A stretch of DNA of 64,000 nucleotides from a phage, in sequence record NC_111505.1. One strand, 5' to 3'. Shown here one piece after another: positions 1 to 64,000 of the stretch. The notes below the pieces were generated by a model. It was given only the letters and a program-made list of their open reading frames with translations, searched no databases and was not told the DNA's origin. Numbering within the stretch: position 1 is the first letter of the stretch; each line of letters begins with the position of its first letter. Both the position numbers and the translations under genes were made by a program.

Positions 1-409
1 ACGACTCGGACCTGGTGCTTATAGCACGTTGTTGGGAGACGGTCAGACTGGGCGCATCGAGGTGCAAGAGGTTGCAACAATCCGAGGTCGAGATTTTTCT
101 GATCGTTGCATCATCTTAGTTGATGAGTTTCAGTTGACAACCTGTGCAGAGGCTTTGGCAATTGCCACACGGCTTGGTGAGCATGCACAAATGATTTGCA
201 TGGGAGACTTACGACAGAACGATCTTAAAGGCACCTCAGGACTTCAGTGGCTGATCGACTTCGTAACGAGGCACGAAATCAACGGTGTTGGTATCGTAGA
301 TTTTGACGAGCCAGAAGATGTGGTTCGCTCAGGTATTGGTAGACTGTTTGCACTAGGCCTTATGACTGACCGTAATAAAGGTGTGTGGACCCCTGAGGCA
401 GGTTTATAA
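1..409 (+). CDS. phoH: PhoH-like ATPase, C-terminal part (5' end lies upstream of the window)
   Basis: Frame open from window edge (codons from nt 2) to TAA 407-409; ...ILVDEFQ... and ...GTSGL... resemble the C-terminal half of PhoH-family proteins. Confidence 0.6.
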   Translation, partial: RLGPGAYSTLLGDGQTGRIEVQEVATIRGRDFSDRCIILVDEFQLTTCAEALAIATRLGEHAQMICMGDLRQNDLKGTSGLQWLIDFVTRHEINGVGIVDFDEPEDVVRSGIGRLFALGLMTDRNKGVWTPEAGL

Positions 410-421
410 TATATATAGGAG

Positions 422-445
422 AGAGGGTGATATTATTCACCCTCT
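422..445 (+). terminator. Stem-loop after phoH (AGAGGGTGA / TCACCCTCT, 6-nt loop)
   Basis: Perfect 9-bp inverted repeat followed by ATTTA; U-tract weak, so it may be an attenuator or stability element rather than a full terminator. Confidence 0.3.
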
Positions 446-452
446 ATTTAAA

Positions 453-1382
453 ATGCGTTTAGGAGAACAGTTATCACGAGAAGAAGTGTTTATCAAGAAA
501 GCTACTGATAAGCATGGTGACAAGTATGATTACTCCAAAGTTGTATACAAAAACAACACAACACCTGTGAATATAGTGTGCAACAAGTGTGGTACAGTTT
601 TTAGTAAAACTCCTAAGTCTCACCTTATAGGCGCAGGATGCCCAGATTGTAAGAACAGGGAGTTAAGTGAGAGATTCCGAATGTCCAAGGAGGAGTTTGT
701 AAAAAGGGCAACAGAACTGCACAAGGGAAAGTACGACTACTCTCTTGTAAAAAGTTTTTCTAACAGGAACGACATTGTTACTATTATTTGCCCCATCCAC
801 GGAGAGTTCAAGCAGACAGTTGCAAATCATTTATCTGGTGGGTGCTACAAGTGTGGAAAAAGAGCGGCAGCTAAAAAGATGAGGAAGTCTAAAGATAGAT
901 TCATAGAGGATGCTACTCAACTGCACGGAGACATATACGACTATTCAGAAGTGGAGTATGTGAATACCCACACTCCTGTAACCATTATCTGCAAGTCTTG
1001 CGGGTGTAAGTTTCTTCAACAGCCTGCAAACCACCTGTTCGGTAATGGTTGCCCAGAATGCTCTACTTCAGGATTCAGGCAGAGTACTAAAGAGAGCTGT
1101 CTGTACCTTCTTGTTGATGATCTTACCATTCCCACGGTTATAAAAGTTGGGGTGACTATCAATCTACAAAGCAGACTATACAACATAAGAAGGAACACAA
1201 ATTTTCCTGTTCACGTGCTTAAAGTATTTACTTTCGAACAGGGGTGTGCTACCATGCAGCTTGAAAAATTGGTGCATAAAGTCTTTGCAGATCGCAACTG
1301 CCACTTCGAAGGTTTCGACGGGGCAACGGAGTGGTTCTGGTACTCTCATGATATTGTAGGGTTTCTAGAAGACAATTGTTGA
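453..1382 (+). CDS. T5orf172 (GIY-YIG-like) domain protein with three N-terminal Cys-rich zinc-ribbon repeats
   Basis: ATG 453 is in frame with track ORF 381-1382 (track start is GTG); three repeats of KYDYS...C..CG...HL.G.GCP.C; C-terminus ...GFDGATEWF... resembles T5orf172/MUG113-type domain; no clear SD. Confidence 0.5.
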   Translation: MRLGEQLSREEVFIKKATDKHGDKYDYSKVVYKNNTTPVNIVCNKCGTVFSKTPKSHLIGAGCPDCKNRELSERFRMSKEEFVKRATELHKGKYDYSLVKSFSNRNDIVTIICPIHGEFKQTVANHLSGGCYKCGKRAAAKKMRKSKDRFIEDATQLHGDIYDYSEVEYVNTHTPVTIICKSCGCKFLQQPANHLFGNGCPECSTSGFRQSTKESCLYLLVDDLTIPTVIKVGVTINLQSRLYNIRRNTNFPVHVLKVFTFEQGCATMQLEKLVHKVFADRNCHFEGFDGATEWFWYSHDIVGFLEDNC

Positions 1383-1407
1383 CAAACAGATAAGCTTTAG
1401 ATATTAT
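1380..1407 (+). promoter_or_regulatory. Sigma70-like promoter TTGACA-N17-TATTAT
   Basis: TTGACA at about 1379-1384, 17-nt spacer, TATTAT at 1402-1407, just upstream of the SD and ATG at 1438. Confidence 0.55.
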
Positions 1408-1437
1408 TATTGGACAAAACAAGGAGAAGGGCACAGC

Positions 1438-1749
1438 ATGGCTACAATACAAGAGAGACTGAATAAAATATACTGCCTGTTTGTCTATAACGGTGAGACA
1501 ATTTTGGCAAATAAGGGATCCAAGAATGTGTGGACCAAGGACAGTGGTGGTAACATAATCAACTTAGCGTTGCTACGTGAGCGCAGACACAGATTCTTTA
1601 TCGAGTCTCGGATTATTGAAAGCAGTACCTGCTACAGAACAGGCGATAAAGTAATTGTTGACAATGATACGTGGTATGTGGTAGACTGGCAATCACTGAG
1701 CTGTGATGCTTCTGACAATCGTAAGTATTCTATAGTGATTGCTAAATAA
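1438..1749 (+). CDS. hypothetical protein (103 aa)
   Basis: ATG with SD AAGGAGAAGG 8 nt upstream. Confidence 0.6.
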   Translation: MATIQERLNKIYCLFVYNGETILANKGSKNVWTKDSGGNIINLALLRERRHRFFIESRIIESSTCYRTGDKVIVDNDTWYVVDWQSLSCDASDNRKYSIVIAK

Positions 1750-1809
1750 AGGTAAATGTGAATCAGGTTTAAATAAATAGCTTTCAACTTCCAATATTAA
1801 GGATTTCTC

Positions 1810-2859
1810 ATGAATTTAACACCTCGCAGCACCATGGTACACGGCATGAAAGAAAAACAGAACGGTTTCGAACCTATGAGTAATAAAATGTTTGGTATGC
1901 CGGGTGGTATTATGGAAACATACAGCTACCCAACACCTGTTGTTGACCACGTTCTTTATATCGACGATTTGGACGACCTGCAAGATCATATGTCTCGTCT
2001 ACAGACGATCCGTATGGCTCAGCCAGAAGAAAGTATCCGTGTAATCATTAACAGTCCTGGCGGTTGCGTTCACATTGCTATGGCGTATTTGCAGGCATTC
2101 CGTGAGTCTCAGGCAAGCGTTGTTGTACACGCTGAAGGGATGTGCTGCTCGGCAGGAACAATCTTATGGCTGGGTTGCAAAGAACGAACTGTGGCTCCGG
2201 ACACAGAATTTATGTTCCACTACTATCAAGGTGGCACCTATGGTAACGGTGTGAACATGAATACCCAGATCAACTACTGGAAGAAACGTTTTGAACGCCT
2301 GATTGAAAAATACTATGGTGGGGTGTTAACAGAAGATGAGATCGCATCCATCACAGCTGGCGGTGAAGTGTGGTTAGATGGAGAAGAGCTGGCATCTAGA
2401 ACTGGTGCTATCATTCTGGACGATGAAAACATTCAGCGCATTCAGAATGGACAGAAACCGAAAAAGCTTTTGGCAAAAAGTGATGAAGAAGGTGTGCTAG
2501 GCGAAGCAGGCCTGCCAGAGATTCACCAATGCACATCTTTGGACGAGCTGGTTCATGCTGTTGAGTCTGCAAAAGAAAATGGTATGAAAGGTGATGTTCA
2601 CACTGTGTTCCTGAATCTGCAGATGGAGAGTGGTGAGACCGTTAAGATTGCACTGGGTGAGATTACCTCGGAAGATCTGCAGCGATTCTCTGTGGTAGAG
2701 CTTCAGGACATTTTGTCCCAATTGAAAACCACCCTGAACGGAGGCGAAGAAGTTCAGGTGAAAGATAAGACCCGTAAGCGTCTGGTGGACAATATTATTA
2801 AAACAGCAAAAGAGCTCAATGAAAAAATCCTGGGCGCAGGAATTGTCGAAGAAGCTTAA
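1810..2859 (+). CDS. ClpP-like (S14 family) serine protease with C-terminal extension
   Basis: ...VIINSPGG... and ...CCSAGT... resemble ClpP signature regions; ATG with AAGGA 7 nt upstream. Confidence 0.6.
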   Translation: MNLTPRSTMVHGMKEKQNGFEPMSNKMFGMPGGIMETYSYPTPVVDHVLYIDDLDDLQDHMSRLQTIRMAQPEESIRVIINSPGGCVHIAMAYLQAFRESQASVVVHAEGMCCSAGTILWLGCKERTVAPDTEFMFHYYQGGTYGNGVNMNTQINYWKKRFERLIEKYYGGVLTEDEIASITAGGEVWLDGEELASRTGAIILDDENIQRIQNGQKPKKLLAKSDEEGVLGEAGLPEIHQCTSLDELVHAVESAKENGMKGDVHTVFLNLQMESGETVKIALGEITSEDLQRFSVVELQDILSQLKTTLNGGEEVQVKDKTRKRLVDNIIKTAKELNEKILGAGIVEEA

Positions 2860-2870
2860 ACATTAATTCT

Positions 2871-2896
2871 AAAGCCCTCTTCGGAGGGCTTTTATG
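2871..2896 (+). terminator. Rho-independent terminator
   Basis: AAAGCCCTC-TTCG-GAGGGCTTT hairpin followed by TTTAT, directly after the protease stop codon. Confidence 0.7.
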
Positions 2897-2910
2897 ATCT
2901 GGAGATTTGC

Positions 2911-3444
2911 ATGACTTGTGCTAGAAAACCTGATGAACAACGTAACGCTTACGATGAGTATGTGACACCGGAGTGGTGTGCAGAAGGGCTGTATGACCTT
3001 ATTCCGTTCCCAGAAGACTGGACTTACTTAGAGCCTTGCAGGAATAGTGCCTCAGGTGTGTTCTACTCCCGTATGCCGTTAGGATCCGCATGGGGAGAAA
3101 TTCAAGAAGGTGTTGACTATCTGAATACAGAATACAACCATGTTGACTGTATTATCACCAACCCGCCGTACAGCCTGGCTCGTGAGTTTGTGGACAAGGC
3201 GTTGAAAGATGCCGATGTAGTTATTATGCTTTTGCGTCTTAATTTTCTGGAAAGCAAAGCCAGATTTGAATGGTGGCTTGATAATGCACCTACCACTGTG
3301 ATCACAATATCTAAGCGTCCATCATTCCAATCGAATGGCAGAACTGACGGGCAAGCATATGCATATTTTGTGTGGGACAAGAAGAACCGTTTAGACCTGC
3401 CGCCATTTATGTGGTTGGCACCTCCAGAGGTAGACCTGAAATGA
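2911..3444 (+). CDS. DNA N6-adenine (or N4-cytosine) methyltransferase
   Basis: Catalytic ...DCIITNPPY... motif; ATG with GGAG 7 nt upstream. Confidence 0.6.
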   Translation: MTCARKPDEQRNAYDEYVTPEWCAEGLYDLIPFPEDWTYLEPCRNSASGVFYSRMPLGSAWGEIQEGVDYLNTEYNHVDCIITNPPYSLAREFVDKALKDADVVIMLLRLNFLESKARFEWWLDNAPTTVITISKRPSFQSNGRTDGQAYAYFVWDKKNRLDLPPFMWLAPPEVDLK

Positions 3445-3725
3445 AAATGAGTGCTAAGGACAAGTTGCACCAGTTAGCGCTAAAACGTCCTGTAACGCTT
3501 CCTGACGAGCTTAACTCCATTTATGATGCGATTGTAGGGGAGATACAAAATAAAGCGTTAGCAGGCTTTCTGGGATGTGGATTTTCGATAAATCTACCCT
3601 CGCACCTCTCAGACTACTTCCCACACATCGTTGGGGATTTGAGGGCAGGAGGTTTGCAGGTGGATGTTGTTGGCATCTCTCCGGAGAAAAATAACACGGT
3701 TGCCTACTTGACAGTGACCTGGTAG
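3441..3725 (+). CDS. hypothetical protein (94 aa)
   Basis: ATG 3441 overlaps the MTase stop (ATGA coupling); in frame with track ORF 3372-3725. Confidence 0.55.
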   Translation: MKMSAKDKLHQLALKRPVTLPDELNSIYDAIVGEIQNKALAGFLGCGFSINLPSHLSDYFPHIVGDLRAGGLQVDVVGISPEKNNTVAYLTVTW

Positions 3726-3761
3726 TAGTGTATTTTGTTTTCAACAAGAGGGGGGTCATCT

Positions 3762-4001
3762 ATGTATAAGTCATTTTCAATTTACTCAAGACAGGCAAAA
3801 CACTACACGGAGATTCTGATCACTCAGAAAAAGTCTGTAGAAGGTGAGTGGGAATATCATCATAAAATGTTGCGTCCAGACTGGGTTTTTGATAGACTTA
3901 TTGCTATGATCCCTCTTGGAGAAGTATACCCTCTGACAGGTCATAGGGATGCTTGGGATTTAATTGATTACATAGATTCATTTAAGGAGCCCGGTGTATG
4001 A
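3762..4001 (+). CDS. hypothetical protein (79 aa)
   Basis: Track ORF begins at TTG 3735; first ATG at 3762 has SD AGAGGGGGG. Confidence 0.55.
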   Translation: MYKSFSIYSRQAKHYTEILITQKKSVEGEWEYHHKMLRPDWVFDRLIAMIPLGEVYPLTGHRDAWDLIDYIDSFKEPGV

Positions 4002-4396
4002 AGATTGAGATCACTAAAGAAGGTAAGAAAGTGTCTGGCGATTATGCAACAGTAATTCGGGATGTAATGTTTGAAGTAACCCAGATTGGTACGTCTAAGG
4101 TTGGTCAAACGGTAAGTGTGCAAGGTAATATTGCCACAGGTGAAAAGATAATCATCGTGATCAAAGGACAAGACCCTGTGGAAGGAACAGTGGGCCGAGG
4201 AGGCTACCTGTGCATTTCTGAAGAACCGCGTATGCTGGTTGCTGATGACTCCACAGGTAAAAAGCGGGTATGTAACACGGACGAGGTGATGATTATCTAT
4301 CCAGTCAACCCAGATGATCCGGCAACATGGATTGTGGGAAATGAAATCTTCTCTTTAGAAGAGTTATCCTTCCCAGCCCCGCGCTCTGTTCAGTAA
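3998..4396 (+). CDS. hypothetical protein (132 aa)
   Basis: ATG with AAGGAG 8 nt upstream; overlaps previous stop by 4 nt. Confidence 0.6.
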   Translation: MKIEITKEGKKVSGDYATVIRDVMFEVTQIGTSKVGQTVSVQGNIATGEKIIIVIKGQDPVEGTVGRGGYLCISEEPRMLVADDSTGKKRVCNTDEVMIIYPVNPDDPATWIVGNEIFSLEELSFPAPRSVQ

Positions 4397-4435
4397 TAAT
4401 TTATCTTACCAGGGACGGTAGAAGTAGGAGGTAGC

Positions 4436-4669
4436 ATGAAAGTTAAATTTCTTACAGATTTAGGGTACCCTTCCTTGGTTGACTGCGTTGGTAAAATTGT
4501 GGAAGCAAAACGACTATCTGCAAACGATAATGTTGTCATGGTTAAGGGAAAAGATTTACTATCTGCAGGTGCAGAGTCTGGCAGGATCTCTCCTGACTAT
4601 ACGTATTACCTGTCTTTAAGTAATCTACCAGAACGAGGCGGCAAAGGTCTTGAAGTTGTGGAGGAGTGA
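4436..4669 (+). CDS. small acidic protein, MKVK...VEIVE paralog family
   Basis: ATG with AGGAGG SD; N-terminal MKVKFL and C-terminal ...LEVVEE shared with at least 9 other ORFs in the window. Confidence 0.6.
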   Translation: MKVKFLTDLGYPSLVDCVGKIVEAKRLSANDNVVMVKGKDLLSAGAESGRISPDYTYYLSLSNLPERGGKGLEVVEE

Positions 4670-4674
4670 CAGGT

Positions 4675-5193
4675 ATGCTGCTAGTTGATTGGAAAGATTT
4701 TTATGGCGACAAAGACCCGAAAGCATTTATATATAAGCCTTGGAGATACTCAGAAAGTCAAATTGCTGCAATAAACCTTACAGCAAAGCGCCGAAAAATT
4801 ATCGAAAGTAAATATAGATACGCTCAGCTGGTAGCTGGTGTTTCTCCACAGGTAGAGAGTTTTGTGCTTAAACTGTACGAAAAGTTTATGAGTTACGATC
4901 TGTCATTCGTGAAGGTTGGTGATGATTTATCTCCTGGTAACAACGTAACCCGTTGGAAAGTTTCGTGTGACAAAAAACTCCCGATCAGTATTGAGGTGTG
5001 TCGATACTGGGGGTATCATGAGTGTGGATTTTATGACTACCATGATGTGGAAATAAAGCCACGCAATCATCTAAGCGACCCAGAAAAAGATTACTTGAAG
5101 CATGTGATTCTTTCCATGTTTGGAGGGTACATCACAGAGAAAAATAGCGAAGACAGAATATCCTTTCTTAACAGTTTGAACCAAGAGATGTAG
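4675..5193 (+). CDS. hypothetical protein (172 aa)
   Basis: Track start is GTG 4666; ATG 4675 has GGAGGAG 8 nt upstream. Confidence 0.55.
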   Translation: MLLVDWKDFYGDKDPKAFIYKPWRYSESQIAAINLTAKRRKIIESKYRYAQLVAGVSPQVESFVLKLYEKFMSYDLSFVKVGDDLSPGNNVTRWKVSCDKKLPISIEVCRYWGYHECGFYDYHDVEIKPRNHLSDPEKDYLKHVILSMFGGYITEKNSEDRISFLNSLNQEM

Positions 5194-5194
5194 T

Positions 5195-5431
5195 ATGACT
5201 ATAGACACTGTGCTGGTTTGGTATTGCGCATTGACCTTTCTGACAATGGTTGTTTTAGCAACTCTTTGCATCATATCTTGTAGAAAAATTAAGTTTGACG
5301 ACTTTATAACTATAATCACTGCCGCACCTTTTTGGCCTGTCGTTCTCTTCATTGTTGTTATGTGCTTGGTAGATCACTGTAAAACCGTCAGAAAAATGAA
5401 GGAGGCAGATAGGAATGGTAACAGTGACTGA
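5195..5431 (+). CDS. small membrane protein (2 predicted TM helices)
   Basis: ATG 5195; hydrophobic stretches; weak SD. Confidence 0.5.
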   Translation: MTIDTVLVWYCALTFLTMVVLATLCIISCRKIKFDDFITIITAAPFWPVVLFIVVMCLVDHCKTVRKMKEADRNGNSD

Positions 5432-5545
5432 AACTGTTTATACTGTTCTTAGGGAGATTGCATTCTATACAGACCTTAGTTTAGCATCTTCATGGGAAAA
5501 GAGTATGTATTTAAAATGGTGCGTGAAATTAGAGGGGGCCTTCTA

Positions 5546-5665
5546 ATGTTTCAAGCCATGTTTATTGAAATGCTCTCCGGAGTATTATTGCTGGTAGCCA
5601 TTTTGGGTGGTGCGGCGCTAATGTATAATTATCTTGAAAAAGGGGACAGTAATGACAAAAAATAA
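5546..5665 (+). CDS. candidate 39-aa hydrophobic peptide (below track cutoff)
   Basis: ATG with AGAGGGGG SD; MFQAMFIEMLSGVLLLVAILGGAALMYNYLEKGDSNDKK. Confidence 0.3.
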   Translation: MFQAMFIEMLSGVLLLVAILGGAALMYNYLEKGDSNDKK

Positions 5666-5837
5666 ATCCTTAGAACAGGCTGAAAACCTTCTCCACGAGC
5701 TGGTAAAGGAGTGGAAAGTTGAATACTCAGATTTTAATGCAAGAGAGGGGGAAGATTATTGGCCTACGGAGCGTTCAGAAGGAGAGTGGTATCAAGATTT
5801 CATAGAATGGTTATATCAGACGTGCGATGAGGGGTGA
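5652..5837 (+). CDS. hypothetical protein (61 aa)
   Basis: Track start is TTG 5634; ATG 5652 preceded by AAAAAGGGGA. Confidence 0.5.
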   Translation: MTKNKSLEQAENLLHELVKEWKVEYSDFNAREGEDYWPTERSEGEWYQDFIEWLYQTCDEG

Positions 5838-5839
5838 AG

Positions 5840-6295
5840 ATGTTTGTTAAATATGTAAAAACGTGCCTCAACAACCTTGGTAGAGAGCATTGGTACACCT
5901 TGCTTGAAAAAGGAGAAATTTTAACAAAATCTGGAAAGATAACTCTGAGACCATTGGACGATAAAGACCCGTCACTACTTGTCATAGATGATTACGTCAC
6001 AGGTGTGTCGTACGAGGTTTCTGTGGAGAGGTTAATACGCAGATCTGGAGGTCCTTGTGATCGAAGAGAGTATGTTTTCGATTCTGTTACAGAGAAGGAA
6101 GATCCGTCTCTAATGTTTAGGATGGTAATCAGAGATATGAAATCATCTATGAATAGGATCGTGAAGGACATTAAGGAGCCTTTTTGGGTAAAAGTTAAGA
6201 AGTTTTTTGATTCTAAGATTAATATACTCGCCGTTGTGCTAGGCGTAATTCAACTTCTGTTAATTTTGCACTATCTTGAACTGTTGTTCAAGTAG
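5840..6295 (+). CDS. hypothetical protein with C-terminal TM helix
   Basis: Track start is GTG 5834; ATG 5840 preceded by GAGGGG. Confidence 0.55.
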   Translation: MFVKYVKTCLNNLGREHWYTLLEKGEILTKSGKITLRPLDDKDPSLLVIDDYVTGVSYEVSVERLIRRSGGPCDRREYVFDSVTEKEDPSLMFRMVIRDMKSSMNRIVKDIKEPFWVKVKKFFDSKINILAVVLGVIQLLLILHYLELLFK

Positions 6296-6355
6296 TGTGC
6301 AACTAGGCACAAAGGATGTGCCATGATTAAATAAACTAAGAAAGAGGTAGAGAGA

Positions 6356-6703
6356 ATGCCAAAGATTAAGTCGATATTAATGTGGGCAGTTGTTGTAGCT
6401 TTTGTAGGATACTGGACTTGGAAAACTGAATTAAAAGATATCGGATATACCAGTCTTGAGAGCAAGGCATGCATTGGCATAACCGATGCATTCAGGCAAA
6501 ATGCTATGGATCACGAATGTGTCGATGCAGATATAGATGAGAAACTGTCTAAGGACAAGGATTTTTACCATGGTCATGCCTTGCTTGATAGTGGTGACAC
6601 TGTAGAATTCTGGTCGTGGTTCCGTGAAGATGGAACAATAAAGACAGCAGTAAAGATTTCCAACAAAGAGTTAATGCTGTTGCAACAGAAGGAGGTGCAA
6701 TGA
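6356..6703 (+). CDS. hypothetical protein with N-terminal signal/TM segment
   Basis: ATG with AAAGAGG SD; MPKIKSILMWAVVVAFVGYW... Confidence 0.6.
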   Translation: MPKIKSILMWAVVVAFVGYWTWKTELKDIGYTSLESKACIGITDAFRQNAMDHECVDADIDEKLSKDKDFYHGHALLDSGDTVEFWSWFREDGTIKTAVKISNKELMLLQQKEVQ

Positions 6704-6987
6704 TTTGGATATCCTACGCTGATGGCACCATGCTGTATACTGCAGGTACTAGGTATGAAGTTCAGGAGGACGATAAAAAATTTATCGTAAAAACATTTGA
6801 CAAGGACGACAACCTTTTGTTAGAATTGACTTACAAGGTTGGGGAGGTATCTAGCATCCAATTGGATTGCGGTCATAAAGATAACCCGCTCAAGAAACCT
6901 GGGGTAGGTAAAGCTTCAGAAGAACGCCTGTCTCGTATTGCAGAAAGCGTTTCTGCACAAAAATCTAAGAAGGGGACTAGAAAATGA
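6700..6987 (+). CDS. hypothetical protein (95 aa)
   Basis: ATG with AAGGAGG SD; 4-nt overlap with upstream gene. Confidence 0.6.
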   Translation: MIWISYADGTMLYTAGTRYEVQEDDKKFIVKTFDKDDNLLLELTYKVGEVSSIQLDCGHKDNPLKKPGVGKASEERLSRIAESVSAQKSKKGTRK

Positions 6988-7178
6988 AAAACTTACGTTT
7001 TAACACTTATTACTACAACACTTTGAATGATTTGTATTATATTGTTCGAAGTAAAAGTCCTGAAACAGTACTATTCTGCCGCGAACCTTTCAAAGGTGAG
7101 GAAGTAGAGTCTGAAATGAATGTTAGCCATATTACCTCTTTGTTGCTCTCTGGCACAATGGAAGAAGCAATATTCTAA
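6984..7178 (+). CDS. hypothetical protein (64 aa)
   Basis: ATG with AAGGGGA SD; ATGA overlap. Confidence 0.55.
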   Translation: MKNLRFNTYYYNTLNDLYYIVRSKSPETVLFCREPFKGEEVESEMNVSHITSLLLSGTMEEAIF

Positions 7179-7196
7179 ACCGGACGGGAGGGTTTT

Positions 7197-7394
7197 ATGA
7201 AGCACTATTGCCTGTTTGGTAGGATGGGTGTAGATTGTGATTGGGTTTTCTTAAAACTTGTCAGCATCCGAGAGTCAATCCCAGAAGAAGAGCAAGAAAG
7301 TGAGCTGATGGCATGGATCAACTATTACGGCAACACTTTCAGGTATGTCAAAATGGAAGGGCTGCCAAGCGAGGCTGAAGATGAAACTGTTTGA
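7197..7394 (+). CDS. hypothetical protein (65 aa)
   Basis: ATG with GGGAGGG SD. Confidence 0.5.
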   Translation: MKHYCLFGRMGVDCDWVFLKLVSIRESIPEEEQESELMAWINYYGNTFRYVKMEGLPSEAEDETV

Positions 7395-7665
7395 GTGGTT
7401 TAAAAAGTTTAAATACCGAGCCGTTGCTGTATCGAAATGGACCGTCCGCTGGGTGGACGATGGTGGAACACAAATTCCAGGTGATCAGGATACCGGATAC
7501 TGGGTTATGATGGAGAACGGATTTGGGAAAAGGAAGTTTAAATGTGTTGGTGCTCCTACTCTTTTAAATGTTAGAAGTGTGCCAGGGTACAGCACTATGG
7601 TTGTTTGGGAGCTATCCGGTGTTCCTCCTGCCAATGTGCAATATCTGCCAAACCCAGAAAAATAA
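7381..7665 (+). CDS. hypothetical protein (94 aa)
   Basis: In-frame ATG 7381 with GAGG SD chosen over track ATG 7345 to limit overlap with the upstream gene. Confidence 0.5.
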   Translation: MKLFEWFKKFKYRAVAVSKWTVRWVDDGGTQIPGDQDTGYWVMMENGFGKRKFKCVGAPTLLNVRSVPGYSTMVVWELSGVPPANVQYLPNPEK

Positions 7666-7677
7666 AAGGAGAAGATA

Positions 7678-7962
7678 ATGAGCAATGGTGTCAGTAACAG
7701 TGCTGCAGAGTTTAAAGTGATCTGTAAAGGAACTTATTGGATAGTGAAACAGAAGGTGTACCTATTCGGCTTCATACCGTTTTGGCAGAGATTTTGCTGG
7801 GGAGCTAACGAGCTTAAGAGATACGCCACCAAGGCTATGGCACTTATTGGTATAGCTGAATACATTGCTGCCAGGGACAGAGAGGGGAAAACTTGTTACT
7901 ACACTGCTGACGAGATTCGCAACAGTGTTTACGTTCCACAACCGCCCGATGGAGACCGCTGA
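7678..7962 (+). CDS. hypothetical protein (94 aa)
   Basis: ATG with AAAAGGAGAAG SD. Confidence 0.55.
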   Translation: MSNGVSNSAAEFKVICKGTYWIVKQKVYLFGFIPFWQRFCWGANELKRYATKAMALIGIAEYIAARDREGKTCYYTADEIRNSVYVPQPPDGDR

Positions 7963-8195
7963 TGAAAGTGAAAGTTTTAGATTCAAACTTCTATATTGGT
8001 CAAGAGCCTTTAGTTGGAAAAGTGTTTACCGCTGTCCCTAACGAAGATTATCCTGACCTTTTAAAAATAAAGGGTGCAGATCTTATTGCCGCTGGAGCAT
8101 CTCAGGACTGCTTTGACAGTCAGTGGACCTACAACTTTGCCCTAGGGGAGGATGTGGAGATAGTGGAGGACGATCATGAAGGTCAAAATTCTTGA
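7962..8195 (+). CDS. small acidic protein, MKVK...VEIVE paralog family
   Basis: MKVKVLDSNFYIGQ...DVEIVED; paralogous to the adjacent 8176-8430 ORF. Confidence 0.6.
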   Translation: MKVKVLDSNFYIGQEPLVGKVFTAVPNEDYPDLLKIKGADLIAAGASQDCFDSQWTYNFALGEDVEIVEDDHEGQNS

Positions 8196-8430
8196 TTCTA
8201 ACGTCTACTTGGGGCAATCCTTTCTTAAAGGGAAGGTTGTACCTGCGGTGTACTTTGAATGGTTGCCTGACAACGATCCTGTGCGTCAGAAGCATTCCAC
8301 TGTATCACACGGTGTGGTATTTATTCGCGGGTTAGACCTGATCAAAGCTGGTGTCCCCAAGTATTACTTTGGGGAAGAACATTACTATGCCTTCGGTGTA
8401 GGAACAGACGTAGAGATTGTGGAGCGGTAG
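8176..8430 (+). CDS. small acidic protein, MKVK...VEIVE paralog family
   Basis: MKVKILDSNVYLGQ...DVEIVER; ATG with GGAGGA SD. Confidence 0.6.
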   Translation: MKVKILDSNVYLGQSFLKGKVVPAVYFEWLPDNDPVRQKHSTVSHGVVFIRGLDLIKAGVPKYYFGEEHYYAFGVGTDVEIVER

Positions 8431-8431
8431 T

Positions 8432-8830
8432 ATGAAGAACAAGCTTTTCAAAGTAACAATGAAAATTCGCGGAGCTTGGAGCGTAAAGCAAGGACGTATC
8501 CCAGAATTTGAGAAAGACTTCTACGTAGTCTCCACCTCGGAGGAGGCTGCATGCTGGCAGGCTGGCTATGCCTATGCAAGAACCTGGTACGAAGGGTACC
8601 AGACTGGGGGCTATGACGGAGAAATTGTCAGCAAGGGTGTGGAAGAAATTAATGTGTTGACAAGTGAAAAAGTTTTTGTTATAGTGCATCCAGATTCCAG
8701 AGTGAAGCATTACTGGAATGCCAGAACAAAAACTTGGACACCGTTTGCAGATTCTGCTACACCACTTTTAAACCAAAAAGCTCTTGACTCTGCCCCGAGC
8801 TACGGGGTTGTTGAAGAAAAGCTAGACTGA
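8432..8830 (+). CDS. hypothetical protein, paralog of 10646-11041
   Basis: Track start is TTG 8417; ATG 8432 has GGAG SD; shares ...HP.S...YW......WTP... block with the 10646 ORF. Confidence 0.6.
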   Translation: MKNKLFKVTMKIRGAWSVKQGRIPEFEKDFYVVSTSEEAACWQAGYAYARTWYEGYQTGGYDGEIVSKGVEEINVLTSEKVFVIVHPDSRVKHYWNARTKTWTPFADSATPLLNQKALDSAPSYGVVEEKLD

Positions 8831-8847
8831 AACAGTGAGGTGCCACT

Positions 8848-9138
8848 ATGATGGATTTAGTTCTGAATATTGATAACGCAGGAGAGTTTAAAGACGATGG
8901 TGTAACAAGCATTGACCAACCATGCTCTGCCAAGATTGACTCAAAATGGACCCACAAGTTTGACGGAGAGATCTTCGCAAATGATGAGAAGGTTGTAGAT
9001 GCTGCAGCCATTTTGAACGCCCTAGGGTACGACCCTGTGAATTCTTTGATCAAGGATCCTGTTGAGTTTGCAGAGTATGTTCGAAAAATGGCAGATCTTG
9101 CTGTAGATATTTTAGATACTATCGATAATAAGCTGTAA
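8848..9138 (+). CDS. hypothetical acidic protein (96 aa)
   Basis: ATG with GAGG SD. Confidence 0.6.
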   Translation: MMDLVLNIDNAGEFKDDGVTSIDQPCSAKIDSKWTHKFDGEIFANDEKVVDAAAILNALGYDPVNSLIKDPVEFAEYVRKMADLAVDILDTIDNKL

Positions 9139-9144
9139 AAACTG

Positions 9145-9173
9145 TTGACACAACGCTTCAGCTATAGTATTAT
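9145..9173 (+). promoter_or_regulatory. Sigma70-like promoter TTGACA-N17-TATTAT
   Basis: Consensus -35 and near-consensus -10; followed by hairpin AAGAGAGA..TCTCTCTT (9182-9207) and SD AAGGAG. Confidence 0.6.
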
Positions 9174-9267
9174 TGTTTTCAAAGAGAGATGGTTGTTATT
9201 CTCTCTTCCTTAAAAGGAGCACGTTATGCAAATTTAAATCACTGGCAACGTAGAAATCACTGAAGGT

Positions 9268-9543
9268 ATGGTGTCTTTCATTTCCCACAAAATGTCTAAG
9301 CTGGAGCGTTTGCACCCCTCTGCCAACTATGCACGTGTGAGTGTAAAAGTTGAAAATGATCACCAGGAAGTCATGGCTTTTATTTTTGACAATTCTGGGA
9401 AAGAAGTTATCGCCAAAGCTAAAGGTAGCGATGCTTACGAGGCAACTGACCGTATGGTGGATGTTGCAGCACGCCAGTTGGCTAAATGCGGTGGAAAGAA
9501 AGGTAAGGGAAAAGGTAAAGTAAAGATTGACTTTTGGGATTGA
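9268..9543 (+). CDS. hpf: Ribosome hibernation factor (HPF/RaiA, S30AE family)-like, N-terminally disrupted
   Basis: KLE..., V.VKVE, ...G.D.Y.A.D...D.AARQL.K match HPF/RaiA; the homologous frame starts at ATG 9226 after SD AAGGAG but has TAA at codon 4 (9235-9237); track ORF starts at internal Met 9268. Confidence 0.45.
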   Translation: MVSFISHKMSKLERLHPSANYARVSVKVENDHQEVMAFIFDNSGKEVIAKAKGSDAYEATDRMVDVAARQLAKCGGKKGKGKGKVKIDFWD

Positions 9544-9552
9544 GGTGCTACA

Positions 9553-9654
9553 ATGGGTATAATTAAGAAATTAGTCCCAAATGTAGAGATTGCATGCTTT
9601 GAAATTATGTTTGCAATCGCAGTTGTAGTTAATGTGTTAGGTTACGGCTATTAA
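9553..9654 (+). CDS. candidate 33-aa hydrophobic peptide
   Basis: ATG with GAGGTG SD; MGIIKKLVPNVEIACFEIMFAIAVVVNVLGYGY. Confidence 0.3.
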   Translation: MGIIKKLVPNVEIACFEIMFAIAVVVNVLGYGY

Positions 9655-9680
9655 TATCAAATAATTGAGGAGACCTCTAA

Positions 9681-9950
9681 ATGAAAATTAAATTATTCAA
9701 AACTGAGCTGGCAGACAAAAACTGCGGACTGGTTGAAGGCATGATCGTTGAAGCACAACCAGTGGACTACATGAAGGTGGTTCGTGATGCTCTGGGTGAA
9801 GGTTTTGATCTGATGGATCCAGCTCTGCGAGAAGATGTCATCGAGATGGCTAAAAAGCACACACCTGAAGGCTTGGTAGTGTTTGTTGCTCCAGGTAACG
9901 GAGAAGAGTTGATTGTAACTCCTGATGTGTATGAGATTGTAGAAGAGTAA
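9681..9950 (+). CDS. small acidic protein, MKIK...YEIVEE paralog family
   Basis: ATG with GAGGAGA SD; C-terminal ...VYEIVEE. Confidence 0.6.
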   Translation: MKIKLFKTELADKNCGLVEGMIVEAQPVDYMKVVRDALGEGFDLMDPALREDVIEMAKKHTPEGLVVFVAPGNGEELIVTPDVYEIVEE

Positions 9951-10045
9951 TCCTGCTTGGATTAGCATACTTCTCTCAATAAAAAGAAAAGTTTGTAATT
10001 ATTTGTGGGAAAGGAATCCCAATCTCTTACTAGAGGTGATACTAT

Positions 10046-10309
10046 ATGATTGTTTATTTTAAAACTTCAGGTGGATATCCTGATTCTCAAAGCTTGATCG
10101 GAAAAACGTGCACAGCATACTCACCTCTTGATGAGGAGGTAAGCGATATTCTACGAAATATGTATCGGATTGACCCCCAAGAAGCCTTTGATCAAAACCT
10201 TGTATTTGTCAAGGGCTCAGACATGAAGTCTTTGGGAGCATTCCCTGAAGCAGATGATGATGCCGTTTATTCGTTCATGACTCCTTTTGAAGCTATGGTT
10301 GTTGGGTGA
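10046..10309 (+). CDS. small acidic protein (87 aa), related to the paralog family
   Basis: ATG with AGAGGTGA SD. Confidence 0.55.
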   Translation: MIVYFKTSGGYPDSQSLIGKTCTAYSPLDEEVSDILRNMYRIDPQEAFDQNLVFVKGSDMKSLGAFPEADDDAVYSFMTPFEAMVVG

Positions 10310-10313
10310 GAAT

Positions 10314-10646
10314 ATGAAAGTACGCTTTATTGGTGAAACAATTCCTGTGCATCTCCGGTCGCCTGAGGATTCTGCAGATCTTGCATCTCAAAAGGCCAGA
10401 GGGTATGATAAGAAAGTAATCTCAACCGATGTAGAGCTTGAGGCTACCAGTCTGCCTGACCCTGCTGCATTCTTTAATCATTATGGATACTATTTCAGCA
10501 ATCTGATGAATATCGGTGAGCTTGTGTTTATTAGTGGTGGAGAAATAGTTAGCAAGCTTGGCGGCGATCCGGATGTCTTTCATGAAACCTGCCCTTTTGC
10601 ATTTGTGGTAGGTTCAGATGTGGAAGTTATTGAGGAGGTGCGGTAA
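10314..10646 (+). CDS. small acidic protein, ...VEVIEE paralog family
   Basis: Track start is TTG 10287; ATG 10314 with GGGTGAG SD; C-terminal ...DVEVIEEVR. Confidence 0.55.
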   Translation: MKVRFIGETIPVHLRSPEDSADLASQKARGYDKKVISTDVELEATSLPDPAAFFNHYGYYFSNLMNIGELVFISGGEIVSKLGGDPDVFHETCPFAFVVGSDVEVIEEVR

Positions 10647-11041
10647 TGGTAAGTCTATACCGTGTTGAGTATAGCTCAGATACTGTATACAACGTAAGAA
10701 GCAAAGATCGTAGCGGCAGAGTGCAAGAAATGTATGTTCTTGCCGACAGTCCGTTATCTGCAGCGTTTAAGGCAGGAGCTCTTGCATCTCGTTGGAAATT
10801 CGAGGGTGGATCTTTCTATGAAGAAACTCTTGAAGATTCTGTTGTTATTTCTTCTGTAGAGGTTTCAACTGACTACGAAGGGAAAAAGTTCGTAATGCGG
10901 CACCCACACAGCAACATTGCGTACTACTGGGATGTTCTGAACAACGAGTGGACTCCAGATCTTCAGAAGGCCACTGTTCTGACTCCGTTCTTGGCAGATA
11001 AGTTTCCACCAGAAGGTAATTTATCTGCACTGTTTCAGTAA
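10646..11041 (+). CDS. hypothetical protein, paralog of 8432-8830
   Basis: ATG with GAGGAGG SD; shared HP.S...YYW....WTP block. Confidence 0.6.
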   Translation: MVSLYRVEYSSDTVYNVRSKDRSGRVQEMYVLADSPLSAAFKAGALASRWKFEGGSFYEETLEDSVVISSVEVSTDYEGKKFVMRHPHSNIAYYWDVLNNEWTPDLQKATVLTPFLADKFPPEGNLSALFQ

Positions 11042-11059
11042 TTTTATGCCACACAGGTG

Positions 11060-11088
11060 TTGACAACACCAACCCTGTGTGCAATAAT
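11060..11088 (+). promoter_or_regulatory. Sigma70-like promoter (TTGACA-N17-AATAAT) embedded in an 8-bp inverted repeat
   Basis: CACACAGG..TTGACA..CCTGTGTG palindrome overlaps the -35, suggesting an operator. Confidence 0.55.
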
Positions 11089-11120
11089 ACCTTCATCTTA
11101 ACAAGACAGGAGACTGATTA

Positions 11121-11378
11121 ATGAAGATTAAATTGAAAAACCTTGAAACGGCAGAGATTCAGGACGGTGTTGATTTCCGCTCCAAAGATGGCGACATCTT
11201 AGAGGCGAATATCCCGACCTATAAGTTGATTAAAGGTTTTGGCAACGTTCCGGAAGAGGATATTACAGACATTCTTATGATGTTGATCCTTGACGGGACC
11301 GTGTTTGTAGGTGAAGGTGAGAACGCTATTGCAATCCCAAGCCATTTTTATGAAGTAGTTGACGAAGAGGTGCTGTAA
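11121..11378 (+). CDS. small acidic protein, MKIK...YEVVDEE paralog family
   Basis: ATG with AGGAGA SD. Confidence 0.6.
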   Translation: MKIKLKNLETAEIQDGVDFRSKDGDILEANIPTYKLIKGFGNVPEEDITDILMMLILDGTVFVGEGENAIAIPSHFYEVVDEEVL

Positions 11379-11729
11379 ATGAAAGTAGAGATCACAGGTT
11401 TTGATATGAATGTGGTTCCGGAAGATATTTTAGCTAAACTTCCGGAAGGTTTTGGTAACGGTGTTGTGGTGGATGCTGTACCTCCTACCAAAGACATTCT
11501 GCTGCAGTATGGTGTAGCAGAGGAAGATGTCGATAAAGTTCTTACAATGATGGCAATCGACCGTGTTGTCGTTGTTAAAGGTCTTGAAGGTTTTGATGAC
11601 GATCCTCTGATTATTCGTGGTGATGACTATCGCATCATCGACAACGAAGGCCAAGAGTTCTACGAACCTTCTGCTGAAGATGTTCTTAACTTACTACTGG
11701 AAGCAGGCACCGAAGAGGAGGAAGAATAA
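11379..11729 (+). CDS. small acidic protein, paralog family (poly-Glu tail)
   Basis: ATG with GAAGAGG SD; ends ...EAGTEEEEE. Confidence 0.6.
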   Translation: MKVEITGFDMNVVPEDILAKLPEGFGNGVVVDAVPPTKDILLQYGVAEEDVDKVLTMMAIDRVVVVKGLEGFDDDPLIIRGDDYRIIDNEGQEFYEPSAEDVLNLLLEAGTEEEEE

Positions 11730-12058
11730 TGAAAATTGATCCGTTACTGAAGTCTCGTGCAGAAAAAGCATACACTATCAAGCTGACCTCTCTGGTCCCT
11801 ACTTGTCATCCGGATGTAGGTTGGCCTGAAGGCCTGGTAGAGGGGACTGTAACAGCTGCATACCTTCCTAACATCAAATACCTCATGGAGATCTTGGAGA
11901 TGGATGAGGAAACGGCAGAACAGTTCCAGTTAGACATGAAGCAAAGTGGGACTCTGGTTATTCACGGGTGGTATAATACTAAAGATGCAGAAGACCCTTT
12001 GGTAACTTCTAATCTGGCATATGAAATCTTAGGACCTTTGAACCTGGAGGAAGACTAA
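11729..12058 (+). CDS. small acidic protein (109 aa)
   Basis: ATG with GAGGAGGAAG SD; overlapping stop/start. Confidence 0.6.
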   Translation: MKIDPLLKSRAEKAYTIKLTSLVPTCHPDVGWPEGLVEGTVTAAYLPNIKYLMEILEMDEETAEQFQLDMKQSGTLVIHGWYNTKDAEDPLVTSNLAYEILGPLNLEED

Positions 12059-12345
12059 TGAAAGATTTGGTTAAGATCAAGATTAAAGATACCAATGGAG
12101 AACTCAGTCATTTTGGAATTAACGATGGTGACGAGCTGATCGCCCACCTGCCTACCAAGGAAGTTGTAAGCAAGGCTGTTGCAGGAGAAGAAGATGCAAT
12201 GCAGGAGGCAGGTGTTGATGAAAACTATGTAGCCATGTGCATGTGCCGAGATCAGGTTGTTCTGTATAAAGCGTATCGACCAAATGGAGCACCTGAGTGG
12301 CTTGTTTTCCGACCCGAAGGGTATGAAATTTTAGAGACACTATGA
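12058..12345 (+). CDS. small acidic protein, paralog family (...YEILETL)
   Basis: ATG with GGAGGAAG SD. Confidence 0.6.
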   Translation: MKDLVKIKIKDTNGELSHFGINDGDELIAHLPTKEVVSKAVAGEEDAMQEAGVDENYVAMCMCRDQVVLYKAYRPNGAPEWLVFRPEGYEILETL

Positions 12346-12434
12346 TAAATCTTGCCAAGGTTGCAACGGCACTGTTAATTATTTGCTGGGTAGCAACCTT
12401 AACACTATGCCTTGTATTTCATTAAGGGGGCTGT

Positions 12435-12698
12435 ATGAACATCCTGATGTGGGTTGTGGCAGTGGCGTTTGTTGCGTGCCTCTCTTGTTGGGTTGCTGTG
12501 AGGATTTCTATAGCCACTCTTCGGAAATTGGGGTTCTCAGAGTGGGATATTAATATCCTTTCTTTTCGCAACGAGACGATCTCGGCTGCCTTACTGTGCA
12601 AGAAGTTCAAGTGGAAACCTTGGGAGGTCATGAGCTATCTAAGAACAGGAGATATTCCTGAGAGATTTAAAAAAGTTCTTGACGGCGAAGATAAATGA
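12435..12698 (+). CDS. membrane protein (N-terminal TM helix)
   Basis: ATG with AAGGGGG SD; MNILMWVVAVAFVACLSCWVAV... Confidence 0.55.
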   Translation: MNILMWVVAVAFVACLSCWVAVRISIATLRKLGFSEWDINILSFRNETISAALLCKKFKWKPWEVMSYLRTGDIPERFKKVLDGEDK

Positions 12699-12726
12699 TA
12701 GTATAGTTACTAACAAGAGGTGAGGA

Positions 12727-12867
12727 ATGACTGATTTTACTGAAGCTTTAATGATGGCCTTATCCGTTTTAGCGCTATCTGTGTGTTTTGGGGCGTTATT
12801 CACATCTCTGGTTAAAGTTTTACATACCATATTATCACCCAAGGAGCACAGTAATGACGAAGATTGA
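12727..12867 (+). CDS. candidate 46-aa membrane peptide
   Basis: ATG with strong SD AAGAGGTGAGGA; hydrophobic core; below track cutoff. Confidence 0.35.
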   Translation: MTDFTEALMMALSVLALSVCFGALFTSLVKVLHTILSPKEHSNDED

Positions 12868-13105
12868 CTTAAATGCTGGCGACCATGTTGTTGTCAAATG
12901 CATCGGAGATTATCTTGGATTCACAATCGGCAATACTTACGAGGCGGTAGTGGCGAAGGTTTACCATGATAAAGTCCTCAGTCTTGTATTTGACTGCGAT
13001 GATGATGGGGATGACCGATACGTCTGTGAGGTGCTGTCACGAGACGATAGTGAAGACCAGAAATTCCTGGTTATTGAACTGAACGGTATTTTTGTAGAAC
13101 GTTAA
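12854..13105 (+). CDS. hypothetical protein (83 aa)
   Basis: Track start is TTG 12788; ATG 12854 preceded by AAGGAG. Confidence 0.5.
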   Translation: MTKIDLNAGDHVVVKCIGDYLGFTIGNTYEAVVAKVYHDKVLSLVFDCDDDGDDRYVCEVLSRDDSEDQKFLVIELNGIFVER

Positions 13106-13133
13106 TTTAAAACAACATAAGGAGACTCTTACT

Positions 13134-13439
13134 ATGGCTAAATCTAAAGTTGAACTGTTCACCTCTCTTCCTTCTGACACTGCAGAACGTGATCGCCTTC
13201 GCAAAACAATTGAAGAGCTGGTAGAACTTCAGCTTCAGATCAAAGATCTGAAAGATGCTATCAAAGATATCATTCTTGTCGAGAAACAGGATCACCTGTA
13301 CTCTCCTAAGTTTATTAAATCTTTGGTGGCTACCGAATTCGATATCCGCTACGAAGCTGAAAAACGTCGAGCTAAAATCGAAGAAGAGGTTGAGCACATG
13401 TCTGAAGCAGACATTCTGTTCAAACGCTCTGTAGAATAA
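13134..13439 (+). CDS. hypothetical coiled-coil protein (101 aa)
   Basis: ATG with AAGGAGA SD. Confidence 0.6.
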   Translation: MAKSKVELFTSLPSDTAERDRLRKTIEELVELQLQIKDLKDAIKDIILVEKQDHLYSPKFIKSLVATEFDIRYEAEKRRAKIEEEVEHMSEADILFKRSVE

Positions 13440-13443
13440 CGAC

Positions 13444-13472
13444 AAAGAGGGGTTTTGGCCCCTCTTTTTACT
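13444..13472 (+). terminator. Rho-independent terminator
   Basis: AGAGGGG-TTTTGG-CCCCTCT hairpin followed by TTTTTA. Confidence 0.7.
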
Positions 13473-13492
13473 ATCTATGAAGGAGATCAGAG

Positions 13493-13819
13493 ATGCGAAT
13501 GCCGATTACTGTAAAAGAGCTAAATGAACGTGATGCAGGGGGCCTGTGGCCTGCGCGGAAAATACGCTGCGTTTATATGAGAGAGAATCTTGAGCACCTT
13601 GATCAACAGATTGCGGTGGGGGATATTTTCGAAGTTTTCTATTCTAATCGCCGCAACTGGGAAACCATTCAACCTTCAGGTTTTGTTCTTGCCAAACTTG
13701 ATACCGGAGAAGTGATTATCCCTGGGCTGGATATTGTCTTCGAAATTATCCAGGAGTGGGATCCTGATAAGATTAAATATGAAGAGTTATTCGGTGAAGG
13801 TATTATCAAGCCTGTGTGA
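13493..13819 (+). CDS. hypothetical protein (108 aa)
   Basis: ATG with AAGGAGA SD. Confidence 0.6.
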   Translation: MRMPITVKELNERDAGGLWPARKIRCVYMRENLEHLDQQIAVGDIFEVFYSNRRNWETIQPSGFVLAKLDTGEVIIPGLDIVFEIIQEWDPDKIKYEELFGEGIIKPV

Positions 13820-13827
13820 GGTGGATT

Positions 13828-14127
13828 ATGTCTACAGCGACAGCTAAATACTCCTATATGCCAGCAACATCAGCAGAAATAGACTTCAGTTTCGATGTGT
13901 TTCCATTGTTTGAGATAGTTCTGGCATACCCAACAATTCTATCTACTCCTGAATCACTTGTGCCTATTAAGTTGCAGAACGCTATGCATTCCATGCACTA
14001 CAACAATAAATGCAGGCACAGATGGTGTCAGGACGAGGAAAAAGACTTGGACAGTTTGAAAGATTTTGACAGTCACCTTTTGACCCCCTTCAGTTACTCC
14101 AACCTAGACAAGCCATCATGGGTATAG
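13828..14127 (+). CDS. hypothetical protein (99 aa)
   Basis: Track start is GTG 13816; ATG 13828 preceded by GAGGTGG. Confidence 0.55.
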   Translation: MSTATAKYSYMPATSAEIDFSFDVFPLFEIVLAYPTILSTPESLVPIKLQNAMHSMHYNNKCRHRWCQDEEKDLDSLKDFDSHLLTPFSYSNLDKPSWV

Positions 14128-14151
14128 CAAAATATCAAATTTAAGGCACCT

Positions 14152-14180
14152 AGGACGCTCTGTGGCGTCCTTTTCTTTAT
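14152..14180 (+). terminator. Rho-independent terminator
   Basis: AGGACGC-TCTGTG-GCGTCCT hairpin followed by TTTCTTT. Confidence 0.65.
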
Positions 14181-14339
14181 CTGGTGCACGATTGCATACC
14201 TTAGATGGATAATCTTATTACAGAGCGTTTAATGGCGGCCTGTAAACAACTTTCTATTTCGAGCGTAGCGAGAACGCACGTCCGTTTTGACCCAAATCAC
14301 CATACGCTCGGATTTTAACCAACCCTCGCGGCGTTTCTG

Positions 14340-14368
14340 TTGACACATTACCGCTCCTGTGATAGTAT
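14340..14368 (+). promoter_or_regulatory. Sigma70-like promoter TTGACA-N17-TAGTAT
   Basis: The track ORF 14340-14651 'start' is the TTG of this -35 box. Confidence 0.55.
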
Positions 14369-14388
14369 CCTCACATCGTTTGAAGAAT

Positions 14389-14490
14389 ATGGAATACGCA
14401 ATGAAAACATTGTCCGAGGTTTTGGTGGTGATCCTGATGATCATTACGTCCATAGCGGCTGTTGCCGGAATACTCACAGGTGGAACATGA
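14389..14490 (+). CDS. candidate 33-aa hydrophobic peptide
   Basis: MEYAMKTLSEVLVVILMIITSIAAVAGILTGGT downstream of the 14340 promoter; weak SD. Confidence 0.3.
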   Translation: MEYAMKTLSEVLVVILMIITSIAAVAGILTGGT

Positions 14491-14651
14491 CCAACACACA
14501 TGCACCTAAAGAGACATCTGAAGAAGCGACCGCAGAGAAAAACTTCAATTCTGAGGATTCTCTATCTCCGTCCCAGGTGGACCCTGAGGCTAATGACCTG
14601 ACGTGGGAGGACATCATAGCCATCTGGTTCTCTATCATGCCTGAGAACTAA
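14487..14651 (+). CDS. candidate small acidic protein (54 aa)
   Basis: ATG overlaps the previous stop (ATGA); in frame with track ORF 14340-14651; - strand ORF 14229-14501 is an alternative. Confidence 0.3.
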   Translation: MTNTHAPKETSEEATAEKNFNSEDSLSPSQVDPEANDLTWEDIIAIWFSIMPEN

Positions 14652-14795
14652 GAGTTCAGAGGTGGCAGACTATGAAGCACCGAGCCCACATAAGTTTATC
14701 ATGCTAAAGCATGGCCTGAAGAGGCAAACGTATATAAATTCCAGTGCATTGGAACGTATAACCCTGTTCACACTCTCATTTCCAGAGGAGATTTT

Positions 14796-15011
14796 ATGAA
14801 GATAGAAATATTTGGTGGAGCTGACAACACTCGTGGCCTGATTTACCTTGAATTCGATGAATCATACCTGCCAGAGGTGTTAAATATAGACTCTGTTGCT
14901 GAGGCTTTGGGAGTAAACCCTAAAGAACTCCACTCTTGTGCTGAGATCGATGGTTGGGAAGAGACCATGAACATTGATTTCAGTGAAGTAGAGGATGAAC
15001 CGCTGGACTGA
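14796..15011 (+). CDS. small acidic protein, MKIEIF paralog family
   Basis: ATG with AGAGGAGA SD. Confidence 0.55.
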   Translation: MKIEIFGGADNTRGLIYLEFDESYLPEVLNIDSVAEALGVNPKELHSCAEIDGWEETMNIDFSEVEDEPLD

Positions 15012-15359
15012 CACACAATTAGCTGCCAGGCTAAAGTGCTGGAAGCACCTATAACACATCTTTCAACTAAATTTCCTACCACCACAATCACTTACCTCCC
15101 ACACATGACTGTTTGCTTGTTTAGTGAGCAGTCATGCCTTGACATTCTTGCCTATCCTGATAAAATTAAGTTCTTCTCTTTTCTTTTACCGAGTAATTCG
15201 GGTTTTCTGTTCTCTTCGGTTTGAAGGGGTATGGAGATACACCTGAGTGAACAGGGTGAACAACCGAACAGTTGGCTATGGCATTAGCATGGCGAAGCGG
15301 ACGGGTGACGAAAGAGGGGCCGGAGGACACCAGTCACTGCCATATGGTATATGGGTGAT

Positions 15360-15925
15360 AACCTGAAGAGTCTGAATAAGTGTTTAAGTACCAGTCAGAG
15401 GAAAAGGTGAATGGTAGCCGAAGGGGGAGGGGGGTTTCTTGTATCTTTAATTTGTATATTTTATATACACTTGTAAACCAATTTCATCTGAATCTGTTTA
15501 CCACACAAAGTGGATAAAGTCAAATATTCCCTATTAAACTTGAATTATTTATAGAAAATACCACAACACCACTTAAGTCTTTGATTTTACACACAAATCT
15601 TACAAATATCTTACCTCCATATTTAACATACCTGTAACATATTCCATACTCTACCTGCCTGGTCAATTTACCCACCACATTCTCCACATTTTCCCTTCCT
15701 GTACTACCCCTGCCCCGCCGGGAGTCCCGTCATATCTGGCTTTCCAGCAAATATCACACCCACAAATATCATCACCTGAAGAGTGATTCATCCTATAATA
15801 CCTGCCTTACCTGAAGAGCGCTCCATACCCCACGTAAATTTTTTAATTGACCCCCTGCCCCGCCGGAGGGGTTGGCTTTTCCCACACAGGCCTGAAGAGT
15901 CAGCCAGAAATATCTGAAGGGGGTC
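15360..15925. repeat. Dispersed CCTGAAGAG motif (5 copies) plus two CCCTGCCCCGCCGG copies
   Basis: Copies near 15362, 15777, 15812, 15892, 15914; GC-rich direct repeats near 15708 and 15852; irregular spacing as for protein-binding sites. Confidence 0.5.
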
Positions 15926-16096
15926 CAGTTCTGCCACGATTTTGACCTGACCTACAGGAGCGCTGCCAGGCGGACGAAATGGGAATACTTCTCATTCTTA
16001 TAACAATTCTCAAATATCAAGGCAGTGAGGCAAATTAATAGGCGAGGCCGTTCACACAGTGGCGCAACATTTGCAAGCTATTTTGTGTGGATGAAT

Positions 16097-16130
16097 GAGA
16101 ATACTTATCATTGTGAGAATCGTTATCATT
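16097..16130. repeat. Tandem 16-mer GAGAATNNTTATCATT (2 copies, 2-nt spacer)
   Basis: 16097-16112 and 16115-16130; the same 16-mer recurs at 27733-27748 and 27869-27884. Confidence 0.55.
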
Positions 16131-16534
16131 ACGGGCAATTTAACATAATACCCATTATGCGCACCACTGGCGATACATACATGGATTGATAACATGGGTT
16201 ACTGTTTACGCATATAACAATTGTATTTCTTATTATTTGTGGGGGATATAGTTAGCGACCAATAGATTAGATATTAACCTGCAGACTTCTGACCGTCCAG
16301 ACGTCTAAACGCCCACACAACAAGGGTTATACATACACTCCTGAATGTAAACAGGGCAGCAAAAATGCTACCATACCAGATTGTAAATTTTCCATGCAGC
16401 ACTTGACAAAGAGGAGAAAAACTTGTCTGACACAATGTCACACAATATGCCATAATCTGACACCTTATACACTTTCGACACAATAACGACTGTTATTATT
16501 TCATGTTTCATTGTTCACGTGCAGATTGTTCCCA

Positions 16535-16890
16535 CATAGACTGTTTACGCCCGGATAGTTTACACCTTGACAGTTTACACAAAGATGATAAGCCATGACA
16601 TTCGTTTGCATGATAACACCCTTGAGACGAGGGCCATGCTCCCGAGTTTAACAATTAACAAGATAACAATTGACAGGCCGACAATTAACAAGTTAACAAT
16701 ATATGACATAATATAAAAGCAGGGCAACTATTAGCAGATCATAGTTGCCTTGCTTATTATGTCATGATTAACTGAATACAAGGCAACTATGATCTGATCA
16801 ATAGTTTGCAGGCAAACTATCACGGGGGTGATGGTTACTGCTTTTATATTATGTCGCGACTCCGTCGCGCCATGACATTCGTTTGCATAG
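16535..16890. repeat. Cluster of direct repeats and palindromes (operator/iteron-like)
   Basis: Three (C/T)(T/A)GTTTACRC repeats at 16541-16582; CATGACATTCGTTTGCAT twice (16594, 16871); ACAATTAACAAG twice; two palindromes GCAACTAT-N9/10-ATAGTT(T)GC with GATC cores (16724-16748, 16783-16809). Confidence 0.5.
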
Positions 16891-17499
16891 TTGCCTTATT
16901 GTTACAGGTAAAACAATTACATTGTTAACTATTTCTTATCTTTCTCTTAGTCATCTAATGATTCCAGTCAGTATAGTTATGTACAGTAAACATTAGACGA
17001 CTAAAGATTTCTCTGATTATAGTAACCTATCGTGACAATTTCAGACTGTTTACGAAAAATGTTGACACCTGGGCGGGTTTATGTTATGCAGTTTACACGA
17101 ATAATTATTTCATACAGGTATTGACTATTCCGTTATTCTGTGGTTGGAATAAATACTTTGCAGGCTATAGAATGGTGTGCGTACGTGAATTCTGAGATCT
17201 GGCGGCTATAGTTACACCCGATTTTTCGCGCAGAACACGCTTTTTGGTTTGTGTAAGTGTATGACTTATAAAGATTTTTAGTTGTTGACACGGTATTGAA
17301 GATGTGCATCAGGTTAAATTTTGTGCAATAACTGCATTACGTGCAATTTTGGGAGAGAAAACGGGTAAAAATAGCACCGCTACCACACAATGAAAGGTTA
17401 TGCAATAGCTATTTTACATGTATATTTGTACAGTGTGCGGGATTGATGGCTCGTCAATTATTCCACTTGTCAGGTAGGGCCGTTTATGGTATGGGGAAG

Positions 17500-17529
17500 A
17501 GCAGACAAAAAGAAAGGGGCCTAAGCCCC
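17500..17529 (-). terminator. Rho-independent terminator at the end of the - strand transcription unit
   Basis: GGGGC-TTAG-GCCCC hairpin followed on the - strand by TTTCTTTTTGTC. Confidence 0.6.
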
Positions 17530-17549
17530 TTGATAATTCAGTTAAAAAA

Positions 17550-17969
17550 TTATAATGATTCGTATATTTCAAAAATCCGATTTGCCAGGTCGTTACGGTA
17601 GCGGAATTTTTCCTCACGTTTGATCATCAGATCTTTAAAGCCGTATTCTTTAAGCACTTCATTAACTTTATGGCGGCACACCTTCATATTGTCCTGAGCG
17701 TCACCAATAAACCTGTTGCTATGGTGCATGGCTTTAATTTCTTCTTCCAGGACCAGGGCAACTATGCGGACCGGATCAAGCTGATAGGCGGTAACATCCA
17801 TGCGGCATTGTAAACGGCTTTTTACGTCTGCCACCGGATATACTGCAACCTCCTCCCCGTCAACATTGACAATAATTAGTTTACCATCGATTTCGAATCC
17901 TTTCGCCGCCGGACCGTGACAAAAAGCGTTATCAAAGCTATATGCCGGATTATTAGATTTAATGTTCAT
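17550..17969 (-). CDS. hypothetical protein (139 aa)
   Basis: ATG with AAGAGG SD. Confidence 0.6.
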   Translation of the reverse strand: MNIKSNNPAYSFDNAFCHGPAAKGFEIDGKLIIVNVDGEEVAVYPVADVKSRLQCRMDVTAYQLDPVRIVALVLEEEIKAMHHSNRFIGDAQDNMKVCRHKVNEVLKEYGFKDLMIKREEKFRYRNDLANRIFEIYESL

Positions 17970-18112
17970 GGTGTTTTTACCTCTTAGTTAATTTTATTAC
18001 AACTTCTCTTCAAAAAAGAATATAGCAAAACTGCCGATCCCTGTCAACCAGGGATAGCATAATTTTTATGTGATCAAGGGGCTTTATTACCCCCTGACCG
18101 TAACTTGTTGTA

Positions 18113-18376
18113 TTATTTGTTGCTCATCCAGTTTTCCCAAGCTGCATGATAATCTGCCTCACTGCGGCGGATCTCTTCTTGTTCTTCAAGCCGGATCTCT
18201 TCTTCCAGGTACCCAAGGATATCGGATTTTTTGGTCTGGCGTAACATCCAATCATCTTTTTTACGAGTAAAGATCTTGTACGCTTTCTCGCAAACCTCTT
18301 TTTTGCTACCTTTTTGGACTTCAAGAACTTTGTAGGCCATGTACTGAACTAGTTTGAGCTGATCAAGACGTTTCAT
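18113..18376 (-). CDS. hypothetical basic/acidic helical protein (87 aa)
   Basis: ATG with AAAGAGG SD; preferred over overlapping 18124-18324 and + strand 18070-18270 ORFs. Confidence 0.5.
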   Translation of the reverse strand: MKRLDQLKLVQYMAYKVLEVQKGSKKEVCEKAYKIFTRKKDDWMLRQTKKSDILGYLEEEIRLEEQEEIRRSEADYHAAWENWMSNK

Positions 18377-18438
18377 GATGTTTTTACCTCTTTATGCGGT
18401 CCTGGTTAGTGGGCCTTTTGGCCCGTGTCATTATCTTA

Positions 18439-18711
18439 TTACTTACGGCGGCAGAATTCAAGTGTTTTTAATTGATAATCTTCCTCAGCCTGGAGTACGA
18501 CCGCCTCGATCATTTCGTTGGCATTGTTAAAGCCATAACCTTTAGCGAACTCATCCGCGCCACCTTCGTGATCATGTTCTGCGTTCATCGCTTCCACAAA
18601 ATGGAATTCCAAATTGTTGAGGTAGGGGCTTGATGTTCCGTCCTCTTTTTCGATGAGATCCCAAATAGCATTAAAACGTGATTCGACTTCTTGATTAATC
18701 CAGCTTGACAT
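18439..18711 (-). CDS. hypothetical acidic protein (90 aa)
   Basis: ATG with GGAGAGAGGA SD. Confidence 0.6.
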   Translation of the reverse strand: MSSWINQEVESRFNAIWDLIEKEDGTSSPYLNNLEFHFVEAMNAEHDHEGGADEFAKGYGFNNANEMIEAVVLQAEEDYQLKTLEFCRRK

Positions 18712-18765
18712 AGTGTTTTCCTCTCTCCTGGTTGTTGTGTGGGCACTTTTGCCCCTTCAAGATAA

Positions 18766-18794
18766 ATGTTACCTCACCCCATGGCAGATGTCAA
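18766..18794 (-). promoter_or_regulatory. Sigma70-like promoter (TTGACA-N17-TAACAT), - strand
   Basis: Followed by 5' hairpin GGGCA-AAAG-TGCCC and the SD of gene 18439-18711. Confidence 0.5.
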
Positions 18795-18928
18795 CGGTTT
18801 TTATAGTTCTTATATGACAGGCAGGCCCGGTGATTGTCTCCCCCTGTTCCCAAGTGCCGCCCGTTTAATAAGAATAGCAAAAGGGGCCGAACAAGTCAAC
18901 CCCAAAATCAGTACCAAAACACTTTTAT

Positions 18929-19240
18929 TTATACGGTCCGATCATTGGCCTTTGTCCAGGACCTGGCGATCCGTTTCCCGGTCACCTGGAACGGAGGCTG
19001 CATTGTGTGTAATGAGTCCAGAGTAAGGGAGGACCGTTTACGGCGTATCTTCAGGATCGCTAACGTATTGTCCATCTCACGGCCAGGTCCTGGGCGGTAT
19101 GGTGTGCCTCCAGCGTTAAGGTTGATGATCTCATGTATTGAGATCCGGCGTTGTTTTGCTTCCGCATCTTTGAAGATAGCCAGCGGAGGCGCTATGCGTT
19201 GCCGATACCAATCTAAAACGGTTGGCGTAATAGCGATCAT
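18929..19240 (-). CDS. hypothetical protein (103 aa)
   Basis: ATG with GGGGGT SD; overlapping + strand ORFs 18766-19026 and 18834-19289 judged less likely; 12-bp inverted repeats CCAGGACCTGGC / GCCAGGTCCTGG lie inside. Confidence 0.4.
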   Translation of the reverse strand: MIAITPTVLDWYRQRIAPPLAIFKDAEAKQRRISIHEIINLNAGGTPYRPGPGREMDNTLAILKIRRKRSSLTLDSLHTMQPPFQVTGKRIARSWTKANDRTV

Positions 19241-19428
19241 ATTTTACCCCCTATGTAGTCCGGTCGGTTTTTCTCTGTCATACGCTTAAGCAATTCTTGC
19301 ATGTTGCTTATGGCTTGTAGTGTATCCTCTTCAAGGGATGAATCAAGATAATCAGGATCATTCTTCACCTTGCAATGATTATGATAACGCAGTACCGCCA
19401 GTACTTTTTTAACTTCTTCCGCTGTCAT
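19237..19428 (-). CDS. hypothetical protein (63 aa)
   Basis: ATG start; ATGA overlap with downstream gene; weak SD. Confidence 0.4.
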   Translation of the reverse strand: MTAEEVKKVLAVLRYHNHCKVKNDPDYLDSSLEEDTLQAISNMQELLKRMTEKNRPDYIGGKI

Positions 19429-19436
19429 TATCGCGC

Positions 19437-19571
19437 CTAAAACAATGAGTTAATATATAACACCAGATCGCTGACTACCAGGACAACATTAATCAGCACA
19501 TACCTAACCATAAAGGGAAAGATCGCCAACATTGCCGCCACGATCCCCATGGTAATAATTATCTTTCTCAT
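19437..19571 (-). CDS. candidate 44-aa membrane peptide
   Basis: MRKIIITMGIVAAMLAIFPFMV...; ATG 5 nt after the upstream stop; no clear SD. Confidence 0.3.
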   Translation of the reverse strand: MRKIIITMGIVAAMLAIFPFMVRYVLINVVLVVSDLVLYINSLF

Positions 19572-19573
19572 GG

Positions 19574-19858
19574 TTAACGGTTCACGTAAGTTTTCCCGTT
19601 CACGGTTATGGGCAGATCCTCCAGGTCTGGATCTTCTTTAAGGTCGCGAGCAAGCTCACCGCACCGGATACCTTCGAATCCGTAGTACTCTGTTGTGCCG
19701 TCCTTAAAAGTTTTTGCGGCAAGGCATAACCGATAAGTAACACCGATTTGATTGACGGCATGGATATCAGTTAGATCTACCTCTTTTGCCAGCTCTTTAG
19801 CCATTACAGGCGCATTAAGTCCAATAACCAGGGCAACTACTGCGATCATCTTTTTCAT
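19574..19858 (-). CDS. small secreted protein (signal peptide)
   Basis: MKKMIAVVALVIGLNAPVMA then KE...; ATG with AAAGAGGA SD. Confidence 0.6.
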   Translation of the reverse strand: MKKMIAVVALVIGLNAPVMAKELAKEVDLTDIHAVNQIGVTYRLCLAAKTFKDGTTEYYGFEGIRCGELARDLKEDPDLEDLPITVNGKTYVNR

Positions 19859-19947
19859 GTTGTCTATCCTCTTTCTGCTGCGTTTAAGGCGGTCACCGCC
19901 GCCTGTTTATGCTTTGTTAGTTAATGGGGCGTACGGTATAGATTAAA

Positions 19948-20163
19948 CTATGCTGTACGCTCAACTATAACAACGGCTTGAGGGATCTCACCTTCCACCA
20001 CTATCAAGGCTTTTTTCTGCGTGATAGATATCTTTACCCGCTTCAGCGTGGCGGTAAAATCTTTCATTTCGTCACGTGGTGTTTTAGTGCAATACCAGAT
20101 CTCAGGCTTACCTATTTGCAAGCCGCGTAAAAATTCCGTTTTGCCTGTTTTGTTCGTGATCAT
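19948..20163 (-). CDS. hypothetical protein (71 aa)
   Basis: Track start is GTG 20172; ATG 20163 has AAGGTGA SD. Confidence 0.5.
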   Translation of the reverse strand: MITNKTGKTEFLRGLQIGKPEIWYCTKTPRDEMKDFTATLKRVKISITQKKALIVVEGEIPQAVVIVERTA

Positions 20164-20350
20164 TTGTTTCACCTTACCCGATACCGTGGGAAGACAGGAT
20201 CATGTTAGCCATAGTTGCAACCACTCCAACCGATAATGCCATGCCAACTACTACAACCGTGAAAATTTTTTCTAACATGATTCCACCATCATTAATGGGC
20301 GTTGCCTTATTGCCCCGCCCTATGTCGTACACTTTTCTTCTGATCCTCTG

Positions 20351-20614
20351 TTAGCATACGATAGCGATCACGCCGCCACAAATAAAAGGTAAATCAAAAC
20401 GGTCTAACTTGCAAGCTATTTTTAAACGAAAGGTAACATAAAAGAAAAGTTGCAAACAATCGATCATTGTGTTAGCTGTTAAAACGCTGCCAGCATTAAA
20501 CACCACCACGCCCACGGCGTTAAACGTTGCGTTACTCACGAAAGCGAAAAGGCAAGCGATCACGGTGGCGATCATAATGTTGCGTTTTGTCAATCTGTAA
20601 ATGATGTTTTTCAT
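20351..20614 (-). CDS. membrane protein (87 aa, 2-3 TM)
   Basis: ATG start; hydrophobic; preceded by promoter and 5' hairpin GGCGGCA..TGCCGCC. Confidence 0.5.
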   Translation of the reverse strand: MKNIIYRLTKRNIMIATVIACLFAFVSNATFNAVGVVVFNAGSVLTANTMIDCLQLFFYVTFRLKIACKLDRFDLPFICGGVIAIVC

Positions 20615-20654
20615 TCTGTCATGTTGGCGGCATCATTGCCGCCCTACGAAATAC

Positions 20655-20682
20655 ATTCTACCCGATTTGTAATTGTTGTCAA
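20655..20682 (-). promoter_or_regulatory. Sigma70-like promoter (TTGACA-N16-TAGAAT), - strand
   Basis: - strand reads TTGACAacaattacaaatcgggTAGAAT, followed by a stable hairpin then the ATG of 20351-20614. Confidence 0.6.
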
Positions 20683-20683
20683 A

Positions 20684-20878
20684 CTAATTTTTACAAGGAA
20701 TCAGTAAACTTCTTGCTACTGCTTCGCGTAGTCCTTGACTTTTTATCAGATCTATTGTTGCAGGATGGCAAGTAAAAGCCTTTGACCATTTTTGATCCCC
20801 TGGTTTACGGGCAAAAATGTAAACTTCCCCGTCGATTTCATCCCAACGAGTATTGCTTGTTAGTTTTTTAAGCGCCAT
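20684..20878 (-). CDS. hypothetical protein (64 aa)
   Basis: Track start is GTG 20908; ATG 20878 with AAAGGGAA SD. Confidence 0.5.
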   Translation of the reverse strand: MALKKLTSNTRWDEIDGEVYIFARKPGDQKWSKAFTCHPATIDLIKSQGLREAVARSLLIPCKN

Positions 20879-20953
20879 GATGATTTCCCTTTTAGTTGTG
20901 AGCGGCACTATTACCGCCCTATGTGATACATCTTAAACTAATTTAAAACGTTG

Positions 20954-21187
20954 TCAACACTTTTCAAAAAATTTTTCTGCCGTGATATTCTTCCCGGTAG
21001 GGTTCGCTACTTTCAAAATTTTATCATGCACTGGACGCCCAAAAGAATAAGCGCCGTACACAGTGCACCAATAATCGCCGTCAGGCTGTACTATTACCGC
21101 CGCATAGGGTACGCCTTTTTCGTTTTTGCTGACAAAATAGATCACATTGCCATTAATAGCCTCAGCGCGTTTAATTTGTTCCATCAT
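20954..21187 (-). CDS. hypothetical protein (77 aa)
   Basis: ATG with GGTGA SD. Confidence 0.55.
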   Translation of the reverse strand: MMEQIKRAEAINGNVIYFVSKNEKGVPYAAVIVQPDGDYWCTVYGAYSFGRPVHDKILKVANPTGKNITAEKFFEKC

Positions 21188-21250
21188 GATGATTCACCTA
21201 TCTTTATTTTTTCATAGTTTCAGGAGGGGCCTTTTTCGGCCCCGCCAGGC

Positions 21251-21535
21251 TTATTTATTGATGGCGTGCAGCGGGAAAGGTACGCCAGGTTGATAGATAA
21301 CTTTTACAACCTCATCAGGGCAAAAGAAGTTACAAAATTCACCCTGATAAGCCTCATCCTCTTTTAATTCTTCATCAACATACTGGAAAAAGTAGTCGAT
21401 GCTTGGATAATCCTGACCGGGATTATAGTCAACCATTGTCAGGACCAGTTCAAGATCGTTGCGTAGTATATGCATACCCGCTTTTAAGTATTTTGCTTCC
21501 ATTTCTACTACATCGCCAACGGTAACAATAGCCAT
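21251..21535 (-). CDS. hypothetical acidic protein (94 aa)
   Basis: ATG with TAGGAG SD. Confidence 0.6.
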   Translation of the reverse strand: MAIVTVGDVVEMEAKYLKAGMHILRNDLELVLTMVDYNPGQDYPSIDYFFQYVDEELKEDEAYQGEFCNFFCPDEVVKVIYQPGVPFPLHAINK

Positions 21536-21736
21536 GATTTTAACTCCTATCTATCCGGTTAATGATTGGGGGCCGCCCCCCCTGACACGTCCTATTATCC
21601 ATATTGTAGGGCTTGATGCAAGTACTTTTTAAATTTTTTTAAGCGCCTTGTGGGCCGCTGTAACGCTAAAATAATAAAGGCCATGCAACCGCATAGCCTT
21701 TATGTGATTATATCGCTGCAGGCCCTGCCAGGGGCC

Positions 21737-22087
21737 TTATTTTGCATTCTTTCCTATATTTCCGCCACGGTACCAGCGTTTACGGTGAAAATGGTAATAA
21801 TCACCGTCGGCATTGAACATCAAATGATTTTCAATAACCAGCTTACGAAGGTGTGCCGGATCTTGTTCCATTCTTGCCAGATTCCGGCGGCTGTTACGTA
21901 GGCGGATAAATTCCATATTCAGGCCGTTGATTGCAGTATGGATGTCAAAGTAACCACCTTTGAGACGTTCACGCATAGCGTTAAGCTCGACACGGTATAC
22001 AGATTTCTCACAAATCAAGGTATTAGCCAGGGCGCGGACCTGGGCAAGGGGGTTAAGCTCGTTAAGGTAATATAGTTTGACTTTCAT
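21737..22087 (-). CDS. hypothetical basic protein (116 aa)
   Basis: ATG with AGGTGA SD; followed on the - strand by hairpins (21721-21736, 21677-21705). Confidence 0.6.
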   Translation of the reverse strand: MKVKLYYLNELNPLAQVRALANTLICEKSVYRVELNAMRERLKGGYFDIHTAINGLNMEFIRLRNSRRNLARMEQDPAHLRKLVIENHLMFNADGDYYHFHRKRWYRGGNIGKNAK

Positions 22088-22104
22088 AAAATCACCTGCT
22101 GAAA

Positions 22105-22410
22105 CTAGTTTGAGAAAACATCGTTCACAATAGCGATCACAATGCCGTTCACTTTGTCACGGTCAACAATGCACAAATCACCATAGATCATGTGGTAGTC
22201 TGGATGATCTTTCACAGAATAGTCAATAAGTGTTTTCTTGTCGTCCAGCTTCGTAACTTCCATTCTCATAACGATATGAGAATCATCAAAGGTATTATTC
22301 CGAAAAGTCATAGCCTGACCACCTAGGCATCCAGTGATCTCGACTTCCACACCGTCTACGATCTGACCATCAAAGAAATAAAGATTATTGGCGGGTATGA
22401 ACATGATCAT
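22105..22410 (-). CDS. hypothetical protein (101 aa)
   Basis: ATG with AAAAAGGAG SD. Confidence 0.6.
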   Translation of the reverse strand: MIMFIPANNLYFFDGQIVDGVEVEITGCLGGQAMTFRNNTFDDSHIVMRMEVTKLDDKKTLIDYSVKDHPDYHMIYGDLCIVDRDKVNGIVIAIVNDVFSN

Positions 22411-22448
22411 TGCTCCTTTTTGCGCTGATTATTTTAGCAGGGTTTAAA

Positions 22449-22498
22449 TTTACTTTATTGATGGCCCTGGAGTCAAGGCCATCTAAAAATAAATTTTA
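22449..22498. repeat. 45-bp intergenic cassette copy 1 (promoter-like TTGACT..TAAATT around a 7-bp-stem hairpin)
   Basis: TTTACTTTATTGATGGCCCTGGAGTCAAGGCCATCTAAAAATAAA; sits directly 3' of the - strand stop codon. Confidence 0.6.
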
Positions 22499-22696
22499 CA
22501 GGCCTACAATCTCTTTGATTCGTTTAACTGCTGCCTCAGCGCCTTGGGGGTAGAAATTATGGTAACCGATCACGCGAGTGATACTAATCGCCGTTTGATG
22601 ATCTTCATAATCGCCCTTGAAGATTTCTTGACCGTCAATCAGCACGGCAATTTTTTCTTCTTTTTTGAAGTTAATAACGCGGATATTGTTGCTCAT
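22496..22696 (-). CDS. hypothetical protein (66 aa)
   Basis: ATG with AAAGGAGAAA SD. Confidence 0.6.
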   Translation of the reverse strand: MSNNIRVINFKKEEKIAVLIDGQEIFKGDYEDHQTAISITRVIGYHNFYPQGAEAAVKRIKEIVGL

Positions 22697-22836
22697 TTTG
22701 TTTCTCCTTTCTGGTTTTTGTGTTGGTGGGGATTAGCTCCCCGTTGATTGTCATTATCCACATTCCGGACCGGATTGCAACACCCCGGAAGAAAATTTTT
22801 TTAAAAAGATAAGCCCCCATGATCGGGGGCCGTTCT

Positions 22837-22956
22837 TAGTTACTTACTGCGATAAAGTACATCCCTACGCCTAGCAATATTTCAAGGGCGATGATCTCAA
22901 GCCATACCATAACCCGGCGCACCTTATCGGTGCGGGGCTTATCCTTGGGTGTCATC
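22837..22956 (-). CDS. candidate 39-aa membrane peptide
   Basis: MTPKDKPRTDKVRRVMVWLEIIALEILLGVGMYFIAVSN; SD GGGGGAG; followed by terminator-like hairpin CCCCCG-ATCAT-GGGGG plus U-tract (about 22795-22830). Confidence 0.3.
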
Positions 22957-22975
22957 GTCTCCCCCTTTCCTCCTG

Positions 22976-23197
22976 TTAGTAGTGACGTGGTTTACAATGG
23001 TCCCCAGGAGTACTATCGCCACGCACATTACGAGAAAAATTATTTCTTCCGTTGTTCGGTCCATTATTATAAAAGTCCTCAAGATCAGGCCTAAAAGTAA
23101 ATCCTTCGTTATTGAATCCGTCACGCCAGGCGGCTGGCTTCAAATCTTCACTAAATGGATTAATTAACGTGGCATTATTTAAACGGCTGGCCCACAT
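22976..23197 (-). CDS. hypothetical Asn/Gly-rich protein (73 aa)
   Basis: Track start is TTG 23215; ATG 23197 with GAGAGGAA SD. Confidence 0.45.
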   Translation of the reverse strand: MWASRLNNATLINPFSEDLKPAAWRDGFNNEGFTFRPDLEDFYNNGPNNGRNNFSRNVRGDSTPGDHCKPRHY

Positions 23198-23546
23198 ATT
23201 TTCTATTCCTCTCAAATAAGCGATCCGCCTCAGTTAAACAAATCTCATGGGCGTGATCTCTGGTTTTAGCCTCATCGAAAACCTGTTGCGCAAGGCTGCA
23301 ACGTAGGGAGATCGGGAGATCACTATAATAGGCGTTGACAAACGTTTGAGCGTCGTACAGGTCTGAAAATACTTCACCCTTTCTATTATTCCCCTTGTCA
23401 ACAATTGCAAGGATAATTAATACAATAGTTGCAACCACCCCCAGGAAAATAGATATAATAAACCATAAAAAGGCGGATCTTCCCATCTTGCCAGCGATCC
23501 AGGCGTTAAATAAGGCGACCAACACAGCCAAAATAATAAATTCCAT
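23175..23546 (-). CDS. membrane protein (2 TM) with soluble C-terminal domain
   Basis: Track start is TTG 23579; ATG 23546 with AAAAGAGG SD. Confidence 0.55.
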   Translation of the reverse strand: MEFIILAVLVALFNAWIAGKMGRSAFLWFIISIFLGVVATIVLIILAIVDKGNNRKGEVFSDLYDAQTFVNAYYSDLPISLRCSLAQQVFDEAKTRDHAHEICLTEADRLFERNRKYVGQPFK

Positions 23547-23610
23547 TCTATGTACCTCTTTTGCAGTTCTTATCAACAATAAGGCGGCAAATATGCCGCC
23601 TGCTACCTGA

Positions 23611-23991
23611 TTAAAAATTATCGCCGTAAATCTTTCCGCTTTCTACCCATACCACCACGCGAGGCATACTATCCCACACGTCTTGTTTTAGATTGAGCGC
23701 GTGCAATTCTTCGGTGGTGCTCATACCGGGCACGGGCTGATTGTATACTGCAAAACGACCGCCTGCATAATCATAGGCCAGGGTTAAATCACACTGGATC
23801 ATCTTTTTGATCATGGCATTAAGCATGGCGTTAGCCGCATATTGATCACGTTTTAAAGGCAACTCTTTGATTAGTTTGCGATAGTTTTCGATATGGTCGC
23901 ACACTGTTTCACGCGGAAGATCTTTCATATCTTCACGGAATGTGACCAGGTTAAACATAACGGTGTCAATAGCCTTGGTGGTGTTTTTCAT
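23611..23991 (-). CDS. hypothetical protein (126 aa)
   Basis: ATG with AGAGGA SD. Confidence 0.6.
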   Translation of the reverse strand: MKNTTKAIDTVMFNLVTFREDMKDLPRETVCDHIENYRKLIKELPLKRDQYAANAMLNAMIKKMIQCDLTLAYDYAGGRFAVYNQPVPGMSTTEELHALNLKQDVWDSMPRVVVWVESGKIYGDNF

Positions 23992-24074
23992 GATGTTATC
24001 CTCTATGTTTTGTGTTGGGGCAAACGTCTTGCCCCTTGAGTTTTAATATAGCAGGTTTTTAGGTTATTGCAACA

Positions 24075-24326
24075 CTATTTTTTTTTTAAATTATTGTGGC
24101 GCAAAATGTTTAAAATCTCCTCAACGTCATCAACACGGCGGCAATTTTTAAACGCTACCAATTGCCCCATGATTTTAATCACTGGGCGGCCTTGCCAGTG
24201 CCCCTGAAGAAAGCGCGCTTTGACTTTATCGGTGGAACTATCACGCCACCAGATAGCTTTATTGTTGCAGTAGTAAAAATTATTCAGGATAACATCAACT
24301 TTATCAAAATTTTTTAATTTGCGCAT
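24075..24326 (-). CDS. hypothetical basic protein (83 aa)
   Basis: ATG with AAAGGAG SD. Confidence 0.6.
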   Translation of the reverse strand: MRKLKNFDKVDVILNNFYYCNNKAIWWRDSSTDKVKARFLQGHWQGRPVIKIMGQLVAFKNCRRVDDVEEILNILRHNNLKKK

Positions 24327-24546
24327 GGCGTTTACTCCTTTCTCTCTTTGATGTGGTTAGTATAGCTAATCTGTTGACGATGTCAATGATATTTTTAACG
24401 CTATAAAACGGCCCTGAGCGATGTTTTCAGGTTAAAGGGGGGCGATTGCATAGGTGGGGGCCTTTTTTGGCGCTTACGGGGCCAACCAGGGGCGCTATTA
24501 GTAGGATAGAAATAAAAAGCCCCGCACAATGGCGGGGCGTTGGTTG

Positions 24547-24744
24547 TTATTTGTCTTTATGGCGGTATCGTTCTGCCTGTCGTTCACGTTCCAAAAGTAG
24601 GCCGGGCAATTTACGATCATAATGATTCCGCCAGATCTTCCCAAACCTTTTTGGCTTATTCAGTTTATTGTTGCGCTGTCGGCGTTCTGGCAGCTCTTCG
24701 GAATCATGAGGGCGCTTTACAATTTTCTCGAAATTAATTTTCAT
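24547..24744 (-). CDS. small highly basic (Arg/Lys-rich) protein (65 aa)
   Basis: Track start is TTG 24768; ATG 24744 with AAGGGGGAA SD; + strand ORF 24540-24737 rejected. Confidence 0.5.
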   Translation of the reverse strand: MKINFEKIVKRPHDSEELPERRQRNNKLNKPKRFGKIWRNHYDRKLPGLLLERERQAERYRHKDK

Positions 24745-25087
24745 ATATTCCCCCCTTGTTAACCTCAATATTGGCCTGAATAGCCCGGATACGGCGCTTT
24801 ATAACTTCCTGATCTGTGTGGTCGTATCCCCAAAAGTCAACAATTTTTGCGCCCCCCGCCTCCAGGCGGTATAGTGTTTCCTGCATTTTGTAAGCCGGGA
24901 TCGGTCGCGGTGTTACTTGGTCACCTTCTTTATTTTTATACTTTATAATATAATCTTCGTTATCGTTGAATGTCCAAAATGGATATTCTGCAAGGGCGGT
25001 ACTTCCTCTTTCCTTTTTATCCTGGATCTTGTTTACAATTAAAGCCGTAGCAATAGCGCCAATAATAAAACTAGTCCCGCTGATCAT
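24734..25087 (-). CDS. membrane-anchored protein (N-terminal TM, 117 aa)
   Basis: Track start is GTG 25093; ATG 25087 with AAAGGAGAAAG SD. Confidence 0.55.
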   Translation of the reverse strand: MISGTSFIIGAIATALIVNKIQDKKERGSTALAEYPFWTFNDNEDYIIKYKNKEGDQVTPRPIPAYKMQETLYRLEAGGAKIVDFWGYDHTDQEVIKRRIRAIQANIEVNKGGIYEN

Positions 25088-25163
25088 GTGCACTTTCTCC
25101 TTTCATGGTGTTAATAAATTATCTTTATAGATGGCCCTGCAACCAGGACCACCGAAAAAATAA

Positions 25164-25409
25164 CTATTTCACAATGCCTACAAAACAGATCCCGCCTTCA
25201 CCTATGTAAGCAACATCGGTAACTTTATAATTTGTCAAGATCTGTTTATTTAGTTCATTAATAAAATCGGTCATTGCGTTGGTGTGGTTGTCTTCCATGT
25301 CTAGGGAATAGTCCCAGGTGTAGACCTTTTTACGTCCGAAGCCTTTTACCATGATACGGGCGCTTTTGGTGTTGGTGGGCGCATAATATTTTGTGATTAG
25401 TGCTGCCAT
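25164..25409 (-). CDS. hypothetical protein (81 aa)
   Basis: ATG with TGAGGAG SD. Confidence 0.6.
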   Translation of the reverse strand: MAALITKYYAPTNTKSARIMVKGFGRKKVYTWDYSLDMEDNHTNAMTDFINELNKQILTNYKVTDVAYIGEGGICFVGIVK

Positions 25410-25450
25410 GGGTTTTAACTCCTCATTAGTTCAGTGTTAACAGTGTAAAG

Positions 25451-25500
25451 TTTACTTTATTGATGGCCCTGGAGTCAAGGCCATCTAAAAATAAATTTTA
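25451..25500. repeat. 45-bp intergenic cassette copy 2
   Basis: Near-identical to 22449-22498 and 26073-26120; a degenerate partial copy lies at about 25121-25140. Confidence 0.6.
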
Positions 25501-25839
25501 CTCGTTTTCTTCCAGCTCTGAAAGCTCCTCTTTCACTTCTTCCAGCTCTGTCTGCAATTCCTGGTATTCTTCATCGTCCTCAATATCCAGGCTGTCGATG
25601 TAGTCGCTAAATCCGCAGCGGTAAGCGATAGGATCTAACTCCTTGAGGATACGCGACGGAAGAAAAGAAATGTTACCGATCATAATTTCGCCGTGAATCT
25701 CGTCTAACCATTCATCATAGTTTTCGTCGTACTTGTCCTCGTCGATTTCAAAGTTATCGATCTTGTTCTCAAGATCTGCGATCTGTTTTTTCAGCGCGGC
25801 GATCTGCATAGCTTTTTCTGCGGCGGTCATAGTAGTCAT
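25498..25839 (-). CDS. acidic coiled-coil protein (113 aa)
   Basis: ATG with AAAAAGGAGAAAA SD. Confidence 0.6.
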   Translation of the reverse strand: MTTMTAAEKAMQIAALKKQIADLENKIDNFEIDEDKYDENYDEWLDEIHGEIMIGNISFLPSRILKELDPIAYRCGFSDYIDSLDIEDDEEYQELQTELEEVKEELSELEENE

Positions 25840-25917
25840 GGTGTTTTCTCCTTTTTGTGTTTTGGGAAGTTTTCCCGTTTACGTGTTTAAGTATACCGAT
25901 TTAGGTTAACTTGTCAA

Positions 25918-26037
25918 TTAAAAATTTAAGAAAAATTTTGCAAAACTGTTGGCGCTACTCATTAACATTTGCGCCAGGATGTAACCGACAACGCAAACGA
26001 TAATAGTTACCTTTGTGTATTGGCGTGTAGTGCTCAT
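25918..26037 (-). CDS. candidate 39-aa membrane peptide
   Basis: MSTTRQYTKVTIIVCVVGYILAQMLMSSANSFAKFFLNF; SD AAAAAGGGGG; immediately downstream of cassette copy 3. Confidence 0.3.
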   Translation of the reverse strand: MSTTRQYTKVTIIVCVVGYILAQMLMSSANSFAKFFLNF

Positions 26038-26072
26038 CTTAAAGCCCCCTTTTTTCGCTTAGTTGAGACTAG

Positions 26073-26120
26073 TTTACTTTATTGATGGCCCTGGAGTCAA
26101 GGCCATCTAAAAATAAACTT
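26073..26120. repeat. 45-bp intergenic cassette copy 3
   Basis: AGTTTACTTTATTGATGGCCCTGGAGTCAAGGCCATCTAAAAATAAA directly 3' of the stop of 26119-26523. Confidence 0.6.
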
Positions 26121-26523
26121 AATAAGTTTTCAGTACTTTCCCGTCCAACCTGTCAAGCTGGATCTCAATAGCTGCAGAAAACCTATTGTACACCACGTCG
26201 CCCATAGAATCCAACCAATCTATGACGTTATATACCTGCTCTTTATTCTTACAGGTCCGGATCCGTTTCATGATGTAAGCCGGATCAATATTGGTACTCT
26301 CGTTGGTGTTCCCCTGTACCTGGTTTGCTGTATTAGTTACATCTTTAATGGCCTTTACCACCACCTGGAAGGGCTTTAAGGTGCCTTTTGCGTTCATCTC
26401 ACGCGCTTTTGCGGCGCGGTTGTTATATGTTACACAACGGCGGCAAATGTTGATCAAATGCATGTCAATAATTTTTTCATCGTTTGCCAACTCGTTCATG
26501 ATGCGGCGTACGTTCTTATTCAT
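26119..26523 (-). CDS. hypothetical protein (134 aa)
   Basis: ATG with AAAGGAAAAAG SD. Confidence 0.6.
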   Translation of the reverse strand: MNKNVRRIMNELANDEKIIDMHLINICRRCVTYNNRAAKAREMNAKGTLKPFQVVVKAIKDVTNTANQVQGNTNESTNIDPAYIMKRIRTCKNKEQVYNVIDWLDSMGDVVYNRFSAAIEIQLDRLDGKVLKTY

Positions 26524-26605
26524 GATCTTTTTCCTTTGTTCTGGCGGGAGACATTCCCGCCTTTTGTGCCTAGTTTACTTGAATTTTGCAGCGTGTCAAT
26601 GATTT

Positions 26606-27004
26606 TTATTCGTGGGCACATGTCACAATGTGCTTTTTATAGCCCAGGCGGTCAGCAAGTGCCGCCAAAAACTCTTCTTCGTAGATCCAGCCGTCGGCAG
26701 TGATCCCCATAGTATTTAATGCGCTCTCAAGTGCTGCGTTGGCTTTATCATAACCGTGACCGCTCGCCTTGCCGCCAGTATAGCCGTACTTATTGTTCTT
26801 GTTGTCGTGTATCCAAAAAACGCAGTAGTAAGTGTTCCCGCTGGCGGCGGCATAATACCGGATCTCAGCTACTTCGTGCAAATTATTGTCATCGTCCAGG
26901 CCCACCAGATTATAAGCCTTGTAAAATCCACGATCACGGCGGCAGTTCTTGACATCAGAAAAAGAAAAGTCCGCATTATCAAAATTAAAGGTAGTGGTTT
27001 TCAT
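26606..27004 (-). CDS. hypothetical protein (132 aa)
   Basis: ATG with AAGAGGA SD. Confidence 0.6.
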   Translation of the reverse strand: MKTTTFNFDNADFSFSDVKNCRRDRGFYKAYNLVGLDDDNNLHEVAEIRYYAAASGNTYYCVFWIHDNKNNKYGYTGGKASGHGYDKANAALESALNTMGITADGWIYEEEFLAALADRLGYKKHIVTCAHE

Positions 27005-27016
27005 GATTTTATCCTC

Positions 27017-27265
27017 TTAGTGTCTTTTGTGGTTTTTAGTGTAGTTGGTGTCAGGCCGTATGTCAATATTATTTTTATTAAACCAGTGGTTGATCTGGCC
27101 TTTTGTCAGGGCGCAACGATTAAGCTGTTGCCGGGTATAGCTCTGACCACGACGGAATTTATAAAGGCCTTGCCCGTTGTTGATGGTTACATCCACCCGG
27201 CAAACCATTTGATCGGTGACCGCCCGGTGAGTGTTGCGACGTACTTTAATTCCGTAGGCGTTCAT
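27017..27265 (-). CDS. hypothetical basic protein (82 aa)
   Basis: ATG with GAGAGAGGA SD. Confidence 0.6.
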   Translation of the reverse strand: MNAYGIKVRRNTHRAVTDQMVCRVDVTINNGQGLYKFRRGQSYTRQQLNRCALTKGQINHWFNKNNIDIRPDTNYTKNHKRH

Positions 27266-27352
27266 GATTTTTTATCCTCTCTCTGTTAATTGGTGTGGTG
27301 TTGTTCACCTTGCGAGGATAAGAATAACAAGAACTGTCCGAGCTGTCAACCA

Positions 27353-27529
27353 TTAGTTAAAATTATTTTTTGGGCAGAACTCTCCAGCCGCCGCCCCTGA
27401 CAGGTTAACCATCATTTTTTCGTACTCTTCTTTATGTTCCAACGCTCCCGCCATAGCCTTTTCAACCAGGGGGATAGCCTCAGCGTCATTAATAGCTACA
27501 TTTTCCAGGGGGATCCTATTACCTTTCAT
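27353..27529 (-). CDS. candidate 58-aa protein
   Basis: ATG with strong SD AAGAGGAGG; MKGNRIPLENVAINDAEAIPLVEKAMAGALEHKEEYEKMM...; below track cutoff. Confidence 0.35.
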   Translation of the reverse strand: MKGNRIPLENVAINDAEAIPLVEKAMAGALEHKEEYEKMMVNLSGAAAGEFCPKNNFN

Positions 27530-27594
27530 TTTTGTACCTCCTCTTCAATTGTTACTATCCTATAGCATAGGCCCACCAGGCTGGCCCCGCCAGG

Positions 27595-27623
27595 TTGCAG
27601 CGGTTAGCGCATCAGGTTAGAAT
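27595..27623 (+). promoter_or_regulatory. Sigma70-like promoter (TTGCAG-N17-TAGAAT), + strand, followed by T10 run
   Basis: First of two tandem rightward promoters facing an ORF-free region. Confidence 0.5.
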
Positions 27624-27642
27624 TTTTTTTTTTTGAAAAGTG

Positions 27643-27671
27643 TTGACAGCGGCCCCGCCAGGTGGCACAAT
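27643..27671 (+). promoter_or_regulatory. Sigma70-like promoter (TTGACA-N17-CACAAT), + strand
   Basis: Consensus -35; weaker -10; directly upstream of structured element copy 1. Confidence 0.4.
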
Positions 27672-27675
27672 ATAC

Positions 27676-27750
27676 ATATCGAAAGGACGGCAGGCACCGG
27701 TGACGGGGGAGACAACCACCGGGGATGGGCGCTGCATGAAATGAGAACGA
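27676..27750 (+). ncRNA. Candidate small structured RNA / repeated element, copy 1
   Basis: No ORF; internal CCGGTG..CACCGG stem; conserved blocks GGGAGACAAYCACCGGGGRTG and GAGAAYGATTATCATT shared with copy 2. Confidence 0.25.
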
Positions 27751-27819
27751 TTATCATTATCGTCTAAAAATTTATGCAAAAACTTCTTGCTTTCTTTGTC
27801 CTGTGTGATACTATAATAA

Positions 27820-27886
27820 CAAGCCGGGGCAGTAGGGGCCGGGAGACAATCACCGGGGGTGCCCGTTATTCTGCAAACGAGAATGA
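27820..27886 (+). ncRNA. Candidate small structured RNA / repeated element, copy 2
   Basis: Preceded by promoter-like TTGCTT..TATAAT (27787-27817); same conserved blocks as copy 1. Confidence 0.25.
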
Positions 27887-28009
27887 TTATCATTCAAAAT
27901 TCTAAATGATAACTTTTCGCATTTCATAAATTTAGTTAGCATGCTAATTACCTACCGTGACAATTCTATATAAAATAATACCTCCTAAAATATTCCCATA
28001 TAGAAATTT

Positions 28010-28185
28010 TAAAAATCCATTTCTGAAAACGAAAAATCGATTTCGTCCCCAAAAATTTCAGGTCGAGCGCCGGAACGATTCCCAGAAAATCTGATTCAGA
28101 AAACGAAAAACAGATCGAGTACCGAAAAATTTATCGAGAAAAATTTTCAGAAAATTCAATCTTTGAAACGAAAAACAGATCGAGT
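28010..28185. repeat. AT-rich iteron array (3 copies of GAAAACGAAAAACAGATCGAGTAC-like 23-mer with GATC cores)
   Basis: Copies at about 28019, 28094, 28160 (66-75 bp spacing); flanking ATCCATTT repeats at 28011, 28371, 28391, 28453. Confidence 0.45.
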
Positions 28186-28518
28186 ACTGAGAGAGAGATG
28201 TATCAAAACTTACTGATAATAATTAACTTATTGTCATAAAAGGCCGAAGGTAAGTTGGGAAAGTTCTGGTAGAAGGGTGAGAGTGTGTGCGGAAAATCTG
28301 GAACGGTGATTTGAAGTACGGTGCGAATGATAGAATGAGCAGCGCAGCTTATCGCGCCTGTATTGAAAAAATCCATTTTAGTTTTCGATCCATTTTCTGA
28401 TTTTCTAAGGATTTCCAAATATCTGCAAATATCTGATAAATAAGGGAAAATCCATTACATATTTTCCCTCATCGCCTAAAATTTTTATAATTTTAAAATA
28501 AATACTACCATAAATATC

Positions 28519-29163
28519 TTAAATAAATTTCACCAATGTTATAGTCTCCTTATTATTTTTCAAATCATTCTCAAGGATAGTTATTGCACGTTTAATGGCG
28601 AACAGCCAAATCTCATCTTTGTTTTTAATAGCCTGAAGTTTCATCTCCTCAAGTTTCATTTCTTGCCACACCTTGTGTGCTGTCTGTGGATCATCGAAAT
28701 GACCGCCATGAACAATTTTTCCATCTCGATGACAATGCACGAGATACTTGTTTACATCTTTTCTAAGTGTCACACCCAAAGGTAAATCCCCTCGTGCTGC
28801 CTGTCTTATGCCAAATAAGGTGTTTATTTGTGGTGGGACAAACATACATGTTTCTGGGGAGTATATTCTGTTTCCAGGGATTTTCAGATCTTTGTCAAGA
28901 GTGAACTTCTTAGAGTCTCTTTTCCACTCTTGTGTATCCATCCATTTCCAGAATTCTGAGAACAACCACCAATCTTCTACAACTTCACAACCTGTATGGT
29001 ACTTTGAGTTATCGCCGTAGCACCTCTGGAATAATGCTTTCCATGTAGCGTAGTGGGGTTCTGGTACTCTCTTACCATTAATAGATTGGTACATTGGGAC
29101 TTTGTCTTTTAAATCGTTTACTCCACGACCACATACTTTTCTGTCTTTAACAGGTATTCCCAT
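28519..29163 (-). CDS. AP2-type DNA-binding domain protein, putative free-standing (HNH-like) homing endonuclease
   Basis: ...GVTLRKDVNKYLVHCHRDGKIVHGGHFDDPQTAHKVWQE... resembles AP2 domains of phage HNH homing endonucleases; track start is TTG 29166, ATG 29163 with AAAGGAGGG SD. Confidence 0.45.
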   Translation of the reverse strand: MGIPVKDRKVCGRGVNDLKDKVPMYQSINGKRVPEPHYATWKALFQRCYGDNSKYHTGCEVVEDWWLFSEFWKWMDTQEWKRDSKKFTLDKDLKIPGNRIYSPETCMFVPPQINTLFGIRQAARGDLPLGVTLRKDVNKYLVHCHRDGKIVHGGHFDDPQTAHKVWQEMKLEEMKLQAIKNKDEIWLFAIKRAITILENDLKNNKETITLVKFI

Positions 29164-29488
29164 CAATCCCTCCTTTTCCTTTGTACATGCGTAGAGGTAT
29201 AGTTTTTATAACATTCCATCTCCCCAACCCTTCCCAGTTCCAGTTGTGGGCGTGATACCCAGTTATGCATGCACTGCTGGAGTGATCATAGGCATAGGAG
29301 AACGCTATGCGTAACAGATGAGGCCAGTCTTTCCACGGCTGTGGTCCGTAAGCCTTTCTCCAACACCGACACAAACTAAATGTCTCAAGAATAGGCAGGA
29401 TAACAAATCCATACACCACCACCAAGATGATCAGCGCAATGATTGTCAGGAATACATACCCTGCAGTTGAAATGATGATCTCTGTCAT
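29147..29488 (-). CDS. membrane protein (N-terminal TM helix)
   Basis: ATG with GGGGAGG SD. Confidence 0.55.
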   Translation of the reverse strand: MTEIIISTAGYVFLTIIALIILVVVYGFVILPILETFSLCRCWRKAYGPQPWKDWPHLLRIAFSYAYDHSSSACITGYHAHNWNWEGLGRWNVIKTIPLRMYKGKGGIDGNTC

Positions 29489-29679
29489 TTGTCCTCCCCT
29501 TTACGAATATAGATGTGTGAGCCTGCCTGTATATAAATTTCTCGACCATCTTCTGCAAAAATATGGAATACACGGTCACCTTCGTATTCAATACGGGATA
29601 TCTTCATAACGGTCTTCCCACCCGGAATGCGGATCTCATCGCCTACAGCAATGTTCCATGCAGATTTAAGCTTAAACAT
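29485..29679 (-). CDS. hypothetical protein (64 aa)
   Basis: Track start is GTG 29685; ATG 29679 with AAAGGAGGG SD. Confidence 0.55.
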   Translation of the reverse strand: MFKLKSAWNIAVGDEIRIPGGKTVMKISRIEYEGDRVFHIFAEDGREIYIQAGSHIYIRKGEDK

Positions 29680-29917
29680 CAGCACCCTCCTTTGGTAGCT
29701 TGAACTCTGGCATAGCCATATACGCTACAACAGGGTTGTGATCAAAGTAGAACTGACCATTAATTACCCCAGTTTTGTGCACATAGCCACCAGATCCTGC
29801 AAGAACAACCTCGCAAGCTCCGAAATCTACATTGCCATTCTTGTCAGCCATGGCTACGATATACTTTCCGAGAGGCATGTTTTCAACGCCGTCTACGAAT
29901 GTCCACCCTTTGTTCAT
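29672..29917 (-). CDS. hypothetical protein (81 aa)
   Basis: ATG with CAGGAGA SD. Confidence 0.55.
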   Translation of the reverse strand: MNKGWTFVDGVENMPLGKYIVAMADKNGNVDFGACEVVLAGSGGYVHKTGVINGQFYFDHNPVVAYMAMPEFKLPKEGADV

Positions 29918-29937
29918 ACTTTATCTCCTGCACTTTC

Positions 29938-30270
29938 TTAAGGTAACCAGTAAACAATCTCGCCTTTCAGCTTCATGTCGTTTCCAACATAAATTTCCCA
30001 GCCATCCATCTTAGCAACTGTAGGCCCAAAGTCATCCGCACCCCTTACCTCTTTCCAGGCTCCGTAGTCAGGTTGCCAGATATAGAATCCACCTTCTTTG
30101 TCCCATGCTCCGTACACTACGTTTAACAGGTTTCCCATTGCAACAATGGTGGGCCGTGGGAATAATACATCTACAGATGCGCCACAATTTCGGGTATCTT
30201 TTAAGTTGCAATCCCAAAAGATGTCTGCCAGTGTGGCGGCGATAGCTTTACGTCTTTCCAATGTTACCAT
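29938..30270 (-). CDS. hypothetical protein (110 aa)
   Basis: ATG start; weak SD. Confidence 0.5.
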   Translation of the reverse strand: MVTLERRKAIAATLADIFWDCNLKDTRNCGASVDVLFPRPTIVAMGNLLNVVYGAWDKEGGFYIWQPDYGAWKEVRGADDFGPTVAKMDGWEIYVGNDMKLKGEIVYWLP

Positions 30271-30280
30271 GGCACGATAC

Positions 30281-30472
30281 TCACTTGTTGTTAATAAGTT
30301 CTAAAACTTTCTGTCTTACTTTGTCAAGGTCTGTTGATTCAAAAACTGTGCGATATCCCCAACTTTGCCCATAGGAGTGACTGCAATCTCCGTAGCACCA
30401 TTGCTCAATTTGATAGTATTCAAGGAAGGGGTGCTGTCTAACTATGATGCCATCCCGGTTAAAAATTACCAT
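30281..30472 (-). CDS. hypothetical protein (63 aa)
   Basis: ATG start; weak SD. Confidence 0.45.
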   Translation of the reverse strand: MVIFNRDGIIVRQHPFLEYYQIEQWCYGDCSHSYGQSWGYRTVFESTDLDKVRQKVLELINNK

Positions 30473-30535
30473 AATACGTCGCTCTCTGTTAGTCTGTGCG
30501 TATATTATACACTGTAGTTTTCAGATGTCAATCTT

Positions 30536-30787
30536 TTACAGGTTACTCCAGTATACTCGGCATTTACATTTCGGGCAATGAGGCTCTTTTATGTAATAAC
30601 CATCAGTCTTTGGAACACTTTTTGGTGCAGTTTTAAGATTGTACCGAGTAAAACACCGGAAGCAGGTTACCTCTCCAACCTGTTGATCGTTTATCCACGC
30701 GCCAGAGTAAAGCTCTCTCTCTTGTTTCTCATAATTCTCTCCCAAATCCTCTGCAATCTTATACCAAAATCTCCAGCCAGAAAGCAC
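30536..30787 (-). CDS. zinc-ribbon protein (CxxC...CPKC)
   Basis: Track ORF starts at GTG with no SD; may be the frameshifted continuation of the 30756-30929 ORF. Confidence 0.35.
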   Translation of the reverse strand: MLSGWRFWYKIAEDLGENYEKQERELYSGAWINDQQVGEVTCFRCFTRYNLKTAPKSVPKTDGYYIKEPHCPKCKCRVYWSNL

Positions 30788-30929
30788 ACGGGAACACTTT
30801 GATGATTGAATCTTTACCTGGTTCAGCAGTTCTTTTTCCGTAGGGTAGGTAGAAATACCCTCCTGCAGATTCGAACACAGCCCCTTCGGTTGTATCTATC
30901 ACAGCCAGAATTAAGATTTTAGTCTCCAT
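30756..30929 (-). CDS. candidate 57-aa protein
   Basis: ATG with GAGAGAGGGAG SD; ends in a different frame inside the start of 30536-30787. Confidence 0.3.
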
Positions 30930-30982
30930 AGTGCTCCCTCTCTCAATCGTTGTGGTGACTATACCATCTCAAAAACCCGCTG

Positions 30983-31480
30983 TCAACACTTTTTGTACTC
31001 CACCACGATAATATTCATATCAAAAGTGGCAAGGTTAATAACGTCCTCTACGTGCTCCCACTTCAAACCGCCTATGCCGCACCCGATCTTAGGGATGTAG
31101 AATGGTAAAGTCGATCCACTGAATACCTCATTGACTAGCTCAAAGCCTTTCAGGATTGAGAAATATTCAGCATTAGGTCCTGGGTAGAACTGAGTATACA
31201 GATTGATTCCGTAGACAATACCTCTCGGAGATAAGTGCTCCCATCGGGAGAACGCACCCAGTTTACTTAGGCAACCGTGTCTGGTCTCTTTGTCAGCTGC
31301 CAATGCTTGAGGGAACTCACGGGCAATCTGTTTTGCTATCCCCTTACCCATTGTGTGGAAGCAGTTACAACCGTGGATCAGGTGACCAGCACCGCTCTTA
31401 AAAAGGGAGATTAAATCTCCCTCTACAGTATCAATAATCACGGTATGCCAGCTCCTCTTCCGCAATTTCAAAAAACTCAT
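30983..31480 (-). CDS. Macrodomain protein (TARG1/OARD1/DarG-like ADP-ribosyl hydrolase fold)
   Basis: ...VEGDLISLFKSGAGHLIHGCNCFHTMGKGIAKQIAREFP... matches the TARG1-type motif; start uncertain (track GTG 31540; ATG at 31522 or 31480). Confidence 0.5.
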   Translation of the reverse strand: MSFLKLRKRSWHTVIIDTVEGDLISLFKSGAGHLIHGCNCFHTMGKGIAKQIAREFPQALAADKETRHGCLSKLGAFSRWEHLSPRGIVYGINLYTQFYPGPNAEYFSILKGFELVNEVFSGSTLPFYIPKIGCGIGGLKWEHVEDVINLATFDMNIIVVEYKKC

Positions 31481-31856
31481 CCCAACCTTGTGGCATATTT
31501 GAGTTGCCGAAGTGGCTTTCATAGTAAAGGTTCTCACCACTCGGAAGATAGAAATCTGTTACCTCGTAGAATCCACAATCGTCGCACTCACCTTCTTCAA
31601 ACTTGGCCTCAACCTTGATACCGAGGAAGGTGAAAAGTTTATGGATATCTTCAGTTTCGAACTCCCAGTGAATGTTGTTTTCCGCATCGGTGTAGAACTG
31701 GATCAGCAGACCATTGTCCAGTTTACCAAAATACTCTGTGAAGTAACTTCCTTCCCAGAAATCTTTATGACAAATAATATCCATGCGTTTGCCCATAATA
31801 ATGGTGTGAGCGTTTTGGGCATCGTCACGAATCAGTTTTGGCATTTCATAGGTCAT
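31431..31856 (-). CDS. hypothetical acidic protein (141 aa)
   Basis: ATG with CCGGAGAA SD. Confidence 0.5.
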   Translation of the reverse strand: MTYEMPKLIRDDAQNAHTIIMGKRMDIICHKDFWEGSYFTEYFGKLDNGLLIQFYTDAENNIHWEFETEDIHKLFTFLGIKVEAKFEEGECDDCGFYEVTDFYLPSGENLYYESHFGNSNMPQGWDEFFEIAEEELAYRDY

Positions 31857-31924
31857 CTTAGTTCTCCGGGTTCAACAGGTGGTGGCGCTACAGGAAGATC
31901 ATAAAACATGGCTATCACATCCTC

Positions 31925-32122
31925 TTACACAGGAATTGCTTCAAATAGACCGTTATCTATACCGTCCTTCAGATAGAGATTATATTCTATGTCGGTATCT
32001 GTATAAAGGGCAGCATCCAGCATTCTATCTGTGAGTCCATCCATCGGGTGGAGAAACCACCACCCACGCCGGTCAAAGTAACAGCCTGGTGCATCTTCTC
32101 TTACACGGATTCGATAAATCAT
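31925..32122 (-). CDS. hypothetical protein (65 aa)
   Basis: ATG with CAGGAGG SD. Confidence 0.5.
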   Translation of the reverse strand: MIYRIRVREDAPGCYFDRRGWWFLHPMDGLTDRMLDAALYTDTDIEYNLYLKDGIDNGLFEAIPV

Positions 32123-32218
32123 GGGCAGTGGCCTCCTGTTAGTTATACATCCCAGTTTTCTTCGTTCATCACGTCCTCCCGTTCTATGAAGTTATAATTG
32201 CACACCTTTCAACCTGTG

Positions 32219-32635
32219 TCAACAGAAAACTTCAACAAATTCTTCCACAGTTTTAATGTCGTGGGAAAAAGGTTTACGGCTATAACGGGCAATAGCACTA
32301 TCAATCATCGCCCGGTACTCCAAATCTTCAGAATATTTCATGAAGCATTGTAGCGTCTCTGGACAGATAGCTAAATAGCTCCACCACCCCTCTTCAGATT
32401 GGTAGTCGAATCCCATACTCTCCAACCATGAAGCATATACACCTGCACCTTCCAGCCAGTGAGTATTTTCATCAAGAAACTTGTTAACAGTCATGTGAGC
32501 TTCTAAGCATTTATCCAGCTCTTTTCCGTTAACCAGCCACGCACTGACAGTGGCGCATCCAAAGTCCACAGATTGAGTTGATAGATTGTATTGGTCATAG
32601 TTCTCAGGTTTAACAATGATATCTTCTAATGTCAT
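32219..32635 (-). CDS. hypothetical protein (138 aa)
   Basis: ATG with AAAGAGG SD; first gene after the SSB terminator. Confidence 0.6.
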   Translation of the reverse strand: MTLEDIIVKPENYDQYNLSTQSVDFGCATVSAWLVNGKELDKCLEAHMTVNKFLDENTHWLEGAGVYASWLESMGFDYQSEEGWWSYLAICPETLQCFMKYSEDLEYRAMIDSAIARYSRKPFSHDIKTVEEFVEVFC

Positions 32636-32649
32636 TTTTCAGGCCTCTT

Positions 32650-32682
32650 TATACAAAAATGCCCCACCCTTTCGGGTAGGGC
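32650..32682 (-). terminator. Rho-independent terminator (- strand)
   Basis: GCCCTACCC-GAAA-GGGTGGGGC followed by ATTTTTGT; near-identical copy at 44054-44086. Confidence 0.65.
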
Positions 32683-32697
32683 TATGTTAACTAGATG

Positions 32698-33924
32698 TTA
32701 AAAAGGTATGTCATCACAGAACTCGTACTGTGCCGGATTCTGATCCATCGGGTCATCTCCGTCATCATCTACAGGAGGGGCGTCTACAGTGTTTTGCTGT
32801 GGAGTGACTTCCTGTTTGGCAGCTTGAGGTTCTTGATGCTCAGTAGTCCCAGCACCATTCTTGATCCAATCATACAACGGTTCAGCAAGATTAGTCAAGA
32901 CATCTTTTGCCTCTGCAGTAATTGCTGCTGCAAAATCATCAACTTTCGTTTTCTTGTCAATACGGCGACAAGCGTTCAATACCGCATTACCAACACTGGC
33001 ACCTACTTCATCTTCAGTTCGATTGGTGGCTTGAGCGTACTCTTTCTTAAGCTCGATGGTGACCACGTGCAATGTTTTAGCCACATCTAAAGGGCTGTCA
33101 ACCTTGAATCCGCGATCTAGGATGATCTGCAACGCATTAATGCTGTGCCCCGTCTCTACACCAATAGGGTCGTAAGAGGATTTACGCTTTCCACCAGAAC
33201 CTTGAGTACCGTTCTCTGCTTTAGGCGGGTAGGCCTTGAAGCCGCTGATAATATTCCCGGTGTCTTTGTCAACAATAGCTGCAACACGACCGCCAACCAC
33301 CAGGTCTTTAAGCTGCTCATCAGAGACAACCATAGCACCTTCGCCAATCTTGTGGTCATTGACAGTAACCACGTTACCAACAATCTGAGTCACATCCCCA
33401 TAGATGCGTAAAACGTCCTGATTGGCATTCTGCTGGGGTTTCTGCTTCTGGCCTTGTGATTGTGTGCCTTGTTGCTGTTTTTGTTGCTGTGGAGCTGCTG
33501 GAGCCTCTCCTGCCCCCAGCTTAACCATTTTAGCCAATGAGCCTTTGTAGTAGGTCTTACCGTTATGCTCATTTGCCTTTAAAGGAATATTTACGATCCA
33601 TCCTGGCGTTACTGTTTCCCACTTGTCATCAATTTTAACAGAGACGGAATCTTGATGACCAGGTTTGAGCAATTTATCACCCATGCTGATCCAAACTTCT
33701 TCACCACCTTGAAGTAGGTTATCAGAAGAATCCAGTTCAGAAATCAGTAAGGAGATGGTGTGACTGGACTCGATTTTCTTACCTTGCCACACAGTGGTTT
33801 TAATACCTGTTGTAGGATCAGCACCTTTGATAGGTTTGATGCTGACACGTTTAATCATACCGTGAGCCAGTAAAACAGTTTCACGCGGATTCATCGGGTT
33901 GGCAAATTGTTGAATAACGCTCAT
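32698..33924 (-). CDS. ssb: Single-stranded DNA-binding protein (SSB-like, acidic C-terminal tail ...DDIPF)
   Basis: C-terminus DQNPAQYEFCDDIPF resembles the bacterial SSB tail; Gln/Gly-rich linker; ATG 33924 with AAGGAG SD chosen over the upstream extension to 34071. Confidence 0.55.
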   Translation of the reverse strand: MSVIQQFANPMNPRETVLLAHGMIKRVSIKPIKGADPTTGIKTTVWQGKKIESSHTISLLISELDSSDNLLQGGEEVWISMGDKLLKPGHQDSVSVKIDDKWETVTPGWIVNIPLKANEHNGKTYYKGSLAKMVKLGAGEAPAAPQQQKQQQGTQSQGQKQKPQQNANQDVLRIYGDVTQIVGNVVTVNDHKIGEGAMVVSDEQLKDLVVGGRVAAIVDKDTGNIISGFKAYPPKAENGTQGSGGKRKSSYDPIGVETGHSINALQIILDRGFKVDSPLDVAKTLHVVTIELKKEYAQATNRTEDEVGASVGNAVLNACRRIDKKTKVDDFAAAITAEAKDVLTNLAEPLYDWIKNGAGTTEHQEPQAAKQEVTPQQNTVDAPPVDDDGDDPMDQNPAQYEFCDDIPF

Positions 33925-34289
33925 TATTTGTCTCCTTGTTCTTCGTTGGTGTTTGCTGTGTGTGCAAACCCTGCTTGAATTAATTTGTCTTGCACTTGAG
34001 CCAACAGGCCCATTGCAAAACTTGTCGTCCCAGAAAGGGCCATTAGCATATCTCGTTGCTGAGCTACCCAACCTAAGGCATAATCCAAACGACGATATTT
34101 TTCTTCTTCGCGCAGAGCCTGAAATAATTGTTCAGCCTCTGGTTGTTGTGTGAGCTCCTGAAGTCTCCCCATGAAAGAAGAAAGCACTAGCAGAAGAGAC
34201 ACTTGATCTTTACTTAACCCTAAGAAAAATTCTTGAGGTTGTTCTTGCTCGTTCATCGCAACCGACGTTTGATCGTTCATTTGTTCCAT
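33924..34289 (-). CDS. hypothetical Gln-rich helical protein (121 aa)
   Basis: ATG with CGGAGA SD; stop overlaps the ssb start (TAATG). Confidence 0.55.
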   Translation of the reverse strand: MEQMNDQTSVAMNEQEQPQEFFLGLSKDQVSLLLVLSSFMGRLQELTQQPEAEQLFQALREEEKYRRLDYALGWVAQQRDMLMALSGTTSFAMGLLAQVQDKLIQAGFAHTANTNEEQGDK

Positions 34290-34372
34290 TATGGAATCTC
34301 CGATTTTATTTGAACAACATAGAAGGAGACACTATTTTAGCATCTCCTTCTGCAAATTACAATAGGTATTTG

Positions 34373-34618
34373 TTAGCCAATCACTTCAAAAGTTCCCCAA
34401 TTCCCGTCCAGCAGGCAGGTGATCGGATCACCATCATCGTCAATTATTTCAAAGTTTTCAACATCCAGAGTATGGTCATCGAACACAATACTTTTGTCAC
34501 CACCGCCAGAAACAACAGTGTATTCCTTACCTTGAGTCAAGTTTTGACACCCTTTGCCACCAAAACCCACTTCAACACAACGTACTTTCTGTCCTGCGCG
34601 AGCAACTACTTCAGTCAT
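34373..34618 (-). CDS. hypothetical protein (81 aa)
   Basis: ATG with CAGGAGA SD. Confidence 0.6.
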   Translation of the reverse strand: MTEVVARAGQKVRCVEVGFGGKGCQNLTQGKEYTVVSGGGDKSIVFDDHTLDVENFEIIDDDGDPITCLLDGNWGTFEVIG

Positions 34619-34635
34619 CTTAAGGTCTCCTGATA

Positions 34636-34938
34636 TTAATCGTCAAGTTCAAAATAGATTTTAACAGCTTCGTCGAAGATTGGAATCCCGATGTTGTTGA
34701 TAAGCTGCCAAACTACCATATCTTTTCCTGGATCTGGGAGAATGTCAACCTTTCTCCATGCGCTGTAGATCCAGTTTGGACCACCTTCTGCGCTAACTGG
34801 AAGATTTTCACCAGCTTCCTGCAGATACTTATACAGCAAAAGATATTCTGGGTACTCTAGAACACTATCCTCTGTGGTATACAGTAGTTCACGGTATACT
34901 TTCAGGAACCCTTCTGGTGTAATGTTTTCAGTCTTCAT
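34636..34938 (-). CDS. hypothetical protein (100 aa)
   Basis: In-frame ATG 34938 with CAGGAGAAG SD preferred over track ATG 34956. Confidence 0.55.
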   Translation of the reverse strand: MKTENITPEGFLKVYRELLYTTEDSVLEYPEYLLLYKYLQEAGENLPVSAEGGPNWIYSAWRKVDILPDPGKDMVVWQLINNIGIPIFDEAVKIYFELDD

Positions 34939-35329
34939 TTGCTGCTTCTCCTGCATTCATCAGATCTGCCATAGCGTCACCCACGAATAGGACAACCACG
35001 TCGTTGACAGCGTCAGCATCATCTTTATTAATGTTGCTGAATTTGGGGCACACTGCAATGACCATATATACCCCGTTGCCCAACTGAACAGTGCGTGTAG
35101 TGCACATCAGTGTGGTGTTTGTGCCTTCTTTAAAGGCAAATCCTTGCAGACGTTCTTCCAGAGAGTCGCCTGTTGATTTCAACAAGGCAAGATCGCCCAA
35201 TGCGTAGGTAGTGTCCTCATAGGTCAGTCCAGAGGTCAGTGTTGCCTTTCCATCAGAAACTATAATAACCCCATCGGCACCGTCAAGCTCGGAGGCTTCA
35301 AAGATATTGATATCCCAAATGTTTTTCAT
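34928..35329 (-). CDS. hypothetical protein (133 aa)
   Basis: Track start is GTG 35332; ATG 35329; ATGA overlap with upstream gene. Confidence 0.55.
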   Translation of the reverse strand: MKNIWDINIFEASELDGADGVIIVSDGKATLTSGLTYEDTTYALGDLALLKSTGDSLEERLQGFAFKEGTNTTLMCTTRTVQLGNGVYMVIAVCPKFSNINKDDADAVNDVVVLFVGDAMADLMNAGEAANED

Positions 35330-35601
35330 CACTCTGCCTCATCATCTAAGTAATCATCAAGAGAGGTGAAGATTTCACCGAAGTATTCTAAGATTTCTAG
35401 CTCGCGTGTGGTGCAGCAAACATAATCTCCCTGGTCGTCCTTGATAGTAGCCTCTTTACCCAGCACATCCACTTCAAATTCGTCGTTCAACAGGACGGCC
35501 CCTGTGTAAACTTTGTCAGCTGTGCAGTCCCGAAAAGCAGAGTCCTTTTCCAGATAGTCTGGCTTAACCTTGGCTTTAATTCGTTGATATTGTTTGGTCA
35601 T
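35329..35601 (-). CDS. small Cys-containing protein, RDCT...KDDxGD paralog (with 35665-35919)
   Basis: Track start is TTG 35661; ATG 35601 with AAAGGGGA SD aligns with the start of the paralog. Confidence 0.5.
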   Translation of the reverse strand: MTKQYQRIKAKVKPDYLEKDSAFRDCTADKVYTGAVLLNDEFEVDVLGKEATIKDDQGDYVCCTTRELEILEYFGEIFTSLDDYLDDEAE

Positions 35602-35664
35602 TGCTGTGGTCCCCTTTCGTTTTGATAGGGCCATTATATTAGGCCCCATCACTGTTGTCAAGTA

Positions 35665-35919
35665 TTAATGTTCAGGTTTTACAAAAACTACTTCATTAAC
35701 AGTGCACCAGACAGAGTCTCCTTCATCATCTTTAAAGGTAAGGCACTGGGCTGAGTTTTCCAGCTCATCAATCTCTTCTTGTGATAAAGGGGCCCCTTCT
35801 TCCAGAAGGGCTTTTACCAGAGGGTTCTCACAAAACTCTGCTTCATAAATTGCACCGACTGTGCAATCCCTCAAAGCCCGGTCATTTGCAACACATTCTG
35901 GCTTCAAAGTAATTTTCAT
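35665..35919 (-). CDS. small Cys-containing protein, RDCT...KDDEGD paralog
   Basis: ATG with TAAGGAGA SD. Confidence 0.6.
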   Translation of the reverse strand: MKITLKPECVANDRALRDCTVGAIYEAEFCENPLVKALLEEGAPLSQEEIDELENSAQCLTFKDDEGDSVWCTVNEVVFVKPEH

Positions 35920-35995
35920 CTTGGCAGTCTCCTTAGTTATTTAAAAATCAACGCTCTGTTTGTGTGAAGCATCTTATACCTAATCTTACTTCTTG

Positions 35996-36367
35996 TCAAT
36001 GACTATTTTCAATCATCCACACAGGGTCTAGGTAAATTTGTTGGCGTTTTGCCCAATGACAAACTTCATTGTACATCTGAATCTCTTTGTCCGTCAGTTC
36101 ACGAATAGGCTCATCTATACCCTCATTTTTGTGGTAATCCCATTCGGCATCGATTTCCCACAACCATGACTTACGATCTTCACGTTTACGCACACAGAAG
36201 TCCCCAGGACGGCCTGCCAGTGCATTTAAGAACTCGTTCTCCGCTCGCTCCTGGAGAATACTAAGGAGCAAAACGTTGGAGCATGACCGCAAAATATGCT
36301 TCAGCTCACAATCATCGATCTCAACTTCAATACGTTGCTTGACTGTGTGGGTACCTTTTACTAACAT
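35996..36367 (-). CDS. hypothetical protein (123 aa)
   Basis: Track start is TTG 36394; ATG 36367 with AGAGGAGG SD. Confidence 0.5.
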   Translation of the reverse strand: MLVKGTHTVKQRIEVEIDDCELKHILRSCSNVLLLSILQERAENEFLNALAGRPGDFCVRKREDRKSWLWEIDAEWDYHKNEGIDEPIRELTDKEIQMYNEVCHWAKRQQIYLDPVWMIENSH

Positions 36368-36377
36368 TCTGCCTCCT

Positions 36378-36572
36378 CTAGACAAACTCTGCAAGGGTTG
36401 TGTTGTTCACTGCACCGCAGTAGATGGAATACCCCAACCCATTATGGTGCAGAAACCACGGCACACCTTGGTCATCCTTCACGTATACATCTCCATTTTC
36501 CGTAAAGGGCCAATACTCCTCTCCGAGGGTAAAATACCTACTCATACCTTCAGCCAGATACTTTACTTTCAT
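36378..36572 (-). CDS. small protein, KDDxGxxWF paralog family
   Basis: ATG with GAAGAGGA SD; ...VKDDQGVPWFLHHNGLGYSIYCG. Confidence 0.6.
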   Translation of the reverse strand: MKVKYLAEGMSRYFTLGEEYWPFTENGDVYVKDDQGVPWFLHHNGLGYSIYCGAVNNTTLAEFV

Positions 36573-36796
36573 AGATCCTCTTCAACAGCTACAAACTTGG
36601 CAAGTAGGGTGGTTCCATAGATATGATACTCACCATTTGCCAGATGGGAGATAAACCAGGCAACACCTTCCTCGTCTTCGATCATATTGTTCCTGCGATC
36701 CTTATCGTAGTAAACCTTGTAGACCTTACCTTCTTCAAAGAATGACAGGTCTGTCATCTTTTCTTCTACAAACGTCGCTTTAACCAAAGTTGTCAT
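36569..36796 (-). CDS. small protein, KDDxGxxWF paralog family
   Basis: ATG with AAGGAGG SD; ...EDEEGVAWFISHLANGEYHIYG. Confidence 0.6.
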   Translation of the reverse strand: MTTLVKATFVEEKMTDLSFFEEGKVYKVYYDKDRRNNMIEDEEGVAWFISHLANGEYHIYGTTLLAKFVAVEEDL

Positions 36797-37077
36797 TGAT
36801 CTGCCTCCTTCTTGTTGAGCCGGAACACTGCAATAATAGCATTTCCAAGATGCAGTGTCAAATCATTTCCCAGATACCATAACATTCCACGGTCATCTTT
36901 AATGAAAGGGTAACAATCCGGTGCCTTCCAGACATTATACACTTTGCCGACCTGAAAGAAATCAGGCCCTGTTGGAATTTTAGTACCTGGCCACACTTGA
37001 GACACCTGAACGCACTCTACCTGCATAATAACAGGAATAGTCATGGAGGTAAATGTTTTTGTCGGTTCTACTACCAT
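36793..37077 (-). CDS. small protein, KDDxGxxWY paralog family
   Basis: Track start is GTG 37167; ATG 37077 with GAGAGGAGA SD; ...IKDDRGMLWYLGNDLT. Confidence 0.5.
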   Translation of the reverse strand: MVVEPTKTFTSMTIPVIMQVECVQVSQVWPGTKIPTGPDFFQVGKVYNVWKAPDCYPFIKDDRGMLWYLGNDLTLHLGNAIIAVFRLNKKEADQ

Positions 37078-37126
37078 AAAAGTCTCCTCTCTATCTAACA
37101 ACACTTCCGTGTGTTGATAGTTTACA

Positions 37127-37480
37127 TTAGTGACAATCGCCCCAGTTACGACCACACAAGTATTCACCTGTGATCTGGAACGGAACGCCCATCATTTTAG
37201 AAGCTTGCCAGAAGCAATGCACCACCATTTCACCCACAGGGCTCCAGATAAGTTCAAGCTTTCCGTCATCGTTCAGAATAGGATCGTACACCGTGTTTCC
37301 GTCTCTGTCAACCACTTCGTTTCCGTTCTCATCCTTGCGTGCCTTTTTGTACTTATGACCGTCAAACACATGAAGTTTGGCCTCCTGTTCTGCCTTAAAT
37401 GCTTCCAGTTCTTCAATTGTGTCGAAGGTGTACACAGTCTTATACTTAGGCGTGTCAGGGACTTGAAGTTGGTACTCATC
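37127..37480 (-). CDS. DNA polymerase I-family (family A), 3' exon (motif C HDE to C-terminal ...NWGDCH)
   Basis: Frame begins DEYQLQ... directly after the intron's terminal G; ends with a family-A-like C-terminus (...NWGDCH); no independent SD or ATG (track 'M' is TTG). Confidence 0.6.
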   Translation of the reverse strand, partial: DEYQLQVPDTPKYKTVYTFDTIEELEAFKAEQEAKLHVFDGHKYKKARKDENGNEVVDRDGNTVYDPILNDDGKLELIWSPVGEMVVHCFWQASKMMGVPFQITGEYLCGRNWGDCH

Positions 37481-37756
37481 CAATAGTTCAGGTAGGTCGT
37501 TAAGCTACCCCGCACCATTACGTGCATAGCCATACGTTTTCACGTAGGATCGGACCATCTCATATTCCTATGATAAGCAACCACAGGAATCCTCCCATTT
37601 CGACCGCACTTGCTGGTCTACTTCCTTTCGGAATGGCCTCTGAGCGTTCGCTCTTTTGAGCGCTTCGTTGCGGATTACCTTGCCATAAGGTTTAGGCTTC
37701 CCGCAGTTAAAGAGGTTATTCGACATAGATTACTCTATGAAGCCACAATGTTATTT
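37481..37756 (-). mobile_element. ORF-less group I intron (IA2-like) interrupting the DNA polymerase gene at motif C
   Basis: 276 nt between pol ORF stop and 3' exon; 5' exon ends ...CAU (U), intron ends ...CUAUUG (G); GUGG near intron 5' end can pair with exon CCAU (P1, G-U at splice site); 3' part ...GGGGUAGCUUAACGACCUACCUGAACUAUUG resembles the T4 td intron 3' end as I recall it. Confidence 0.65.
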
Positions 37757-40700
37757 ATGGTAATAAATAATACGACGAACACCTTCATCGTACCACCCAC
37801 GCTTCACCATTTGGTGGTGCATGAGTATCCCAACTAAGTCACACAACGATGCACCACCATTTTGTTGGTATGCATTAAGTAAAGAGTGTTTAGATCGAGT
37901 CCAGATGGCATGACCATCAAAAGAGTAGATAAACTTCTTACCTGTTGCTTCCCAGAATTTCTCCAGATCCTCTTTGCGCCCCTTAAGACCAGGGTTGGCA
38001 TCCCAAAGCGCATCGATTACCTTTTGCCCTAACTCTGGGGAGATATCCAGCATGTCTGCAACTTTATCTTTTTGTGCCCCGTACATAACACCGTACGTGA
38101 CAGGCTTACCATCGTTACGGGAAATCTCCTTGCCTGCTACAGAAGAGTAAGCTTTGGCGTTATTACAGTTACCGCACACTGCCACTTTACCATTCCTTCT
38201 CACAATGATTGCTCCAGAAGGGACGGTAACGCAATAAACCAAAGAACCACTCACCTCGACAGACTCTTTAGATAGTGTCAGCAACCCTGCTCTCTGTTTG
38301 CTACCAATCGTGATTCTGTGCTGTACGGAACGACCTTTTTTGTGAATCGCCACCGTATTATTCCGTAAACCACACTGAGTAGCCAGCGCAGACACAACCT
38401 CTACAGATTTCTTCCTGCACTCGGCCTGAGAGTAGTAGGCAACTTTTCCACCTTCGGAAGATACCCACCCGTCCCAGTTAGATAAAGAAGCTATAAACAG
38501 GTTTTTAGATTCTTTATCAAGGTCCATCAGGTTGTAGGTGAAATCCTTATTGCTGTCCAAAAACTCAAATACCCAGGACGGAACGTGGAATTGGAACCTT
38601 CTCGCCAGTAAGCCCCCTTTTGTGGTTTTCCCGCCCTGCTCTACATAACTAAGGCTTAGAGCAGAAAAAGTATCTAAAAGCGTTGCAACTTTTCTGCCCT
38701 TCCCGACCTGAATCCTGCACACGATGCTGCCGTCCTTATTTGTATGCAAGTGTCCATCATCGTGAATAGCAATAAGCAAATTAATCTGGGCAGGAGATAA
38801 GGTTGTATTCCCATAAAACTCTGCCGCATGGATAAACCTTCTTCCTGAATTAGACCCTTTACCTGCTTTCAGGTCTTTTGCCAAATCTTCAAACAATTTA
38901 TTGCTTCTGTGATCCACGGTCAGCATCCTGTGTTGATCTGTAACCATAAAATCCACACCGCTGTTGTGGAAATGATACATATCCCCACAATAACCACGCT
39001 TAACGTAATTTAATGGTGTAACAAGGTTCATCGACGAGGTGTTGTGATCGTACTGGAACACTTGTGTTCCCGGATCAAGATCTTCAAACCTCACCCACCC
39101 TTTCTCCGTGAGAATTTGTGTATCTCCTGAATAACAGTGTGCATCGCCGTTACTTACAACATCATAATACAAGCCGTTGTCGAACTCAAAGGCACCCCAA
39201 GCCCCGATAAGCTGCTCTAAGTTGGACCCGTCAATACCGATCTCAAAGTATCCTGGAGGAACGCCCCACAGACTACGCATCTCTTTACCCATAACCACTT
39301 TAGGAGATGGTTTAGGCATGTTTGCACAAATACTGTGTTTCTGTCTGGAAGTGTTTGTCAATCCAGAACTTTTAGCAGGAAGCTTGTGGTCAATCTTCAG
39401 ACGTGGATGATTAAGAAGACCAGTATCAACCTTATCCTCCTTGATTGGATCAAGTACCGATCTACGGTTTCGCAAGGATAACCACAAGACGATATCTTTA
39501 GCCATCTCTCCGTTCAACTTTTCAAGATTCGGACATAGGTGTCCAAACGTATCTTTCAGTTGCGGAGAAGTAATAAGCGCTCTGGCTTTTCTACGTATCT
39601 TCCCAAACACTTCCTTTTTAATCCTTTCTGAGTTAGGGAAGCTTCGGAACTTGTGCACGGTTGTCTGAAACTTAGCATCAGTTTTGTTCCAGAAGTTGAT
39701 AATTAGGTCACAATACTCTGACTCTAAAAGCTCGTCCATATATGCATATACTCGTGCATCAACATCAGCATCAGGCAGAGCTTTCTTCTTGCTGTCCTTG
39801 GTTACATCTTTAGTTCTCCACATTGTTGGGAGCCAACCAGCGCTGATCAAATATCGCTTAATATCGTCCTGGTTGCTGATCTTCATAGGTATCTTGCAGT
39901 CAGGCATCCGCTTCTGCTGCAGATCACTTATTGCCTGATCCATTAGTTCTTTAGGTAAAGGATGTGGTGTCGAGGTACCTTTAATATACCCCCTTAAGAA
40001 ATCAGCCATCTTATCGGGGTCTTTGCAGCCCATCTCTTCACACCATTTTATCCCCATTTTGCTGACATCTCCTGTGGAGGTAAAGGCTCGCTTAGGTGGG
40101 GCTTTGAATTCTAAAGCACTCATGTCCACAGGATAGCCAAGCTTGTCTTTTAACCATTTCCAACCGTTATTAGAGATTGTCCCATCTTGGTTAAACGGCT
40201 TTTCAGGGAACTTAGGCCGCTGAGACATTGATAGCTCTTTTAGAGGAAGTTGTGGTTCAACACGATCAGCGATCTCTTTCATCCACGCATCGCAGCGGTC
40301 ACGTAAAGCAATAGCCCCATCTATGTCGAAATACACACCCTGTCGAGCCTGCAGCTCCATCAGGAAATGCTGCAGCATGCCTCGGCGTAATGCATTCTTC
40401 CAGGTGATCTTCTTGAAGCCTTTCGGCTTCTCTTTGGCAGGATCGTACATAAAGTTCTGCATGTCAGATTTGCCGTAGAATACACCTTTTGATTCTGCTA
40501 CCAACTCCTTCCAGAGCAACTCCTGGATGATAACGTCCTCGAACACACGATCCACATACTTCCACAGCGGAAGCTCACGCCAGTCATCGATTTGAACTTT
40601 CTGGTTACCAAGGGCATAGCCCCATGCCATAAGGCCATGAGGCCCAACAGGTTGCATTTTCTTGGTAACTGGATTGAATACTGCGTCCGGACAACCTTTT

Positions 40701-41149
40701 GGCAAAGGGCGGTCAGGCCACAAGATTCGACTCATCGCCAACGTATCAAATAGATTAACTTGGTGGTCGTTGATAGTCCCCATGCATTTAGGATCACGGA
40801 ACATATCAAAATGAACACCGGATAATCTTTCCATCAGCATAAAGTCATAGCTGTAGCAGTTATGACAGTTCAAAGCCGTAGGTGACCAGTCTGAATTGCC
40901 TGTAAGCCAGCCTTCCAACTCTGAAAAATCTGCTATGCGAGCCTCAAAATCTTTATAAAGAGTTTTCTTTGCCAGAATAAAGTTCTTAGCCTTTTCTACA
41001 TCCTCTTCAGAGTAGTGTGTGCGGTCATTTAGAGGAAGGAACAGCATAAAACGGTTCTTATTCAGCTCTTTAAACAAACCGCAGTGATAATAAAGATCTG
41101 GATCTTCCAAAAGCCCGGAGGCCTCCAAGTCGAACGACCACATGCTCAT
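37757..41149 (-). CDS. DNA polymerase I-family (family A), 5' exon including 3'-5' exonuclease domain and an in-frame intein
   Basis: FDLEASGL (Exo I), motif A ...IGIDGSNLEQLI..., motif B ...KPVTYGVMYGAQ...; ATG 41149 with AGGAGA SD; ORF stops (...IIYYHK*) exactly where motif C is expected. Confidence 0.8.
38168..39136 (-). mobile_element. Intein (323 aa) with LAGLIDADG-like homing endonuclease domain, between pol motifs A and B
   Basis: Insert begins CYSGDTQIL (Hint block A), contains TDQH (block B), LLIAIHDDG and FIASLSNWDG (dodecapeptide-like), ends ...VAVCGN followed by +1 Cys; motif A and B are about 370 aa apart instead of about 45. Confidence 0.7.
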
Positions 41150-41207
41150 ATACAGTTCTCCTTAAAGGGGAGGCGGTTGTACTACCCCTCCCACTCTTGG
41201 TTAAACA

Positions 41208-43286
41208 TTAAAAAGGTGTTTCATCATCCTCAAAACCAGGGACCTGGTCAGAGGATGGATCATCGTACTGGAGGTCTTCCTGCGTGTCAACAGGCTTAAC
41301 AGTAGGAGTTACAACCTTATCAGCCACAACCTTGCCCATAGGTGTTTCTACAACTGCATGCTCCTGATCCTCAAACATAGCCTGAGGTCTCCAAACAACC
41401 TCCCCACCTTCTCCGTCTGTAAACATTTGCATTTCTTTGTCCCAGTACCAATTACTGGCATCATGGAACTTACCTGTGTGCGGGTCCATAACCAAAGTGT
41501 CAGCAATACCTAGAGTTTTTGCTGGACGGTTTTTAAGACCTACCAGACGGACACGTCCACGAGAACGATCCACCATTTCTTCGGCCTCGACACCTATGAC
41601 TACCCAACTCAACTGTTCAAGCCCCGCCGATCCTCGCAAATTCTCTTTTCGCACAGGATACCAGAAAGGTAACGGGTTACCATCCTTGTCCTTAGGAGGC
41701 ACAATCTCTGTACGTTTGAGGTGAGCGATCACCAAGATAAACACGTTAAACTGCTTACAAAACGCAGCCAGCTGAGTCATAGCCATGTCCAGTTCTTTTC
41801 GCTCATCCTTAACATTAAGCCCTGAAATTACCATGGACAGGTGATCCAGCACAATATAACGGCAATGGTACAGGCAAACCATTTGCTTAAGCTTGGTAAT
41901 CAACTCATCCACCGGAATAGACCCGAAATGTTTGAACACTTTGATTTTTCCAGCTTTTGCCCATGATTGGTGAATCTCTGCGTGTTCTTGATCAGTTAAA
42001 AACTGGCTAGGATCTTCAACAAACTCTTTAACATCAAACCCTAACTGGTTTGCATACAAGGAGTTAATTGCTTCCTCTGGGTCCTCCTCAAGATGGATCA
42101 TACATAGACGATCATCCTCTTCATAGTCATCAGCCTTCGGGCATGTCGGGTCCATTAGGTATCTTGCAATACAGTGTTCCAGTTTTTTAGCTACGGTTGT
42201 TTTACCACCACCTGATGGACCTGTAAGCATTACTAGTGTCCCTTTGTGCAAGCCTTTTAGCATTTTTTGCAGTTTTGGGAACTCTGCGCTGATATCTACC
42301 CCGTTGGAAGTCTTTTTCCGCAAAGACTCGATAGAGAAGTCTTCTAAATCCGACACCGCATCAGGCACATATTTAACAGGATGCCGGAACATGTTGACAA
42401 TATCTTCCAGCTTTTTAGCCTTCAGCATGTCTCGGATATCTTTTACACCGTCAGGGTCATTTACTTCACCAGGGTATTCTACGTGGTAAACGTTATCAGC
42501 CATCAAAAATGCTGCGATATTGTGCGTGGCCTCAACACCTTTAATGACGTGTTTTTGCTTCTCTACCTCGTTAGCTGCATCGTTATCCATTGCCAGCACA
42601 ACTGTTCCATAGCTACGGATAAACTTCTCATTGTTTGCAAAAGTATCTACTGCGTTTGCACATCCACAGTTAATTCCAACAAAAGGTAGGCAGGGTTTTC
42701 CTGCCAGATCACCACCGTTTATAACTGCGTCGATCCCGTCCTGGACCTCTTTAGCCCACTGCTTCACCTTTGCCGGGGCTTTAGCGTTGGTGAGAATCCC
42801 TTTTACCTGTATCTGATATGCAGCCTGCCATGCTGCAATAACATCGCCTTCCCCCTCACAAACGTTAATTTGCTTACGGTTGTTGGAAGATGCACACAGC
42901 TTTTGCCCAAACATCTGGGAGTTGGCCTTTACTATGCCAACAACGGAGAAATGGCCCCTTTGCTCTTTAGGAATCGTCCAGTCACGCTTTTTGAAACCGG
43001 ACAGATTTCCGTAGCGGTCGTAATATGGGAAATATGTTGCAGTGACTGTCACACCGTCTTCTTGGGATAATGCTGATCGCACACCAAAATATTGTGCAGC
43101 CATCAGACCGATATTTTGTTGTGGGACAGGGACAATTTTAGTATTTTCTAAAACAGTCTCTACAGTTTCAACTTCTTTTTCATCACGATAGTCTCGTTTC
43201 ACACTTCCCCCACTTTTATACTTAGTTGCTTTCGGGTTTGGCTCACCGAAACGGTTGTATGCAGATGCCATGAATTTACTTCCCAT
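41208..43286 (-). CDS. Primase-helicase (T7 gp4-like: Toprim primase + DnaB-family helicase)
   Basis: Toprim ...VCEGEGD... and ...MDNDAAN...; Walker A GPSGGGKTT; Walker B ...YIVLDHLS...; ATG with AAGGAG SD. Confidence 0.8.
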   Translation of the reverse strand: MGSKFMASAYNRFGEPNPKATKYKSGGSVKRDYRDEKEVETVETVLENTKIVPVPQQNIGLMAAQYFGVRSALSQEDGVTVTATYFPYYDRYGNLSGFKKRDWTIPKEQRGHFSVVGIVKANSQMFGQKLCASSNNRKQINVCEGEGDVIAAWQAAYQIQVKGILTNAKAPAKVKQWAKEVQDGIDAVINGGDLAGKPCLPFVGINCGCANAVDTFANNEKFIRSYGTVVLAMDNDAANEVEKQKHVIKGVEATHNIAAFLMADNVYHVEYPGEVNDPDGVKDIRDMLKAKKLEDIVNMFRHPVKYVPDAVSDLEDFSIESLRKKTSNGVDISAEFPKLQKMLKGLHKGTLVMLTGPSGGGKTTVAKKLEHCIARYLMDPTCPKADDYEEDDRLCMIHLEEDPEEAINSLYANQLGFDVKEFVEDPSQFLTDQEHAEIHQSWAKAGKIKVFKHFGSIPVDELITKLKQMVCLYHCRYIVLDHLSMVISGLNVKDERKELDMAMTQLAAFCKQFNVFILVIAHLKRTEIVPPKDKDGNPLPFWYPVRKENLRGSAGLEQLSWVVIGVEAEEMVDRSRGRVRLVGLKNRPAKTLGIADTLVMDPHTGKFHDASNWYWDKEMQMFTDGEGGEVVWRPQAMFEDQEHAVVETPMGKVVADKVVTPTVKPVDTQEDLQYDDPSSDQVPGFEDDETPF

Positions 43287-44040
43287 TAATTCTGCTCCTT
43301 ACTACAGGCTCGTTTGCTAAGAATACAGCTTTTGCCCAGCCACGTGGTGTGAGGCTTCGAATCATCTTCGTTCTTGCACTCTTTCCACCCAGCTTGGTGT
43401 GTTGCATGGAATACCCGCTAACCACGTCAACTATTTGCGGGACAGGTTTTGTGGCGGGAATTATAAATCCATTACCTATCCAGCCGCAAGTTATTTTTGG
43501 ATAGGCATCACGTGGGGCTATAAATTCAGGAAACCATGGGTTTACATCATCTTCTGGTAAATAACCGCCATAATCCGAAGGATGAAAACGATAATCAGGT
43601 TTACGCCACAGTGTGGACATAACCCCTACAGGGTTCTCTACATGCCACGGGCAATCATAAATCTCTCCCAACTCTTCTGCAACCCGAGCATCTTTTACAG
43701 CATTAATTTGGATCAGAGGATCCTTAGCCAGCTTTTTCTTAAAATGTGCAGCGCCTGATACCGCTAAATGCGTGCACGGAGGAAATGCAAGAATAAAGTC
43801 TGGAGCGGGGTACATGCAAAAAGTTTCCTGAGGGAACCATGGATCAATCCAATAATCCACATAGTGAATATTGGGATGATCGGTTATCACCTCTGCATAG
43901 CTACCGTGGTCAGCACCTTCTGCATTAAAGCACAGGCACAGATATCCAGCTTTTGCCCAGTCAATGACTGCACCACCAGACCCGTCAAATAGACTCCACA
44001 CAACACCTTTGTGGTGGTGTTCTTTGTAGATAAATTTCAA
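43276..44040 (-). CDS. DNA (cytosine-5)-methyltransferase-like protein
   Basis: Motif I ...LFDGSGG..., motif IV-like ...FPPC..., motif VI-like ...HVENPVG...; start placed at TTG 44040 (SD AGGAGA 7 nt upstream) because the track GTG 44070 lies inside the terminator hairpin. Confidence 0.5.
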   Translation of the reverse strand: MKFIYKEHHHKGVVWSLFDGSGGAVIDWAKAGYLCLCFNAEGADHGSYAEVITDHPNIHYVDYWIDPWFPQETFCMYPAPDFILAFPPCTHLAVSGAAHFKKKLAKDPLIQINAVKDARVAEELGEIYDCPWHVENPVGVMSTLWRKPDYRFHPSDYGGYLPEDDVNPWFPEFIAPRDAYPKITCGWIGNGFIIPATKPVPQIVDVVSGYSMQHTKLGGKSARTKMIRSLTPRGWAKAVFLANEPVVRSRINGK

Positions 44041-44053
44041 TTTGCTGTCTCCT

Positions 44054-44086
44054 GATGCAAAAAGCCCCACCCTTTCGGGCAGGGCC
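44054..44086 (-). terminator. Rho-independent terminator (- strand)
   Basis: GCCCTGCCC-GAAA-GGGTGGGGC followed by TTTTTGC; twin of 32650-32682. Confidence 0.65.
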
Positions 44087-44091
44087 TAGTG

Positions 44092-44574
44092 TTAAACCCG
44101 GATACCTATTGTATACTCGGTAGATACCAATGTCAAATCTAAATTTAAAATTTCTTGCATCTCATAATATGCGTCCAGGGTGAGATACATTTCTCCATCC
44201 TTTTCTACATACTTGTCAAGGTGTTTGAGGCACTTTGGATAGCTATCAAGAGCAGCCTTTAGGCACTCAAACTCTGTGCTGTTGATAAATCCTTCCATCT
44301 TGGCTACCCGTTCTGGAGTAACGATAGCGCTGTAGTGAGATTTAGCTTCCTGAATGCAATGGGTCCAAGCATCGACTTTCTCTTCGAAAAGTCCGAAGAA
44401 CTTCTTCTTGGTGAGCTTCAGATTCTTTAAGTGCTTAAGCACTCGGTTGCCGATCACAGACACATCACGAAACTTAAGGATCACTTTGTCAATATCCTCG
44501 CGGCCTATTTTCACAAAGCAAGCCTCACACATTTCAGGAGAGGCATAGCCTACCTTCCACATAAAATCTGACAT
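44092..44574 (-). CDS. hypothetical protein (160 aa)
   Basis: ATG with AAGGGGAG SD. Confidence 0.6.
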   Translation of the reverse strand: MSDFMWKVGYASPEMCEACFVKIGREDIDKVILKFRDVSVIGNRVLKHLKNLKLTKKKFFGLFEEKVDAWTHCIQEAKSHYSAIVTPERVAKMEGFINSTEFECLKAALDSYPKCLKHLDKYVEKDGEMYLTLDAYYEMQEILNLDLTLVSTEYTIGIRV

Positions 44575-44586
44575 AACACTCTCCCC

Positions 44587-44982
44587 TTATTCCTGAAAAG
44601 CAACGATATCATATGCACTTGCAGACGATCCTGGTGAAGCGTGACTCCAGTCTAGGTCATCAGAGTAGTCAGCATACTGTGCACCGCTACGTAGCTTGTA
44701 TTTTACCCACTTACCTGGTACAGGGTTTTCACCACCTTCCCATGCTTCCCAACACTCTGGCAGGCCATCCTGAGAGTAGTCGTCCACCTCACTAATAATC
44801 TTAGGGTTTGGCACCAAGATTCCTGCTGGTTCTTCCTTCTTAGCAAGTGTCCACACAATGTATGTGTCTGAACAGGAGCATGTCAATAAAGTATACCCGC
44901 TATTCAGAACTTCTGCAAGCTCTTTTTCAGCATCTTCCAATTTGGTTAAGTGGTATTGGATAATCTTCACATCCGTAATCAT
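44587..44982 (-). CDS. hypothetical protein (131 aa)
   Basis: ATG with GTAGGAGG SD. Confidence 0.6.
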   Translation of the reverse strand: MITDVKIIQYHLTKLEDAEKELAEVLNSGYTLLTCSCSDTYIVWTLAKKEEPAGILVPNPKIISEVDDYSQDGLPECWEAWEGGENPVPGKWVKYKLRSGAQYADYSDDLDWSHASPGSSASAYDIVAFQE

Positions 44983-45284
44983 TAGAATCCTCCTACTTCT
45001 TCAGCAAATGCTGCTGCTGTTGTCGCTGCATCCAGATATGATTCTAGTTCACGGGCTGCACGTTTGTAAATAGAGTGTCGCAGATCGTTCGGGAGTTGGT
45101 GAAAGTCCACCTCTTCTCCGTTGTGATAAACATGTAAATCGGTAATCTGTCTAAATCCATAATAATCAACATCAGAATCGCGGCACTCCGGATCTGGCAA
45201 CTGGACAACTGCCTGAGCTTCTACAGTGAGCATATCGTCAAGTTCGAAATCGATTTCAAAAGTGTATGGTTTGTAACGCTTCAT
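44982..45284 (-). CDS. hypothetical acidic protein (100 aa)
   Basis: ATG with GAGGAG SD; TAATG overlap downstream. Confidence 0.6.
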   Translation of the reverse strand: MKRYKPYTFEIDFELDDMLTVEAQAVVQLPDPECRDSDVDYYGFRQITDLHVYHNGEEVDFHQLPNDLRHSIYKRAARELESYLDAATTAAAFAEEVGGF

Positions 45285-45344
45285 CGTTTGGTGCTCTCCT
45301 CAGTTTTGTGGGGAGGAGTTCCTCCCCTTTATGCTCACATCTTA

Positions 45345-45683
45345 CTACTGAAGGTCTTCAGAGTCAAGCTCAAAAAGAATCAAACTGTGCATGTTTGCAG
45401 AGAGCTCAACACACTCCGCAACGACAAGGGTCTGATAGTAAGGTTCAGCACCCTCGATGTCTTCGTTAAAATCCACAACAAGGTAGTCACCTTTGTTAAA
45501 GGTGTATTTGTCAGATGTAAACGCAAACCCTGCCCAGTCCCCTACAGGGTCTTTATCGATCACCTTTGTTAGCAGGAGGTCTTTTTCACGAGATCTTTTA
45601 GTAAAATCGTGAATCACAACAGCCTTCTCTTCAGGATTTGGATTTCCACACACGTAGTTAACTATATTTCTCCACAAACTCAT
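45345..45683 (-). CDS. hypothetical protein (112 aa)
   Basis: ATG with AAAGGGGGA SD; ATGA overlap with the helicase gene. Confidence 0.6.
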   Translation of the reverse strand: MSLWRNIVNYVCGNPNPEEKAVVIHDFTKRSREKDLLLTKVIDKDPVGDWAGFAFTSDKYTFNKGDYLVVDFNEDIEGAEPYYQTLVVAECVELSANMHSLILFELDSEDLQ

Positions 45684-47050
45684 ACGTCCCCCTTTTCTGC
45701 TCTAGTTTCAAAATCTTTCCTGACTTTCTCGTCTAAGCCAGGGAAAGTTGTATTATAAAACTCTACGACTCGCGGGTCAACAATAATATCCACCTCTCTT
45801 AATGGACGCAACAAGTTTATTCCCTGTATCGTCTTAACCCGACTCAAGGCAACATACGTCATTCCTGGAGAGAAAGCTCCGTTCTTTCCAAGGTCCAGGT
45901 TGTAACAATCTAGCGTAAGTCCTTGACTTTTATGCGATGTTACTGCGTACCCCGATTTCAAAGGGAGTTGCTCATAAGACCCGATCACAACCCTCTCTAT
46001 GAACTTCTCCATCTTCCTTTCGGCAATATTGTACCTCTGGGAAGGTTTGTACTCGTTATTCTCCCACAATCTCGGCTCAATTTCAACCTGTGTCCCGTCT
46101 TCTAGCTCAACTACCACGGATTTAGTCTTGAATTTTACCACTGTGGCACGTGTCCCGTTGACATAATACGGAACTTTGTGAGTAGGGTCAACATCGTTTG
46201 AGGTTATCATAACCTTCATCCCTATCTTCAGCCTCATTTCCTGCTCCACAGGCAGTGTGGAAGGGAACTTACCCTTCATTTTACCAATGTAGGTCTTCTC
46301 TGGGGCCTGGATGGCATCATAGAAACGTCTGTTCACCTCCTCTGCTTGCTTATTGGTGGCGCAGATAGTCAAGGCATCTGTTGGGACACCGCCATGATAG
46401 CAACGAGTGTTAAGCTCTGCTACAACCTCTTTTATGCGACGACCTTCACGAACACAGTTCAACATTGTGGCGAAGCGAACAGATTCCTGACGGAACTGGT
46501 CTACTAAGGCTATATTGTGAAGATTAAGATCCTCCCAAGATTCTGTATAGCAACACAAATCTGTGTGGTAGAAGTTGAAGTAGGCTTCTTTCTCCATGGA
46601 AGAGACAACTGGAGGTGCTTGGTAGAAATCTCCAAACAATAACACCTGAATGCCTCCGAAAGGTTTGTCATTTTTCCGAAGAAAGCGGAGTTTTCTGTCC
46701 ATCTCTATGAACTTGTCAGCACGGATCATAGAGATTTCATCGATAATTAGGATGGTAAATGCCTTGCTTTTCAGAGGCTTTGCTGTTTTTGCCCTTATTG
46801 CTGTCCAGTCTGACTCCATGCTCACACCTGCGGCAAGATCGAAAGTTCGGTGTGCTGTTGCTCCATTAACGTTTAAAGCGGCTACCCCTGTCGGGGCAAC
46901 CGTTATGCAAGAGTCTCCATACATGGACTGGATCATGTTGATAAGATATGTCTTCCCGGTTCCACCAGGTCCACTTACGAAGACATTCTCACCACTCATG
47001 ATTGCAACAAGGGCAGCATCTGTGCCTACATCGTACTGCCCTTTCTCCAT
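45680..47050 (-). CDS. SF1B DNA helicase (Dda/RecD/Pif1-like)
   Basis: Walker A ...VSGPGGTGKTY...; ...IIDEISMI... (Walker B); ATG with GAGGAGG SD. Confidence 0.75.
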   Translation of the reverse strand: MEKGQYDVGTDAALVAIMSGENVFVSGPGGTGKTYLINMIQSMYGDSCITVAPTGVAALNVNGATAHRTFDLAAGVSMESDWTAIRAKTAKPLKSKAFTILIIDEISMIRADKFIEMDRKLRFLRKNDKPFGGIQVLLFGDFYQAPPVVSSMEKEAYFNFYHTDLCCYTESWEDLNLHNIALVDQFRQESVRFATMLNCVREGRRIKEVVAELNTRCYHGGVPTDALTICATNKQAEEVNRRFYDAIQAPEKTYIGKMKGKFPSTLPVEQEMRLKIGMKVMITSNDVDPTHKVPYYVNGTRATVVKFKTKSVVVELEDGTQVEIEPRLWENNEYKPSQRYNIAERKMEKFIERVVIGSYEQLPLKSGYAVTSHKSQGLTLDCYNLDLGKNGAFSPGMTYVALSRVKTIQGINLLRPLREVDIIVDPRVVEFYNTTFPGLDEKVRKDFETRAEKGDV

Positions 47051-48255
47051 TACGCCTCCTCGTAGATAATGTCGATAGTGTTGCCGTCGCGGTCAACCAC
47101 GTACTCGATTGGGTCCCCATCTTTGCGCGATTCTGGAGCTACTACGATTTCGTAGCGGCATGCACGGCACTTAGCGCTGTTGTGTTGGTAAGGTACACTG
47201 ACTACATCAGCAGGGTCAACCATAACCGTCATCACAGTGCCGTAGCTCTTTGCATACTCTTTGCTGGCACAGTGCAGGCCATAAGAGCATGCAGCTTCCG
47301 GATCATCCTCTACAAAGTTACGAGGCATGGATACAAAAGCGCCCTGGTATTGTGGGACTTTACCACTGTGCCAATCCACCCACTTGTCGCCGTTAAACTG
47401 AACCCCTTTGTAGCAAATGATTCGACCATCTTCTGCAATCTGAATGTCATTTGCCTGCATAAAGTCGTAGAGCATGTTTACAGATTTTGCAGACGGATTG
47501 CGTAACAGGCGAACTAGGAATTTCACATAGCGGTCATCCAGTGTTCCATCTGCATAATCTTTCTCAATTTTCTTTGCAATAGTAGATCGCATCTCCACAC
47601 CGTAGTAGTAGAGCTTACCATCTTTCATGATCAGGTTGTCTGCCAGTGTAGTGAACTCATTCTTGCGTTCCAGCCAGACAAGGATTTCACCAATTGCCTC
47701 GTCATATTCCTGAACAGAGATATGGTCGAAGACTTTCTGGTAAACTTCCTCACTTTCGCTGCGGCGAATTTCAAAAATACCTTCGTTGCAAGTGATCTGC
47801 AAGAGTTCCCCACAAATAACTACCAGAGGCTCGATGCTTCGAGTCTGTTGCTGAGACACACTGCTCACCACCTCCAGAACCGGATCTTTGACTTCTACCG
47901 AAGGCTCTTCTGACTTGATTGCTACTCCAGTGAACCCCACACCGTGAACAACGCACAGCGGGTATACCACTCCCCAGCGTTTAAAGGACTCCTCCCCTAA
48001 ATCCAAGATCATGGCGTACTTGCCGTTGTCTTCCAGCCCATATCGGAATAAACGGGCCTCTTCGCGGGTTTCAAAATCCTCACGGGTGTAACAAACGCTG
48101 TCACGGTCAGGGTCGAACACCTCTGGGGCACCTACTGCCAGTGTCCAGGTTGTGTTACCTTTCTCAATGGCGCATGTGAAACCCTTCTTCTCAAGTTCTG
48201 CACGGCGGTCTCGTGCTTCTTTACGGGTTTTGAAATGTTCGTAGATGAAAATCAT
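47050..48255 (-). CDS. rIIB: rIIB-like protein
   Basis: C-terminal blocks ...NPSAKSVNMLYDFMQANDIQIAEDG..., ...MPRNFVEDDPEAACSYGLHCASKEY..., ...DPADVVSVPY... resemble T4 RIIB as I recall it; adjacent to rIIA-like gene; ATG with TAAGGAGA SD. Confidence 0.45.
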   Translation of the reverse strand: MIFIYEHFKTRKEARDRRAELEKKGFTCAIEKGNTTWTLAVGAPEVFDPDRDSVCYTREDFETREEARLFRYGLEDNGKYAMILDLGEESFKRWGVVYPLCVVHGVGFTGVAIKSEEPSVEVKDPVLEVVSSVSQQQTRSIEPLVVICGELLQITCNEGIFEIRRSESEEVYQKVFDHISVQEYDEAIGEILVWLERKNEFTTLADNLIMKDGKLYYYGVEMRSTIAKKIEKDYADGTLDDRYVKFLVRLLRNPSAKSVNMLYDFMQANDIQIAEDGRIICYKGVQFNGDKWVDWHSGKVPQYQGAFVSMPRNFVEDDPEAACSYGLHCASKEYAKSYGTVMTVMVDPADVVSVPYQHNSAKCRACRYEIVVAPESRKDGDPIEYVVDRDGNTIDIIYEEA

Positions 48256-48265
48256 CTTGGTCTCC

Positions 48266-50248
48266 TTATTTGATGTTATTCTTTGTATCGATCAGTTCAC
48301 GGTATTCAATCATAGCAGGGGTGTCCCAATATTTCAAGCCTACATGCTTTAAAAGTGGATATTTCTTTTCCAATCTCGCAATATAGGCCTTCCCGCACTT
48401 AACTCGGTTGGCGATTAAGACTTTGGCACGATGATTCAGCTCACCGTACTTCCACGTGGTGCTACCTTCCCACTTGTGGAAATGTGGCCGATAATTTCCA
48501 AAATCCTGCATGGGTATAATTTTACCTAACTGTCTGTACAGGCTGTCATATGAAGTTTCATTTGCTGCGCGAGTCAGTAAGAATTTCCAAGCATCCTCTT
48601 TCAACAAATGTTCCACATTCTTCTCTGTAACATATTGGCAATCAGGATCAGTCCAAAGCAGACGAGATTCCGACACCAGGTACAGATCTTCCCCTTCAGG
48701 AATCTGGAGTGCCGCACGCACACGGTCATAATCTTGCTGGTAGATGTTACTCATCTGCCCTAGCCAACAACTTCCGCGTTGGATATCCCCCTCATACGGT
48801 ATGCAGTGCTTAATCTTCCTGAACTCTGCCTTAGTAATACGCTCACGCCGGAAGTAACCATCCTTCTCAAGTTTTTTAACCCAATAACCGGGCTCATAAC
48901 GAGTTTTTGTTTCACCTTTCTTCACAGGTCGGCGAGGAAGCTCTGATAACAATTTGACCGTATCTGCAAAGAACGGATGGTGTGCCACTTCTTTAAACTC
49001 TTTTACCAGATCCGTGTTCCGGCAATAGAAAACGTTGCGTCCGGTGATCTCGCTTAAGTAGTTACACTTATTTCGGTTATATTTACCGTCTCCGTCGTTA
49101 AATACTAGATAGACTCCTCGTAAGAATTCTACCTTTCCGTAACAAGCGTATCCTATGCGGCTTTTATTTAAGCCGCCTGCGAAGATCTCACAGTCCCCTA
49201 AATTCCCTAGTCCTGTTTCTTCCCACCGGTCATACATAAAATTCTTACCGAAGATGTGCCCGAACACTCCACTGTTCTTCATCATCTCGCGTGCTTCTGA
49301 GGATGTTTTTGCTGTCTCCAGTTCCGCAACAACTTCTGCTCCACGAAGACGGATACCTTCTTTGACAAAAGCTTCCAAACGCTCTTGGAATCCACCATCA
49401 TCGTGACCTTCTATGGTCCATTCACGTCCTGGGTTAATATTGCAGTCTCCGATAGGGATCTCTACACAAATTGCAGGATAATCTGTTAGTGTTTCCAGGA
49501 ACTTAGAACGGTAAGGTTGGTGACCCATTACCACACGACTCTCGTCAGAGCTGGTATAGCCCTTCAGGATGGTCATCTTCCAACCATCTTTTTCATAATA
49601 ATACTGCGCCTCTACTTTGTCTCCCTCCAGCATCTTGCTCGTCATCGGATCGGTGACAGTGAACGGAAATTTTGCATAGCGTAGACATGATGCAATAGCG
49701 GTGCGATATTTCAGAACATGCTCTTTCTTAACATGAAACTGAACTTTTACTCCATTGTGCTCTTCAGTCTTCCGCTCACGGATCTTGGTGACATTTGGGA
49801 TACCCTGGTCCAAGAACAATAGGTATGTGCTTTCCACACCATTGTGCACACTGATTACATCGAAAGTGTCCACCATGCTGAACGGGGCCTTTGAACCAAC
49901 ACCTTTATTGCCTACCAGATCGTTGCTGTTGCGCTTGGTTGACTCGCCGAGGTTCATGAAAGTGTTGCGGACCATCTCTTCTGACATACCGAGGCCAACG
50001 TCCTGCACAAAGAAGTATGGTTCAAGATCTGTAGGGGAGTGAATGATGATCGGAACATCACCACGTCCAGACTCAACATGAGAGTCCACAGCATTGAAGA
50101 TTGGTTCACGGCAGCTTGCCAGCACCTTATCTTCATAAATCCCTTTAATGATTAACCCAAAAGTTTCTTTGTTCAGAGAAATTGATCCCCTTGTTACCTC
50201 CAAATTCCCAGTTAGCACTGCTTTAGTTTCATTACTGTTTACAATCAT
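48266..50248 (-). CDS. rIIA: rIIA-like protein with N-terminal GHKL (histidine kinase-like) ATPase domain
   Basis: N-box-like ...REPIFNAVDS..., G1 ...VQDVGLGMS..., G2 ...GNKGVGSKA...; 660 aa; ATG with AAGGAG SD. Confidence 0.5.
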   Translation of the reverse strand: MIVNSNETKAVLTGNLEVTRGSISLNKETFGLIIKGIYEDKVLASCREPIFNAVDSHVESGRGDVPIIIHSPTDLEPYFFVQDVGLGMSEEMVRNTFMNLGESTKRNSNDLVGNKGVGSKAPFSMVDTFDVISVHNGVESTYLLFLDQGIPNVTKIRERKTEEHNGVKVQFHVKKEHVLKYRTAIASCLRYAKFPFTVTDPMTSKMLEGDKVEAQYYYEKDGWKMTILKGYTSSDESRVVMGHQPYRSKFLETLTDYPAICVEIPIGDCNINPGREWTIEGHDDGGFQERLEAFVKEGIRLRGAEVVAELETAKTSSEAREMMKNSGVFGHIFGKNFMYDRWEETGLGNLGDCEIFAGGLNKSRIGYACYGKVEFLRGVYLVFNDGDGKYNRNKCNYLSEITGRNVFYCRNTDLVKEFKEVAHHPFFADTVKLLSELPRRPVKKGETKTRYEPGYWVKKLEKDGYFRRERITKAEFRKIKHCIPYEGDIQRGSCWLGQMSNIYQQDYDRVRAALQIPEGEDLYLVSESRLLWTDPDCQYVTEKNVEHLLKEDAWKFLLTRAANETSYDSLYRQLGKIIPMQDFGNYRPHFHKWEGSTTWKYGELNHRAKVLIANRVKCGKAYIARLEKKYPLLKHVGLKYWDTPAMIEYRELIDTKNNIK

Positions 50249-50745
50249 TTATTGCGCTCCTTGTAGTAGATATGACTCCCGAATTGAGCTGTCCTCTGCA
50301 TCTTTTTTGCCCATTTCGGTCGTACTTTTGTTGTATGATAGTGTGTTGCTCCACCTGTTATATCCATAGCCATGTATGCAACATGGTTGTTATTATAGAC
50401 CTTTAGAAGCATCTTTGCAAGACTTTTAGCGTGATCCCATGAATCTTTTTCTGTCACCTTAAAAGTTTTGCCGTGGTTTGTCCACGAAAACTGGTTAGGT
50501 TGGTAGACAATCTTTCTTATAGTGTCTGGGTACTTAGGGTGAGATTTCCTGTTTAGTGTGGCAAACCCAGATGCCAACATACCCATCGTGCCATCTCCTC
50601 TGGCTTCCCTGTAGATATTGCATGCCAGAATGTTCTCCTTAGTATCCGATGGCTTGCAGGTGTGATATACTTTTTGTTTTGGTGCTGCAACAACAGGCAG
50701 CGATAAAAATGCGCTCAAAATAATAGCAAAGATTTTAATTTTCAC
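50245..50745 (-). CDS. Secreted SleB-type cell-wall hydrolase-like protein
   Basis: Signal peptide KIKIFAIILSAFLSLPVVAAP; ...ACNIYREARGDG... resembles the SleB/CwlJ hydrolase family; apparent GTG start with TTGGAG SD. Confidence 0.55.
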   Translation of the reverse strand: MKIKIFAIILSAFLSLPVVAAPKQKVYHTCKPSDTKENILACNIYREARGDGTMGMLASGFATLNRKSHPKYPDTIRKIVYQPNQFSWTNHGKTFKVTEKDSWDHAKSLAKMLLKVYNNNHVAYMAMDITGGATHYHTTKVRPKWAKKMQRTAQFGSHIYYKERNK

Positions 50746-50751
50746 AATAAC

Positions 50752-50781
50752 TCCAAATAGAAAATCCCCGCCGAAGCGGGG
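50752..50781 (-). terminator. Rho-independent terminator (- strand)
   Basis: CCCCGC-TTCG-GCGGGG followed by ATTTTCTATTT. Confidence 0.6.
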
Positions 50782-50794
50782 GTGGTCTTAGAAA

Positions 50795-51175
50795 TTAGTC
50801 GTAGTGTGCCAAAATCTCTCCATCGTTGCAAGTTCCCTCTACGAAGTTGTGAAGATTCATGCACTCGTCTTGGTAGAAGAATTTACCGCTTTTCAGCCGT
50901 AGACCAAACAACTCCGCATCTCCACGATGGCAAGCCTCTACAAGTTCATAGATTTCATACGGTAACTCTCCATCGTCATGGAAGAACCCCGCTTTATCGT
51001 TGACATAGATGAAGAAATAGTCACTGCTGTCGCAAGCGTCTAATATTTTAAACCAGATTTCATCTACATCTTTTTCTCTGATATCGATCACGCAAGTGGA
51101 GCTGCATTCGTACTCCTTCTCCGGCTCCTCGGTCAATACCACCAGGTAGTTTCCCCGCTTACCTACTTTAGCCAT
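50795..51175 (-). CDS. hypothetical acidic protein (126 aa)
   Basis: ATG with TGAGGAGG SD. Confidence 0.6.
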   Translation of the reverse strand: MAKVGKRGNYLVVLTEEPEKEYECSSTCVIDIREKDVDEIWFKILDACDSSDYFFIYVNDKAGFFHDDGELPYEIYELVEACHRGDAELFGLRLKSGKFFYQDECMNLHNFVEGTCNDGEILAHYD

Positions 51176-51184
51176 ACAACCTCC

Positions 51185-52369
51185 TCAAGCTTTAGCTAAA
51201 ATGGCGCTAAACTCTTCACCAAACTCTTTTACAATCTTCATCAGGTTTGGGTATGCTTTGATCAGCTGAGCAACGATCTTGTCCCGGCCTTTACCAATAA
51301 GTAAGGCATTTCCTAGGGCGTTGGGTTTCATCATCGCCATAAAGACTGAGAATACAAAGTCTCGGTTCTCATCCTTGAAATTTTCCCAAAGGAAATCAAG
51401 GAAGTTTGCCACGCAGCTAACAAGATCTTCGTCTGAGACACTTGCATTTTCCATCATATTCCGAATAGCAATACAACCTTCAGACCCAAGAATCCACAAA
51501 ATATCTGGCTGCTTAGGACCTACATACTCTTTGCAACCCCCTGCCATAATCCGACCGATTTCTGGCAAGTTTCGTTTCTTGGTGTGGTAGGTCCAGATTT
51601 CTACCGCTGCAGTGTGACCAATAGCACCTTGCAGAAGAACACGAGCCATAGCGTCAGAAATAATACCGCTGTCAAAATCGTGCAGGATGTCAGATGCAGC
51701 AACCCAAGATCGCGGTGTAGCAAAAGATGGACAATTAATCTCAGCCATAGCCTCATAATTATCGATAGCTGATGGAACTCTTTTCAGATATCCAATTACA
51801 GAGGAATGCACACCATTAAGGAATGCGTAGTCCTCAATAAATACCTCTGCACTGCTTGTAACTTCTACAATGATAAAGCGGTTAGCCAGAGGGGCTTCGA
51901 GCGCTGAAAGAACAGCACCATCCGTAGCACGGTTACCTGCAGCTACAAAAACAGAGCCCTTAGGAAATGCATAGGTGCCGCACTTGTGGTCGAGCATAAT
52001 TTGCATTGCAACCTTCTGCAGGTAGTTATCTGCATGAGTAAGCTCATCCAGAAAGATAATTCCGCTCCAGTCCGAGTCTGCAGGCCAAAATTCTGGAATT
52101 GCAAACACTGTGCGTGTAGTTCCATCTGCCTCTACAGGGATAGGTAGTCCAGACAAGTCAGCAGGATCTTTATCTGACAGCCGCACGTCAACCAGGTTGT
52201 CATCTCGCTCACCGAACATATTATCAGCAATCTGCTTCATCACCTGGCTCTTCCCCACACCCATCGGTCCTAAAATCAGGACAGATCGGTTATGACGCTG
52301 GGCAAATTGAATAATAGCTGGCAACTCGCGGACAGTGATTTGACCACTTTCGAATACGTTTCTTGACAT
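51185..52369 (-). CDS. AAA+ ATPase (MoxR/CobS/NorQ-like, AAA_5 type)
   Basis: Walker A ...ILGPMGVGKSQV..., Walker B ...GIIFLDELTHA...; ATG with AGAGGA SD. Confidence 0.7.
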   Translation of the reverse strand: MSRNVFESGQITVRELPAIIQFAQRHNRSVLILGPMGVGKSQVMKQIADNMFGERDDNLVDVRLSDKDPADLSGLPIPVEADGTTRTVFAIPEFWPADSDWSGIIFLDELTHADNYLQKVAMQIMLDHKCGTYAFPKGSVFVAAGNRATDGAVLSALEAPLANRFIIVEVTSSAEVFIEDYAFLNGVHSSVIGYLKRVPSAIDNYEAMAEINCPSFATPRSWVAASDILHDFDSGIISDAMARVLLQGAIGHTAAVEIWTYHTKKRNLPEIGRIMAGGCKEYVGPKQPDILWILGSEGCIAIRNMMENASVSDEDLVSCVANFLDFLWENFKDENRDFVFSVFMAMMKPNALGNALLIGKGRDKIVAQLIKAYPNLMKIVKEFGEEFSAILAKA

Positions 52370-52638
52370 TAGTAAAAGTCCTCTACTTGTGTGTAAGTGT
52401 TTTCAAAGTTTTCCAAAACAGACATCACATCGGATCTGTCAATATCATACGCAACTCTCCAGCCATATGCAACCCTTTCTGCTGTTGCCTCTTCTGGATC
52501 TAGTCGTCTGCTGGCATGAAAGAGTGTTGGAGTACACTTTCTTGCTTGCCCTCTAACTTTCCCATAATAATATCTGTGAATATCTTTGTCAAAATTTAAT
52601 TCTTTTTCTGCACGAAGTTCGTACTGCTGGTATAACAT
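52369..52638 (-). CDS. hypothetical protein (89 aa)
   Basis: ATG with TAAGGAG SD; TAATG overlap with the AAA+ gene. Confidence 0.6.
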   Translation of the reverse strand: MLYQQYELRAEKELNFDKDIHRYYYGKVRGQARKCTPTLFHASRRLDPEEATAERVAYGWRVAYDIDRSDVMSVLENFENTYTQVEDFY

Positions 52639-52682
52639 CTCTACTGCTCCTTAAGCAGCATCCTTGCCGCCATCCCTACCCA

Positions 52683-53063
52683 CTAAAATGCAGTCCGAAT
52701 CCAGACAAGGTTCTTATCTGCCCAATCATAAAGGCAAGTCATTGCACTATTGAATTGCTCACACGGAGGGTAATCTTCTTCCATCCGGCGCATAGCGGAT
52801 CCTTGTGGGTATAACTCCAGTGCTGCAAACCACGCATCGTAGTCATCCACGGTGTCGAAGTAGTATACAACATCCTCCAACTCAGGATCGAACTTTGAAC
52901 TATCAGGATCCAGTTGTTCAGGGAACTTGGAGCGTAACTTGCCAGCCACAATACTTGCCAACTCGCTAACATGCTTGTTGTCCCACTCTACCAGTTTCCC
53001 GTCTTCAGTTATGCGTCCTAACCACTGATCATGAAGGTCAACTGTTGTCTTCCACTGGGCCAT
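52683..53063 (-). CDS. hypothetical acidic protein (126 aa)
   Basis: ATG with AAGAGGTAG SD. Confidence 0.6.
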   Translation of the reverse strand: MAQWKTTVDLHDQWLGRITEDGKLVEWDNKHVSELASIVAGKLRSKFPEQLDPDSSKFDPELEDVVYYFDTVDDYDAWFAALELYPQGSAMRRMEEDYPPCEQFNSAMTCLYDWADKNLVWIRTAF

Positions 53064-53065
53064 TA

Positions 53066-53323
53066 TCAGTCTACCTCTTCTTCTCGTTGCAGTTCAAGAT
53101 ACCCATAGGTCTGGATATCTTCAAGGGTGTGGAACTCCCCATCTGCAGCTAAGGCACGGACAACCTGGCATAGAGTTTTATAAGGTACTTTCTCCAAACC
53201 CAGATTCAGCGCAGGAAAAACCTTATCTAAGTCAACAAAATATACAAACTGTAGCTCACCAGTTTCAAAAGGCGTATCTTCGATAAACATCTTCTCGGCA
53301 TTAGTCAAGATCTGCACTTTCAT
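53066..53323 (-). CDS. hypothetical protein (85 aa)
   Basis: ATG with AGAGGGGG SD. Confidence 0.6.
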   Translation of the reverse strand: MKVQILTNAEKMFIEDTPFETGELQFVYFVDLDKVFPALNLGLEKVPYKTLCQVVRALAADGEFHTLEDIQTYGYLELQREEEVD

Positions 53324-53553
53324 TCTTCTACCCCCTCTTCTTTTTCTTCAGCATTAGTTTCAGTGCTACCCCACTCTGGAGTTTCCACCTCGACAGTAAA
53401 CTCACGCACTACACGGTAATTGCCCATGAAGCGCTCCACTTCTTCAAGGCTTATGGAGAGGCCATTGGCAACCAAGTCTGCAGCACCCTTCTCTACCAGG
53501 TAGTCCAGATTGGCTTCCAAGGCTTCAGGCTCAAACCCTGTCAATGCAATCAT
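53320..53553 (-). CDS. hypothetical acidic protein (77 aa)
   Basis: Track start is TTG 53592; ATG 53553 with AAGGGGAGGG SD. Confidence 0.5.
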   Translation of the reverse strand: MIALTGFEPEALEANLDYLVEKGAADLVANGLSISLEEVERFMGNYRVVREFTVEVETPEWGSTETNAEEKEEGVEE

Positions 53554-53678
53554 ATAACCCTCCCCTTCATCAAGGAGGGCAATACAGCCCAACTGATTTT
53601 CTTTAAAAAGCAGTGACCATCACTATTGATTGGTTGCTCATTGCAGTAAATAGCTGCACGATAAGTAACTTTAGACAT
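53550..53678 (-). CDS. candidate 42-aa protein
   Basis: ATG with strong SD TAAGGAGG; ATGA overlap with downstream gene. Confidence 0.3.
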   Translation of the reverse strand: MSKVTYRAAIYCNEQPINSDGHCFLKKISWAVLPSLMKGRVI

Positions 53679-53690
53679 TGGTAGGCCTCC

Positions 53691-53963
53691 TTAGGCAACT
53701 GTCATTTTACATTCTTGAAATTTTAACACAAGACGGTGATTGTGTCTAGTGTCTAAAAAGATTTTTTCAACCATCAGGCACACGGTATAACCGTCCGTCT
53801 TGTTGACAACAAAATCCCCAGGGTGAGGGAGAATGTCTCTGGGGTTGGGGAAACATAACCCGCTCAAGAAGGCATCATCGGTGGTGGACTTGATGGATTT
53901 CCACACACTATCTGCCTGAACATTCTCACCAACATAATATACACTACCACATACCTTCATCAT
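53691..53963 (-). CDS. hypothetical protein (90 aa)
   Basis: Track start is TTG 53969; ATG 53963 with CGGAGA SD. Confidence 0.5.
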   Translation of the reverse strand: MMKVCGSVYYVGENVQADSVWKSIKSTTDDAFLSGLCFPNPRDILPHPGDFVVNKTDGYTVCLMVEKIFLDTRHNHRLVLKFQECKMTVA

Positions 53964-53965
53964 AG

Positions 53966-54864
53966 TCAAATCTCCGCGTAAATTAAACTGGAATCAGTAT
54001 ACTTCTTTAACGGGTAAATATCCTGTCCATAGATGCCGTCATTAAACACCTCATCTACCCAAAGGCTACACTTATATCCCATCATCTCTAAAACACCCAT
54101 CTCTTCTTCGGTAAACTTATCACCGCTCTTGCAAGATGTCAACACCTCATTCTGTACTCTTGCTACCTCGAAGCGGTTATTGGCAATATCACTATTGGCA
54201 ATCAAATACTCACCTAAAGGGTGTGCAGCATTAAAGATGCACAGTGGACGGTTGACGTAATAGTCCCCCGGTGTATAAAAATTGTTGAGATCCTTCACCA
54301 GAACATTCTTATCAGTCACTTCATTTATAACATCATGCATATCACACATCTTTATATGTTTGAGGATTCCATCCCCCATCACAAAATAAAAACTTGCTGA
54401 GACACTCTCGGCATAGATCTTACTAGATCCATTGTAGTTGTATTTTACGCGAATGCTTACAGGGGTTTTGCCTGTCGCGTTAGCCATCATCCAAAGGAAC
54501 GGAAGTTCAAACTTCTCCTCTGAGGAAACAAAAGGTGAAGTTGCCAGAGATCGGAAACCACCAGAGAAGTTGAAAGTTACAGAGCCGCTCCGGCGATATG
54601 ATACCGCATATTCTACTTTTATATCGACATAGCCGTTGGAGTAAGTGTGGCCTCCATTATCCAGATATGTCCACTTATCAGATCCGGATACCAACCTACG
54701 CTCAATCACCTTCATTACTACAGGAATTAGCGGGTTGGTACAAACCGATTTTGAAGTAGCTTTATCATCCAAAGCCTCGTAAATTGCAGAAAGGATATCG
54801 CCTGCTGAGAGATTGGTTGTGATATCTTGTTTCCACCGAGTGCTAAAGCTGTTAAGATTTGCCA
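53966..54864 (-). CDS. hypothetical protein (299 aa)
   Basis: Track start is GTG 54907; ATG 54864 with CAGGAG SD; first gene downstream of the - strand promoter. Confidence 0.55.
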
Positions 54865-54905
54865 TGATTAAGTGCTCCTGTGTTCGTTTTCTTTCGAATG
54901 GGTGC

Positions 54906-54934
54906 ACTATATCGTGGATTTAGAGTAAAGTCAA
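54906..54934 (-). promoter_or_regulatory. Sigma70-like promoter (TTGACT-N17-TATAGT), - strand
   Basis: Back-to-back with the + strand promoter in a divergent control region. Confidence 0.5.
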
Positions 54935-54947
54935 CACGTTTTTGAGG

Positions 54948-54976
54948 TTGACATCTGTTGAGGCACTTGATAAGAT
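54948..54976 (+). promoter_or_regulatory. Sigma70-like promoter (TTGACA-N17-TAAGAT), + strand
   Basis: The track ORF 54942 'start' is a TTG overlapping this -35; the real gene starts at ATG 55008. Confidence 0.55.
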
Positions 54977-55007
54977 TTCTTCACCTACAGAGCACAAGAG
55001 ACAACTC

Positions 55008-55997
55008 ATGAATCTTGAAAAATATTATACACCAGAAGAGTTAGAGCGCCTGCTCAAAAAATACAGACGCAAACAAAATAATGCACGGAAACGAGATATA
55101 GAGTTCAACCTGTCATGGGAAGAATACCTCCTATTTGGTAAAAAACTTTTAGGAGAGGGGGTGTGCGACTATACCCTTATACCTTTCGACATGCACACAG
55201 ATGAAAACGGACTGGGAAATCCTTTCTACCCCTCCCTAGAGCGGATAGATGATGAAGGTCCTTATGCTGTTGATAATTGTTGTGTGGTGGGATTGAGATG
55301 CAACTCTCTAAAGGACTGTCTGGTAGATAAAAAGACCGCAGTCTTGATTAAAGACAAAACTGATCGAAAAATTGTCCAGCAGATGATGCTCCACCTGAGC
55401 GAAGAGCGTATGGAGAAATTGAAAGGTGATTACACTTTTGAAGATTTCATCTTGCAATATGGAACGGAAGAGGATAAACTGGCACTCTTTGACGAAGAAT
55501 GGGAGGAAGATATGTCACCAATGCAGGATTTTAAAAACTTCATGGCTAATCGTGGAGCCAACAAGCACATTTCTGACATCGTAAATGAGCCTGTAACAGA
55601 AGAGATTGAAGAAATGATGCAACAGGATCACGAAGAGGAAAAAGAGCCTCAAAAGGTCGAAGAAGAGCTTACAGAAGAGGTTCCTGCACTGCCTGACGAT
55701 GTTGAGATTGCTAAAGCCTATACTTTCTATTGCCAGACGTTCTACGATGCAGGCATGAAAGTCGATCTGTCATTCAGCCAATTTAAGAGCACGTACATTC
55801 GAAAATGCTGTGCTTTAACTGGCGAGCGTTTCGGGGCCGGACTTAAACCGTTATTAGTGACCGACTGGAATAAAGGTTTCACCAAAGGTAACTTTATGGT
55901 AGTATCTCCGATCATGGAGAAGGCTATGACAGACCTTATGAAGACCACTCGCATGACAATGACCGAGTTGGCTGGTATTTTCAAGCACGTTAAATAA
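55008..55997 (+). CDS. Protein with two degenerate HNH-endonuclease-like repeats
   Basis: ...ARKRDIEFNLSWEEY...PSLERIDDEGPYAVDNCCVVGLRCNSLK... resembles phage HNH_3-type domains but lacks the full Cys/His set; acidic central linker. Confidence 0.5.
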   Translation: MNLEKYYTPEELERLLKKYRRKQNNARKRDIEFNLSWEEYLLFGKKLLGEGVCDYTLIPFDMHTDENGLGNPFYPSLERIDDEGPYAVDNCCVVGLRCNSLKDCLVDKKTAVLIKDKTDRKIVQQMMLHLSEERMEKLKGDYTFEDFILQYGTEEDKLALFDEEWEEDMSPMQDFKNFMANRGANKHISDIVNEPVTEEIEEMMQQDHEEEKEPQKVEEELTEEVPALPDDVEIAKAYTFYCQTFYDAGMKVDLSFSQFKSTYIRKCCALTGERFGAGLKPLLVTDWNKGFTKGNFMVVSPIMEKAMTDLMKTTRMTMTELAGIFKHVK

Positions 55998-56030
55998 TGA
56001 CAGGGGCCAATGGCCCCTTCTGGAGTTTTA

Positions 56031-57491
56031 ATGGATAGCAGAAGTTCAGAAATCATTGCCGCACAAAAAGATGACGCCTTGCGAATGCTGCAGGCAGCAC
56101 GTATGTATCTTCTTGAAAAACTGCCGTTTTATGGCACACTGTTGTCAGGGTTGCAGTTCGTAGAAAACCACACATGGTGCTCCACCATGGCAACAGATCA
56201 TAAACGCATTTATTACAGTCCTGAGTTCGTTATGGGATTGGCTGATGAGCGCAAAACCATTCTTGAGGCATCTTTAACTGACAAGCAGTTTGAGATGGCT
56301 GAGGTTTTCTATTCCCCCAAATCTGTGAAAGAGGTGGCATTTCTTCTATCACATGAGGTGGGGCATATTATCTGTGATCATCTGGTCCGTGGCAAAAGCT
56401 TTGAGCCGGAACTGTTCAATATTGCCTGTGATCATGTTATCAACACAGGTCTTGTGGTTGACTTTAGCAAGCCCCCTTGTGTTTTCTTCCCGAAGGGGAA
56501 AAGCACTACGTTTGTAAAAGGTAAGCCTTTTGGCTTTTTAGCTAGTTGCTACTGTGACATGAGGTTCCATGGATGGATTGCTGAGAACGTCTATGCTGTT
56601 CTTGATAAGCAAAGAGATCAGAATAGCGGTAAAAGTAAGAACGGTAAAGGCGAGAACTCTCAAGGAGATAAACGACAAACCGATGATCACATGAGTGGTA
56701 ACGGTGGCACTAGTGATGATCTTGGAAAGGCTATGGGGTATGATCAGCCACAGCCAGTGATCAGTCAATCTGATAAAGATCAAGCCATGCAGGACTCTGG
56801 TGACATGTTGGAAGCAGCAATGCAGGCTTCCGGAGGTAGTTGCCCTGAGGCTGTGCGCGAGTTTGTCAAAAACAGAGGTAAGCCTGTAATCAATTATATA
56901 GACATCATTAAGCAACGTATGTTGTCCAAACGAAAGGCTGAACTAACCTACAGAAAACCAGGTCGCCGATCTGGGTCTTTGACCAGCACAATGCGAAAAG
57001 TTGGAGCTATAAACAAGAATCAGCACGTTGTTGTTCCTGGCCGTAATCCGGAAAACACTATAGATATTGTGGTGGCTTTAGACGTTTCTGGGTCGATCTC
57101 GCAAAGAACTTTAAAGAAAATGTTCAATGAGATCACTGGGTTGTGCAATCTGTATAAAGAGTTCAAGGTTACGATGTTCTGTTGGTCAACTGAGGTTGGA
57201 GAGGTTAAAGTATACACTCGCGGGAACATCGACGAGATGATCAACTATGAGGTCCACTCAACATGGGGAACAACAGCCGCTTGCGTGTTCGAGTATCTGG
57301 ACGCTAACATACCAAATGCAAAAGATGTCATCGTCCTGACCGACCTATACTTTGAGCATAACTTTGAACAAAAGGCTGTTGACAACAAGTGGAAAAAGTA
57401 CGATACTTTATGGGTTCTCACCGAAGGGTATAATAAAAATTATATCCCTAGCTTTGGGAAAACTGTAGAATTGATCGAGTACGCTAAATAA
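56031..57491 (+). CDS. von Willebrand factor A (vWA) domain protein with N-terminal HExxH metallopeptidase-like motif
   Basis: ...SHEVGHIICDH... (HExxH); MIDAS ...VVALDVSGSIS...; ATG 56031 with GGAG SD preferred over track ATG 56010, which follows hairpin GGGGCC-AAT-GGCCCC. Confidence 0.65.
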   Translation: MDSRSSEIIAAQKDDALRMLQAARMYLLEKLPFYGTLLSGLQFVENHTWCSTMATDHKRIYYSPEFVMGLADERKTILEASLTDKQFEMAEVFYSPKSVKEVAFLLSHEVGHIICDHLVRGKSFEPELFNIACDHVINTGLVVDFSKPPCVFFPKGKSTTFVKGKPFGFLASCYCDMRFHGWIAENVYAVLDKQRDQNSGKSKNGKGENSQGDKRQTDDHMSGNGGTSDDLGKAMGYDQPQPVISQSDKDQAMQDSGDMLEAAMQASGGSCPEAVREFVKNRGKPVINYIDIIKQRMLSKRKAELTYRKPGRRSGSLTSTMRKVGAINKNQHVVVPGRNPENTIDIVVALDVSGSISQRTLKKMFNEITGLCNLYKEFKVTMFCWSTEVGEVKVYTRGNIDEMINYEVHSTWGTTAACVFEYLDANIPNAKDVIVLTDLYFEHNFEQKAVDNKWKKYDTLWVLTEGYNKNYIPSFGKTVELIEYAK

Positions 57492-57506
57492 GAGAGGATG
57501 TTATTT

Positions 57507-57767
57507 ATGGCAACAGAAGTAGTAATTAAAGCTGAACGCCCAGTTAAAAAAGCTATCAACACGTTTCCTGTAGGAACTATTGTGAGCATGATTACAGAGT
57601 CAGGTCGTGTATCTACACTGCTAATCGTGAAATCTGCATGCTCATCTTGTGTGTGGGCATATGATCTTGACGAGAAAGAACTGAAAGATTTTGTTGGAGA
57701 GCTGAAAGCAACAGAACTTGACGCTCGTATCGAAGTATTTGGTGAAACTATGGAGGAAGAGCAATGA
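57507..57767 (+). CDS. hypothetical protein (86 aa)
   Basis: ATG 57507 with AAGAGAGG SD 9 nt upstream, preferred over track ATG 57498. Confidence 0.5.
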   Translation: MATEVVIKAERPVKKAINTFPVGTIVSMITESGRVSTLLIVKSACSSCVWAYDLDEKELKDFVGELKATELDARIEVFGETMEEEQ

Positions 57768-58027
57768 CCACAAAAATCACCATTGCAGAACCGAAAGCTA
57801 ACACGCAGCCTATCGAAAAGTTTAAATGCGGTGAGGTGGTAACATTCACACCTGACAATGAAGATGCCAAGATTTTCGCCATGGTTACAGCCGAGTGGAT
57901 GTGTGACAACACCACACAGGTTCTGCGTTTTGACACCTATCTTACAGATGAAATCAGGAACGACAAGATCGTGACTGGTGTAGATACTGAGATTGTTTTC
58001 TACAAGAGCTTCGTGGAGGGTTTCTAA
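57764..58027 (+). CDS. hypothetical protein (87 aa)
   Basis: ATG with GGAGGAAGAG SD; ATGA overlap. Confidence 0.6.
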   Translation: MTTKITIAEPKANTQPIEKFKCGEVVTFTPDNEDAKIFAMVTAEWMCDNTTQVLRFDTYLTDEIRNDKIVTGVDTEIVFYKSFVEGF

Positions 58028-58028
58028 T

Positions 58029-58265
58029 ATGGCAAGAATTCGTAAATTGTTCAACAATCAAACTGTGAAAGATTTTGAACCCGGAGAGATTCTGTATGTT
58101 CATGATGCAGATGACGAAGGAGAAGATCTTGTTATGCTACTAGGGCATGCTGCTGAGGACGGATGCATCCAGGCTGTTTTTCTTGAAACAGCTATGGTGC
58201 ACTGGATAGAGCTGGACCTGAAAGCACGAAAACCTAAAGCAGAGATCCTGATTTACGAAGATTAA
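58029..58265 (+). CDS. hypothetical acidic protein (78 aa)
   Basis: Track start 57993 is upstream; ATG 58029 with GGAGGG SD. Confidence 0.55.
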   Translation: MARIRKLFNNQTVKDFEPGEILYVHDADDEGEDLVMLLGHAAEDGCIQAVFLETAMVHWIELDLKARKPKAEILIYED

Positions 58266-58281
58266 CAAAAAGGAGAGAGCA

Positions 58282-58731
58282 GTGTTGAGCAAACGTGAAT
58301 GCGACAGCATTAGCCTAAATTCTTATAAGAAACAATGGTTTGGGGTAGAAGTTTGCCGACTACGGCTCGGCTCCTACCTGAACTTCGTTTATTACGAGAG
58401 TGACAGTCGTATCGTTTCTTATGAAGTGTTTTACACTAAGAACACCTTCGAGCTGCGACGTAAGGTGGATGGCGGGAGAGCTACCACTCAGAATAACTGG
58501 GAAACTATTCTGCCTCCAGATGTTATAGGAAGCCCCCTGAATGTATCTGAAGATGAAAATCTTATGGTTCATGCTATGATGGGACTTGACAGCTTAGAGC
58601 TGGCGATCTATGATATGTCCATCGAAGCGGTTAAGCTGGACTACATCGAAAACACCTTAGAGGAAGGTATCAAGAAGTTTCTCGGTGAGAAATTGAAAGC
58701 CCACTTTCATAAGGAGCTATACCTGTTATGA
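58282..58731 (+). CDS. hypothetical protein (149 aa)
   Basis: GTG start with AAAAGGAGAGAG SD 8 nt upstream. Confidence 0.5.
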   Translation: MLSKRECDSISLNSYKKQWFGVEVCRLRLGSYLNFVYYESDSRIVSYEVFYTKNTFELRRKVDGGRATTQNNWETILPPDVIGSPLNVSEDENLMVHAMMGLDSLELAIYDMSIEAVKLDYIENTLEEGIKKFLGEKLKAHFHKELYLL

Positions 58732-58973
58732 AGACCCGTAAAGAACGTAACAAGATTTTACCTTGTGCTCTCGAACACATGATGAAGTGCAGATCTATCT
58801 GGCACTCTGCCAAGGAGGGGCAGCATGTGGTTGTAGTTAGTGATAATGCCAACCCATTCGGTGATTATGTCACCATGATGACTCCATATATCCGCGACGG
58901 TGTTGTGGAAGTGGTTCCTTATAGCGGTCTGCATGAGAGGCATTTTGAAAGCACTTTGTTAGTGGAGCTATAA
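58728..58973 (+). CDS. hypothetical protein (81 aa)
   Basis: ATG overlapping upstream stop (ATGA). Confidence 0.55.
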   Translation: MKTRKERNKILPCALEHMMKCRSIWHSAKEGQHVVVVSDNANPFGDYVTMMTPYIRDGVVEVVPYSGLHERHFESTLLVEL

Positions 58974-58975
58974 TC

Positions 58976-59542
58976 ATGGCGGTCAATGTGGCTTACAACA
59001 CAGGAAAGCTTGACAGAGATATTGGGTGTCTTGTCCTTTCAGATACAGAAGAGTATTGGGGTTATGGGCTGCTGTCAGACCCACACCCTAGCAACCTTGT
59101 ATCAACAGTGCTATATCGCTACGACCCTGTACCAACGGTGCACGACAAAGATATTCACGACCTTAGGGTAAAGTGTCTGGAAGATCTTCTGAACAATGGC
59201 TGCAACGATCTGCAGGTAGCCAAGGAGAAGCTTACAAACATCCACAAGGAGGAAGTGATGAGCACCCTCAGTAAGAGGTCAGTGCACAAAAAGATGATGC
59301 TGAACTTTGCAATGGGTATCTACATGGACGGATATAAAGGTGGGGATCCGATCCTCAAACTTCGCTGCCCAACACTGTGGGAAAGAGTGGTTGACAGTAA
59401 GGACGGTACTGCTCTTCTTGAGCTCCACACTTCGGGTTGGATATGGAGGTATGTGGACGGATACCCTCTGTGGGCATGTGGGGCTGGGGAGTTTGTTGAC
59501 AGACCTAGCGCGGTGGTGGACTTGCTATTGCAATTTGAATAA
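58976..59542 (+). CDS. hypothetical protein (188 aa)
   Basis: ATG with GTGGAG SD. Confidence 0.6.
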   Translation: MAVNVAYNTGKLDRDIGCLVLSDTEEYWGYGLLSDPHPSNLVSTVLYRYDPVPTVHDKDIHDLRVKCLEDLLNNGCNDLQVAKEKLTNIHKEEVMSTLSKRSVHKKMMLNFAMGIYMDGYKGGDPILKLRCPTLWERVVDSKDGTALLELHTSGWIWRYVDGYPLWACGAGEFVDRPSAVVDLLLQFE

Positions 59543-59597
59543 AGAGTTAGTTATAAGGTATTCATGCACCTATCAACAATAAACAGGAGAGACTGAG

Positions 59598-59873
59598 ATG
59601 ACGAAAGAAGAGGCCGACGTATTAGACTTTGCATCAGAAGCCACACAGGAGGCTTTGGTGTTAGCGTGGAAAATGAACCAGCGTGCTGCAGAATGCAACC
59701 GCCGCATCAATGAGATTCTTGGCATGCCTATGTATGATTTCACCATGCATGCCGGAGAGATTCCTGAGCTTACTGCTGAAATGGCGGATCTTGACAACAA
59801 GATCGATATTATCCTGAAGACAGCGGAAACAACTCACCAAACCGCCCGTAAATTTATCAACGAGAAGGTGTGA
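59598..59873 (+). CDS. hypothetical helical protein (91 aa)
   Basis: ATG with ACAGGAGAGA SD. Confidence 0.6.
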   Translation: MTKEEADVLDFASEATQEALVLAWKMNQRAAECNRRINEILGMPMYDFTMHAGEIPELTAEMADLDNKIDIILKTAETTHQTARKFINEKV

Positions 59874-59875
59874 AT

Positions 59876-60349
59876 ATGGACTACAGCTACTGCGGGGAAG
59901 AAGTACCTTTTAACTACAGCAATCTTACCACGAGCAATCCATATGAGACTCGCCACGGCACACACATCATTGCTATTGACTTTGATGGAACGTTTAATGC
60001 AAGCCCTTTCATCTTCTCCCGCCTTATCAAGGACCTGAAGAAGGAGGGGTGGACAGTCTATCTTGTGACTTTTCGGTTCATCACTCAAGACAACGTGGAC
60101 ATCGAATACTGGCGCAAGGAGTTAGATGTTGGAGTGTTTTATACTGGAGGTGTTCAGAAGGCCGCTTATCTGGCGCAGTTTGATATCTACCCAGACATCT
60201 GGGTTGATGATTCTCCAGCTTGCATTCCAGCCAAGAATCAGTTAGAGTTTGCAATGAAGGAAATTGAGTATAAGTCTGACGCTAAGCGTAACGGATGGCC
60301 CTTTATTATTGAAGATTACCCAGATCCTGAACCGGAGAAAGAGCCATGA
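59876..60349 (+). CDS. HAD-superfamily phosphatase-like protein
   Basis: Motif I ...IIAIDFDGTF... (DxDGT) and motif IV-like ...DIWVDDSP...; track start is GTG 59870, ATG 59876 with AAGGTG SD. Confidence 0.45.
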   Translation: MDYSYCGEEVPFNYSNLTTSNPYETRHGTHIIAIDFDGTFNASPFIFSRLIKDLKKEGWTVYLVTFRFITQDNVDIEYWRKELDVGVFYTGGVQKAAYLAQFDIYPDIWVDDSPACIPAKNQLEFAMKEIEYKSDAKRNGWPFIIEDYPDPEPEKEP

Positions 60350-60516
60350 AACGAAGATACCATTACTTGATGTGGAAGTTATACCATGGTGCTGCTAAAG
60401 CTTATCGCGCCGTGTTTGGTAATGACAATCACTACATTATGTTACACCTTACCGCCATTAAGCATCACAATGAGTGGATTCGTGCAATCGTAATAGGTGA
60501 CAAAGACTTTAAGTAA
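60346..60516 (+). CDS. candidate 56-aa basic protein
   Basis: ATG with CCGGAGAAAGAG SD; ATGA overlap with upstream gene; below track cutoff. Confidence 0.35.
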   Translation: MKRRYHYLMWKLYHGAAKAYRAVFGNDNHYIMLHLTAIKHHNEWIRAIVIGDKDFK

Positions 60517-60567
60517 GGTATGCCTCAAAAACGTAATAGTGTGGATTTCTAAATGGAGACTGATTAA

Positions 60568-60948
60568 ATGTGCAAGTGTAAATCCTATAATTGGAAAGTT
60601 AAAGGTGCCAAGCATCCAAATGTTATCGTTGATGTGCCTAAAAAGCTCCGTGACTGCAAAAAACGTGTGTGCCTTGATAAGTGCATGGCTAAGCCTATCA
60701 TGAGTCTATGGGCGGCAGGATTGAAAACTATAAACTGCTGCTGTGGTCATAACAAAGATGCTCCAAGCATCATTATCCCAGAGGATGCAGACCCTAAAGC
60801 TTATGCCAAAATACTGACCCGCTACCCCAGCACCTTTCTGATCGGAAAATGGTGTCACGATGAACTTCAATGGTGGATAGCATACGGCAGCATAGGTACT
60901 GCTGTTGGCTTTCCAGCTTTGTCAGAGCGCTACGTCAAAGTGTCATAA
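60568..60948 (+). CDS. Cys-rich protein (126 aa), putative metal-binding
   Basis: ATG with TGGAGA SD; multiple CxxC-like pairs. Confidence 0.55.
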   Translation: MCKCKSYNWKVKGAKHPNVIVDVPKKLRDCKKRVCLDKCMAKPIMSLWAAGLKTINCCCGHNKDAPSIIIPEDADPKAYAKILTRYPSTFLIGKWCHDELQWWIAYGSIGTAVGFPALSERYVKVS

Positions 60949-61052
60949 TCGATTTTAAGGCCTCAAACGAGGCCTGTGCCTTCATAAACTTCCTACCTAT
61001 GTGCGATTACCCTTCTGAATAAAATACCCTCTCAAATTGCTTAAAATTAAGC

Positions 61053-61081
61053 TTGACACTAACACCAGATTTATATATGAT
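61053..61081 (+). promoter_or_regulatory. Sigma70-like promoter (TTGACA-N17-TATGAT), + strand
   Basis: The track ORF 61037 'start' (TTG) lies just upstream; the real gene starts at ATG 61112. Confidence 0.5.
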
Positions 61082-61111
61082 TATCTCACCAACCCAACAG
61101 AGGAGATTGTC

Positions 61112-61519
61112 ATGGATAATCTTGCAAGTGTAAACGTAGAAATTGTTAAACTAAAGTTCTTGGGCTTTCGAGACCCTAATTCTCTAACAGCTATACTGAT
61201 GGATACCCACTTCACACCGGGGAAAGAGTACACTGCCTTCCGTTATACTCACGGAGATCACGAATCGGCCTATAGTGTGAATACAAACCTCGGTGAGGGA
61301 TATTTCATCAGAGATATCACAGATCACTTGTGGGGTATGTGGGAATTGGTGGGAGAAGAGAATAAATCCCTTCCCAAAGAGATTTGGGTGCACACCTTCC
61401 ACACAGGGAAGTTTGGTGGAACGGAGCATAAATCTATCCACTATGATGAAGGAAGTGCCATCAAGCAACAAGCTGTGCTTGGCGGATCTGTAGAAAAATT
61501 TGTTAAATGCGAGGACTGA
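61112..61519 (+). CDS. hypothetical protein (135 aa)
   Basis: ATG with ACAGAGGAGA SD. Confidence 0.5.
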   Translation: MDNLASVNVEIVKLKFLGFRDPNSLTAILMDTHFTPGKEYTAFRYTHGDHESAYSVNTNLGEGYFIRDITDHLWGMWELVGEENKSLPKEIWVHTFHTGKFGGTEHKSIHYDEGSAIKQQAVLGGSVEKFVKCED

Positions 61520-61522
61520 GAA

Positions 61523-61723
61523 ATGGCTGATTTTTGTAAAGATTGCTCTGAAGAGTTGTTTGGCTTTGACTGCAAAGATTTGGAAGGTCTGATCACTGAG
61601 GATCAGTGGAAGGAAGGCTATGCAGCACCTGTTATTTGTGAAGGTTGTGGCTATACCTATGTTGACCATAAAGGTAAGCGCGTCAAGCCGTCTGAAGATG
61701 GGGCATGTTGGGAGTATTACTAA
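61523..61723 (+). CDS. small zinc-ribbon protein (CxxC...CxxC)
   Basis: ATG with GAGGA SD; MADFCKDCSEE...CEGCGY. Confidence 0.55.
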   Translation: MADFCKDCSEELFGFDCKDLEGLITEDQWKEGYAAPVICEGCGYTYVDHKGKRVKPSEDGACWEYY

Positions 61724-61730
61724 CTATAAA

Positions 61731-61760
61731 AAGAAAGGGGCCGTTTGGCCCCTTTTTTAT
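61731..61760. terminator. Bidirectional Rho-independent terminator between convergent genes
   Basis: AAAGAAA-GGGGCC-GTTT-GGCCCC-TTTTTTA: GC hairpin flanked by A-run and T-run. Confidence 0.75.
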
Positions 61761-61771
61761 TTACCCCCTTG

Positions 61772-63967
61772 TTAACGAGAAAAGGTTGCGTAGGCTTCTA
61801 GACGATACTGCTGGTCACCAGGGAACATAACACCTATAGAGGCTGTCCCTAGAATCCTGCCTTCCTTTCCAGACTCCATTCTGAACCCTACCCATCCTGA
61901 ACTCCTTGCAGCATCGATGTTGTCTCTATACCCGAAAGTGGCAAGATCGTCAACACCAGCCCCAAACAGCAACTGAAGCTGACTTCTCGGAAGCCCTATA
62001 ATTTCAGGAATATACGCACCAAAGTACACCATCTGCCCTACCTTAGGACCGCTGCCGTACTCCATCGGCTTGCTTGTAGAGAAAGTCTTCATACCAGAAG
62101 TCCCTGCCGGATTAGGATATGCCCCGTTTGTTGCTGTACCTATCCACATTCTCCACTGTGGTGCCATCTGTTTGACAGTAAAAGATGTTGAAGACGTTTT
62201 GCGCCCTGCATCATCTGTAACTACAAACTTTATAGTGACATTCCCAGTAGCTTTAAATGTTACCAGCCCTGTGGTAGCATCCACTGTTGCAATGTTGGTA
62301 TTACTACTTTCCCAAGTCTTTCTGATTCCTGGCACATTGGAAGGGGTAATAGAAGGTTCCTGCATCTGCAGTTTACCACCTACAATCCCTATCCCGTTTC
62401 CTGGATTATACAACGCACCAACCTCGTCTACAATGTTACCTGCCTTGAGGCTGTACTTTTTAGAGAAGTTGTAAGTGCCGTTATATGTGTGTGTCCCTGA
62501 GAAGGTTACATCTGCTTTTCCGTAAGAGATGCAAACCAAAGCATACTTCCTGTCAGGCAACGGTGCCCCAGTTTCTGGGTGAGTTTTACCCACCTGAAAC
62601 ACACTCGGGTCAGTGGAGTCTTGGCTATCACTAACTGAGTTTGGGCCACCCATCAGTTGTGACAAGCAATTCCTTACCCATGTCCAGTTATTATCGCTGG
62701 AGAAGTCCACAGTTAAATCAAACACAACCCACTCATTTGGCTTCCACACAGGTGTTGCAATGGACTTGCCTACACCGCCTCCTTGGAGTGTTGCCGACTG
62801 TTCAGTGATCAGGGCCGCGTAGGCCAGAGTTCCTAAACTCAGAGTTTGGCTTGCTGTCCTCACTACCTTAGAATCAGCATCTGTGAAGTTGTTGATGATC
62901 TGGAATGTGCCATAAGTGTTTTTACAGGTAATTCTGGCGTTCAGCGTGTCAATCTTCCTCACATCTGCCATAGCAGTGTTAGACACAGAGAAGTCAGAAG
63001 CTTTAGCTGAGTTTGCCGCAACAGCAGGATCAACGTTAAGAGTTGCGTTGAACTGACAAGCTGGGGTAACCAGCAGCTTGTTATCACCTATTTGCTTCCA
63101 TGAAACACTTTGAACAGGGAGATTCCATTTAATACCTGAGAAAACTTTAGCAACCCTTGGCCCCAGAGCTCCAGTCCTGGTGTCTTTACAGCACATGGAC
63201 ATGGTGATCGTTGACGGAGTGGCCTGACCAAACAATTGCTGTGCTTTTGCAGAGGACATGGTGTAGAAATTGTCCTTAACAAACTCATCAGCCGCCAATG
63301 ATCCGTCAGATCTCCACCATTGCACCTGGTACCCTGTCTTATCCCAGCCACCGACCTGCTTCAGGTCCTCCCAGGAGATTTCCAGATCCCCAGTGGTAGG
63401 GTTGATTGCAGCAGTTCCTGGTGTTCCAGAGGACCATAATGGGATATCGAACCATGCTGGTTTAACAGATTGTACTGCGTTCGGTCCTATTGCAGCAGCA
63501 AGTTGCTGACCCATCAACACACGAGAATCTTTTACCAAGCCCCATTCAATCATGGACCCAGAGTAGCCTTCTTTCTTATAGGCCGAAGATCCGTTCAAAT
63601 GGATAAGCCTGCTGCAGTCGAAACCATACGCCCCGCCACCGTTAGGATCTGCAAAGTTAGTTATGATTCTATCCCTTATATTTTTCCATGCCCTGCCTCC
63701 AATCTCGTAGTCATGGTCATAACATCTCTGCAGCGTTGTCCAGCAAATGATTGCCATTCTTCTGCCACCAGTAAACCCGAAAGCGCCGTCATTCAACTCT
63801 TTCCACAGATAGCAGTTAGTTGCCCACATAGCTCTGTGGATATTGAACCAGTTTATAGACTTAGCAGAATTGTCCCACTGAGTTCCCGGTAATTCAGGCC
63901 ACACTGCATTAACCAACATGTCTTCTGTTCCTGCATCAACTAAGAACCCTCTCACCTTTTTACCCAT
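61772..63967 (-). CDS. Large structural-type protein with Ig-like (Big_2-type) domain; possible tail fibre or decoration protein
   Basis: 731 aa; ...IATVDATTGLVTFKATGNVTIKFVVTDDAGRKTSSTSFTV... resembles bacterial Ig-like domain; ATG start; functional class is a guess. Confidence 0.5.
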   Translation of the reverse strand: MGKKVRGFLVDAGTEDMLVNAVWPELPGTQWDNSAKSINWFNIHRAMWATNCYLWKELNDGAFGFTGGRRMAIICWTTLQRCYDHDYEIGGRAWKNIRDRIITNFADPNGGGAYGFDCSRLIHLNGSSAYKKEGYSGSMIEWGLVKDSRVLMGQQLAAAIGPNAVQSVKPAWFDIPLWSSGTPGTAAINPTTGDLEISWEDLKQVGGWDKTGYQVQWWRSDGSLAADEFVKDNFYTMSSAKAQQLFGQATPSTITMSMCCKDTRTGALGPRVAKVFSGIKWNLPVQSVSWKQIGDNKLLVTPACQFNATLNVDPAVAANSAKASDFSVSNTAMADVRKIDTLNARITCKNTYGTFQIINNFTDADSKVVRTASQTLSLGTLAYAALITEQSATLQGGGVGKSIATPVWKPNEWVVFDLTVDFSSDNNWTWVRNCLSQLMGGPNSVSDSQDSTDPSVFQVGKTHPETGAPLPDRKYALVCISYGKADVTFSGTHTYNGTYNFSKKYSLKAGNIVDEVGALYNPGNGIGIVGGKLQMQEPSITPSNVPGIRKTWESSNTNIATVDATTGLVTFKATGNVTIKFVVTDDAGRKTSSTSFTVKQMAPQWRMWIGTATNGAYPNPAGTSGMKTFSTSKPMEYGSGPKVGQMVYFGAYIPEIIGLPRSQLQLLFGAGVDDLATFGYRDNIDAARSSGWVGFRMESGKEGRILGTASIGVMFPGDQQYRLEAYATFSR

Positions 63968-64000
63968 ACCTGCCCTGTCTTTAGCAATCCAATTGCCAAA

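Follow-up and report, generated by a model that had tools for sequence, protein, structure and literature searches.

The polymerase locus and its splice junction

In the window analyzed here, a 64 kb stretch of phage record NC_111505.1, a minus-strand DNA polymerase open reading frame (ORF) of 1132 codons runs from 41149 to 37751 and ends in ...GVRRIIYYHK, and a second ORF in the same direction, listed as (M)DEYQLQVPD...GRNWGDCH, lies downstream of it. The locus raises the question of whether these frames encode two proteins or a single enzyme interrupted by an intron, and what kind of intron that would be. The source of the window is an rV5-like coliphage of the genus Vequintavirus, and the nearest record over the polymerase among the matches listed is PV435126 (97.4%). 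The parts of the gene model are as follows.

37757..41149, minus strand: DNA polymerase exon 1, 1131 codons including the intein (ORF list and sequence)
38168..39136, minus strand: in-frame intein, 323 aa (intein-free rV5 allele contiguous)
37481..37756, minus strand: 276-nt intron, supported as group I, IA2-type, with no endonuclease ORF
37127..37480, minus strand: DNA polymerase exon 2, 117 codons and a stop (ORF list, sequence and intron-free alleles)

The last codons of exon 1 are CGT CGT ATT ATT TAT TAC CAT, with the final base at 37757, and reading on into the intron gives AAA TAA, which produces the lysine and stop of the ORF end RRIIYYHK. Exon 2 starts at 37480 with GAT GAG TAC, the first two codons being the Asp-Glu of motif C, and ends at 37127 with ...GRNWGDCH and a stop, its C-terminal residue being a histidine as in T7 gp5. 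Between CAT (His, ending at 37757) and GAT (Asp, starting at 37480) lies a spacer of exactly 276 nt, with AAAUAAC at its 5' end and CUAUUG at its 3' end.

An allele without the intron was found in phage EduardKellenberger, whose polymerase is 99.5% identical and reads contiguously ...TACCAT/GATGAG... at this site. Its DNA, GAAGGTGTCCGTCGTATTATTTATTACCAT followed directly by GATGAGTACCAACTTCAGG, equals the end of exon 1 of the window joined straight to the start of exon 2. Because this allele is contiguous at CAT/GAT, both ends of the intron are fixed, and the splice boundary cannot be moved by even one base. The first-pass annotation had placed the intron at 37481-37756 and joined the exons after the CAT codon; the sequence check found these coordinates right to the base, and the intron-free allele bears out the junction. 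A tblastn search found an unbroken 213-aa match across the spliced junction in EduardKellenberger, A51.2, V18, Gotham and ECP32, at 97-99.5% identity. The ligated exons expected from splicing would read ...UAUUACCAU joined to GAUGAGUAC..., the conceptual protein across the junction is IIYYHDEYQLQVPDTPK, and the product rebuilt by RNA splicing and removal of the intein is a single enzyme of 925 aa.

Polymerase motifs and the intein

The spliced, intein-free protein (925 aa) was compared with T7 gp5 structures using phmmer, as the first-pass annotation had suggested, and gave an E value of 4.5e-16. The aligned region, T7 gp5 residues 468-658, spans GIDxSxLE, K..YG..YG and HDE, with motifs A, B and C collinear. 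By BLASTP against T7 gp5, motif A is GIDGSNLE where T7 has GIDASGLE, motif B is RNDGKPVTYGVMYGA where T7 has RDNAKTFIYGFLYGA, and motif C, YYHDEYQL, falls on WVHDEIQV at T7 residues 651-658. Judged from this alignment, the intron is positioned between the histidine and the catalytic Asp-Glu of family-A motif C, and the motif is restored when the exons are joined, which is what had been proposed for the locus. The family-A-like C-terminus that had also been proposed is matched by a weak collinear BLASTP segment that sets GRNWGDCH opposite the T7 C-terminus GPNWAICH. The polymerase scores 21.9 bits with the Pfam DNA_pol_A model, under the 34.3-bit cutoff, and is about 27% identical to the K1F-type T7-like host polymerases. 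Exon 2 contributes 117 aa past motif C, for which the T7 gp5 counterpart is about 50 aa; exon 2 alone gave only chance matches against PDB (phmmer), and an insertion of about 70 aa within it (about exon 2 residues 15-85) had no detectable homologue in PDB.

The same gene carries an intein that runs from CYSGDTQ... to ...VAVCGN, with an N-terminal Cys, a C-terminal Asn and a Cys at the +1 extein position, and that follows NGDAH, some 20 residues short of motif B. rV5, whose allele has no intein, reads NGDAH/QNNAEAY there, and nothing has been replaced in the window except the +1 residue, where Gln has become Cys. The earlier description of the polymerase as doubly invaded thus stands, with a Cys...Asn insert followed by Cys set against a contiguous rV5 allele, and polymerase records with and without the intein were both found. 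The intein profiles scored under threshold (Hint_2, 23.1 against 28.4 bits; TIGR01445, 16.3 against 24.5 bits), and the solved AceL NrdHF intein (PDB 6zgq) was matched at E = 2.3e-5. Full-length matches in PHROG were to unrelated host proteins (PhoH-like and ribonucleotide reductase), and residues 1-74 matched a thymidylate synthase PHROG; an intein would be expected to give such matches to unrelated host proteins. By eye, LLIAIHDDG and LFIASLSNWDG within the insert resemble LAGLIDADG motifs, and no endonuclease family was detected in the intein by Pfam.

Structure and covariation of the intron

The first-pass annotation had called the spacer a group I intron and named an Rfam search of the minus strand as a check. 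The Rfam family RF00028 (Intron_gpI) was found on the minus strand at 37766-37531 with 64.7 bits (E = 4e-14) over the full model, positions 1-253, where the gathering score is 50 bits. The whole 64 kb window, searched against Rfam at E <= 1, contained no second intron and no other RNA family. The Rfam alignment was extended by hand into a complete P1-P10 structure that includes P7.1, P7.2, P9.1 and P9.2, with the following elements, all on the minus strand.

37743..37750: internal guide CAUUGUGG (Rfam alignment)
37724..37739: P2 hairpin, CAUAG-AGUAAU-CUAUG, compensatory changes in 4 of 5 pairs
37710-37715 with 37591-37596: P3, CCUCUU with GGGAGG, 100% paired, 2 compensatory pairs
37669..37705: P4-P5 domain, P4 UGCGGG/UCCGCA and P5 GCC/GGU, helix 5 98% paired with 2 compensatory pairs
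37644..37667: P6/P6a hairpin, CG...CGCUC-AAAA-GAGCG...CG (covariation alignment, helices 6-8)
37634-37638 with 37553-37557: P7, GGCCA with UGGUC, forming a pseudoknot with P3, 100% paired, 1 compensatory pair
37622-37633: P7.1, UUCC-GAAA-GGAA, covaries
37619-37621: GUA linker between P7.1 and P7.2
37602-37618: P7.2, GACC...GGUC, covaries
37565-37589: P8 hairpin of 10 bp, 5 compensatory pairs
37530-37548: P9 with a GAAA loop and a one-base bulge, 4 compensatory pairs
37511-37526: P9.1, 1 compensatory pair
37491-37509: P9.2, 3 compensatory pairs, resembles T4 td
37481: terminal omega-G (sequence)

Five further lineages carry homologous short introns, each at the ...YH/DE... boundary of the polymerase.

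JEP1 intron: 328 nt
JLBYU08 intron: 329 nt
Klebsiella phage KP12 intron: 343 nt
Avunavirus 18-1-2 intron: 317 nt
Vibrio phage K470 intron: 254 nt

To look for compensatory change, six homologous introns (254-343 nt) were aligned, which come from four lineages of Vequintavirinae and from the Vibrio phage. The P1-P10 structure was 97.2% paired across this alignment, a percentage inflated by the structure having been drawn from the window sequence, and 31 of the 75 pairs had changes on both sides, a kind of count that is less affected. When the partner columns were shifted by 1-3 positions as a control, 35-40% were paired and at most 7 pairs were two-sided, and none of 500 column shuffles reached the observed pairing values. 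The compensated helices were P2, P3, P4, P5, P6a, P7, P7.1, P7.2, P8, P9, P9.1 and P9.2. In the 3' domain GCUA could also pair with UAGC, and this option was dropped in favor of P9.2 (GGUAG/CUACC), the only one of the two that covaries. The exact pairing of P5, which is much shorter in the window than in the JEP1/FV3-type introns, is ambiguous. The local hairpins also appear in the minimum-free-energy fold (z-score -2.83).

In P1 the guide bases GUGG pair with CCAU of the 5' exon (37757-37760), with a U.G at the 5' splice site, and this helix is paired in all six homologues. In P10 the guide bases CAUU, directly 5' of GUGG, pair with GAUG of the 3' exon (37477-37480), with 95.8% of the cells paired. 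P1 and P10 are invariant among the homologues, so neither gives a covariation signal. The pairing of GUGG with exon CCAU, which had been proposed from the letters alone, appears as P1 in the Rfam alignment, and the claim of a 5' exon ending in U and an intron ending in G fits both the U paired with G in P1 and the G at 37481.

In subgroup IA2, P7.1 and P7.2 are linked by G-U-A (PMC3428280). The window has UUCCGAAAGGAA-GUA-GACC...GGUC at 37602-37633, with P7.1 and P7.2 joined by G-U-A, and because of this arrangement we assign the intron to the IA2 type. An Rfam score above the gathering score and covariation across homologues together support the earlier reading of the spacer as a group I intron, here of an IA2-type subgroup.

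Open reading frames within and near the intron

The only ORF inside the intron encodes 52 aa (37568-37726) and overlaps the ribozyme core. It had no Pfam match. None of the five homologous short introns has it: four are without any ORF of at least 40 aa, and the Avunavirus 18-1-2 intron has just a different ORF of 44 aa. With no family match and no conservation in these introns, the 52-aa ORF was rejected as a gene, and the description of the intron as ORF-less is upheld. A tblastn search with related HNH proteins found nothing in or beside the intron of the window, and thus no free-standing HNH gene adjoining it.

Free-standing genes of this kind were seen elsewhere. About 8 kb from the intron, on the minus strand of the window at 28519-29166, is a 215-aa gene that matches PHROG phrog_953 ('HNH endonuclease') at E = 4e-65 and shares 33% identity with a gene of Vibrio phage K470, itself the carrier of a homologous ORF-less intron; in K470 that gene comes immediately behind exon 2 of the polymerase. 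In 241Ecol014PP, which has the same intein and 276-nt intron, a free-standing gene with NUMOD4 and HNH_3 domains lies right after exon 2 (4595-5242); its HNH protein is 33% identical to the HNH protein of the FV3 intron (E = 3e-15). The HNH genes of K470 and 241Ecol014PP, both of 215 aa and both just past exon 2, were considered as relatives and found to be unrelated.

Probable self-splicing of the intron

It is very probable that an ORF-less IA2-type ribozyme restores motif C by guanosine-initiated self-splicing, a catalytic activity that we infer here. The individual steps would follow the canonical group I mechanism, applied to the architecture, covariation, junction and restored motif that were seen directly. 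The guide CAUUGUGG would pair with CCAU, the last four bases of exon 1, to form the U.G wobble at the 5' splice site, and free guanosine bound in P7 would attack after the splice-site U. The guide would then pair with GAUG, the first four bases of exon 2, to form P10, the terminal G (37481) would enter the G-site, and the exons would be ligated. Ligation of ...TAC CAT to GAT GAG... would give one frame in which the catalytic His-Asp-Glu of motif C is rebuilt. Translation of RNA that remained unspliced would run into the intron only as far as its second codon (AAA UAA) and give a truncated polymerase without the catalytic Asp-Glu of motif C.

The closest experimental precedent is Pectobacterium phage CB7, a Certrevirus of the same subfamily, which has a homologous, HNH-bearing intron (CB7_50) at the same site. 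Its exon CB7_51 ends in ...RRIIYYHK and a stop, the intron starts with AAGUAACAUUGUGG, and CB7_49 resumes with DEYQLEV; the CB7 intron scored 46.6 bits against Rfam. Splicing of the CB7 polymerase intron was demonstrated by RT-PCR and Sanger sequencing (PMC7344957), and by analogy we infer that the 276-nt allele splices as well.

The same comparison brings up a different reading of the locus, that the insertion does not splice and that the polymerase is made as two polypeptides which associate after translation, as reported for the Aeh1 NrdA split by mobE. Aeh1 is cited as a precedent in the work on CB7, which also describes one CB7 intron that did not splice (PMC7344957). An ORF giving MDEYQ... 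can be drawn from a TTG that overlaps the end of the intron (37483), and several GenBank records, including those of rV5 and typing phage 5, annotate two coding sequences (CDSs). Against this, no Shine-Dalgarno-like sequence was seen by eye ahead of the TTG (...CGACCUACCUGAACUAUUG), the break falls between the histidine and the Asp-Glu of a catalytic motif, and the full ribozyme core is kept with extensive compensatory change, which is not expected of a non-splicing spacer. As the homologous intron that does splice is at this very site in CB7 (PMC7344957), we regard the two-polypeptide reading as highly improbable.

Distribution of the intron and the intein

The identical 276-nt intron (100%) was found at the same site in rV5 (NC_011041), O157 typing phage 5, LL12 (MH491969), PDX, navn, the BASEL phages MaxTheCat and RudolfGeigy, 241Ecol014PP and others, and at least 22 records match it at 99% or above. 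When the window was compared with rV5 and LL12, the introns were identical at 276 of 276 positions and the flanking 100-nt exon blocks differed by 1-6%. Such identity of an intron amid diverged exons would fit either strong constraint or recent exchange. The carriers of the 276-nt intron include more than 20 independently isolated, viable phages that are routinely propagated.

These figures bear on whether the intron has decayed, lost its autocatalysis and come to need a phage or host protein cofactor, or splices so inefficiently that it acts as a brake on polymerase expression. Its P5 is shorter than in the sibling introns, there is a one-base bulge in P9, and its 64.7 bits are the lowest Rfam score among the short homologues (65-91 bits, the five others scoring 70-91 bits). 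All the core helices are nevertheless intact, as are P7, which binds the G, and P1, P10 and the omega-G. At least 22 records have this sequence unchanged, which speaks for constraint and against decay, and the carrier phages are isolates in routine propagation. Decay of this kind is therefore very unlikely. The compensated pairing of the core, the homologue that splices and the many viable carriers are what make both this and the two-polypeptide reading unlikely, and we continue with a self-splicing intron as the preferred interpretation.

At least about 116 records have 95% identity or more to the C-terminus of the polymerase. Among the matches listed, we estimate that about 23 have the 276-nt intron and about 45 have a JEP1- or FV3-type intron, the latter count being the 80-90% identity band of the intron matches listed, and that the rest are intron-free. 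The intein and the intron assort independently among the Vequintavirus polymerase alleles, as the following combinations illustrate.

Window, EPFV3-03/2025 and 241Ecol014PP: intein present, intron present (276 nt)
NHEP1: intein present, intron absent
rV5: intein absent, intron present
EduardKellenberger: intein absent, intron absent

Several other features of these genomes were noted. In the large-terminase gene of phage Av-05 (KM190144), at about 120740-120872, there is a 73% match to bases 8-148 of the intron, and an intron related to that of the window thus appears to occupy another gene, the large terminase, in this phage. On the minus strand of the window at about 36451-36920, in a stretch that begins some 200 nt downstream of exon 2, 470 of 470 positions are identical to FV3, and the same stretch is just about 87-89% identical to rV5, LL12, JEP1 and others. 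This pattern, taken from pairwise identities, indicates a probable recombination mosaic boundary near the 3' end of the polymerase. About 15-20 'Campylobacter phage' records (MG0656xx, host C. jejuni) have a polymerase region that is 94-95% identical, and many of them carry the identical 276-nt intron; their host labels are doubtful, and they seem to be rV5-like coliphages.

Relation to previously described introns

The element is not new, because the identical intron has been annotated and published for sister phages and the site is known in T7-like phages; the intron, its insertion site and its kind have all been described before. The announcement of LL12 in 2019 described the DNA polymerase as disrupted by a predicted intron, and the LL12 GenBank CDS is a two-piece join labeled 'intron-interrupted gene', its splice site having been predicted from homology to AKU44295. 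The BASEL GenBank records annotate the join as well, and the BASEL paper identified the intron and intein boundaries comparatively. The 2013 rV5 paper reported a polymerase of 775 aa and mentioned introns in the terminase only, missing the one in the polymerase. In the rV5 (NC_011041, 2179-5130) and typing phage 5 records the polymerase is given as two separate CDSs, and the rV5 record has 'hypothetical proteins' gp222 and gp221 inside or across the intron. We regard the rV5 hypothetical protein matching the 52-aa ORF as spurious. The polymerase of the window has the intein, whereas those of LL12 and rV5 are without it.

Sibling introns of 842 nt with a homologous core are inserted at the same point in FV3, WalterGehring and ime, and the 3' half of the FV3-type intron is about 85% identical to the intron of the window. 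Those of FV3 and WalterGehring consist of a JEP1-type core with an ORF for a 168-aa HNH endonuclease in the P6a loop. The FV3-type siblings have longer P5 and P7.1 extensions, whereas P6a of the window has a plain AAAA loop and no ORF. A MAFFT alignment of the window intron with the 842-nt FV3 intron, in which the 5' half was misaligned, served only for placement of the ORF.

The polymerase gene of K1F, a T7-like phage, has ...AWVH, then an intron with an HNH ORF, then DELQ..., which is the same motif C site and is annotated as a join in RefSeq. In E. coli Pol I, motif C is His881-Asp882-Glu883. The polymerase introns of ΦI and W31 are described as lying at 'site 881', counted by the residues of that enzyme (PMC3428280). 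Like the intron of the window, those of K1F, ΦI and W31 are IA2 with the P7.1-GUA-P7.2 arrangement, and unlike it they have a P6a that encodes an HNH endonuclease. Comparison of the K1F intron with that of the window outside the P7/P7.1 core gave a score of 25, where the shuffle maximum was 29, and thus no significant similarity.

The first-pass annotation had pointed to a likeness to the terminus of the T4 td intron. The td intron ends in CGGGGUAAGAUUAACGACCUUAUCUGAACAUAAUG and that of the window in CGGGGUAGCUUAACGACCUACCUGAACUAUUG, and alignment of CGGGGU-AGCUUAACGACC-UACCUGAAC of the window with CGGGGUAAGAUUAACGACCUUAUCUGAAC of td gave a local score of 34, while 500 shuffles of the last 50 nt reached 21 at most, so the likeness is real. 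As in the window, P7.1 and P7.2 are present in td, and the P9.2 hairpin and 3' tail are recognizably homologous. The td intron differs in lying in the thymidylate synthase gene, in its length of 1017 nt in its record, and in encoding the GIY-YIG endonuclease I-TevI. The DNA polymerase introns of SPO1, SP82, Bastille and Pf-WMP3 have nicking HNH endonucleases and are at a different site, which is 674 in E. coli numbering, in the fingers subdomain (PMC3428280).

Mobility and implications for phage polymerase genes

With no homing-endonuclease gene, the intron would be unable to start its own spread, and it may persist because splicing leaves it nearly harmless. Movement between co-infecting rV5-like phages would probably depend on ordinary recombination or on endonucleases encoded elsewhere, for example in an HNH-bearing sibling intron at the same site. 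The Vequintavirus alleles of this one site include intron-free, ORF-less, endonuclease-bearing and endonuclease-adjacent forms. It is tempting to speculate that the ORF-less intron is mobilized in trans ('collaborative homing') by the HNH endonuclease of an FV3-type sibling at the same site or by a free-standing HNH gene such as the one behind exon 2 in 241Ecol014PP; we consider this a tentative and rather doubtful proposal, drawn from comparison of the alleles. If it were true, these alleles would form a natural series showing the entry of endonuclease genes into introns.

On its own the finding raises no new question, and its useful outcome is a corrected gene model, that is, one 925-aa enzyme produced after both RNA splicing and protein splicing. 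This matters for annotation, in that public records, including the rV5 reference, give a truncated polymerase of 775-810 aa, a 'hypothetical' C-terminal fragment and spurious intron ORFs. The locus is a further case of an established pattern in which selfish elements target phage replication genes at their most conserved catalytic sites, and the boundary between the histidine and the Asp-Glu of motif C has been used repeatedly, in T7-like podophages as well as in rV5-like myophages.

Follow-up and report, generated by a model that had tools for sequence, protein, structure and literature searches.

A predicted splicing-competent and probably still mobile intein in the T7-like DNA polymerase of an rV5-like Escherichia coli phage

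Results

Organization of the polymerase gene

The window, i.e. the whole stretch of 64,000 nucleotides that was analysed (NC_111505.1), originates from a Vequintavirus, an rV5-like E. coli phage, and carries on its minus strand an open reading frame of 1132 aa (37751..41149), which reads ...NGDAH/CYSGDTQIL...VAVCGN/CNNAKAY..., with slashes marking the borders of an in-frame insert. The first-pass annotation of this DNA had put the unspliced product at about 1130 aa; however, the open reading frame does not represent the end of the gene, since a group I intron and a second exon follow His1131. The predicted precursor thus comprises 1248 aa; once RNA and protein splicing are both complete, a mature polymerase of 925 aa is predicted. 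The gene is composed of the following features:

37127..41149, minus strand: complete family A DNA polymerase gene, consisting of exon 1 (with the predicted intein inside), a group I intron and exon 2
39137..41149, minus strand: N-extein, polymerase residues 1-671, with motif A in ...GIDGSNLE... and the end ...NGDAH, whose final His corresponds to T7 His506
38168..39136, minus strand: predicted intein of 323 aa, Cys1 to Asn323, polymerase residues 672-994 (segment missing in rV5, family alignments, AF2, Foldseek)
38165..38167, minus strand: codon of the +1 Cys (TGT), the first C-extein residue, corresponding to T7 Thr507; rV5, whose allele has no intein, has Gln (CAA) here
37757..38164, minus strand: remainder of the C-extein within exon 1, with motif B (RNDGKPVTYGVMYGA) and the end ...IIYYH
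37481..37756, minus strand: group I intron of 276 nt, between the His and the Asp of motif C
37127..37480, minus strand: polymerase exon 2, 117 aa plus stop, starting with DEYQLQV (motif C; DE)

The polymerase of phage rV5 is 98% identical and lacks exactly these 323 residues. The position of the insert given in the first-pass annotation proved exact. After deletion of the intein and the downstream intron in silico, the polymerase yielded an unbroken alignment to T7 DNA polymerase (E 1.6e-13), which spans motif A, GDIH/T, motif B and motif C. From this we conclude that the insertion point corresponds to the boundary of His506 and Thr507 in T7 polymerase, which also confirms the earlier alignment of the +1 Cys with the Thr after GDIH. 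The insertion site falls within the fingers/active-site segment of the polymerase. The predicted tryptic peptide over the extein-extein junction ends in ...VVSNGDAHCNNAK. With a GC content of 0.446, compared to 0.450 for the host gene, the intein is not set apart from its surroundings.

The intron matched Rfam family RF00028 with 64.7 bits (E 1e-15; gathering score: 50 bits). Its 5' splice site lies after the U of the P1 U-G pair, CCAU pairing with GUGG, and from the regained reading frame and the HDE motif we infer that its 3' end is a G (...ATTG). The predicted exon joining results in YYH-DEYQLQV, which aligns to T7 VHDEIQV, and the corresponding predicted exon-exon junction peptide spans ...IIYYHDEYQLQVPDTPK. 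The intron is also present in rV5, JEP1 and 241Ecol014PP. The HNH gene of relatives is not located inside the intron; in 241Ecol014PP it is free-standing downstream of exon 2, and from the window it is absent.

The insert is carried by only 6 of about 130 related genomes, JEP1 being one of the intein-plus phages. In the respective six GenBank records the 1132-aa open reading frame is labelled either "DNA polymerase" or "hypothetical protein", and none of them annotates the intein, the intron or exon 2. According to the first-pass annotation, an occurrence of the same region as a native domain in homologous polymerases would have spoken against an intein; we checked this point and found that the insert is missing from rV5 as well as from over 100 further related phages.

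Sequence models and predicted fold

Searches with curated models gave weak matches. Pfam Hint_2 reached 23 bits (E 1e-4), which is below its cut-off of 28.4, NCBIfam TIGR01445 also remained under its cut-off (E 0.015), and no Pfam LAGLIDADG model matched the window intein. A match to an adenovirus penton in the curated-model search was set aside as spurious. The Pfam search for Hint and LAGLIDADG domains, which the first-pass annotation had proposed as a check, thus returned only the sub-threshold Hint_2 match and, by itself, would have misled about the identity of the insert. A protein homology search with the intein sequence alone gave no match, whereas the same search with a 15-sequence intein alignment as the query gave 60. 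LAGLIDADG_3 matched 5 of 15 relatives, albeit weakly (best E 0.0011), and several database relatives bear a precomputed PF14528 annotation. The intein family profile matched the AceL NrdHF intein (6zgq) with an E-value of 3.3e-11, followed by Spl DnaX (6.7e-5), and the endonuclease I-Tsp061I (2dch) with an E-value of 0.018.

The AF2 model of the intein (pLDDT 92.2, pTM 0.90) retrieved in Foldseek the TliVMA intein (E 2.8e-14), PI-SceI (1.7e-13) and PI-PkoII, and then the endonucleases I-DmoI and I-SceI; the best match to a mini-intein was AceL NrdHF (TM 0.82, target-normalised). As modelled, the intein consists of a Hint splicing domain and a two-motif LAGLIDADG endonuclease of the PI-SceI type. 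The original identification as an intein with a LAGLIDADG-type endonuclease is therefore upheld by the missing segment in orthologues, by homologous inserts elsewhere (see below) and by the AF2/Foldseek matches, and all of the motifs named in it were found, i.e. TDQH (66-69), LLIAIHDDG (120-128), FIASLSNWDG (214-223) and GN (322-323) followed by a Cys codon. The predicted domains and motifs are as follows:

38822..39136, minus strand: N-terminal Hint subdomain, intein aa 1-105 (boundary approximate; Hint_2, TIGR01445 and AceL NrdHF profile match)
39134-39136, minus strand: block A Cys1, invariant among relatives
38930-38941, minus strand: block B, T66-D-Q-H69, with T66 and H69 invariant; position B12 is Met71
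38282..38821, minus strand: predicted single-chain, two-motif LAGLIDADG homing endonuclease, intein aa ~106-285 (AF2, Foldseek, omega)
38753..38779, minus strand: LAGLIDADG motif 1, LLIAIHDDG, aa 120-128, with the putative catalytic Asp127 closing helix 115-127 on its C-terminal side
38468..38497, minus strand: LAGLIDADG motif 2, FIASLSNWDG, aa 214-223, with the putative catalytic Asp222 just after helix 208-221
38168..38281, minus strand: C-terminal Hint subdomain, intein aa 286-323, with blocks F and G
38213-38239, minus strand: block F, VYC(302)VTVPSG, with Cys302 at F4

Conserved residues and the proposed splicing pathway

Block G of the intein reads VAVC(321)G(322)N(323), Cys321 occupying position G5. 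In the family alignment both Cys1 and the block B His are kept in all 205 relatives, the terminal Asn323 in 198, and 199 begin their C-extein with Ser, Thr or Cys. Position F4 is a Cys in 196 of the 205 relatives and in every sequence of three other family alignments; the nine exceptions carry Ser, Asp or Gly at F4, and all of them have Cys1. At B12 we found V, M, L or I (Trp in just 3/205), and G5, a Cys in the window intein, is in most relatives Thr (98) or Ser (59), with Cys in 23. The usual helper residues are absent from the intein, since F4 is Cys302 instead of Asp and the penultimate position G6 is Gly322 instead of His. The first-pass annotation had noted the penultimate Gly as an oddity; the residue is indeed there, but as 199 of the 205 relatives share it, the alignment identifies it as a hallmark and the norm of this intein family. 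The Bethlehem RDF intein, which also has a penultimate Gly, splices fast and to completion, while its G316H mutant is slow (PMC5050341).

Taken together, 38168-39136 very probably encodes a genuine intein within a T7-like family A polymerase, able to splice and probably mobile to this day, as far as sequence comparison and the structural model indicate. The weak matches of the curated models, the missing helper residues and the Cys at G5 speak against this reading. Since the insert is present in six phage genomes under individual phage names, excision and extein ligation presumably take place, so that the polymerase presumably matures in these phages. In the proposed pathway, the group I intron in motif C would be removed first from the polymerase mRNA, and the spliced mRNA would then be translated into the 1248-aa precursor, in which the intein would fold and excise itself, joining ...NGDAH to CNNAK... 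and giving rise to the active 925-aa polymerase. Chemically, Cys1 would form the N-terminal thioester, the acyl group would finally be carried by Cys+1, Asn323 would cyclise without a penultimate His, as would be normal for this family, and an S-to-N shift would regain the peptide bond. Cys302 at F4 might act as a stand-in for the usual Asp helper or as a relay.

Of the class 1 features, the intein has the N-terminal Cys and lacks the typical Asp at F4 and His at G6, and of the class 3 features according to Tori and Perler it has the Cys at F4 and lacks the Trp at B12, the Thr at G5 and an N-terminus without a nucleophile. A class 3-like route, in which Cys302 rather than Cys1 attacks the N-terminal junction, a branched thioester forms at block F and Cys+1 subsequently takes over the N-extein, is unlikely in our view, though it deserves to be weighed, and so is its corollary that Cys1 is dispensable or a mere relay. 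This route would account for the Cys at F4 in 196/205 relatives, and AceL NrdHF, for which class 3 splicing was established experimentally, is both the solved intein nearest to the family by sequence profile and the best mini-intein match by fold. In AceL NrdHF, B12 is Met, F4 is Cys, the C-terminus reads Thr-Gly-Asn and neither a block F His nor a penultimate His is present (PMC7891396), and this deviant signature is paralleled in the window by Met71, Cys302 and Cys321-Gly-Asn. However, Cys1 is conserved in 205/205 relatives, in contrast to Ala1 in AceL NrdHF, which argues that Cys1 is used, and the nine relatives without a Cys at F4 have retained it. Furthermore, the hallmark Trp at B12 is replaced by Met71, G5 is Cys and not Thr in the window copy, and an RDF member of the family was filed as class 1 by Kelley et al. 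(PMC5050341). The matches listed for the family profile do not include MchDnaB1, the structure of which (6rix) represents a canonical class 3 intein (PMC7664689).

[quoted passage not shown] If so, the class 3 intein AceL NrdHF with its Ala1 would be a derivative that has lost Cys1, which would bear on a published argument about class 3 origin, according to which a direct evolution of class 3 from class 1 inteins is impossible (PMC7664689). A further, equally tentative idea is that Cys1, Cys302, Cys321 and Cys+1, the four cysteines grouped around the active site of the window copy, could render polymerase maturation redox-sensitive.

Distribution and probable mobility

Full-length homologues of the intein (residues 1-323, 21-31% identity) were found inside NAMPT, NrdA, NrdB, PhoH, ThyX and RtcB, and further ones in genes for primase/helicase, DNA methylase and the mycobacteriophage phosphoesterase/RDF; altogether, the host proteins of homologous inserts are unrelated to each other and number more than ten. 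At E<=1e-30 the intein family is matched by 12,587 cluster representatives. The window intein is an unremarkable representative of this phage intein family, which is very large and already known. In PHROGs it matched only families named for intein-containing hosts (PhoH, RNR, ThyX), which is evidence of promiscuity and not of function.

The predicted endonuclease domain shows two alpha-beta-beta-alpha-beta-beta units in the AF2 secondary structure, and this duplicated LAGLIDADG fold matched I-DmoI, I-SceI, I-Tsp061I and WhiA in Foldseek (E 1e-6 to 1e-4). In motif 1 the Asp is conserved in at least 90% of the sequences of the family alignments and Gly128 is invariant, and Asp222 of motif 2 is invariant across all of these alignments. 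With an omega of 0.076 at a dS of 0.58 (whole intein: 0.086), the domain is under strong purifying selection.

The divergence of intein and exteins is discordant in both directions. Between the window and EPFV3 the dS of the intein is 0.019 compared to 0.11-0.20 for the exteins, whereas between the window and VB-EcoM-WM it is 0.53 compared to 0.18. In addition, the C-extein next to the insertion is recoded:

38087..38167, minus strand: recoded C-extein flank, with 16 differences from rV5 within the first 27 nt and 24 within the first 81 nt, many being synonymous

Among the matches listed, intein-less phages showed no alignment across the 27 nt adjoining the insertion. We read the recoded flank as a putative co-conversion tract left by homing. 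The discordance in both directions, the purifying selection on the endonuclease and the recoded C-extein flank together point to active homing, and the intein thus appears to be still mobile, its predicted endonuclease probably cutting the intein-less allele in a site-specific manner. During mixed infection, the freed intein would act as a site-specific endonuclease and cut the intein-less polymerase allele at DAH/QNN, and repair off the intein-bearing genome would copy the intein together with adjacent C-extein sequence.

It appears distinctly improbable that the endonuclease is inactive and that the intein splices but is merely a vertically inherited, no longer mobile passenger in one Vequintavirus lineage. 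The small number of known carriers (six), the lack of a significant Pfam LAGLIDADG model on the window intein and the deviation of motif 1 (LLIAIHDDG) from the consensus would fit such a passenger. However, the motif-terminal Asp residues are both present and conserved in the family, the low omega of the endonuclease domain holds at a considerable synonymous divergence, and the C-extein flank resembles a co-conversion tract. Simple vertical descent is no explanation for a dS discordance in both directions, and the endonuclease of a family member, the Bethlehem RDF intein, is toxic in E. coli (PMC5050341).

That the 323 residues represent a native accessory domain or a free-standing endonuclease fused in frame, retained in the mature polymerase, has practically no chance of being correct despite the continuous frame and the name "DNA polymerase" given to the whole open reading frame in GenBank: this reading is ruled out by the absence of the segment from 98%-identical polymerases and by the Hint fold with its full set of splice-junction residues, and it is further opposed by the interruption of the conserved active-site segment GDIH/T and by the occurrence of the same element in more than ten unrelated proteins.

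Discussion

The predicted polymerase is wrong at both ends of its maturation pathway in six GenBank records. rV5-like phages serve for typing E. coli O157 and are applied against it in biocontrol and therapy. The intein-plus and intein-minus polymerases, which are about 95% identical, provide a clean natural allele pair in an easily grown coliphage, which is usable for measuring intein homing and co-conversion and could reveal whether Cys1 or the block F Cys initiates splicing in a family of more than 10,000 sequence clusters. Otherwise, the locus is another case of the well-known pattern that phage replication genes gather inteins and introns at their active sites.

Comparison with known inteins

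PI-SceI (VMA1), TliVMA, PhoVMA and PI-PkoII have the same layout as the window intein, i.e. a two-motif LAGLIDADG endonuclease placed within a Hint domain, and matched its model in Foldseek with E-values of 1e-14 to 1e-9 and a TM of about 0.65 at 10-14% sequence identity. They are larger (360-540 aa), contain extra DNA-recognition regions and have the canonical penultimate His as well as an Asp at F4.

The "intein-containing DNA polymerase I" of Lactococcus phage KSY1 (NC_009817, gp096) is also a family A polymerase with an intein of the same family, in this case already annotated as such, with Cys1, VYC in block F and a terminal QGN/C. Its insertion site is motif B (AKA/C.../CNFSLLYGA), whereas the intein of the window is located at the His506/Thr507 equivalent, and in blast the match between the two inteins is confined to the first 41 residues (49% identity).

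The split intein AceL NrdHF (6zgq, PMC7891396) shares Met at B12, Cys at F4 and x-Gly-Asn with the window intein, its C-terminal motif being FHCLSVPG...VTGN/S compared to VYCVTVPSG...VCGN/C. In AceL NrdHF, position 1 is Ala, the two natural halves are separated by a GIY-YIG gene, and a LAGLIDADG domain is lacking; in the window intein, position 1 is Cys, and the sequence runs without a split and includes a LAGLIDADG domain.

By sequence, the window intein belongs to one family with the intein in the metallophosphoesterase gp51 (RDF) of mycobacteriophage Bethlehem and with its kin in genes for TOPRIM, nucleotidyltransferase and DNA methylase (Kelley et al. 2016, mBio, PMC5050341). The inteins of the Misha28 methylase, the Turj99 TOPRIM protein and the Euphoria RDF, the last of which presumably corresponds to the Bethlehem intein, align with the window intein over essentially the full length. 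These mycobacteriophage inteins have in common with the window intein Cys1, TxxH, (Y/W)C in block F, a terminal GN followed by Cys or Ser, and both LAGLIDADG motifs. They end in (T/S)GN, with Thr at G5 where the window intein has Cys, and they share just 21-25% identity with it, residing in other host proteins of another phage group.

Identification of an intein in the DNA polymerase gene

In a megablast search, the window region matched Vequintavirus (rV5-like) coliphages (133 phage records), with 93-97% identity in the best six matches. The polymerase of rV5, which is 98% identical, lacks exactly 323 residues that are present in the window (junctions NGDAH/QNNAEAY in rV5 and NGDAH/intein/CNNAKAY in the window), and in the DNA alignment one lone 969-nt gap separates the two genes.

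Features at the polymerase locus of the window
37751-41149, minus: polymerase exon 1 ORF, 1132 aa
38168-39136, minus: intein, ORF residues 672-994
37481-37756, minus: group I intron, 276 nt, placed by Rfam match, P1 pairing and restoration of motif C
37127-37480, minus: polymerase exon 2, beginning DEYQLQV
36793-37167, 36569-36796, 36378-36572, 35665-35919 and 35329-35661, minus: five small ORFs with a common motif

The insert coincides to the residue with that delimited in the first-pass annotation, and all motifs named there were found again, i.e. CYSGDTQIL, TDQH, LLIAIHDDG and FIASLSNWDG (intein residues 1-9, 66-69, 120-128 and 214-223) as well as the C-terminus VAVCGN (318-323), which is followed by a Cys codon at 38165-38167. 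After removal of the insert and the downstream intron in silico, the polymerase gave an unbroken alignment with T7 DNA polymerase (E 1.6e-13), including motif A (window GIDGSNLE, T7 GIDASGLE), the insertion-site segment (NGDAH-C, NGDIH-T), motif B (RNDGKPVTYGVMYGA, RDNAKTFIYGFLYGA) and motif C (YYHDEYQL, WVHDEIQV). The insert is therefore located between the equivalents of T7 His506 and Thr507, the site already proposed from the sequence.

Curated domain models would not by themselves settle the identity of the insert. Of the Hint and LAGLIDADG domains expected from the first reading, Pfam returned the former only as a Hint_2 match of 23 bits, under the cut-off of 28.4, and its LAGLIDADG models gave no match; TIGR01445 reached E 0.015. 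The decisive lines are distribution, presence in unrelated proteins and fold. The insert is confined to six phage genomes (JEP1, Mangalyan, 241Ecol014PP, NHEP1, EPFV3-03/2025 and VB-EcoM-WM); more than 100 close relatives are without it. Using tblastn, residues 1-323 were matched at 21-31% identity within unrelated phage genes, encoding nicotinamide phosphoribosyltransferase, both the alpha and beta subunits of RNR, PhoH, thymidylate synthase, RtcB, primase/helicase, DNA methylase and a mycobacteriophage metallophosphoesterase. When 15 of these inteins were aligned, there was no variation at Cys1, at the His of block B, at the second dodecapeptide's Asp, at a Cys in block F or at the C-terminal Gly-Asn, and the residue after the latter was Cys, Ser or Thr throughout. 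An AlphaFold2 model based on 35 sequences was confident (pLDDT 92.2, pTM 0.90), and its top PDB matches were endonuclease-containing inteins (TliVMA, 2.8e-14; PI-SceI, 1.7e-13; PhoVMA; PI-PkoII), followed by the stand-alone LAGLIDADG enzymes I-DmoI, I-SceI and I-Tsp061I and the mini-intein AceL NrdHF. From the sequence comparisons and the modelled fold we conclude that the insert is an intein, as the first-pass annotation had it.

A single-sequence protein search with the intein yielded no match among 1291 candidates; the 15-sequence alignment as query retrieved 60 matches of the same family (best E 1e-78). Near-identical copies from the six carrier phages were in neither match list.

Relatives in other proteins

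The phage intein family to which this intein belongs is known and very large: 12,587 cluster representatives match at E<=1e-30, many with several copies per protein. Among the top profile matches (P0061-P0203), many were very long proteins of 2000-3700 aa with 2-10 separate intein-profile matches, i.e. multi-intein proteins, and in a giant virus (Satyrvirus) an intein of the same family occurs in RNA polymerase subunit 2 (database protein P0050). Within polymerases, Lactococcus phage KSY1 (NC_009817; 274-2961 of the locus) carries a same-family intein already annotated as 'intein-containing DNA polymerase I', which has Cys1, VYC and QGN/C and is located within motif B, whereas the window intein occupies the His506/Thr507-equivalent site. 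A metagenomic PolA fragment (P0047) harbors a shorter same-family intein two codons upstream of the latter site (junctions KPND/C and SGN/CHT); its first LAGLIDADG motif is apparently missing, and it may represent either a decayed copy or a separate insertion event. Three distinct insertion points of this family thus fall in a stretch of about 20 residues in the PolA fingers domain.

A group I intron and a second polymerase exon

The polymerase runs on beyond the apparent end of its ORF (YYHK, stop). An Rfam match (64.7 bits; gathering score, 50) marks a group I intron at 37531-37766. Its predicted P1 pairs exon CCAU with GUGG, so that the 5' splice site would follow the His codon at 37757. 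At the other end, the predicted terminal G of the intron is at 37481, and the following codons, DEYQLQV, complete motif C, which the intron divides between His and Asp (YYH/DEYQLQV). With exon 2 joined, the predicted precursor comprises 1248 aa and the predicted mature enzyme 925 aa. The intron contains no ORF. It was also found in rV5, JEP1 and 241Ecol014PP, and positions 37500-37800 show zero mismatches to rV5, with flanks about 5% different. In the rV5 RefSeq record the intron is unannotated and two separate 'DNA polymerase' CDS are given; the rV5 genome paper lists a polymerase of 775 aa and reports introns for the terminase gene alone (PMC3606486).

The polymerase locus hosts selfish elements of a third kind in some intein-carrying relatives, where an HNH endonuclease gene is annotated close to the polymerase; the window has none. 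In 241Ecol014PP it is free-standing and immediately downstream of exon 2 (638-1285 of that locus). In VB-EcoM-WM the HNH CDS starts about 135 nt past the exon 1 ORF (2121-2169), where the sequence is diverged from the window's intron, and it may lie within the intron region. Just downstream of the window polymerase (35329-37167, minus strand), five consecutive small ORFs with the common motif (I/V/F)(K/E)D(D/E)xG..W/C resemble a tandem array of small paralogs.

Endonuclease domain and mobility

The endonuclease belongs to the LAGLIDADG type and seems to be functional. Two alpha-beta-beta-alpha-beta-beta units are seen in the model, and its helices 115-127 and 208-221 correspond to the dodecapeptide-like motifs, with a conserved Asp-Gly at the end of each (Asp127, Asp222). 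Support from sequence comparison is consistent, though weak: Pfam LAGLIDADG_3 was touched by 5 of the 15 relatives, and the family profile reached I-Tsp061I at E 0.018.

Synonymous divergence was discordant in both directions. Compared with VB-EcoM-WM, dS was 0.53 in the intein and 0.18 in the flanking polymerase (about 3 times higher in the intein); compared with EPFV3 it was 0.019 in the intein and 0.11-0.20 in the exteins (roughly 6- to 10-fold lower). The history of the intein is therefore decoupled from that of the host gene, which indicates independent exchange. Omega was low, at 0.086 over the full intein and 0.076 within the endonuclease domain, and both activities are therefore under purifying selection. 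On its C-extein side, the insertion is flanked by recoded sequence: 16 of the 27 nt nearest the junction and 25 of the 120 nt nearest it deviate from rV5, with many of the changes synonymous. On the N-extein side, the last 60 nt hold 2 differences. In a search with the C-extein flank, alignments of the sampled intein-less phages stop 27 nt short of the junction. We infer that the recoded flank is a co-conversion tract left after homing from a diverged donor, and that the intein probably is, or recently was, mobile.

We found no published description of an intein in a Vequintavirus polymerase, and the GenBank records of the six carriers lack an intein annotation. The main value is a corrected annotation, together with a convenient coliphage system to test homing and the initiation of splicing by Cys1 (class 1) versus the block F Cys (class 3).

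Splicing chemistry

The penultimate Gly pointed out earlier is indeed present and is the rule among relatives, since 198-199 of 205 full-length relatives (from 203 proteins) end in Gly-Asn; Cys1 and the block B His occur in all 205. Mycobacteriophage inteins also belong to the family, namely those in RDF (phosphoesterase), TOPRIM and methylase genes. Kelley et al. found complete splicing by the RDF intein of phage Bethlehem, which has a penultimate Gly; a Gly-to-His change slowed it markedly, and the endonuclease of this intein proved toxic to E. coli (PMC5050341).

The more unusual feature is block F position 4, usually Asp in class 1 inteins, which is Cys302 in the window intein and Cys in 196 of the 205 relatives. 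This prevalence would fit an obligatory class 3 route via Cys302, as would the similarity to AceL NrdHF, which ranks first among solved structures in the sequence-profile comparison (E 3.3e-11; the next match has 6.7e-5) and for which that route via the block F Cys is proven (PMC7891396). We nevertheless consider it unlikely, because the absolute conservation of Cys1, together with nine Cys1-bearing relatives that have Ser, Asp or Gly at F4, argues that Cys1 is the working first nucleophile. On the same grounds, class 1-type initiation is the probable course, given that the intein splices. AceL NrdHF and the window intein have the signature Met(B12)/Cys(F4)/x-Gly-Asn in common and both lack the two C-terminal histidines, but AceL NrdHF has Ala at position 1, where the window intein has Cys1.

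What the first reader, a model, noticed from the sequence alone, without database searches (positions are those of the whole stretch)
51185..57491. Split MoxR-type AAA+ ATPase and metallopeptidase-vWA pair flanking a divergent promoter region
A MoxR/CobS-like AAA+ ATPase (51185-52369, - strand) and a vWA protein with HExxH motif and MIDAS DxSxS (56031-57491, + strand) are classic functional partners, here separated by about 3.6 kb of small unknown genes and a back-to-back promoter pair (54906-54976). An HNH-like protein lies between them. AAA+/vWA pairs act as chaperone-like remodelling modules and have been proposed as conflict systems; their role in a phage replication region is unclear.
Basis: partly seen in the sequence, partly recalled or inferred. 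Interest (0 to 1): 0.55.

Follow-up and report, generated by a model that had tools for sequence, protein, structure and literature searches.

The report
Split phage MoxR ATPase–vWA protease pair
Two genes of an rV5-like E. coli phage, 3.7 kb apart on opposite strands, encode the two halves of a very widespread phage ATPase and protease module; it was already annotated, and a 2025 preprint reports that a near-identical copy of the ATPase gene is needed to overcome a bacterial anti-phage defence.

Summary
The window is a Vequintavirus (rV5/FV3-like coliphage). Gene 51185-52369(-) encodes a MoxR-class AAA+ ATPase: all its Pfam AAA matches are below threshold, but its best solved folds are NorQ and CbbQ. 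Gene 56031-57491(+) encodes a zincin (HExxH) plus vWA (complete MIDAS) protein, Pfam DUF2201_N + DUF2201. The back-to-back sigma-70-like promoters at 54906-54976 are present and conserved.

The pairing is real. Among 80 viral contigs carrying a relative of the ATPase, 66 have the DUF2201 gene immediately downstream on the same strand. Only the 3 vequintavirus-like loci are split.

The pair matches what Pseudomonas phage LIT1 annotates as N4 gp24-like and gp25-like (core genes of N4-like phages). It also matches the MoxR and vWA-metallopeptidase pair described in jumbo phages in 2021.

In phage Bas54, whose proteins are 98.7% and 97.7% identical to these, both genes are dispensable in E. coli K-12. 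A 2025 transposon-sequencing preprint reports the ATPase as required to overcome defence system DS-28. Its supplementary table shows the vWA-peptidase gene is also depleted in the DS-28 host (log2FC -2.2, q=0.009), which the authors do not discuss.

Verdict: a new member of a known kind, most likely an accessory counter-defence remodelling and protease machine. The target and the mechanism are inferred. The "HNH-like" gene is an Srd-like protein.

The parts
51185..52369 (-). MoxR-class AAA+ ATPase, 394 aa. It matches the protein that phage LIT1 annotates as N4 gp24-like, and it is the orthologue of Bas54 bas54_0063.
   Evidence: PHROG_1297, E=4e-110. Invariant G37xGK40S, D108-E109, N146, R164 and R220. 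AF2 model pLDDT 82, with a helix-2 beta-hairpin at 75-90. The best solved folds are NorQ and CbbQ2. 98.7% identical to bas54_0063.
52247..52270 (-). Walker A (P-loop), GPMGVGKS, residues 34-41
   Evidence: Translation; invariant columns.
52043..52060 (-). Walker B, IIFLDE, residues 104-109
56031..57491 (+). Protein with an N-terminal zincin-like metallopeptidase domain and a C-terminal vWA domain, 486 aa. It matches the protein that LIT1 annotates as N4 gp25-like, and it is the orthologue of bas54_0055.
56352..56366 (+). HExxH zinc-binding and catalytic motif (H108-E109-V-G-H112); a further conserved His, H117, follows
   Evidence: Invariant or nearly invariant columns.
57081..57095 (+). MIDAS motif D351-V-S353-G-S355; the remaining MIDAS residues are T414 and D438
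   Evidence: Invariant columns.
54906..54934 (-). Leftward sigma-70-like promoter, TTGACT-17-TATAGT. It heads the unit that reaches the ATPase gene.
   Evidence: Identical in L001 and L002, with the same arrangement in L008. Bidirectional promoters between rV5 genes 10 and 11 were reported in PMC3606486.
54948..54976 (+). Rightward sigma-70-like promoter, TTGACA-17-TAAGAT with an extended -10 TG. It heads the unit holding the Srd-like gene and the vWA-peptidase gene.
55008..55997 (+). Context only, not shown to be part of the module.
   Evidence: PHROG_3118, 4592 and 1400. No Pfam hit. rV5 gp11 is described as an Srd homologue. It lies next to the vWA-peptidase gene in L008 and L009 as well. 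Unaffected in the CFE311 screen.
52369..54865 (-). Six small or unknown genes between the promoter and the ATPase gene (299, 92, 119, 85, 126 and 89 aa). Context only.
   Evidence: Their Bas54 orthologues 0057-0062 are non-essential and unaffected in CFE311.
52564..52592 (-). Internal promoter-like site, TTGACA-17-TATTAT (11/12, the best in the region), 195 bp upstream of the ATPase start codon
   Evidence: The identical sequence is present in L001, L002 and L007. Function not tested.
13828..14124 (+). 99-aa ORF, orthologue (92% identity) of bas54_0140, the second Bas54 gene reported as needed against DS-28. A possible further component.
   Evidence: tblastn. PHROG_12072, function unknown. Preprint text.

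Best explanation
The two genes encode the two subunits of one machine of the N4 gp24/gp25 type, and in vequintaviruses it serves as an accessory counter-defence device. One subunit is a MoxR-class AAA+ ATPase. The other is a cofactor whose C-terminal vWA domain carries a complete MIDAS site and whose N-terminal domain is a zincin-like peptidase. In most phages the two genes form an ATPase-then-cofactor operon. In the vequintavirus-like loci a rearrangement placed them on either side of a back-to-back pair of sigma-70-like promoters. From that position both would be transcribed early by host RNA polymerase, but no transcript data were examined. The proposed mechanism is inferred by analogy with NorQ/NorD and Midasin. 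The ATPase forms a hexamer. The vWA domain docks on the ring through the conserved helix-2-insert pore loops. The MIDAS metal captures an acidic residue of a target protein. ATP hydrolysis then remodels the target, or feeds it to the zincin domain, which cleaves it. The target is inferred to be a host protein, possibly a component of the defence system DS-28 or something that triggers it.
For: Shown here. The ATPase is MoxR-class by fold and motifs. The cofactor is a zincin plus vWA protein with invariant HExxH and MIDAS residues. Of 80 IMG/VR loci holding a relative of the ATPase, 66 have the DUF2201 gene immediately downstream on the same strand (median gap 79 nt between ORF bounds). Three are split, nine end at the contig edge and two lack it. 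Pairwise identities of the two proteins correlate across 58 loci (r=0.95, Mantel p=0.001). The same pair is present in phage LIT1 as N4 gp24-like and gp25-like, in jumbo phage 121Q and in a 578-kb contig. It also occurs in Campylobacterota chromosomes: 44 of 80 loci are adjacent. The promoter pair is conserved. From the literature. In Bas54 (proteins 98.7% and 97.7% identical) both genes are non-essential in K-12, with 60/64 and 81/86 TA sites hit. The preprint reports, with knock-outs and plaque assays, that the ATPase is required to overcome DS-28 (bioRxiv 10.1101/2025.11.20.689424). In the DS-28-carrying isolate CFE311 the ATPase gene is depleted at log2FC -7.23 (q=0). The vWA-peptidase gene is depleted at log2FC -2.20 (p=0.0009, q=0.009). 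The eleven genes around them, 0056-0062 and 0064-0067, are unaffected. The finger-in-pore docking of a vWA partner on a MoxR ring comes from the NorQD structures (PMC13036017).
Against: The cofactor gene is depleted far less than the ATPase gene (about 4.6-fold against more than 100-fold). CFE311 carries several defence systems, so the cofactor's phenotype is not tied to DS-28. The second gene confirmed against DS-28 is a 99-aa ORF (bas54_0140), not the vWA-peptidase, so the ATPase might act there with a different partner. The module is core in N4-like phages, and relatives of the ATPase and of the cofactor are found in 786 and 565 phage records. It usually sits in replication or nucleotide-metabolism gene blocks. 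That points to a more general role than countering one E. coli system. Peptidase activity of DUF2201_N has never been demonstrated. Hexamer formation, docking, substrate capture and cleavage are all inferred. The experimental evidence is a preprint.
Confidence: 0.6

Rival explanations
1. Virion assembly or maturation chaperone-protease. The MoxR-vWA pair folds and processes structural proteins. This was proposed for the same gene pair in group 2.2 jumbo phages, by analogy with the MoxR-vWA system reported (as cited in that paper) to be required for tail assembly of Acidianus two-tailed virus.
For: Iyer et al. 2021 (PMC7824862) make this proposal. In phage 121Q the pair lies next to genes annotated as structural. 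N4-like roseophages have a second structural module near the gp24 and gp25 homologues (PMC4193335).
Against: In Bas54 both genes tolerate insertions at about 94% of their TA sites in K-12 and are classed non-essential, whereas capsid and tail genes take essentially none. Neither product is among the rV5 virion proteins named in the main text. The genes sit behind sigma-70-like promoters in an accessory region far from the structural genes. In N4 the homologues are middle genes.
Confidence: 0.1
2. General remodelling factor for the phage replication or nucleotide-metabolism machinery, for example clearing or activating proteins at replication sites. On this view the DS-28 phenotype is an indirect consequence.
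For: The neighbours recur: 5'-3' exonuclease in 47 of 76 aquatic phage loci, thymidylate synthase, helicase and DNA polymerase in N4-like phages. The module is core in N4-like phages. In CFE311 the nearby PIF1/Dda-like helicase bas54_0068 is also conditionally essential at log2FC -6.32. Some family members give weak SprT-like matches: 4 of 29, best E=0.004.
Against: Both genes are dispensable without a recorded fitness cost in K-12. No nucleic-acid-binding domain was found. Gene neighbourhood in phage early and middle regions is weak evidence of function.
Confidence: 0.15
3. Metal-cofactor insertion or enzyme-activase chaperone, like NorQ/NorD, CbbQ/CbbO, CoxD/CoxE or the chelatases, acting on a phage or host metalloenzyme.
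For: The closest solved folds of the ATPase are NorQ and CbbQ2. Seventeen of 29 cofactor homologues give VWA_CoxE matches (best E=5.6e-07; 0.035 for the window's own protein), and NorD and BchD are among the structural matches. The pair in phage 0305phi8-36 was annotated as metalloprotein chaperonins (PMC3357382).
Against: The cofactor carries a conserved HExxH zincin domain, which none of those metal-insertion partners is described as having in the sources read here. No candidate client enzyme is conserved next to the pair. The conditional phenotype depends on a defence-carrying host.
Confidence: 0.07
4. The two genes no longer work together. After the split the ATPase acquired a new partner (for instance the 99-aa bas54_0140 product), and the vWA-peptidase acts alone or is on the way to being lost.
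For: The genes are in different transcription units. The ATPase gene has its own strong promoter-like site. The preprint pairs the ATPase with bas54_0140, and the cofactor's depletion is much weaker.
Against: Both genes are intact with all catalytic residues in every split lineage examined, from 99% down to 53% and 43% identity. Their divergence runs in parallel: 73/61, 53/43 and 35/35 % identity to the window's proteins. The helix-2-insert region of the ATPase, the partner-binding element in NorQ, is among its most conserved parts. The cofactor is significantly depleted in the same host.
Confidence: 0.08

Closest known systems
Coliphage N4 gp24 (putative AAA ATPase) and gp25 (vWFA superfamily), core genes of N4-like phages (Schitoviridae)
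   Same: Same two families. The proteins that Pseudomonas phage LIT1 annotates as 'N4 gp24-like' and 'N4 gp25-like' match the ATPase profile (E=9e-47) and the DUF2201 profile (E=1e-53) built here. Both are listed among the 14 core genes of N4-like phages and are middle genes in N4 (PMC4193335; PMC2784036). No function is given for them in the papers read.
   Different: In N4-like phages the genes are co-oriented and adjacent or one small ORF apart, inside the replication block. Here they are 3.7 kb apart, on opposite strands, in different transcription units. Sequence identity is only about 23-28%.
MoxR AAA+ and vWA pair with an N-terminal metallopeptidase, described in group 2.2 jumbo phages (Iyer, Anantharaman, Krishnan, Burroughs & Aravind 2021, Viruses 13:63)
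   Same: Same domain architecture and the same families. Jumbo phage 121Q gp563 and gp564 match both profiles (E=1e-82 and 4e-100).
   Different: That paper covers jumbo phages only and proposes virion assembly and processing. Here the genome is 136 kb, the pair is split, and the genetic data for the near-identical Bas54 genes argue against an essential assembly role.
Bas54 (Escherichia phage MaxBurger) bas54_0063 'MoxR ATPase', reported as an anti-defence gene against DS-28 (HIDEN-SEQ preprint, bioRxiv 10.1101/2025.11.20.689424)
   Same: Positional orthologue, 98.7% identical in protein. The whole 7.3-kb region is 93% identical in DNA.
   Different: The preprint does not mention the vWA-peptidase partner bas54_0055 and proposes no mechanism. 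The link to the partner is made here from comparative genomics and from the preprint's own supplementary table.
NorQ/NorD and CbbQ/CbbO (MoxR AAA+ with a vWA partner; metal insertion and rubisco activation)
   Same: They are the best structural matches of the ATPase (Foldseek E=1.6e-8 to 8e-7, TM about 0.65 on the target). NorD's vWA domain is among the matches of the cofactor. They supply the working model of finger-in-pore docking.
   Different: Sequence identity is 16-21% for the ATPase. The ATPase here has an extra C-terminal helical region of about 130 aa. The cofactor here carries a zincin domain, not described for NorD or CbbO in the papers read. No metalloenzyme client is evident.
Bacterial MoxR-vWA-centric ternary conflict systems (VMAP, iSTAND, FtsH and beta-propeller types; Kaur et al. 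2020, eLife 9:e52696)
   Same: A MoxR and vWA chaperone and co-chaperone core used in a host-virus conflict.
   Different: Those systems are bacterial and have a defining third component and effector domains. Here the module is phage-encoded, no such third component is present, the bpMoxR Pfam match is below threshold (15.7 bits against a cut-off of 27), and no PADLOC defence model fits beyond chance-level P-loop hits.
Chromosomal MoxR and DUF2201 gene pairs of Campylobacterota (Sulfurovum, Sulfurimonas, Arcobacter)
   Same: They are the closest cellular relatives of the ATPase (33-42% identity) in a scan of one genome per species. The DUF2201 gene is adjacent downstream in 44 of 80 loci, and several more overlap it. 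One example lies among ordinary chromosomal genes.
   Different: They are cellular rather than viral, shorter (about 333 and 378 aa), of unknown function, and a Sulfurovum subset has no DUF2201 gene downstream.

Membership tests
MoxR-class AAA+ ATPases (helix-2-insert clade) | Walker A, Walker B, sensor 1, arginine finger and sensor 2 residues | tested here: met
   G37xGK40S, D108-E109, N146, R164 (in the ANRF motif) and R220 (in the TPRSW motif) are invariant in 23 homologues. Assigning R164 and R220 as arginine finger and sensor 2 is by position and from my own knowledge of MoxR motifs.
MoxR-class AAA+ ATPases (helix-2-insert clade) | Beta-hairpin inserted in helix 2, and a pre-sensor-1 hairpin | tested here: met
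   The AF2 model (pLDDT 82) has strands at 75-81 and 84-90 between beta2 and beta3, and short strands at 129-134 before beta4. This is a model, not an experimental structure.
MoxR-class AAA+ ATPases (helix-2-insert clade) | Closest solved structures are MoxR proteins | tested here: met
   The top 18 Foldseek matches are NorQ chains and CbbQ2. The sequence profile hits Midasin AAA domains at E=8.5e-10.
MoxR-class AAA+ ATPases (helix-2-insert clade) | Match to the Pfam AAA_3 or AAA_5 models above the curated threshold | tested here: not met
   The window protein scores 17 bits against AAA_5 (cut-off 22), and AAA_3 is not listed. Homologues at 31-37% identity carry precomputed AAA_3/AAA_5 hits, marked weak. 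A Campylobacterota relative passes both cut-offs. The window protein is a divergent member.
MoxR-class AAA+ ATPases (helix-2-insert clade) | A vWA-domain partner encoded with it | tested here: met
   66 of 71 informative viral loci have the partner gene adjacent. In this window the partner is 3.7 kb away.
vWA domain with a functional MIDAS site | DxSxS, Thr and Asp metal-coordinating residues on a vWA fold | tested here: met
Zincin-like metallopeptidase (Pfam DUF2201_N, 'putative metallopeptidase domain') | HExxH motif with a further zinc ligand | tested here: met
   H108 and H112 are invariant, and E109 and H117 are at least 90% conserved. Pfam 97.9 bits against a cut-off of 23.2. There are weak secondary matches to Peptidase_M48 (13 of 29 members) and SprT-like (4 of 29).
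Zincin-like metallopeptidase (Pfam DUF2201_N, 'putative metallopeptidase domain') | Demonstrated peptidase activity | not testable with these tools
   The Pfam name itself says 'putative'. Only three papers in the held library mention DUF2201, none with it in the title or abstract. The N-terminal domain gave no solved-structure match, because vWA hits filled the listed matches.
N4 gp24/gp25-type module | Homology of both proteins to gp24-like and gp25-like proteins of N4-like phages | tested here: met
   The LIT1 'N4 gp24-like' and 'N4 gp25-like' proteins match the two profiles at E=9e-47 and 1e-53. tblastn finds both families in many N4-like phages. N4's own sequence was not examined.
N4 gp24/gp25-type module | Co-oriented, adjacent genes (ATPase upstream) | tested here: not met
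   Here the genes are divergent and 3,661 bp apart. This is the one respect in which the vequintavirus-like loci depart from the rule.
Bacterial MoxR-vWA ternary conflict systems (Kaur et al. 2020) | A third core component (VMAP, inactive STAND, FtsH or beta-propeller) and effector domains | tested here: not met
   No such domain turned up among the 10 ORFs between 48266 and 57491 that were scanned, nor among the genes of related loci with precomputed Pfam hits. bpMoxR is below threshold. There are no meaningful PADLOC matches.
HNH endonuclease (for the gene at 55008-55997) | Match to an HNH / His-Me finger model with catalytic His and Asn residues | tested here: inconclusive
   It matches PHROG families labelled HNH endonuclease, endonuclease VII and Srd. 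It has no Pfam HNH match and no solved-structure sequence match. Reading the sequence, the position expected for the catalytic His reads ...SLERIDDEG...; this was judged by eye only, without an alignment.

The most novel reading that the evidence does not exclude
The N4 gp24/gp25-type MoxR and zincin-vWA pair may be a general ATP-driven, MIDAS-guided 'targeted protease' with which phages dismantle host immune or other host proteins. Relatives of its two halves are found in 786 and 565 sequenced phage genomes, spanning Schitoviridae, Vequintavirinae and jumbo phages. The DUF2201 family holds more than 20,000 clusters at 50% identity. The vequintavirus pair and DS-28 would be the first tractable case. 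That would give a function to two long-unexplained core genes of N4-like phages and define a new mechanistic class of anti-defence factor: an energy-dependent enzyme rather than a stoichiometric inhibitor.
Probability: 0.25. Interest if true: 0.7.

Novelty: new member of a known kind. Interest (0 to 1): 0.42.

Why it matters
The pair itself is not a discovery. It is annotated in GenBank, its kind was described in jumbo phages in 2021, its promoters were reported for rV5 in 2013, and a near-identical copy of the ATPase gene has a reported anti-defence phenotype.

What this analysis adds is the connection between those separate pieces:

- The vequintavirus ATPase reported as needed against DS-28 is half of an otherwise nearly always adjacent two-gene module.
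- Its other half is a vWA protein with an intact zincin active site.
- That other half is significantly depleted in the same host in the preprint's own data.
- The module belongs to the same two families as the proteins annotated N4 gp24-like and gp25-like, whose function is listed as unknown.

If the pair acts together, it offers a genetically tractable E. coli system. The genes are non-essential, the host defence is defined, and knock-outs already exist. It could be used to find out what a very widespread phage MoxR, vWA and peptidase machine does.

Tried and rejected
1. Pfam, NCBIfam and PADLOC on the ATPase gave only sub-threshold P-loop matches. A single-sequence search of PDB sequences gave only Walker A-level hits to Clp proteins. 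Classification needed homologues, a profile and a fold search.

2. A PDB sequence search with the vWA-peptidase found nothing as a single sequence and only weak vWA and M48 hits as a profile.

3. Neither fold search of the cofactor model placed the N-terminal zincin domain, because vWA hits filled the listed matches. Which zincin family it is closest to remains open. The only hints are weak Pfam matches to M48 and SprT-like.

4. A genome scan with the DUF2201 alignment failed for lack of a sufficiently conserved stretch. The ATPase alignment was used instead.

5. I tested whether one simple inversion explains the split, by looking for homologues of the intervening genes in the unsplit relative L006. 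None was found apart from SleB, the ATPase and the cofactor. The rearrangement path is unresolved.

6. The bacterial ternary conflict systems and known defence systems were considered and rejected.

7. An essential virion-assembly role was considered and judged unlikely from the Bas54 insertion data.

8. Literature searches for DUF2201, and for MoxR together with vequintavirus terms, listed nothing that names this pair. A search for DS-28 gave no description of that system.

9. The mirror-tree correlation is reported, but it is weak evidence, since any two vertically inherited phage genes would correlate.

Full report
**What the window is.** The 7.3-kb region around the finding is 93-98% identical in DNA to 121 phage records, almost all Escherichia vequintaviruses (FV3, rV5 and the BASEL phages). 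In those records the two genes are already annotated 'MoxR ATPase' and 'putative metallopeptidase' or 'hypothetical protein'. The genes between and beside them are annotated as anti-sigma factor, putative 1-3 fucosyltransferase, SleB-type cell wall hydrolase, rIIA, rIIB and a helicase.

- The 486-aa protein from 56031-57491(+) matches Pfam DUF2201_N ('putative metallopeptidase domain', E=1e-27) and DUF2201 ('VWA-like domain', E=2.8e-11), both well above the curated cut-offs.
- In an alignment of 29 homologues down to 23% identity, H108 and H112 of the HExxH motif and the MIDAS residues D351, S353, S355, T414 and D438 are invariant; E109 and H117 are at least 90% conserved.

The 394-aa protein from 51185-52369(-) is less obvious.

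- All its Pfam AAA matches are below threshold, and NCBIfam and PADLOC see only the P-loop.
- Homologues at 31-37% identity carry precomputed AAA_3/AAA_5 hits.
- A profile of 23 homologues hits the AAA domains of Midasin.
- The Walker A, Walker B, sensor 1 and two arginine positions are invariant.
- The AF2 model (pLDDT 82) shows the helix-2 beta-hairpin insert typical of this clade.
- Its 18 best solved-structure matches are NorQ chains and CbbQ2, all MoxR proteins.

The two promoter-like sites are exactly as described: 54934..54906(-) and 54948..54976(+), each 10/12. The total number of such sites in the 8-kb region is at chance level, so the pair is credible for other reasons.

- It occupies the only divergent intergenic region, 54866-55007.
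- It is identical in two relatives, and a relative at 73% protein identity has the same back-to-back -35 arrangement.
- Bidirectional promoters between rV5 genes 10 and 11 were reported in 2013 (PMC3606486).

The GC-skew sign also flips here.

**Are the two genes partners?** I collected 80 viral contigs encoding a relative of the ATPase and searched each with a profile of the vWA-peptidase.

- In 66 loci the DUF2201 gene lies immediately downstream on the same strand. The median gap is 79 nt between ORF bounds; one locus has a 1-kb insert.
- In 9 loci the contig ends just after the ATPase gene.
- In 2 loci no DUF2201 gene was found in the 1.1-1.6 kb that remain downstream.
- Only 3 loci are split and divergent, and they are the three closest to the window (99%, 73% and 53% ATPase identity).

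A relative at 35% identity on a 146-kb contig has the genes adjacent. tblastn hits in Cronobacter phages CR3 and CR8 and Pectobacterium phage phiTE lie at positions compatible with adjacency there too. The split is therefore probably a derived state within this phage group. I could not reconstruct the rearrangement.

Pairwise identities of the two proteins correlate across 58 loci (r=0.95, Mantel p=0.001). That fits inheritance as a unit but is not specific evidence. tblastn finds the ATPase family in 786 phage records and the vWA-peptidase family in 565, with parallel host distributions.

The pair is also present in the following.

- Pseudomonas phage LIT1, where the genes are annotated 'N4 gp24-like' and 'N4 gp25-like' and lie next to the helicase and DNA polymerase genes.
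- Jumbo phage 121Q.
- A 578-kb contig, where it lies among HSP20, ClpS and ClpP genes.
- An N4-like metagenomic contig.

The closest cellular relatives of the ATPase are chromosomal genes of Campylobacterota. Most of them have a DUF2201 gene just downstream. The DUF2201 family is very large: 20,360 clusters at 50% identity with E<=1e-10.

**What was already known.**

- N4 gp24 (putative AAA ATPase) and gp25 (vWFA) are among the 14 core genes of N4-like phages. Their function is listed as unknown, and they are middle genes in N4 (PMC4193335 and PMC2784036).
- Iyer et al. [quoted passage not shown]
- In Bacillus phage 0305phi8-36 a deletion that removes a MoxR gene and a vWA-like gene, along with other genes, is viable with a growth defect (PMC3357382). 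I did not test whether those two genes belong to the DUF2201 type.

**The most relevant result: the HIDEN-SEQ preprint** (bioRxiv 10.1101/2025.11.20.689424) on Bas54. Bas54 is Escherichia phage MaxBurger. Its bas54_0063 and bas54_0055 products are 98.7% and 97.7% identical to the window's ATPase and vWA-peptidase.

- Both genes are classed non-essential in K-12, with 60/64 and 81/86 TA sites carrying insertions. So are all the genes from 0049 to 0068.
[quoted passage not shown] Knock-outs were tested by plaque assay.
- The vWA-peptidase is never mentioned in the text.
- The supplementary resampling table for K-12 against CFE311 gives these values:

| Gene | Product | log2FC | q |
|---|---|---|---|
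| bas54_0063 | MoxR ATPase | -7.23 | 0 |
| bas54_0140 | unknown, 99 aa | -5.48 | 0 |
| bas54_0068 | PIF1/Dda-like helicase | -6.32 | 0 |
| bas54_0055 | vWA-peptidase | -2.20 | 0.009 (p=0.0009) |

- The eleven genes around the pair, 0056-0062 and 0064-0067, are unaffected.

The predicted partner thus shows a conditional defect in the same host, in the same direction, but much weaker.

**How it most likely works.**

*Shown.* The two families, their intact catalytic and metal-binding residues, their near-obligate adjacency elsewhere, and their position here behind conserved sigma-70-like promoters. Taken from the preprint: their dispensability in K-12, and the requirement for the ATPase on a DS-28 host.

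*Inferred, from the NorQD structures* (PMC13036017) *and the general MoxR-vWA model summarised in* PMC7159879.

1. The ATPase forms a hexamer.
2. The vWA domain docks on the ring. The stretch from D71 to P99, which holds the helix-2 insert and the loop after it, is among the most conserved parts of the ATPase. In NorQ this element binds the partner's finger.
3. The MIDAS site holds an acidic residue of a target.
4. ATP hydrolysis remodels the target, or presents it to the zincin domain for cleavage.

That the target is a DS-28 component is a guess. The weaker phenotype of the cofactor, the involvement of bas54_0140, and the module's presence in hundreds of phages inside replication gene blocks all leave room for a more general function whose loss merely exposes the phage to DS-28.

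An essential role in virion assembly is unlikely in this phage, given the insertion data. A metal-insertion role of the NorQD kind does not explain the conserved zincin site.

**Comparison and novelty.** By fold and motifs the ATPase is a divergent member of the MoxR class, although it fails the Pfam thresholds. The cofactor is a clear DUF2201-type zincin-vWA protein. Together they belong to the N4 gp24/gp25-type module and to the pair described in jumbo phages. They differ from the rule only in being split across a divergent promoter region. They are not a member of the bacterial MoxR-vWA ternary conflict systems: there is no third component and no PADLOC match.

The finding is a new member of a known kind, with a rearranged gene order. 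Interest is moderate. It connects a published phenotype of the ATPase to an unmentioned partner carrying a protease active site, and to a very large phage gene family of unknown function.

**Caveats.**

- The key experimental evidence is a preprint.
- Its supplementary sheets S6 (labelled CFE303) and S7 (labelled CFE311) carry the same command line and matching rows, so only the CFE311 comparison could be read.
- CFE311 carries other defence systems besides DS-28.
- Structure-based statements rest on AF2 models.
- No interaction between the two proteins was tested.

Noticed in passing
window 56031-57491, and phage records listed: PHROG_1314, the family of these zincin-vWA proteins, carries the label 'HNH endonuclease'. 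Many GenBank phage records call this gene 'HNH endonuclease' (GAP31, phiTE, CR8, Hena1, phage G, Atu_ph07), perhaps through that label. Pfam finds no HNH domain in any of 29 members. It looks like a propagated misannotation.
   Followed up: partly
window 13828-14124 (+): A 99-aa ORF of unknown function (PHROG_12072), 92% identical to bas54_0140. That is the second Bas54 gene reported as required against defence system DS-28 alongside the MoxR ATPase. It lies 37 kb from the ATPase gene. It could be a substrate, an adaptor or an independent factor.
   Followed up: partly
window 45680-47050 (-): A PIF1/Dda-like helicase (Pfam PIF1, E=1.8e-33). Its Bas54 orthologue bas54_0068 is non-essential in K-12 but strongly depleted in isolate CFE311 (log2FC -6.32, q=0). 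It is not mentioned in the parts of the preprint text I read.
   Followed up: partly
window 50700-58000, against the records: Sixteen records named 'Campylobacter phage' (MG0656xx; host written as C. jejuni for 15 of the matching records) match this E. coli vequintavirus region; the seven listed are about 94% identical in DNA over the whole 7.3 kb. The host label looks doubtful. Separately, the closest cellular relatives of the ATPase are in Campylobacterota, but at only 33-42% protein identity, so the two observations are probably unrelated.
   Followed up: no
window 53966-54865 (-): The gene is annotated 'putative alpha 1-3 fucosyltransferase' in relatives. It has no Pfam match and falls in a PHROG of unknown function, so the annotation appears unsupported.
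   Followed up: partly
window 52369-52638 (-), and 52564-52592: The 89-aa ORF just upstream of the ATPase gene belongs to PHROG_13164, which is labelled 'ATPase' although the protein has only 89 residues. Inside it lies the best sigma-70-like site of the region, TTGACA-17-TATTAT (11/12). The identical sequence is present in three close relatives. It may be a dedicated promoter for the ATPase gene.
   Followed up: partly
L089 1-11434 (578-kb metagenomic contig): In this very large contig, whose neighbouring genes look phage-like, the ATPase and DUF2201 pair sits among HSP20, ClpS and ClpP genes and a T4-type RNA ligase gene. The neighbourhood has a protein-quality-control and proteolysis theme.
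   Followed up: no
L154 and L165 (Campylobacterota chromosomes): The Arcobacteraceae chromosome locus carries the MoxR and DUF2201 pair plus a second DUF2201 gene 4 kb upstream, among ordinary metabolic genes. In Sulfurovum sp. CS9 the ATPase gene has no DUF2201 gene downstream; instead an unassigned 462-aa ORF ends just after the ATPase start codon.
   Followed up: partly
Supplementary file 9 of bioRxiv 10.1101/2025.11.20.689424: Sheets 'Data S6' (headed K-12 vs CFE303) and 'Data S7' (headed K-12 vs CFE311) show the same command line, naming the 311 sample, and matching rows. The CFE303 table seems to have been replaced by a copy of the CFE311 one.
   Followed up: yes
window 50245-50745 (-): A SleB/CwlJ-type cell wall hydrolase (Pfam Hydrolase_2, E=2e-19) with a hydrophobic, signal-like N-terminus. 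It is encoded in the same leftward unit as the ATPase gene and rIIA/rIIB, not in a lysis cassette. Its Bas54 orthologue is non-essential.
   Followed up: no
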